The notes beneath the pieces are model-generated. The model was not told where the DNA came from, ran no database searches, and was given only the letters and a program-made list of their open reading frames with translations. A program made the position numbers and the translations under genes. Of a stretch of 15,058 bases of DNA, positions 1 through 15,058 are shown in pieces. How positions within the stretch are numbered: position 1 is the first letter of the stretch; each line of letters begins with the position of its first letter. The stretch is from assembly GCA_016840165.1 (NCBI GenBank), contig JAEOSU010000015.1, positions 1-15,058 on the forward strand, in the 5' to 3' direction. This stretch comes from Promethearchaeota archaeon (GTDB lineage: Archaea > Asgardarchaeota > Lokiarchaeia > Sigyniarchaeales > SOKP01).

Positions 1-78
1 CCACATTTACGAGTATGAATCAATAAAATTATGAATATATAGAGAATCTTTATAAAGCATCTTATGAATCTAATATAA

Positions 79-94
79 AATCATTTAATAAAAT
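79..94 (+). promoter_or_regulatory. Candidate archaeal promoter (TATA-like TTTAATA with upstream AATCA) for HMG-CoA synthase
   Basis: AATCATTTAATAAAAT at 79-94 matches AATCATTTAATACAAT at 1848-1863, upstream of the next gene, at 15/16 positions. The AT-rich background limits certainty. Confidence 0.4.
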
Positions 95-132
95 ACTAAT
101 TTAATCAAATACTAATTTGATCAAACATTAGT
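91..132. repeat. 16-bp tandem direct repeat overlapping an imperfect inverted repeat; possible operator
   Basis: AAATACTAATTTAATC (91-106) and AAATACTAATTTGATC (107-122) differ at one base. TTTGATCAAA (116-125) is a perfect palindrome, and ACTAAT (111-116) / ATTAGT (127-132) are inverted arms. Confidence 0.55.
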
Positions 133-166
133 GTAAGAAACTATTAATGATTAAAGTGAAAATCTA

Positions 167-1795
167 ATGATTTCTAATGAATCTTTATTTTCGAATATTG
201 GCATCGATTCTGTGGGATTTTACGCTCCAAAAGGCTATATGAAGCTATATGACCTAGCAATAGAACGACAAGAGGATCCTGATAAATATCGGAAGGGTTT
301 AATGGCGTTAGAGATGAGATTGCCTGAAGTTGATGAAGACATAATTTCAATTGGATTAAAAGCAGGATATAATGCCCTACAAAGGGGGGGAATAAACCCA
401 AAAAGCATAGATGCTTTATTTGTTGGAACTGAAACGATTACCTATAGTGTGAAGAGCGTATCGAATATATTTGCAGAGTTGTTGGGAACGTCGACATATT
501 CGCTTACACAAGATTGTTATAATGCGTGTGCTGGTGGAACGCTAGCTTTACTTAATGCTATCGCTCTAATTGAAAAAGATGTGATAAAGCGTGCTCTTAT
601 AATAAGCGCGGATATTTCTTCATATGGGCTCGGAACCCCTAGTGAACCTACTCAAGGCTCAGGGGCAGTTGCTCTAGTAATTTCAAAAAATCCTCGGGTC
701 GCCGCTTTTAGTGAAAAATTTGGAAAAGTGTCTGGAAACGTCGATGATTTCTTTCGACCTGCCTATGAAAAAGACGCGAAAGCATTTGGTCGTTATTCAG
801 TAGATACCTACCTTAATTTTCAGTTACAAGCTTATGATGATTTAATTGAAAGTATAGGAGATTTTCATGCTGATTTTTATACCTTTCATGCACCATATTC
901 AAAATTACCCATTAAATGCATGCAACAAATTATTCAAAAACGTTGGATAAAACATATTAATAATCTTCCTAAGTTGAATAAAAATCAAATAGGTTCATCA
1001 ATCCTTAAAAAGCTTGATTCTTTTATGCATGATCTTACTATTTTACCAGAATGGTTATATTTAAAGCTAAGAGAAAGGGGATATTCTTCAGAATCATTAG
1101 AGAAAGTATCTTATAAGCTTATTAGAAATTTTAAAGGGAAAGTCCTTCCCCAATTAAGAGTTCCTTCCCATTTTGGCAATATGTATAATGCATCAATTTG
1201 GGCTCAAATTATTTATATTTTAGAAGAATATGCTCGTGTAAACGATATCATCTATTTCGGTTCCTATGGTTCAGGAGCGACATGTATTTCTGGTTTGCTA
1301 AAAGTGCAGCCAAAATTTGAAGGGATAGTGAGCAAAGCTCCCACGATTAACGATTTTATCAATAATAAAGTACGTAAAAGTGTACAAGAGTATGAAATAT
1401 TAAAAGAAGGAAAAACTTTTCCGAAGGTTTTATTAGGTGAAATTGTGGAGCATGAAAATAATAATCATCGAGGATTTACGCTTCATTTTTGTGATAAAGG
1501 CTGTATTATCCCGAGTATAAAAGGATTAGATCATTGTCCTAAAGGTCATAGCGGTTTTCACGAAATGTTCTTTCCTCTTTTCGCAGTTTTGAAATCAAAA
1601 CCAATAATCCATACGAATAATGGAGATCTTAGTCATCTTATGAAAGGTTTAGTAAGGATTAATGGCGATGTGTCAAAAGGGGCTGCGTTAGAATATGAAA
1701 TACGACGCATAGAGAATAAGAATGAAACAAATCCAAATGCTATTGGTTTATTGAATTGGACACCTGTTTATATTCCTACTAATATTTTATATTAA
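167..1795 (+). CDS. mvaS: Hydroxymethylglutaryl-CoA synthase (MvaS-like) with internal insertion and C-terminal Zn-ribbon/OB (DUF35-like) extension
   Basis: MvaS-like N-terminus IGIDSVGFYAP...DLA...DPDKY.KGL. Catalytic motifs VGTE(89)T, NAC(121)AGGT, EPTQGSGAVA, DFFRP, FH(241)APY, GN(338)MYNAS and SYGSG. About 120 extra C-terminal residues contain C442/C446/C457/H461. Confidence 0.92.
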   Translation: MISNESLFSNIGIDSVGFYAPKGYMKLYDLAIERQEDPDKYRKGLMALEMRLPEVDEDIISIGLKAGYNALQRGGINPKSIDALFVGTETITYSVKSVSNIFAELLGTSTYSLTQDCYNACAGGTLALLNAIALIEKDVIKRALIISADISSYGLGTPSEPTQGSGAVALVISKNPRVAAFSEKFGKVSGNVDDFFRPAYEKDAKAFGRYSVDTYLNFQLQAYDDLIESIGDFHADFYTFHAPYSKLPIKCMQQIIQKRWIKHINNLPKLNKNQIGSSILKKLDSFMHDLTILPEWLYLKLRERGYSSESLEKVSYKLIRNFKGKVLPQLRVPSHFGNMYNASIWAQIIYILEEYARVNDIIYFGSYGSGATCISGLLKVQPKFEGIVSKAPTINDFINNKVRKSVQEYEILKEGKTFPKVLLGEIVEHENNNHRGFTLHFCDKGCIIPSIKGLDHCPKGHSGFHEMFFPLFAVLKSKPIIHTNNGDLSHLMKGLVRINGDVSKGAALEYEIRRIENKNETNPNAIGLLNWTPVYIPTNILY

Positions 1796-1847
1796 ATTAT
1801 TTTTTGATTTTTATGATAAATCATGTTTTATATTATTCCTCATTTCC

Positions 1848-1863
1848 AATCATTTAATACAAT
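1848..1863 (+). promoter_or_regulatory. Candidate archaeal promoter for HMG-CoA reductase
   Basis: AATCATTTAATACAAT, near-identical to 79-94, about 50 nt upstream of ATG 1911. T-runs from about 1800 just after the upstream stop could be an archaeal terminator. Confidence 0.4.
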
Positions 1864-1910
1864 TTTACGGTTTAAGAAATGTAATTAATATTAGAGAAAG
1901 TGAATTTTTA

Positions 1911-3191
1911 ATGAAGAAATTTAGATCAGACGTTTCTGGTTTTTACAAACTTTCTATGGAAGAAAGATTAAAGCTTCTTTCTGAACTTGTACTTCTCACA
2001 CAGGATGAACAATTAATTCTTCGAAATTTGGGTTATTTTAAGACTTCCCAAATCGATACCCTTATAGAAAATGTAATCGGAAGCTTCCAACTTCCACTTG
2101 GTATTGCATTTAATTTTAGAATTAATGACAAGGATTATTTAATTCCTATGGCAATAGAAGAACCTTCAGTAGTAGCCGCGGCATCAAATGCTGCTAAAAT
2201 GGCAAGAAAGCATGGAGGTTTTTACTCAGAAAAAGTTAATTCAGTTATGATTTCTCAAATTCAAATTACTCAAATAGACAATATTGAAGACGCTAAAAAT
2301 ATCTTGATCAAGAATAAAGATGAAATTTTAGCTTTAGCAAATGAGCAAGATCCCCTTTTAAATAAATTAGGCGGAGGTGCTATTGACCTTGAAATCAGGG
2401 AAATTACCACTCGTAAAGGGAAAATGTTAATAGTGCATCTTCTTGTTAATGTATTAGATGCAATGGGCGCTAATGTAGTAAATACGATGGCCGAAGCAGT
2501 CACACCTTATTTAGAGAAACTTTCTGGAGGAAAAATTTATTTACGTATTGTTTCTAATTTAGCTACTGAGCGAATCGCTAGGTGTAAGGCAGTCTTTGAT
2601 AAGGAATCATTAGGGGGAGAAGAAGTAGTTGAGGGCATCTTAAATGCTTATGAGTTTGCTCTTGCAGATCCCTATAGAGCAACCACTCACAATAAAGGGA
2701 TAATGAATGGTATCTCTGCTCTTGCCTTAGCTACTGGGAATGACACTCGCGCTATTGAGGCAGGAGCTCATGCTTATGCCTCACTTGGGGGGAGATATGA
2801 ACCTTTAACAAAATTTAATACAGATTCTGAAGGAAATTTGATAGGAGAGATTGAATTGCCTTTAGCTTTAGGGATTATCGGTGGCATGACAAAAGTACAT
2901 CCCATGGCAAAATTAGCCTTAAAAATATTAAACGTATCATCCTCAGAAGAATTATCACAAGTTGCCGCAGCTCTCGGTTTAGCTCAAAATGTTGCGGCCT
3001 TGAGGGCATTAGCTTCTGAAGGGATTCAAAAAGGTCATATGGCATTACATTCCAGAAACATAGCTAAGATCGCAGGGGTGCCAGATAATTTAGTTGAAAA
3101 AGTGGCGCAAAAATTAATTCAAGATAAAAAAATACGTATAGATTACGCAAAAGAAATTTTAAATAAAATAAAGGAAGGAGAAATACTTTAG
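1911..3191 (+). CDS. mvaA: Class II (bacterial-type) HMG-CoA reductase
   Basis: Class II signatures SGFYKLS..ER, IENVIG, EEPSVVAAASNAAK, DAMGAN, SNLA, RATTHNKGIMNG and EGIQKGHMALH; 426 aa. Confidence 0.95.
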   Translation: MKKFRSDVSGFYKLSMEERLKLLSELVLLTQDEQLILRNLGYFKTSQIDTLIENVIGSFQLPLGIAFNFRINDKDYLIPMAIEEPSVVAAASNAAKMARKHGGFYSEKVNSVMISQIQITQIDNIEDAKNILIKNKDEILALANEQDPLLNKLGGGAIDLEIREITTRKGKMLIVHLLVNVLDAMGANVVNTMAEAVTPYLEKLSGGKIYLRIVSNLATERIARCKAVFDKESLGGEEVVEGILNAYEFALADPYRATTHNKGIMNGISALALATGNDTRAIEAGAHAYASLGGRYEPLTKFNTDSEGNLIGEIELPLALGIIGGMTKVHPMAKLALKILNVSSSEELSQVAAALGLAQNVAALRALASEGIQKGHMALHSRNIAKIAGVPDNLVEKVAQKLIQDKKIRIDYAKEILNKIKEGEIL

Positions 3192-3280
3192 TTTTATAAT
3201 AAGTGTTGCTTTAACCCTTTTAAGAAAACCAATTTTTTAGAAAAAATAGCACATTATAATAAAAATTAAGATGAGATATA

Positions 3281-4582
3281 ATGGTATTTAGAGATTATAT
3301 AAAAAAAATTGAAGAGGAAGGACTTCTTCGAAATGTAAATACGGAAGTTTCTAAAAAATTAGAGATTTCTGGTATTTTAAAAGCGATTGAACCAACTCCC
3401 GTGATTTTCAATAAAGTAAAGGAATCAAAGTATCGAGTTGTTGGCAATTTATATTGTACTAAGGATGCAATTGCTTCATACTTCGGAGTAAGCCCTACTG
3501 ATCTTATACCCATGCTAAGCAAGGCAATTACGGAGCGATCTGACCCTGAGGAAATATCTAAAGCACCCTGTCAAGAAGTAATAGAACCAAGTATAGATTT
3601 AGATAAATTACCGATATTATTTCATTGTGAAAAGGACGGAGGAAATTACATCAGTTCTGCAGTTGTTGTTACAAGAGATCCGGAATATGGTCAAAATTTA
3701 GATTTTCATCGAGCAATGCAGTTTTCCAAGGATAAATTTGCTACTCGAATTGTGAGAGGACGTAATTTTCATACCTTTTTAGAAAGAAACGATGAGCTTG
3801 AGGTAGCCTTTTGTATAGGAAATACTCCAAATATTATGATAGCTGGGGCAACATCCGTTGATATAGGTATTGATGAACTAACTATTGCAAATGCATTAGA
3901 ACCTATCAAGGTTGTGAAAGCAAATTCGGTGGATCTATATATTCCCGCAGAAGCTGAGTTTGTGTTAGAGGGAAAGGTTTATTTAGAAGAAAAACACACT
4001 GAAGGACCTTTTGTAGATCTTACTGAAACGTATGATACTATTCGAGAGGAACCTGTATTCGAAGTGAAAAAAATTACTCATAGAAAAAATGCAATCTGGC
4101 AAGCGTTATTGCCTGGAGCATTAGAACATAAAATTTTAATGGGAATGCCGAGAGAACCTACCATCTTTAAAAAGGTAAACGAGAATGGGGTTAAATGTTT
4201 GGATGTAAATGTAAATCCTGGAGGATGCTCATGGCTCCATGCAATCGTTCAGATTGATAAAAAATCAGAAGAAGATGGTAAAAAAGCAATTAAAGGAGCC
4301 TTTGAGGGGCATACTAGTTGTAAGCATGTTTTTATTGTTGATAGAGATATAAATATTTATGATCCCCTTTCTGTAGAATGGGCAATGGCAACTCGATTTC
4401 AGGGTGATGAACGTATTGTGATAAAGGATAAAGAGCCGGGAAGCAGTCTAGATCCGAGTGCTGAACCTGGAACAAAAATGACAACGAAAATAGGGTTTGA
4501 TTTAACAAAACCCTTAGTAGTTAAGGGGAAGAGTTTTGATATTGCAGAATTTCCTCAAGTAGATTTAAGTAAATACTTTTAA
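3281..4582 (+). CDS. UbiD-family prFMN-dependent decarboxylase, most likely trans-anhydromevalonate 5-phosphate decarboxylase
   Basis: UbiD motifs LDKLPIL..EKDGGNYI, PAEAEFVLEG, EGPFVD, VDRDINIYD...VEWAMATRF, SSLDPS and KIGFDLT. The specific function is inferred from its position among AcnX, mvk and ipk, with ubiX nearby. Confidence 0.88.
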   Translation: MVFRDYIKKIEEEGLLRNVNTEVSKKLEISGILKAIEPTPVIFNKVKESKYRVVGNLYCTKDAIASYFGVSPTDLIPMLSKAITERSDPEEISKAPCQEVIEPSIDLDKLPILFHCEKDGGNYISSAVVVTRDPEYGQNLDFHRAMQFSKDKFATRIVRGRNFHTFLERNDELEVAFCIGNTPNIMIAGATSVDIGIDELTIANALEPIKVVKANSVDLYIPAEAEFVLEGKVYLEEKHTEGPFVDLTETYDTIREEPVFEVKKITHRKNAIWQALLPGALEHKILMGMPREPTIFKKVNENGVKCLDVNVNPGGCSWLHAIVQIDKKSEEDGKKAIKGAFEGHTSCKHVFIVDRDINIYDPLSVEWAMATRFQGDERIVIKDKEPGSSLDPSAEPGTKMTTKIGFDLTKPLVVKGKSFDIAEFPQVDLSKYF

Positions 4583-4596
4583 TTAAAGAGGAATTA

Positions 4597-5793
4597 ATGA
4601 TGAAATTAACTACAGAAGAACAAGAAATGTTAGAAGGGAAGTATGGAAAAGCTGCAAAGAAATCAATGGAAATTTTAACCACTTTAGGCGATATATTTGA
4701 AGCCGATTCAATGGTCAAAGTTTACGGAGTACAAATTGCGGGTGTTTCTTATGCGAATCTTGGTGAAGCTGGATTAGAATTTTTAAGCGAAATGGCAGAA
4801 GATGGAAAGGTAAGAGTGTTAACAACCTTAAATCCCGCGGGAATGGATCGTGAAAATTGGCAAGCTTTAGGAATAGATGAGGAATTTGCTAAAAATCAAA
4901 ATCGAGTGATTGATGCCTTTGCTAAAATGGGCATAATTACTACCTGCTCGTGTACACCATATTTGATTGGAAATACGCCACATTATGGACAACATCTCGC
5001 ATGGGCCGAGAGTAGTGCAGTTTGCTATGCAAATTCCGTTATAGGCGCTCGGACCAATCGTGAAGGTGGTCCTAGTGCTCTTGCTTCTGCAATCACTGGA
5101 AAGACTCCTAATTATGGGTATCACTTAGATGCTAACAGATATAGTCAGGTTCACTTTAAAGTAAACACTCCAATTAGAGGGACCGATCAATTTGGCATAT
5201 TAGGAAAGATAATCGGGGACAAATTAGTGGAAATAGGAAAAAAAATACCTTACATCTCAGGAATACCAATTGCTACTATAGAAGAATTAAAATCCTTTTG
5301 CGCTTCGGTTGCCACATATGGAGGAACAGCATTATTCCATATGGAGGAAATCACTCCAGAATATGATAGATACCCAAAACCTAGCGATAACGTATTTAAA
5401 ATTGATAAGGACGATATGAATCAAGCCCGATTGGAGCTTATTGATGAGGATAGTGAAATAGACTTTGTCAGCATCGGATGTCCTCATGCATCTATCCACG
5501 AAATAGCTACTATTGCAGAGTTGTTAGAAGGAAAAAAAATCAAAAAAGAATTTTGGATAACTACAGCTAGACCAACGAAGAAATTAGCAGATGCTGCAGG
5601 ATATTCTAAATTAATTGAAGATGCAGGTGCTAAATTCGCAGCAGATACTTGTTGCGTAGTCGCTCCAATTAAAGGACGTTTTAAAGGAATCATGGTTGAT
5701 TCAGCAAAAGCATGTTATTACGGTCGAGCTAAAAATAAATTCAAAGTAAGAATTGGTACATTGGAACAATGTGTTGAGGAGGCAATAAAATGA
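4597..5793 (+). CDS. Aconitase X catalytic (large, DUF521) subunit = phosphomevalonate dehydratase large subunit
   Basis: LT.EE..ML.G..G N-terminus, TTLNP, TCSCTPY, AWAESSA, NSVIGARTNREG, GCPHAS and DTCCVVAP, with Fe-S Cys ligands present. Its stop overlaps the next start (ATGA 5790-5793). Confidence 0.92.
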   Translation: MMKLTTEEQEMLEGKYGKAAKKSMEILTTLGDIFEADSMVKVYGVQIAGVSYANLGEAGLEFLSEMAEDGKVRVLTTLNPAGMDRENWQALGIDEEFAKNQNRVIDAFAKMGIITTCSCTPYLIGNTPHYGQHLAWAESSAVCYANSVIGARTNREGGPSALASAITGKTPNYGYHLDANRYSQVHFKVNTPIRGTDQFGILGKIIGDKLVEIGKKIPYISGIPIATIEELKSFCASVATYGGTALFHMEEITPEYDRYPKPSDNVFKIDKDDMNQARLELIDEDSEIDFVSIGCPHASIHEIATIAELLEGKKIKKEFWITTARPTKKLADAAGYSKLIEDAGAKFAADTCCVVAPIKGRFKGIMVDSAKACYYGRAKNKFKVRIGTLEQCVEEAIK

Positions 5794-6179
5794 AATTAAT
5801 CGGAAGAAAAATATATAAAGGGATTGCTGAAGCTGAGGCTATAGTTACTAAAGATGGTATTTCATTTTATGGTGGTATTGATCCTGATACCGGAAAAGTA
5901 GTCGAAGTAGGACATGAGTTAGAAGGACAAACAATTTCTGGAAAAGTGCTTGTATTTCCCTCGGGAAAAGGGTCAACAGTCGGTTCATATACTATGTACA
6001 GAATGATGAAAAATAAAAATGCGCCAGCAGCAATTGTTAACAAGGAGATCGATACCATAATCGCTGTAGGATGTATTATCAGTGAAATTCCGTGCGTTGA
6101 TAAAATCGAGATTGATAAAATTAAAACTGGTCAAAATTTAATTGTAAATGGAATGGAAGGAACGGTTGAGGTGAAATAA
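5790..6179 (+). CDS. Aconitase X swivel (small, DUF126) subunit = phosphomevalonate dehydratase small subunit
   Basis: ISFYGGIDPDTG, GKVLVFP.GKGSTVGSY (catalytic Ser motif) and APAAIV; 129 aa, translationally coupled to the large subunit. Confidence 0.92.
   Translation: MKLIGRKIYKGIAEAEAIVTKDGISFYGGIDPDTGKVVEVGHELEGQTISGKVLVFPSGKGSTVGSYTMYRMMKNKNAPAAIVNKEIDTIIAVGCIISEIPCVDKIEIDKIKTGQNLIVNGMEGTVEVK
6168..6174 (+). promoter_or_regulatory. Shine-Dalgarno for the mevalonate kinase start at 6180
   Basis: GAGGTGA at 6168-6174, 5 nt before ATG 6180. The upstream stop TAA (6177-6179) abuts this ATG. Confidence 0.7.
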
Positions 6180-7146
6180 ATGGGAATTGGAAAAGGTTTT
6201 GGGAAGACCATACTATTTGGCGAAATTTATCTCCTACGTAAAGAATAAACGTCAACATTTTGTAGTTTATGGACTTCCAGCTATTGCATCTGCATTAGGG
6301 ACATATACAATAGCTCAAGTAAATGTTATAGAAGGTAATGGATGGACTGTCGATGATCAAAGACCAGCAACTCCTGGGTACAAGAAAGTAAAATATAAAG
6401 ATGCAATGCAATCCATTGAAAATGTGCTCAGTTATTTAAATATTAAAACTAATGATAACAGGCTTCAAATAGAATTCTCTGGAGACTTAGTAGCTGCAAG
6501 CGGCGTAGGTGCATCTGCTGCTCAATGTACCTCCTTAGCTCGCGCATTAAACGATACATTTAAAATTGACTTAGATGATGAACAGATAAATAATGCTGCT
6601 TATGAAGGTGAAAAAGCCTATCATGGAACGCCATCAGGTATAGATAATACAGCTTCGACCTATGGTGGTTTAATTTGGTTTGTTAAAAATTTGAGTGGTG
6701 GCAAGAACACTATGGAGCTCTTGAAATCTCCCATAAAAATACCTTTAGTAATTGGCAATACCGGTATAACCGCATCAACAACAGAGGTAGTGGCTGATGT
6801 ACGAAAATCAAAAGACAATGACCCCGTAAAATTTGAAAAAATCTTTAAAATATATAAGAATTTAGTAGAAGAGGCAAAACAAGCATTATTAGCAGGAGAT
6901 ATTAATATAATTGGTTCTTTACTTAATCAAAATCACAAATTATTACAAGAAATAAATGTATCGGGAGATTTGAATGATAAATTGGTGAAGATCGCTTTAG
7001 ATAACGGTGCTGTTGGAGCTAAAATGACGGGAACAGGAAGAGGAGGATTGATTATCGCTCTAGCGGAAAATCGTAATATTCAAGAACAAATTTCTAAAGC
7101 AATCATAAAAAAAGGATTTAATGCATGGAATACTAATATAGGATAA
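6180..7146 (+). CDS. mvk: Mevalonate kinase (GHMP family), split gene: join(6180..6224,6256..7146), 311 aa after removal of a 31-nt intron
   Basis: Exon 1 reads MGIGKGFGKTILFGE and exon 2 reads HFVVYGLPAIA..., rebuilding GHMP motif I (GKxILFGEHxVVYG). Also present: GDLVAASGVGASAA (motif II), HGTPSGIDN and AKMTGTGRGG (motif III). The ORF-track version starting at TTG 6187 has a non-homologous 23-aa N-terminus. Confidence 0.9.
6225..6255 (+). other. Putative archaeal bulge-helix-bulge (BHB) pre-mRNA intron, 31 nt (ATTTATCTCCTACGTAAAGAATAAACGTCAA)
   Basis: Central 4-bp helix GGCG(6219-6222)/CGUC(6250-6253) with 3-nt bulges AA^A(6223-6225) and AA^C(6254-6256). Intron stem UUUAU(6226-6230)/AUAAA(6245-6249). 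Cutting after the second bulge nucleotide on each strand removes exactly 6225-6255 and restores GGC GAA CAT (G-E-H). Confidence 0.85.
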
Positions 7147-7161
7147 AAGAGTATTAATTTC

Positions 7162-7974
7162 ATGGACACCAAAGAATTATTTATTTTAAAATTGGGAGGC
7201 AGTCTTCTAACTGATAAAAGTCAACCCAACTCGATTCGAAAGGATATGGTAAAACAGGTTGTTCAACAAATAATCGATGCTCATGAAAGATTAATAGTCA
7301 TTCATGGAGGTGGGTCTTTTGGGCATCCTCTTGCAAAAAAGTATCATATCTCTAATGGACTAAATAAAACTATCCCAAAACAAATTCTTGGACTTACAGA
7401 GACCCACCAAGCGATGAATAAATTTAACTCCTTTATAATGAATGCATTCTTAGAAAAAAGTTATCCAACTTTATCGATTCAAACTTCCAGTTTATTTATT
7501 CAAGAATCTCAAAAAATTTTAACGCATTCAATTGATATTATAGAAACTACCTTAGACCTTAATATATTACCTATCTTATATGGCGATATAATTCTTGATA
7601 AGAGTGGTTCGTTCTCAATAATTTCAGGAGATCAAATAATATTTCAACTTTGTGAACATTTGAAAAAATATCATATCTCAAAAATCATTTTTGCAATGGA
7701 AGTTGATGGAATCTATCTTGATGAGAGAGATGGTAATGGGAAATATAAACTAGCGAAAAATATTTATGCGAATGAGCTAAATAATTTAAGGTTAGCAGAT
7801 TTAGGCCAGAAAATAGATGTAACTGGTGGAATAAAAGGTAAAATCGAAAATATAAAGAAAATGTTAACCTATAACATCCCTATTCAATTGATTAATGGAT
7901 TGAATGAAGGATATATAATGAAGGCTTTGAAAAATCAGCCTATTAATTGTACAAATATATTAACTAATAAGTGA
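7162..7974 (+). CDS. ipk: Isopentenyl phosphate kinase (amino-acid kinase family)
   Basis: ILKLGGSLLTDK, IHGGGSFGH (IPK His), PILYGD, IISGD and DVTGGIKGK; lies between mvk and fni. Confidence 0.92.
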   Translation: MDTKELFILKLGGSLLTDKSQPNSIRKDMVKQVVQQIIDAHERLIVIHGGGSFGHPLAKKYHISNGLNKTIPKQILGLTETHQAMNKFNSFIMNAFLEKSYPTLSIQTSSLFIQESQKILTHSIDIIETTLDLNILPILYGDIILDKSGSFSIISGDQIIFQLCEHLKKYHISKIIFAMEVDGIYLDERDGNGKYKLAKNIYANELNNLRLADLGQKIDVTGGIKGKIENIKKMLTYNIPIQLINGLNEGYIMKALKNQPINCTNILTNK

Positions 7975-7983
7975 TTTTAAAGT

Positions 7984-9111
7984 ATGACAAGTTCAAAAGA
8001 TGAAAAAGATAAAAAGCACGAATTAAATCAATCAAATGATATAATGCGAAGAAAATTGGAGCATCTCAAGATTCCTATTGAATATAATGTACAACATAAG
8101 GAAAATTATTTTGAAGATATAAAATTACTCCATCATTCTGCTCCAGAGGTAAATTTTGAGGAAGTCAATTTATCAACTAAATTCTTTAATAAACTCATTT
8201 CAGCACCCATATGCATCACAGCGATCACAGGAGGACACCCAATTTCTAAGGAAATAAATGAAACCTTAGCTAAAGCAGCAGAAAAAGAAAAAATTATTAT
8301 GAGTGTGGGAAGTCAACGAGTTGGATTAATAGATCCTGATTCAATTGAATCTTTTAAAGTTGTAAGAAAAGTAGCTCCCAATATTCCTCTAATTGGAAAT
8401 ATTGGTATTGGTCAAATAAGCAGTCCTGATTTTAATCTTGAAGATTTTGAGGAATATATTGATATGATTAAAGCTGATATAATGGCAATTCATTTCAATG
8501 CGTTGCATGAACTTGTACAAGATGAGGGAGATATTTCTTACAAGAATTTTCGCAAAAATTTTCGTCTGATACGGGAAAAATATAAGATTCCTATAATTGC
8601 AAAAGAAGTAGGAACGGGATTAAATTCGGAATTGACTTCCGTTTTAGATGGACTCGGATTTGATGGATTTGATGTGGGAGGTACTGGAGGAACAAGTTTC
8701 GCTGCTATAGAAGAAAGACGCAATAAATATAACTCAGAAAAATATACGAGAAATCCTGCAGAAGTATTTAGGGAATGGGGGATACCTACACCAGTTAGCA
8801 TTATATATGCGAGAAAAGTATCGCAAAAACCTATTATAGCTACAGGAGGGTTAAGAACAGGAATAGATATTGCAAAATCGATTGCACTTGGGGCCGATCT
8901 AGGTGGTTTTGCGTATAAATTTCTCTTGACAGCATGGGATGATATTAAAAATCATAGTGGTGATACTACTCTAAAAGAAATAGTAACACTAAAAAATGAA
9001 TTGCGATCGAGTTTATGGTTAATGAATATTCAAAATATTGAACACTTGAAATTAAATACGAAAAAGTATGTAATCCTTGGAAAATTATATCAATGGATTC
9101 ATCAGAAATAA
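7984..9111 (+). CDS. fni: Type 2 (FMN-dependent) isopentenyl-diphosphate delta-isomerase
   Basis: RKLEHL, ITAITGG, GSQR, IGNIG, HFNALHE, AKEVG.G, GGTSF, WGIPT and ATGGLR.G.DIAKSIALGA. Confidence 0.93.
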   Translation: MTSSKDEKDKKHELNQSNDIMRRKLEHLKIPIEYNVQHKENYFEDIKLLHHSAPEVNFEEVNLSTKFFNKLISAPICITAITGGHPISKEINETLAKAAEKEKIIMSVGSQRVGLIDPDSIESFKVVRKVAPNIPLIGNIGIGQISSPDFNLEDFEEYIDMIKADIMAIHFNALHELVQDEGDISYKNFRKNFRLIREKYKIPIIAKEVGTGLNSELTSVLDGLGFDGFDVGGTGGTSFAAIEERRNKYNSEKYTRNPAEVFREWGIPTPVSIIYARKVSQKPIIATGGLRTGIDIAKSIALGADLGGFAYKFLLTAWDDIKNHSGDTTLKEIVTLKNELRSSLWLMNIQNIEHLKLNTKKYVILGKLYQWIHQK

Positions 9112-9125
9112 GTAGGAAATAGTGG

Positions 9126-9674
9126 TTATTCATCTCCCCATCGTTTTATATCACTTTTAATGCCAATATGATCTAAGATTCGGCCAACAAAATACTCATT
9201 AAGCTCATTTACACTTTTAGGTTTAATATAATAAGATGGAATAGGCGGAGCAATTATCACACCTAATCTTGCAAGTTTGAGCATATTCTCAAGATGTATT
9301 GCACTAAATGGGCTTTCTCTAACGACTAATATTAGTTTTCTTTTTTCTTTTATCATCACATCAGCAGCTCTTGTAATTAAATTATCCGCATACCCATTTG
9401 CAATTGCTGCTAAAGTTTTCATTGTACATGGAATAATTACCATTGCATCTATTAGATATGATCCACTCGCAGGTCCAGCGGTTAAATCATCAACATCATA
9501 TGTTTTATTTGCTAACTTTTGAATATCTATTTGCTTATAGTCCGTTTCAATAGTAATTAACTTTTTTGCGATTTTGGAGATAATTAATTCCGTTTTAATT
9601 CCCTTTAGATTAAGTGTTTCTAACAATTTTACCGCAAGAGATATTCCTGAGGCCCCAGTAATAGCAATTAACAT
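9126..9674 (-). CDS. ubiX: UbiX-family flavin prenyltransferase (makes prFMN for the UbiD decarboxylase)
   Basis: IAITGASG, PASGS, PCTMKTLAAIANG.ADNLITRAADV..KE.RKL.LV.RESP, HLENML and RW near the C-terminus. SD-like AGGTGA at 9682-9687 on the minus strand. Confidence 0.95.
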   Translation of the reverse strand: MLIAITGASGISLAVKLLETLNLKGIKTELIISKIAKKLITIETDYKQIDIQKLANKTYDVDDLTAGPASGSYLIDAMVIIPCTMKTLAAIANGYADNLITRAADVMIKEKRKLILVVRESPFSAIHLENMLKLARLGVIIAPPIPSYYIKPKSVNELNEYFVGRILDHIGIKSDIKRWGDE

Positions 9675-9766
9675 AGATTTCTCACCTTTCTTTTATCAAT
9701 TCTTATTAATCTAACTCTTTTTTAATAATTATATTAATTATTAGGTTAAAAAAATTAATTGAAAAA

Positions 9767-10834
9767 CTAATATTTTCTATTAAATACAAAATTAAGCAAA
9801 TCCTCAAAGAACTCGAATTCAGAGGTATTCATTACGGATTTCAATTTGATTAGAGCATCTTTAGCTTCTCTATAATACTTTTCCGCTAACTTTTTGCTTG
9901 TGTTGGCTACATCTGCTTTAATAAACAAGGATCTAACTTTTTCAACCTCTCTATCCGTCATTTCTTGTTTTTCTATTAACTGATGTAATTGAAAAGCATC
10001 TTCTCCTTCTAAACGATTTATGGCTTCAATTAATAAACAGGTTTTCTTTCCTTCCCTAATATCACCATCTGTAGGTTTTCCAGTAACTTTTTCATCTCCA
10101 AATGTACCTAAGATATCATCAATTATTTGAAATATAATTCCTAAATTAATTCCATAAGTAGACAAAAGAGATTTGTATTTTTCATCTACTTTAGCATAAT
10201 TTGCACCAATGAGTATCGATTTTTCTAATAAAGCACCAGTCTTTAATGATATCATTTCAATATAATCTGAAATAGATAAATTCTTTTGATTTACCAAATC
10301 AATTTCGATTAAAACACCATTAGCAATTTCAATAAAGGCGTTTTTATAAAGCTCTATTGCATTCAAATTTAACTCGTTTTCAAAATTATTATTCATAAAT
10401 GCTTCTAACCCTAAGAAAAAAGCGGAATCTCCTCCAATGATTCCAATCGCATTCCCAAAATCTAATTTATTCATTTTCTTTAATTTGTAATTTTCATGAT
10501 AGTTCTGGAATCTATAGTGAAATGCAGGATTTCCTCTCCTAAAATTATCTTTGTCTATGATATCATCATGAACTAATGAAGCATTATGAAGAAATTCAAC
10601 CCCAACACTTGAAAAAATAATTCTCTCATCTTCTTCTTTGCTAAAGGCATTAAAAGTAGCAATAGAGAGTAAAGGTCGGATTCTTTTACCACCTGATAGG
10701 AAATAATCTTCCAATTCAGAATAATACATATTTAAGAATCGATTATCTACGTCTTCAATTTTTTTATTATAGATCGTTTCTATTGCTTTTTCGATTTTAG
10801 GCTTGTATACTTTTAAATATTCGATAAATTTCAT
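9767..10834 (-). CDS. Trans-polyprenyl diphosphate synthase (GGPP synthase/IdsA family); chain length uncertain
   Basis: GGKRIRP, FARM LVHDDIID..RRG, KTGAL, SARM FQIIDDILG and GKP...DIREGKKT. ATG 10834 (MKFIEY) is preferred over the ORF-track GTG 10846, but the start is uncertain. Confidence 0.88.
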   Translation of the reverse strand: MKFIEYLKVYKPKIEKAIETIYNKKIEDVDNRFLNMYYSELEDYFLSGGKRIRPLLSIATFNAFSKEEDERIIFSSVGVEFLHNASLVHDDIIDKDNFRRGNPAFHYRFQNYHENYKLKKMNKLDFGNAIGIIGGDSAFFLGLEAFMNNNFENELNLNAIELYKNAFIEIANGVLIEIDLVNQKNLSISDYIEMISLKTGALLEKSILIGANYAKVDEKYKSLLSTYGINLGIIFQIIDDILGTFGDEKVTGKPTDGDIREGKKTCLLIEAINRLEGEDAFQLHQLIEKQEMTDREVEKVRSLFIKADVANTSKKLAEKYYREAKDALIKLKSVMNTSEFEFFEDLLNFVFNRKY

Positions 10835-10849
10835 TTTTAATAACACTTC

Positions 10850-11956
10850 TTACATTAATTTTCTCACAACAATTTCAGAACTACGGTGATTTTCCCATAA
10901 AGATAAGAATTTCTTTAAGGATTCATCATTTTGAAAGATTCTGTCCCGAAACTCACGCTTTAGTTTTAAAACCTTTAAAAAATTCCTATCTAATGTTTTC
11001 TCATAGGTTATTCCTAACTTATCTAATCTATCTTTTTTTTCACATGTATTAATTGTATCTATTGCAAATTTACCAGACATCATAGCATATGGGATTCCCT
11101 TTCCGCTTATTGGATCCACAATTCCTCCAGCATCTCCGACGGCAAATACATTATCATTATAAAGTTGCAGTCTTAGACCAACTGGAATTAGATGAGGTTG
11201 AAAAACTTTCATTTCTGAATTTATTAAACTCTTTGCTACAAAAGGGAGAGAAGTGAATTTTTTAAATTCCTCTCGGGAATTTTTAATCAAATTAATTTGA
11301 TTGCCCCAACCAACTGTTATGTTCTCTGCTTTTGGGAACAACCAAGCATAACCCACGGCAATTAAGTCTTTTATCCCAAAGAATAAATGAACCGTATCTT
11401 CTCCTAGATCTTGTTTAATTTTACTTTTAGTGGTTTTCATTTCTTGTGTAACTGTTAAAATTAGGTCCTTACTGCTGAAATAGGGCCATTTTAAGGTTTT
11501 TAACGTAAAAGATGTAACACCATCCGCTGCAATTAAGTATTTCGTCAAATAAGTGTAATTTTTGGTGGTAACTTGGTAATGATTCTTTAATTTCTTTACA
11601 CTTATTAAGGGTTCTTGCTCTTTTAATTTTGCACCGCTATCAATAGCCATATCTGTCAAGAATTTATCAAAAACATTCCTCCATATCACTGCCCCTTTAC
11701 CTTTCTTTGAAAAAACTTCTCCGTCAGTATGATGGAGCTCCAATGATTCAATTATTCGGCTAATTTTTTCTTCGGGATAGTCTATTTCTTCTACTAGTTC
11801 CCATGCTATTGCACCTCCACATGCTTTATACCTTCCATTAACACTTACGTTCTCCTTTTCAAGGAGACAAGTATTATATCCATTCTCTGCTGCGGTTTTA
11901 GCAGCGAATGATCCTCCGGGTCCAGCTCCTACCACAATGATATCATATTCTTTCAT
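10850..11956 (-). CDS. Geranylgeranyl reductase-family FAD oxidoreductase (DGGGPL reductase-like)
   Basis: YDIIVVGAGPGG, KACGGAI, R..FDKFL, IAADG, GYAWLFPK and VGDAGG.VDPISGKGIPYAM; directly upstream of the prenyl synthase. Confidence 0.85.
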   Translation of the reverse strand: MKEYDIIVVGAGPGGSFAAKTAAENGYNTCLLEKENVSVNGRYKACGGAIAWELVEEIDYPEEKISRIIESLELHHTDGEVFSKKGKGAVIWRNVFDKFLTDMAIDSGAKLKEQEPLISVKKLKNHYQVTTKNYTYLTKYLIAADGVTSFTLKTLKWPYFSSKDLILTVTQEMKTTKSKIKQDLGEDTVHLFFGIKDLIAVGYAWLFPKAENITVGWGNQINLIKNSREEFKKFTSLPFVAKSLINSEMKVFQPHLIPVGLRLQLYNDNVFAVGDAGGIVDPISGKGIPYAMMSGKFAIDTINTCEKKDRLDKLGITYEKTLDRNFLKVLKLKREFRDRIFQNDESLKKFLSLWENHRSSEIVVRKLM

Positions 11957-12083
11957 TTGAAACTCAATACTCTAAAATTATTAGTAAAAAAAAGAGAAGT
12001 AGACTGTTTAAAAATACTTTCAAATAATCAATACTCTTATTTATATAGCAATTTAAAGAACTAAAATAATCTTGTTATTTTAC

Positions 12084-14855
12084 TCAAATTTCGATTTTTA
12101 TAGTTACAATTACATTAGGGCCGATAGATAGCTTAATATTGTTCTTGTTTATGGATTCTATTGTTGCTTTAATCGGATTTCGAGGAGTTTCTTCCATTAG
12201 ATTAACGATTTCCGCATTCTTGATTGTAATAAATGGAGTAAATTTAAGTTGAGTTTGTTGTTTTTTTGACGTAATGTTATATAGACGGATAATTAGGAAT
12301 TCTCCTACTTCTGCTTTCTTGAGAACACTTAGCATGATATTTTTGTTATCAATTTCGAGAAAACTGAGCGTTTGAGGGAGATAAGGCGTGATAGAGATCT
12401 CTGTTCTTTGTGAATATGGATCTATTTTTCTTAATGGATTAATAAATCTATCTATCACACCTAACTGAGATTTCAATGTTGGAGGAACGATAGGAAATAG
12501 GGAACAATTAAATTCTTTTGCTTTTGCTGGTATTTCAGCATCGATCCAATTTTTTTTATTATTTTCAATAAATAAGGATAATTCAAATTTATGCTTTCCA
12601 AGACATTGTGCATCAGGTGTTTGAAGTGCGGGTCCAGCATTATTTCTTCTAGCATCCATTTTCTGTCTTGAAAGCGAACCAACACAACGTAGGAGAGTGA
12701 TCGCTAAAGTTATTGTACCATCAACGTTTTTAATGGCTTCATATTCAGGTAATCCACGATTAGCAACAGCAAAGCAAACAGATTCATCATAGACAGTAAC
12801 AAAGTCTTTTTGATGATTTGTCGGTGAGGGTTTCTGCATCCATCTTTTTCCTTCAGGCAGTTCAACATTTCTCGGAACGACATAGAAATGACCATCAGCA
12901 AAAACTTGTTTAGTGATTATCTTGGAAGGAAATAAGACTCTAATTCGGTGGTCTTTGCTATTATTTGTTATTTGAATAGAAAAATCTATACGACGGATGT
13001 TCTCATATAATGATATAGACAGATCTATATAATTATCGATCAAATTTTCTGTTCTTTTCAAACGATCTTCAGAAAGAGATGAAGGTAGCATCATTTTCAT
13101 CTTAATAATTAATGTATTCTTGATAGAACTCTTGGTAACTTTATTGATTTCAACAATTGAACTATTCGTAGTCTCAAATTTTTTATCAACCTGTTTCCGA
13201 TAAGGACCAGAAAAATCATATTCATCACCCCAATCACCAACGTCCTCAAAAAAACAAATATCTTCATATATTTTTTGAGTTTGTTTATCAAATATATTGA
13301 TTCGACCATCCTTTTTAGCTTCAACTCGGAAAAATTCATTTTCAATAATCTTATCTAGAATCTTATCCTTTATCTCTTGTTTTAAGGGATTTTGTCCAAG
13401 AAGAATTTGATATTGTTTAAATCCAAATGCTGGAACATCCGCTATAAATGATATTTGATAACTTTTTTGATCTTCGATTGTAAATCTCGGATTCTCTTCA
13501 GTACTCAATATTTCATATTCAATATGGTTGTTATTATCATCTAATATTCTGAAAGCCTCTAAGGATTTATCACGTTTCCTTTTGATTAATAATAAGTAAT
13601 TAAATTTCACAATATCCCTTCTTCTCCATGGAAGAGGGTTATAAATTAAAAAAGGAATCACATTCTCGTTATCTTGGTTAATTTTGATAAGATTTAATAG
13701 ATACAACCATGATAATTTGTAAATCTGTCGAGCGATCTGTTCTGACCAATCAAAGCGAGTAATCATTTCTTTATGCACTTCATCAATGCTACAACCACAT
13801 ATTGAATCATGTGGATGATTCTTAATGAGCCATTTCAGCCCTAAACGTAAGTATGAGTTTGGATATTTAAAATTCTGAAATTTATCTATTGCCCATGTTA
13901 TGCCAGAAAGAGGTTCAGCATATTTTTCATAAAAATACTCGATTGCGGAATTTCGCTGCTTAATCCACATTCGAGCTGAAAGTACGCCTGATAAAAGGTG
14001 CGAATGCTTAGCTCCCCGTAATTCTCCTTGATAATCCTTTAATTTAGGCTGTAATTCTAAAAGTTTTGAGATATAATATTCAAAATCATTTTGCTCCATG
14101 ACTATATTTGGGTTCATTTCATTCCACTGCCTTACAATCTCTGGTACTTCTGAGTATGCTTCAAAATGATCACTTCCATTATTTAATAAAACGATAGGAG
14201 TCGCAGTATAATGCTCTAAATCTGAGATAACTCGTTCAATTTTTTGTAAGGCTTTTATATATTTTCCATTTTCTTTTGTGACATTTAGTTGGGCTAGTGA
14301 TCCATATCCTCGGAGTAAATGTATCCCTATTAGTGAGGCTGAATTACCGGGGGCTTTCCAGACAAATTCCATATTAAGCTCATTTTCTTCAAATTCATCT
14401 CCAAAACCTCGTTCAAAAATTATAGATGCAATATCAAAACCACTAACAATCTGAGGCAATTGAGCAATATGTCCAAATGGATCGGGAATATAGGCTGCTT
14501 TCATTACTCTGCCCAAACCCTCCGCAATGGAGATACCAAAAATAAAATTTCTAATCAAAGATTCACCACTAATGAGAAACTCATCAGGAAGAATATACAT
14601 AGGACCTACTGATAATCTGCCTTCTTTAACAAATCTCCGAATATCCTCTTCAGCATGAGGTCTTACCTCTAAATAATCTTCAACAGGAATAACTTGTCCG
14701 TCTAAGGTGAAATTTCGATAATTTGGATTAGTTCTTAATATTTGAAGTAACTTATCCATCATTAGAACAAGTTTTAATCGAAATTCTTGAAATGGGAGAT
14801 ACCATTCTCGATCCCAGTGTGTTTCAGGAACGATAATAATATTATTTGTTTTCAT
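12084..14855 (-). CDS. Glycoside hydrolase family 38 alpha-mannosidase (MngB/mannosylglycerate hydrolase-like)
   Basis: THWDREWY, LDGQ, GP.YILPDEFL.SGESL.RN, PDPFGH (nucleophile), NGSDH, HPHDSICGCS, D.GDEYD and N.GL.EYE; 923 aa. Confidence 0.9.
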   Translation of the reverse strand: MKTNNIIIVPETHWDREWYLPFQEFRLKLVLMMDKLLQILRTNPNYRNFTLDGQVIPVEDYLEVRPHAEEDIRRFVKEGRLSVGPMYILPDEFLISGESLIRNFIFGISIAEGLGRVMKAAYIPDPFGHIAQLPQIVSGFDIASIIFERGFGDEFEENELNMEFVWKAPGNSASLIGIHLLRGYGSLAQLNVTKENGKYIKALQKIERVISDLEHYTATPIVLLNNGSDHFEAYSEVPEIVRQWNEMNPNIVMEQNDFEYYISKLLELQPKLKDYQGELRGAKHSHLLSGVLSARMWIKQRNSAIEYFYEKYAEPLSGITWAIDKFQNFKYPNSYLRLGLKWLIKNHPHDSICGCSIDEVHKEMITRFDWSEQIARQIYKLSWLYLLNLIKINQDNENVIPFLIYNPLPWRRRDIVKFNYLLLIKRKRDKSLEAFRILDDNNNHIEYEILSTEENPRFTIEDQKSYQISFIADVPAFGFKQYQILLGQNPLKQEIKDKILDKIIENEFFRVEAKKDGRINIFDKQTQKIYEDICFFEDVGDWGDEYDFSGPYRKQVDKKFETTNSSIVEINKVTKSSIKNTLIIKMKMMLPSSLSEDRLKRTENLIDNYIDLSISLYENIRRIDFSIQITNNSKDHRIRVLFPSKIITKQVFADGHFYVVPRNVELPEGKRWMQKPSPTNHQKDFVTVYDESVCFAVANRGLPEYEAIKNVDGTITLAITLLRCVGSLSRQKMDARRNNAGPALQTPDAQCLGKHKFELSLFIENNKKNWIDAEIPAKAKEFNCSLFPIVPPTLKSQLGVIDRFINPLRKIDPYSQRTEISITPYLPQTLSFLEIDNKNIMLSVLKKAEVGEFLIIRLYNITSKKQQTQLKFTPFITIKNAEIVNLMEETPRNPIKATIESINKNNIKLSIGPNVIVTIKIEI

Positions 14856-14868
14856 AAATCATCTTTCT

Positions 14869-15057
14869 CTATTTATAATTTAATACTGTTTTTCCCACTA
14901 CACTAGAGTGAGAGCTTATTCCGAGTAAATCTAATAATGTTGGTACCATATCTGTCGTTTTACAATAGTTCAATTCCATAGGAGGTATATCTGGAGAACC
15001 TCCTATTATAAATGGGACAATCATCGATTTTCTCAGGCCAATATCATGGGAAAAGGG
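14869..15057 (-). CDS. 3' end of an alkaline-phosphatase-superfamily protein (NPP/phosphodiesterase/sulfatase-like), truncated by the window edge
   Basis: Manual translation: PFSHDIGLRKSMIVPFIIGGSPDIPPMELNYCKTTDMVPTLLDLLGISSHSSVVGKTVLNYK*. It shows the H..G....M.VP.I..G and D..PT.L.LLG...GK pattern. The stop is 13 nt before the GH38 start. Confidence 0.65.
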   Translation of the reverse strand, partial: PFSHDIGLRKSMIVPFIIGGSPDIPPMELNYCKTTDMVPTLLDLLGISSHSSVVGKTVLNYK

Positions 15058-15058
15058 A

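What the first reader, a model, noticed from the sequence alone, without database searches (positions are those of the whole stretch)
6219..6257. Candidate BHB (tRNA-type) intron inside the mevalonate kinase mRNA
Seen: ATG 6180 has an SD, abuts the upstream stop and reads MGIGKGFGKTILFGE. A 31-nt insert follows (not a multiple of 3, in-frame TAA at 6246-6248), and then HFVVYGLPAIA resumes in another frame. The insert and flanks fold into a 4-bp helix GGCG/CGUC with opposing 3-nt bulges AAA (6223-6225) and AAC (6254-6256), plus an intron stem UUUAU/AUAAA. Established: archaeal splicing endonuclease (EndA) cuts after the second nucleotide of each BHB bulge and RtcB ligates. Applying that rule gives 6224|6225 and 6255|6256, which reconstitutes the conserved GEH motif without adjustment. 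The well-characterised archaeal mRNA intron I know of is in crenarchaeal cbf5, and I know of none in a mevalonate-pathway gene. Inference: enzymatic pre-mRNA splicing of a core lipid-precursor gene, probably in an Asgard archaeon. Caveat: the exon-side closing helix starts with a single U6218-A6257 pair followed by an internal loop, so the motif is a relaxed BHB/BHL.
Basis: partly seen in the sequence, partly recalled or inferred. Interest (0 to 1): 0.97.

Follow-up and report, generated by a model that had tools for sequence, protein, structure and literature searches.

The report
tRNA-type mini-intron in Asgard mevalonate kinase
The only mevalonate kinase gene of this Asgard archaeon is broken by a 31-base insert shaped like an archaeal tRNA intron, so its mRNA almost certainly has to be cut and rejoined before the enzyme can be made; in the papers I could search this is documented for only one other archaeal protein gene (cbf5).

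Summary
ATG 6180 reads MGIGKGFGKTILFGE. A 31-nt insert (6225-6255) then shifts the frame and brings an in-frame TAA, and HFVVYG resumes at 6256. Removing the insert gives a 311-aa mevalonate kinase with its N-terminal motif restored.

The reading as a bulge-helix-bulge (BHB) intron, cut by the tRNA-splicing endonuclease EndA and rejoined by the RNA ligase RtcB, is strongly supported by comparison but not shown at the RNA level.
- Of 93 orthologs in the same Promethearchaeota family, 55 carry a homologous 28-31-nt insert at exactly GE|H and 38 lack it exactly.
- The helices covary.
- Exon codons form a distal exon-exon clamp only in intron-bearing genes.
- Both exons are under the same purifying selection as intronless genes.
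- Independent DNA assemblies contain the insert.
- The genome has one mvk, two EndA paralogs (one lacking the catalytic His) and RtcB.
- RNase HII and EF-2 in the same genome carry similar 30-nt inserts.

The 3' splice site sits in a loop rather than a strict bulge, so the motif is relaxed. No RNA runs were available. This scan has reported similar Asgard mRNA mini-introns on other DNA. The searched literature documents only crenarchaeal cbf5.

The parts
6169..6175 (+). Shine-Dalgarno-like GAGGTGA ahead of the mvk start; the upstream AcnX small-subunit gene stops at 6177-6179.
   Evidence: Read directly. The upstream ORF 5790-6179 matches AcnX_swivel.
6180..6224 (+). Exon 1 of mvk, 15 codons (MGIGKGFGKTILFGE).
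   Evidence: The peptide G.GKG[YF]GKTILFGE is equally conserved in intron-bearing and intronless orthologs. pN/pS is 0.143 in intron-bearing genes.
6202..6211 (+). 5' arm of the distal exon-exon clamp (GGAAGACCAU). It pairs with 6269-6278, with one A-A mismatch at 6207/6273.
   Evidence: 85-nt fold. The 8-bp core 6204-6211/6269-6276 averages 7.71 of 8 pairs in 55 intron-bearing genes and 5.26 of 8 in 38 intronless genes. In phylogenetically independent contrasts the clamp goes with the intron in 5-6 of 6. Synonymous codon choice is fixed only in intron-bearing genes.
6219..6222 (+). 5' strand of the central 4-bp helix H (GGCG, in exon 1).
   Evidence: It pairs with 6250-6253. Family pair 24-54 is CG in 49, UA in 4 and UG in 1. 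The Gly codon is GGC in 50 and GGT in 5 intron-bearing genes but mixed in intronless genes.
6223..6225 (+). 5' three-nucleotide bulge AAA; predicted cut between 6224 and 6225.
   Evidence: Unpaired in the fold. The geometry holds in all 55 aligned inserts.
6225..6255 (+). 31-nt intron with an in-frame TAA at 6246-6248.
   Evidence: A homologous insert is present in 55 of 93 orthologs (50 of 31 nt, 4 of 30, 1 of 28). It is present in independent DNA contigs.
6226..6249 (+). Intron hairpin h'. The arms are 6226-6232 and 6242-6249 (A6244 bulged), with a 9-nt loop.
   Evidence: Family pairs covary: 33-48 is UA 16, CG 9, UG 7, AU 5, and 37-44 is CG 20, UA 11.
6250..6253 (+). 3' strand of the central helix H (CGUC, in the intron).
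6254..6256 (+). 3' 'bulge' AAC; predicted cut between 6255 and 6256. It is really the start of a larger internal loop (6254-6261 or beyond).
   Evidence: Folds. Only U6218-A6257 can close it as a 3-nt bulge. That pair is invariant in the family (pair 21-60), so it gives no covariation evidence either way.
6256..7146 (+). Exon 2 of mvk (296 codons plus the stop at 7144-7146).
   Evidence: It scores 210.9 bits on TIGR00549. dN/dS is 0.136.
6269..6278 (+). 3' arm of the distal exon-exon clamp (AUGGACUUCC).

Best explanation
The 31 nt at 6225-6255 are a splicing-endonuclease (BHB-type) intron in the pre-mRNA of the genome's only mevalonate kinase gene.

In the operon transcript, the end of exon 1 (GGCG) pairs with the 3' end of the intron (CGUC) to form the central helix. 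The intron folds into its own hairpin. A distal helix between exon-1 codons K-T-I and exon-2 codons Y-G-L clamps the two exons together.

The heteromeric EndA is inferred to cut after the second base of the 5' bulge (6224|6225) and at the equivalent position after the central helix (6255|6256). RtcB then joins the exons. The result is GAA|CAT, which restores GKTILFGE-HFVVYG and a 311-aa enzyme. Unspliced RNA would give only a 22-residue peptide.

Shown here:
- the anatomy of the insert;
- its homology and covariation in 55 species;
- exact absence of the insert in 38 species;
- purifying selection on both exons;
- presence of the enzymes.

Inferred: cleavage and ligation themselves, the exact bonds cut, and any regulatory role.
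For: 1. Excision at the sites given by the BHB rule restores the frame and motif I. Exon 1 supplies TIGR00549 profile positions 3-10, which exon 2 lacks. The motif aligns with GKxILFGEHxVV of solved MVKs.
2. 55 of 93 family orthologs carry a homologous 28-31-nt insert at the same phase-0 site, and 38 read GE|H without it.
3. All inserts block translation. The 28- and 31-nt ones shift the frame, and the four 30-nt ones carry in-frame stops. In 21 of 55 there are stops in both frames, so no single frameshift can rescue them.
4. Structure counts: 88.6% of cells are paired against 36-42% for slid partners, and the covariation score is 0.136 against 0.098 (0 of 500 shuffles reach it). There are compensatory changes in H (CG to UA, seen in rows L018, L067, L076 and L107, which do not group together on the gene tree) and in h'.
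5. Synonymous sites of the flanking exons are frozen only in intron-bearing genes. Phe is TTT in 55 of 55 against 15 of 38. Gly is GGC in 50 of 55 against 5 of 38. Lys is AAG in 52 of 55 against 16 of 38. Exon-2 Gly is GGT in 48 of 55 against 6 of 38. The 8-bp clamp goes with the intron in 5-6 of 6 independent contrasts.
6. dN/dS of exon 2 is 0.136 in intron-bearing pairs and 0.130 in intronless pairs, and exon 1 has pN/pS 0.143.
7. There is a single mvk in a genome scored 99.7% complete, inside an archaeal mevalonate-pathway operon.
8. DNA contigs from two other studies contain the insert without gaps.
9. There are two EndA paralogs. One is closest to the catalytic chain of the Aeropyrum pernix heterotetramer and keeps Tyr, His and Lys. 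The other has lost the His. RtcB is present.
10. RNase HII and EF-2 of the same genome have 30-nt stop-bearing inserts with the same geometry inside their Pfam domains.
Against: - No spliced RNA, excised intron or peptide across the junction has been seen.
- The 3' site is not a strict 3-nt bulge. The minimum-energy fold puts it in a 6-8-nt loop.
- The fourth pair of the central helix is a G-A mismatch in 33 of 54 distinct family sequences.
- The BHB conformation is the minimum-energy fold in fewer than half of the 55 sequences, and sits a median of 2.1 kcal/mol above it.
- RNAalifold predicts none of these helices de novo.
- In this genome alone, a +1 frameshift between 6187 and 6246 would also give a full-length protein, with 10 extra residues inside motif I.
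Confidence: 0.85

Rival explanations
1. The insert stays in the mRNA and the ribosome gets past it, either by a programmed +1 frameshift or by translational bypassing (hopping), as in T4 gene 60 or the mitochondrial 'byp' elements.
For: The insert is a short hairpin with an early stop, which resembles bypass elements (my own knowledge of those systems). In this genome the exon-2 frame is open from 6187, so a +1 shift is formally possible.
Against: In 21 of 55 orthologs stops in both frames exclude any single frameshift, and four inserts are 30 nt long with in-frame stops. A frameshift would leave about 10 residues between E and H of an invariant motif. There is no landing codon matching the take-off GAA: the inserts end in CAA, AAT, TAA, TAG, TAT, AAA or TAC. 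Bypassing does not explain covariation between exon 1 and the 3' end of the insert at exactly BHB spacing.
Confidence: 0.03
2. The gene is disabled or truncated. The insert is a neutral or damaging insertion, and MVK is either not made or is made from an internal start without the GKTILFGE segment.
For: Public gene calls treat it this way. The deposited protein starts at TTG 6199 (315 aa) and reads the insert in the exon-2 frame.
Against: It is the only mvk in a near-complete genome, and it lies inside the mevalonate operon. Exon 1 is kept in its own frame with pN/pS 0.143 and the same peptide as in intronless genes. Exon-2 dN/dS equals that of intronless genes. The insert has persisted in 55 species across five genera. 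The segment that would be lost is part of the conserved N-terminal motif of solved MVKs.
Confidence: 0.04
3. The insert is removed from the RNA, but by something other than EndA and RtcB: another nuclease-ligase pair, or an unknown self-processing activity.
For: The 3' site departs from the strict BHB, and the fourth helix pair is often G-A. No enzyme assay exists for this organism.
Against: The spacing of central helix, bulge and hairpin is exactly that of EndA substrates in all 55 sequences. Relaxed bulge-helix-loop substrates are accepted by heteromeric and epsilon-type EndAs according to PMC12397907. The genome has that enzyme type. There is no Rfam family match, and 31 nt is too small for a group I or group II intron.
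Confidence: 0.05
4. The 31 nt are an assembly or sequencing artefact.
For: The window is a whole 15-kb contig of a metagenome-assembled genome.
Against: Contigs from two other studies carry the insert with no gaps: X5 identical over 5900-6259 and 6244-6479, and X6 over the whole stretch with 15 substitutions. One of those substitutions lies inside the insert. Homologous inserts occur in 54 other species' genomes.
Confidence: 0.01

Closest known systems
cbf5 pre-mRNA intron of Crenarchaeota (Aeropyrum pernix, Sulfolobus, Desulfurococcales; Watanabe 2002, Yoshinari 2006, Yokobori 2009 = PMC2738675)
   Same: It is a short intron inside an archaeal protein-coding sequence, bounded by a BHB-like (relaxed) motif that EndA recognises. 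The hosts have a hetero-oligomeric EndA. The intron is inherited within a clade and lost exactly in some lineages (PMC2738675; here).
   Different: The phylum is different (Asgard/Promethearchaeota), and so is the gene (a lipid-precursor enzyme rather than an RNA-modification enzyme). Here the intron is 28-31 nt long. It is polymorphic within genera, needing at least 16 changes on the gene tree, 6 of them forced by well-supported branches. A distal exon-exon clamp encoded in synonymous sites is documented here. Splicing of cbf5 was shown experimentally; this one has not been tested.
Non-canonical archaeal tRNA introns with relaxed bulge-helix-loop motifs, including the heavily interrupted tRNA genes of Asgard archaea (bioRxiv 10.64898/2026.10.13.758758; PMC12397907)
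   Same: The central helix, 3-nt bulge and intron hairpin are the same, and so is the enzyme pair. Most Asgard genomes in that preprint also have two EndA paralogs consistent with an (alpha-beta)2 enzyme.
   Different: The host RNA is an mRNA with no tRNA body to hold the exons together. The exon-exon clamp appears to take that role. That preprint does not mention mRNA at all (0 occurrences).
Other stop-bearing 30-nt inserts in this genome (RNase HII at C100:6689-6718, EF-2 at C1:7920-7949) and similar Asgard cases noted earlier by this scan
   Same: They are 30-31 nt long, have BHB geometry, interrupt invariant motifs, and contain in-frame stops.
   Different: They share no evident sequence with the mvk intron, so they look like separate insertions rather than copies of one element. 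I did not test their conservation.

Membership tests
Archaeal splicing-endonuclease (BHB) intron | A central 4-bp helix formed by the last exon-1 bases before the 5' bulge and the intron bases before the 3' bulge. | tested here: met
   GGCG 6219-6222 pairs with CGUC 6250-6253, with one G-U. In the family three pairs are always formed and one of them covaries (CG 49, UA 4, UG 1). The fourth pair is G-U or G-C in 21 sequences and G-A in 33 of 54.
Archaeal splicing-endonuclease (BHB) intron | A 5' three-nucleotide bulge between the central helix and an intron helix, with the cut after its second base. | tested here: met
   AAA 6223-6225 is followed directly by the hairpin at 6226-6249. The spacing is the same in all 55 inserts. 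The cut itself was not observed.
Archaeal splicing-endonuclease (BHB) intron | A 3' three-nucleotide bulge closed by an exon-exon helix (the strict hBHBh' form). | tested here: not met
   Only one invariant U-A pair (6218-6257) can close it. The folds place the site in a 6-8-nt loop opposite 0-2 nt, and the exons pair only further out, at 6202-6211 with 6269-6278. It therefore fits the relaxed bulge-helix-loop class, not the strict one.
Archaeal splicing-endonuclease (BHB) intron | Excision at the predicted bonds yields a functional RNA. | tested here: met
   The frame and the GKTILFGEHFVVYG motif are restored, giving a 311-aa product equal in length to the intronless orthologs.
Archaeal splicing-endonuclease (BHB) intron | The host encodes EndA and an RtcB ligase. 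| tested here: met
   EndA matches lie at C14:37158-37382 (102 bits) and C4:49673-49921 (72 bits). RtcB lies at C64:11156-12463 (556 bits).
Archaeal splicing-endonuclease (BHB) intron | Spliced RNA and excised intron are observed. | not testable with these tools
   No RNA run holds the stretch. Two junction-pattern scans of metagenome contigs found nothing.
cbf5-type archaeal pre-mRNA intron | The host has a hetero-oligomeric (alpha-beta)2 EndA with broad substrate range. | tested here: inconclusive
   There are two full-length paralogs. One is closest to the Aeropyrum pernix chain 3p1z_B and keeps Tyr, His and Lys. In the other the His aligns to Ser. Assembly of the two into one enzyme and its substrate range were not tested.
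Mevalonate kinase (TIGR00549, GHMP kinase) | A score above the curated cut-off, and the N-terminal GKxILFGEHxVV motif. | tested here: met
   Exon 2 alone scores 210.9 bits against a cut-off of 163.05. Pfam finds the GHMP N and C domains. The motif is complete only after excision.
Programmed translational bypass (T4 gene 60 or byp type) | Matching take-off and landing codons flanking the skipped stretch. | tested here: not met
   The take-off codon would be GAA. No GAA or GAG precedes the His codon in any of the 55 inserts.
Group I or group II self-splicing intron | A ribozyme core of hundreds of nucleotides. | tested here: not met
   The insert is 28-31 nt, and there is no Rfam match at E up to 1 in 5900-6600.

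The most novel reading that the evidence does not exclude
The mvk intron is one visible member of a genome-wide set of EndA-spliced mini-introns in Asgard protein genes. I verified three in this genome (mvk, RNase HII, EF-2), and this scan has noted many more. On this reading, routine enzymatic mRNA splicing, exact intron loss, and exon sequences shaped by splicing signals would all exist in the closest prokaryotic relatives of eukaryotes. In a transcript whose translation is coupled to transcription, the efficiency of splicing could also set the level of MVK relative to the rest of the mevalonate operon.
Probability: 0.55. Interest if true: 0.92.

Novelty: new member of a known kind. Interest (0 to 1): 0.8.

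Why it matters
If the intron is spliced, a core enzyme of archaeal membrane-lipid synthesis depends on the tRNA-splicing machinery in an Asgard archaeon.

- It would extend archaeal mRNA splicing beyond the single published case (cbf5, Crenarchaeota) to the lineage nearest to eukaryotes.
- The 55-with and 38-without data set is a natural experiment. It shows exact intron loss. It also shows selection on synonymous exon sites to build a splicing structure, a feature usually discussed for eukaryotic genes.
- In practical terms, public gene calls for this mvk are wrong. The deposited protein starts at TTG 6199 and lacks the GKTILFGE segment. Metabolic reconstructions or structure predictions built on those models inherit the wrong N-terminus.
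- Gene finders for Asgard genomes need a BHB-aware step.

Tried and rejected
- **RNA evidence.** The look-up of sequencing runs listed no RNA holder.
- **Spliced-junction scans.** Two scans of metagenome contigs for the spliced junction flanked by intron-type exon codons found nothing. Neither result bears on expression.
- **Genome-wide search for further mRNA introns.** I looked for BHB geometry combined with rescue of an open reading frame. There were about 2,700 hits, and as many when the 3' cut was shifted by one base, so there is no excess and the scan is uninformative. Three top in-frame candidates were checked with Pfam. One is the carA/carB gene boundary, one lies between two complete ABC ATPase domains (most likely two adjacent genes), and one has no family. 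EF-2 was recovered by the scan. RNase HII and mvk fall below its exon-length limit.
- **De novo consensus folding.** RNAalifold predicted none of the helices.
- **Single-sequence folding.** The 71-nt fold is not significant (z -0.57). The 85-nt regions of the 55 orthologs average z -2.6 against mononucleotide shuffles.
- **ARAGORN with introns allowed.** It called 118 tRNA genes, 8 with introns, on the whole genome. This is clearly noisy, so I did not use it.
- **Mobile-element reading.** There are no direct repeats or target-site duplication around the insert.
- **Pairing of the intron 5' arm with the start-codon region** (6173-6181 with 6225-6233). This is not conserved in relatives with other start regions, so I dropped it.
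Full report
**What is in the window.** The window is a whole 15,058-bp contig (C87) of a 3.6-Mb, 105-contig genome with 31.6% G+C. Records of related genomes are titled Promethearchaeota archaeon, that is, Asgard.

The plus strand carries an archaeal-type mevalonate operon:
- HMG-CoA synthase, 167-1795
- HMG-CoA reductase, 1911-3191
- a UbiD-like decarboxylase, 3281-4582
- aconitase-X large subunit, 4597-5793, and small subunit, 5790-6179
- a GHMP kinase (mvk)
- an amino-acid-kinase-family protein (isopentenyl phosphate kinase type), 7162-7974
- an FMN-dependent IDI2-like protein, 7984-9111

On the minus strand lie a UbiX-type flavoprotein, a polyprenyl synthetase, a geranylgeranyl-reductase-like flavoprotein and a GH38 mannosidase.

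**The observation.**
- ATG 6180 directly follows the upstream TAA and a GAGGTGA Shine-Dalgarno. It reads MGIGKGFGKTILFGE, then IYLLRKE and a stop at 6246-6248.
- A second frame reads HFVVYGLPAIA from 6256 to the stop at 7144-7146.
- Removing 6225-6255 (31 nt) joins GAA to CAT and gives a 311-aa protein.
- Exon 2 alone passes the mevalonate kinase equivalog TIGR00549 (210.9 bits, cut-off 163.05), but it starts at profile position 11. An uninterrupted ortholog starts at position 3. Exon 1 therefore encodes the missing start of the family profile.
- That segment, GKxILFGEHxVV, aligns with solved mevalonate kinases.

**The RNA shape.**
- GGCG 6219-6222 pairs with CGUC 6250-6253.
- AAA 6223-6225 is bulged.
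- 6226-6232 pairs with 6242-6249 as an intron hairpin.
- The strand order is central helix, then bulge, on both strands. This is the order found at tRNA position 37/38, where the anticodon stem is the outer helix. That statement rests on my knowledge of the anticodon-intron pair rule.
- Cutting after the second bulge base on each side removes exactly 31 nt.
- The 3' side is not a clean 3-nt bulge. The folds put it in a 6-8-nt loop, and only one U-A pair (6218-6257) could close a strict bulge.
- Further out, 6202-6211 pairs with 6269-6278 (9 pairs and one mismatch), which clamps the exons.

**Relatives.** A search of 135 genomes of the same family found 93 mvk orthologs for which the site could be read.
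- 55 carry an insert at exactly the GE|H codon boundary (50 of 31 nt, 4 of 30 nt, 1 of 28 nt). 38 read ...GE-HF... with nothing between.
- The inserts are alignable and so homologous.
- All of them block translation. The four 30-nt inserts have in-frame stops. In 21 of 55, stops in both frames exclude rescue by any single frameshift.

On the 55-sequence alignment, the structure I named has these properties:
- 88.6% of cells are paired, against 36-42% when partners are slid by 1-3 columns.
- The covariation score of 0.136 exceeds all 500 shuffles (mean 0.098).
- The central-helix pair C6221-G6251 is C-G in 49, U-A in 4 and U-G in 1.
- Hairpin pairs show U-A, C-G, U-G and A-U in turn.
- The fourth central-helix pair is a G-A mismatch in 33 of 54 distinct sequences. 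In this genome it is G-C.

**Exons adapted to the intron.** Synonymous sites in the flanking exons are nearly fixed in intron-bearing genes and free in intronless ones:

| Codon | Intron-bearing | Intronless |
|---|---|---|
| Phe TTT | 55 of 55 | 15 of 38 |
| Gly GGC | 50 of 55 | 5 of 38 |
| Lys AAG | 52 of 55 | 16 of 38 |
| Exon-2 Gly GGT | 48 of 55 | 6 of 38 |
| Exon-2 Leu CTT | 50 of 55 | 9 of 38 |

These are the bases of the central helix and of the clamp AAGACCAU/AUGGUCUU. The clamp forms 7.71 of 8 pairs with the intron and 5.26 of 8 without it. In six phylogenetically independent contrasts on well-supported branches the clamp goes with the intron in 5-6 of 6 (median sign-test p about 0.03). 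I take this as the strongest sign that the RNA structure is used.

**Is the gene alive?**
- Pairwise dN/dS of exon 2 has a median of 0.136 among intron-bearing genes and 0.130 among intronless genes.
- The 14 codons before the splice site have pN/pS 0.143 in intron-bearing genes.
- They encode the same peptide, G.GKG[YF]GKTILFGE, as in intronless genes.
- The genome, scored 99.7% complete, has one mvk locus by tblastn.
- The only other GHMP-kinase hit (C30) is an HddA-like sugar kinase that scores 82.6 bits on the MVK model against a cut-off of 163.

**Is the DNA real?** Contigs of runs from two other studies carry the insert without gaps. One is identical. The other has 15 substitutions over 801 nt, including A6255T inside the insert and a synonymous change in exon 1. 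A short contig in the source sample that lacks the insert has three mismatches in 35 nt, so it belongs to an intronless relative.

**History.** On a maximum-likelihood tree of exon-2 proteins, the intron state needs at least 16 changes, of which at least 6 are forced by well-supported branches. Intron-bearing clades lie on both sides of the midpoint root. The intron is present in five of the six genera sampled, and within genera it is polymorphic (g1 21 with and 10 without; g22 26 with and 16 without). One origin followed by repeated exact loss is the simplest reading, since the inserts are homologous. Gene exchange between lineages would blur this, and I used a gene tree rather than a species tree.

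**Machinery.** Both EndA paralogs have the N- and C-terminal EndA domains.
- The first is closest to the catalytic chain of the Aeropyrum pernix heterotetramer (3p1z_B, 135 bits) and keeps the Tyr, His and Lys.
- In the second, the catalytic His aligns to Ser.
- RtcB is present.

This two-paralog arrangement is the one linked to archaeal pre-mRNA splicing in Crenarchaeota (title of Yoshinari 2006 as cited in PMC12397907; PMC2738675). It is reported for most Asgard genomes.

**Context in the genome.** Following leads from earlier notes of this scan, I checked two genes myself.
- The RNase HII Pfam match (C100:6666-7295) has two TAA inside it: GIDEAGR, then a 30-nt insert, then GPVIGP.
- An EF-2-like GTPase domain (C1:7794-8420) has one TAA: TDSD, then a 30-nt insert, then DEEQERG.
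- Both show a 4-bp helix flanked by 3-nt bulges at the right spacing.

My own genome-wide scan could not separate true cases from gene boundaries.

**Literature.** The searches found pre-mRNA BHB introns only for crenarchaeal cbf5 (PMC2738675). A 2025 paper on archaeal splicing endonucleases cites only those three cbf5 papers for mRNA. A 2026 preprint on Asgard tRNA introns does not mention mRNA. No paper combines mevalonate kinase with archaeal splicing. Earlier follow-ups in this scan reported similar mini-introns in other Asgard genes, and one claimed RNA-derived contigs lacking the intron in another genus. I did not test those.

**Verdict.** The motif is a relaxed BHB with an exon-exon clamp. 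It is a new member of a known kind. I give the spliced-intron explanation a confidence of 0.85 and an interest score of 0.8.

Noticed in passing
L002-L005, L047, L062, L074 (intron-bearing) and L053, L073 (intronless), at the position of window 6180-6182: Nine of the 93 family mvk orthologs read ACG where the others have ATG, TTG or GTG. The ACG directly follows the upstream TAA, and exon 1 has no other canonical start. This could be near-cognate initiation or termination-reinitiation.
   Followed up: no
window 6199-7143: The public gene call for this mvk starts at TTG 6199 (315 aa; a 319-aa cluster member is named mevalonate kinase by JGI/IMG). It reads the intron in the exon-2 frame and lacks GKTILFGE.
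   Followed up: yes
G000:C100:6689-6718 and G000:C1:7920-7949: RNase HII and an EF-2-like gene of the same genome each carry a 30-nt insert with in-frame TAA and BHB geometry, inside their Pfam domain matches.
   Followed up: partly
L035:156-1088 (intronless ortholog) and window 6256-7143: The closest solved relative of this MVK type is the Leishmania major enzyme 2hfs (262 bits), far above archaeal MVKs such as 6mde and 4hac (about 110 bits). Some genomes of the same genus and order instead have an MVK only 33-35% identical.
   Followed up: no
window 6254-6288, run X1 record 3: The source sample also holds a low-depth contig of an intronless relative allele (...TTTGGTG then AACATTTT...), so intron-bearing and intronless species co-occur in that sample.
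   Followed up: no
G007:C117:4489-5099 (L022): The mvk of the closest relative (89-92% identity) matches in two pieces, query residues 1-121 and 247-296. The cause was not examined.
   Followed up: no
window 167-1795: The HMG-CoA synthase ORF is 542 aa, but its Pfam domains end near residue 373. The C-terminal 170 residues or so are unassigned.
   Followed up: no

Follow-up and report, generated by a model that had tools for sequence, protein, structure and literature searches.

Does the coding sequence around the insert in this archaeal mevalonate kinase gene carry, on top of the protein code, an RNA structure that is under selection? The window, by which we mean the whole stretch of 15,058 nucleotides that was analysed, has a GC content of 32.9% and represents an archaeal mevalonate-pathway cluster with genes for HMG-CoA synthase, HMG-CoA reductase, UbiD, both AcnX subunits, mevalonate kinase, isopentenyl-phosphate kinase and IDI-2. 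An earlier note, made from the sequence alone, had proposed that the coding flanks of the insert pair with each other by means of synonymous codon choices, and that the resulting stem presents a splicing motif and holds the cut exons together.

The interrupted mevalonate kinase gene

The gene was divided into the following parts, with a slash marking the join of the exons here and below:

6180..6224, forward strand: exon 1 of mevalonate kinase (MGIGKGFGKTILFGE), from the translation and the TIGR00549 profile
6225..6255, forward strand: BHB-type intron of 31 nt, from sequence and translation, with the same site filled in 50 orthologues
6256..7146, forward strand: exon 2 of mevalonate kinase (HFVVYG...), a 296-aa open frame, from the translation and TIGR00549

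The start of the mevalonate kinase gene abuts the stop of the upstream gene. Past 6224 the frame of exon 1 runs into an in-frame TAA (6246-6248) inside the intron. The intron shifts the reading frame by +1, and the HFVVYG... frame, which is free of stops over its 296 amino acids in all full-length orthologues, opens at 6256. The predicted cuts would restore GKTILFGE/HFVVYG including the conserved GE/H junction. An intron-less orthologue matches TIGR00549 from profile position 3, exon 2 alone only from position 11, and the last 8 residues of exon 1 correspond to positions 3-10. Because exon 2 alone lacks these positions, exon 1 is regarded as part of the enzyme. The longest open frame at the locus begins with a TTG at 6187 and is without the catalytic N-terminal motif. 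In this genome, which is 99.7% complete, the gene is the sole mevalonate kinase match, the second match being a GHMP kinase of 26% identity. As in the case of cbf5-type introns, the insert interrupts a conserved open reading frame and its removal would be needed for a functional protein.

The genome encodes two EndA paralogues (PF01974) and one RtcB. Heavily interrupted tRNA genes and a two-subunit EndA have been described for Asgard archaea in a recent preprint. In this genome, which is near-complete, aragorn recognised just 13 tRNAs, of which 8 contain introns, and the low count fits the heavily interrupted tRNA genes of that preprint.

Orthologues with and without the intron

Genus and family searches yielded 93 parsed orthologues: 50 intron-bearing, 31 close intron-less ones of the GKTILFGE/HF type and 12 more distant intron-less ones. 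The 81 close orthologues of one Asgard family (50 with and 31 without the intron) were used as comparison set. The insert occupies the identical site in all 50 genes and measures 31 nt in 45 of them, 30 nt in four and 28 nt in one. The 30-nt and 28-nt introns retain the bulge-helix-bulge (BHB) geometry, and the length differences sit in the hairpin. On a gene tree from which the first 30 nt of exon 2 had been left out, at least 16 changes of intron state are required, and well-supported branches force eight of them. One intron-less orthologue (L063) has a rearranged 5' region with different upstream DNA and extra amino-acid changes, so some recombination does occur.

The bulge-helix-bulge motif

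The elements of the putative splicing motif are:

6218, forward strand: U (wobble base of Phe TTT) pairing with A6257 and adjoining the 3' bulge, U-A in 49/49 sequences
6219..6222, forward strand: exon strand GGCG of the BHB central helix (C6221 is a Gly wobble base), from codon counts and a C-G to U-A compensation
6223..6225, forward strand: 5' bulge AAA, predicted cut after 6224, from the geometry
6226..6249, forward strand: intron hairpin h' (6226-6232 with 6242-6249), from RNAfold, 5/9 pairs changed on both sides
6250..6253, forward strand: intron strand CGUC of the BHB central helix, from RNAfold and alignment pair counts
6254..6256, forward strand: 3' bulge AAC, predicted cut after 6255, from the geometry

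Like the hBHBh' and HBh' splicing motifs of archaeal pre-tRNA and pre-rRNA (Marck and Grosjean 2003, following the definition in bioRxiv 10.64898/2026.10.13.758758), the structure has a central helix of 4 bp in which the last exon bases pair with the intron (GGCG 6219-6222 with CGUC 6250-6253), two opposite 3-nt bulges with symmetric predicted cuts, and a hairpin h', for which at least two contiguous pairs are required and 7 bp are found in this genome. Cuts after the second base of each bulge would excise exactly 31 nt; the 5' cut would complete the codon GAA, and the join would read GAA/CAT. Unlike in hBHBh', an exon helix h with two or more contiguous pairs adjoining the 3' bulge is missing: only U6218-A6257 is formed, a U-U follows, and an 8-bp helix lies beyond an internal loop of 6 x 11 nt. 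Because the bulge-adjacent exon helix is a single pair, we class the motif as HBh' plus a remote clamp.

Across the family 85% of the alignment cells of the central helix are paired. Its C-G pair is replaced by U-A in three sequences (GGT together with an intron A), with one G-U intermediate, and a G-A mismatch at the outermost pair leaves 3 bp in 30 of 49 sequences. Helix h' comprises nine columns with 82% of the cells paired, and five of its nine pairs have changed on both sides. In the single sequence the central helix has a predicted probability of 0.98 versus 0.02 in resamples, mostly owing to the GGC codon. A covariance model of the intron core matched this locus alone in the genome (next match E 0.7), and the intron is therefore no recognisable sequence repeat there; a search of Rfam gave nothing relevant.

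Exon-exon pairing in this sequence

Pairing between the two exons involves these segments:

6202..6203, forward strand: GG extension pairing with CC 6277-6278, lineage-specific (codon GGG, in 4/48 sequences)
6204..6211, forward strand: 5' strand of the conserved exon-exon helix (AAGACCAU; wobble bases G6206 and C6209), 96.7% of cells paired in 49 distinct intron-bearing sequences
6212..6216, forward strand: middle segment ACUAU, pairing with GUAGU 6262-6266, 70% of cells paired
6262..6266, forward strand: middle segment GUAGU, from alignment pair counts
6269..6276, forward strand: 3' strand of the conserved exon-exon helix (AUGGACUU), from codon and pair counts
6277..6278, forward strand: CC partner of the GG extension, first two bases of a Pro codon, from sequence and alignment

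The pairings GGAAG/CUUCC, CCAU/AUGG and ACUAU/GUAGU listed in the earlier note are all present in the sequence, the last one including one G-U pair. The wobble bases G6203, G6206, C6209 and C6221 indeed face C6277, C6274, G6271 and G6251, and the RNAfold minimum-energy structure of 6195-6285 includes every listed pair. That the G/C-ending codons used here are scarce could also be confirmed: GGG, AAG, ACC and GGC make up 0.14, 0.23, 0.16 and 0.09 of their respective synonymous sets. The proposed extent of the stem has to be narrowed. The 8-bp helix 6204-6211/6269-6276, U6218-A6257 and the GGC of the central helix stand, whereas G6203-C6277 is lineage-specific, and the middle segment is well formed here but weakly conserved, with its 70% of paired cells compared to about 40% in slid controls.

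In this genome A6273 faces A6207 without pairing, where the majority of relatives possess GGU. Gly +6 is encoded by GGA or GGG here and in the nearest relatives, giving the mismatch with A6207, and Gly -8 by GGG. The GG extension offsets the A-A mismatch, and with -14.9 kcal/mol the duplex is slightly stronger here than the class mean of -13.7 kcal/mol. That the duplex energy is kept at the class level despite the mismatch suggests selection on total stability.

The folding energy of 6195-6285, which had been proposed as a check, was not significant for the fragment as a whole; only the exon-exon pairing was. The minimum free energy (MFE) of -18.3 kcal/mol was equalled by 22 of 200 dinucleotide shuffles (z -1.49), and 2000 synonymous resamples with the intron held fixed gave z -1.22 (p 0.12), while z was only -0.40 for resamples of the 121-nt context 6180-6300. 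Measures specific to the exon-exon pairing were adopted in place of the MFE of the whole fragment. The fold contains 18 exon-exon pairs versus 5.8±5.6 in synonymous resamples (p 0.018), and the duplex energy, computed between exon 1 (-24..-7) and exon 2 (+2..+24), is -14.9 versus -6.1±2.5 kcal/mol for synonymous resamples (z -3.5, p 0.004). K-T-I / Y-G-L and codon usage by themselves would already give about 5.5 of the 8 core pairs (null mean 5.54), and the 7/8 pairs of the core helix in this genome, with its A-A mismatch, are not significant (p 0.12).

Codon choice with and without the intron

Among exon-exon helices with pairing in 90% or more of the intron-bearing genes, the longest is that of -21..-14 of exon 1 with +14..+21 of exon 2, which correspond to 6204-6211 and 6269-6276. 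On average 7.75 of its 8 positions are paired in intron-bearing and 5.12 in intron-less genes. In the alignment of 50 sequences 96.7% of the cells of this distal helix and 100% of those of U6218-A6257 are paired, compared to about 40% in slid controls. The codons concerned differ between the two classes as follows:

Lys -7, AAG: 45/48 intron-bearing, 10/30 intron-less
Thr -6, ACC or ACT (ACY): 47/48 intron-bearing, 8/30 intron-less
Phe -3, TTT: 48/48 intron-bearing, 12/30 intron-less
Gly -2, GGC: 45/48 intron-bearing, 3/30 intron-less
Gly +6, GGT: 44/48 intron-bearing, 6/30 intron-less
Leu +7, CTT: 44/48 intron-bearing, 6/30 intron-less

The earlier note had itself named an outcome that would speak against it, namely that the same codons are equally common in intron-less orthologues. 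This is clearly not so, as AAG, ACY, GGC and the others are near-fixed only together with the intron. The wobble base of Thr -6 is restricted to C or U in intron-bearing genes, both of which pair with G6271. Pro +8, Ala +9, Ile +10 and Val +3 show no difference between the classes. ATA at codon -5 shows a weak association with the intron. GGA at codon 4 is linked to it as well; when a pairing partner for this codon was sought, neither did the intron ends form a conserved helix with it, nor did exon 2 form one restricted to intron-bearing genes.

The helix tracks the intron in all eight phylogenetically independent pairs on well-supported branches (p about 0.008). Five of the six sites follow the intron in 6.5-7.4 of the 8 independent pairs and almost never in reverse (p about 0.016). 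For Phe -3 the TTT codon follows it in 4.5 of 8 pairs, with no difference in 3.5 (sign test p 0.06). Control codons do not significantly track the intron in the independent pairs.

The duplex energies are -13.7±1.7 kcal/mol in intron-bearing versus -5.6±2.6 kcal/mol in intron-less genes. Every one of the 50 intron-bearing genes surpasses its synonymous resamples at p<=0.05 (median z -3.15); the median z of the intron-less genes is +0.38. The GC content of the lineages does not explain this, because GC3 in the rest of the gene is lower in the intron-bearing class (0.21 versus 0.24).

Of the covariation that the earlier note had recommended to look for, none is seen in the exon-exon helix, in which 0/8 pairs have changed on both sides. 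Such changes are not expected, because each wobble base faces a base fixed by the amino acid, and with one partner of each pair amino-acid-fixed the test has little power. Since double-sided covariation is lacking, we infer the exon-exon pairing from conserved complementarity and from the restriction to C or U. RNAalifold, applied to the 91-column alignment, recovered only a trivial local hairpin (CCA/UGG) and not the exon-exon structure.

Role of the exon-exon helix

We assign a probability of about 0.72 to the reading that this is a BHB intron within an exon structure selected at silent sites, in which the exon-exon helix most likely is a tether that substitutes for helix h of pre-tRNA. In this archaeon, a member of the Asgard group (Promethearchaeota), the mevalonate kinase mRNA would carry a 31-nt archaeal BHB-type intron, and the coding sequence around it would double as RNA structure, three exon features being held, probably, by purifying selection on silent positions while the intron is present. 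The first would be the Gly codon GGC, which builds the 4-bp central helix with the intron. The second would be Phe TTT, whose U closes the helix adjoining the 3' bulge, and the third the 8-bp exon-exon helix (AAG-ACY-AU with AU-GGU-CUU), 13 nt from each cut, with a predicted energy of about -14 kcal/mol as a two-strand duplex. This helix most likely represents a remote stand-in for the exon helix h, the anticodon stem, of pre-tRNA.

The splicing endonuclease EndA would then cut both bulges, and the mRNA halves, presumably kept together by the exon-exon helix, would be ligated by RtcB. We regard the tether as the most economical role, because this helix is the sole substantial pairing between the mRNA halves after the cuts; the other links that would be left are the one adjacent U-A pair and the weak middle segment.

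The earlier note had also assigned to the stem the task of presenting the BHB, for which equilibrium modelling gives no support. When the clamp codons were replaced in silico by those of intron-less genes, the probability of the central helix did not drop (0.43 versus 0.47, 49 sequences), and this role was dropped.

A different role that could have been selected together with the intron is translation control, the stem slowing or blocking ribosomes on the unspliced mRNA and thereby giving time for splicing or preventing a truncated peptide of 22 residues. The helix begins at codon 9 and lies 24-32 nt downstream of the start codon, a stop at 6246-6248 comes with the intron, and ribosomes would arrive by coupling since the gene start abuts the upstream stop. 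The modelling result that the helix is not needed for BHB formation also suits this proposal. However, the helix would persist as a hairpin in the spliced mRNA and hinder the functional message too, and its symmetric position, 13 nt from each cut, fits a scaffold of the splice site. We consider translation control unlikely, yet a serious rival to the tether, which we prefer as role of the exon-exon helix.

Selection or linkage

The contrast between 50 intron-bearing and 31 intron-less orthologues supports the central proposal of the earlier note, namely selection on RNA structure on top of the protein code, and ties it to the intron. In intron-bearing genes the six paired wobble sites reach a third-position identity of 0.85, compared to 0.45 for eight wobble sites next to them and 0.53 for the remainder of the gene; in the intron-less class the values are 0.39 and 0.40. 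Paired silent sites are thus slower than unpaired ones only when the intron is present, which is the pattern of synonymous sites constrained by structure. Entropy was compared over 150 codon columns in which the amino acid is conserved, and the intron-bearing genes have their greatest deficits at the flank codons.

It could be objected that there is no structural selection at all, and that the 5' ends with and without the intron are old alleles which recombine between lineages, the flank codons being merely linked. The at least 16 changes of intron state on the gene tree are in line with this, as are the different upstream region and the extra amino-acid changes of L063. Between the intron classes the flanks are about 0.2 apart, independently of how far the remainder of the gene has diverged. 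Furthermore, unpaired flank wobble sites diverge slightly more between the classes than the gene average (0.41 versus 0.28), and this mild excess may reflect some recombination or a further constraint. The clamp would be expected to fade steadily the farther a gene lies from its intron-bearing relatives, but the correlation ran in the opposite direction (Spearman -0.39); the clamp may decay fast, or some blocks may recombine.

However, linkage cannot account for the finding that variation is blocked only at the paired wobble sites of intron-bearing genes, while adjacent wobble sites and the hairpin vary freely, nor for the restriction of Thr to C or U. For the twelve closest pairs with opposite intron states, the divergence is 0.74 at the seven constrained positions, compared to 0.12 at the remaining flank positions and 0.28 at third positions elsewhere. 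The 150 nt upstream were compared at fixed offsets, for which 9 of the 12 pairs are uninformative owing to indels or a different gene order. In the three pairs with collinear upstream DNA the differences lie mainly at constrained sites, and block replacement is disfavoured for these pairs because the upstream DNA is collinear. Linkage without structural selection seems quite improbable to us.

Least credible is that the complementarity is a by-product of K-T-I ... Y-G-L and chance, with the insert a lesion or bypassed by ribosomes: the roughly 5.5 of 8 pairs that amino acids and codon usage provide and the non-significant total MFE of this sequence would agree with it, but 50 species retain the insert at one site with exon 2 (296 aa) intact, the variants of 30 and 28 nt have their deletions in the hairpin and retain the BHB geometry, exon and intron have changed in a compensatory manner, and the codon pattern is absent from intron-less genes.

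The comparison establishes the structure, its intron-linked conservation and its cost in codons. Judged from these sequences, splicing of the mRNA appears to shape codon choice at mevalonate kinase.

Relation to known splicing systems

As in pre-tRNA, where the anticodon stem has this position, an exon-exon helix closes the whole structure. Unlike in the pre-tRNA and pre-rRNA motif, the substrate here is the coding sequence of an mRNA and the exon helix must be written in silent positions. The exon clamp around the mRNA intron is a variant of the known BHB splicing motif.

The cbf5 pre-mRNA intron of Crenarchaeota (Watanabe 2002; Yokobori 2009, PMC2738675) is likewise a BHB-type intron inside an archaeal protein-coding gene, located at a catalytic motif and subject to lineage-specific loss, but it belongs to another gene and another lineage than the Asgard intron described here. 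In Yokobori 2009 (PMC2738675) neither an exon-exon clamp nor a synonymous-site constraint is described, and the terms 'exon-exon' and 'synonymous' each occur 0 times in the text. In the searchable literature cbf5 is the only documented case of BHB introns in archaeal coding sequences. Our literature search found nothing on BHB introns of mevalonate kinase or on synonymous constraint around such introns.

An endonuclease that cuts two mRNA loops, with exon pairing that holds the halves for a tRNA-type ligase, would also make the arrangement proposed here similar to that of XBP1 and HAC1. Both mRNAs are spliced unconventionally, with Ire1 as the nuclease and RtcB or Trl1 as the ligase, and they reportedly possess exon-holding stems, an 'RNA zipper' attributed to Peschek and colleagues in 2015. 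The nuclease and the recognition motif differ from those considered here, XBP1 and HAC1 are eukaryotic and stress-regulated, and the archaeal intron does not belong to that system; no homology is implied.

Implications for Asgard archaea

The 50 versus 31 orthologues represent an unusually clean natural experiment, in which a splice structure constrains silent codons at a measurable cost, i.e. rare G/C-ending codons in a genome with 33% GC. The sole mevalonate kinase gene, and with it a step of membrane-lipid synthesis, would be readable only after such splicing. Gene callers truncate split genes of this kind, and the clamp provides a signature, detectable from sequence alone, for finding further mRNA introns. 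A testable question is raised as well, namely what joins the mRNA halves between endonuclease cleavage and ligation by RtcB.

Our tentative suggestion, about which we have some doubt ourselves, is that clamps built from codons could be a general requirement of hidden tRNA-type introns of about 30 nt in Asgard protein-coding genes. If this is true, a silent-site mimic of the anticodon arm would let the tRNA-splicing enzymes process mRNAs, and the closest prokaryotic relatives of eukaryotes would routinely splice their messages, perhaps in a regulated manner, with codon usage recording where.

Codon usage at Gly codon 4 and a possible alternative pairing in exon 1

The association of silent codon choice with the intron in the mevalonate kinase genes extends to Gly codon 4, which together with codon 5 occupies positions 6189-6194 (GGA AAA) of the window. 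The glycine is encoded by GGA in 47 of 48 intron-bearing genes vs 14 of 29 intron-less ones, and among all 150 codon columns with a conserved amino acid this one shows the greatest entropy deficit. In the independent phylogenetic pairs codon 4 followed the intron state (5.7 in the same direction, 0 in the opposite one). A conserved pairing partner for this GGA was found neither in the intron ends nor, as a partner specific to intron-bearing genes, in exon 2.

CCA (6208-6210) and UGG (6218-6220) are invariant in all 50 intron-bearing genes and, as modelled, can form a small local hairpin which would compete with both the exon-exon clamp and the central helix. RNAalifold predicted mainly this hairpin, and besides it a GG/CC pairing of 2 bp within exon 2.

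One intron-less orthologue, L087 (G073:C178), has kept the full clamp (AAG ACC ... GGT CTT; duplex energy -13.6 kcal/mol), with GGA in place of GGC. It may represent a recent precise intron loss; the protein has an N-terminal extension and sits on a long branch.

tRNA genes of the source genome

In the whole source genome, which is 99.7% complete, aragorn identified only 13 tRNA genes. Introns of 15-36 nt interrupt eight of these, and a further intron call, of 461 nt, is dubious. Presumably the majority of the tRNA genes in this genome are too interrupted for recognition.

Genomic context and start of the gene

This Asgard-type mevalonate kinase was also found, with 71% identity, on a contig (L100; DATKTW010000113.1) deposited as part of a 'Candidatus Nanopelagicaceae bacterium' MAG; the contig is probably mis-binned.

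The gene order on the 5' side of mevalonate kinase varies within the genus: the AcnX small-subunit gene precedes it here, which is not the case in several relatives (L008, L015-L019, L063). At the position aligned to the predicted start codon (6180-6182), seven orthologues with the intron and two without it have ACG, and 17 with the intron have TTG (L002-L005, L033, L034 and L053 are among these ACG/TTG genes); in these genes the triplet lies immediately 3' of the stop codon of the upstream gene. Since the longest plain open frame (6187-7146) begins with TTG at 6187 in the frame of exon 2, automatic annotation would give a protein of 319 aa, the N-terminus of which would be wrong and would lack GKTILFGE.
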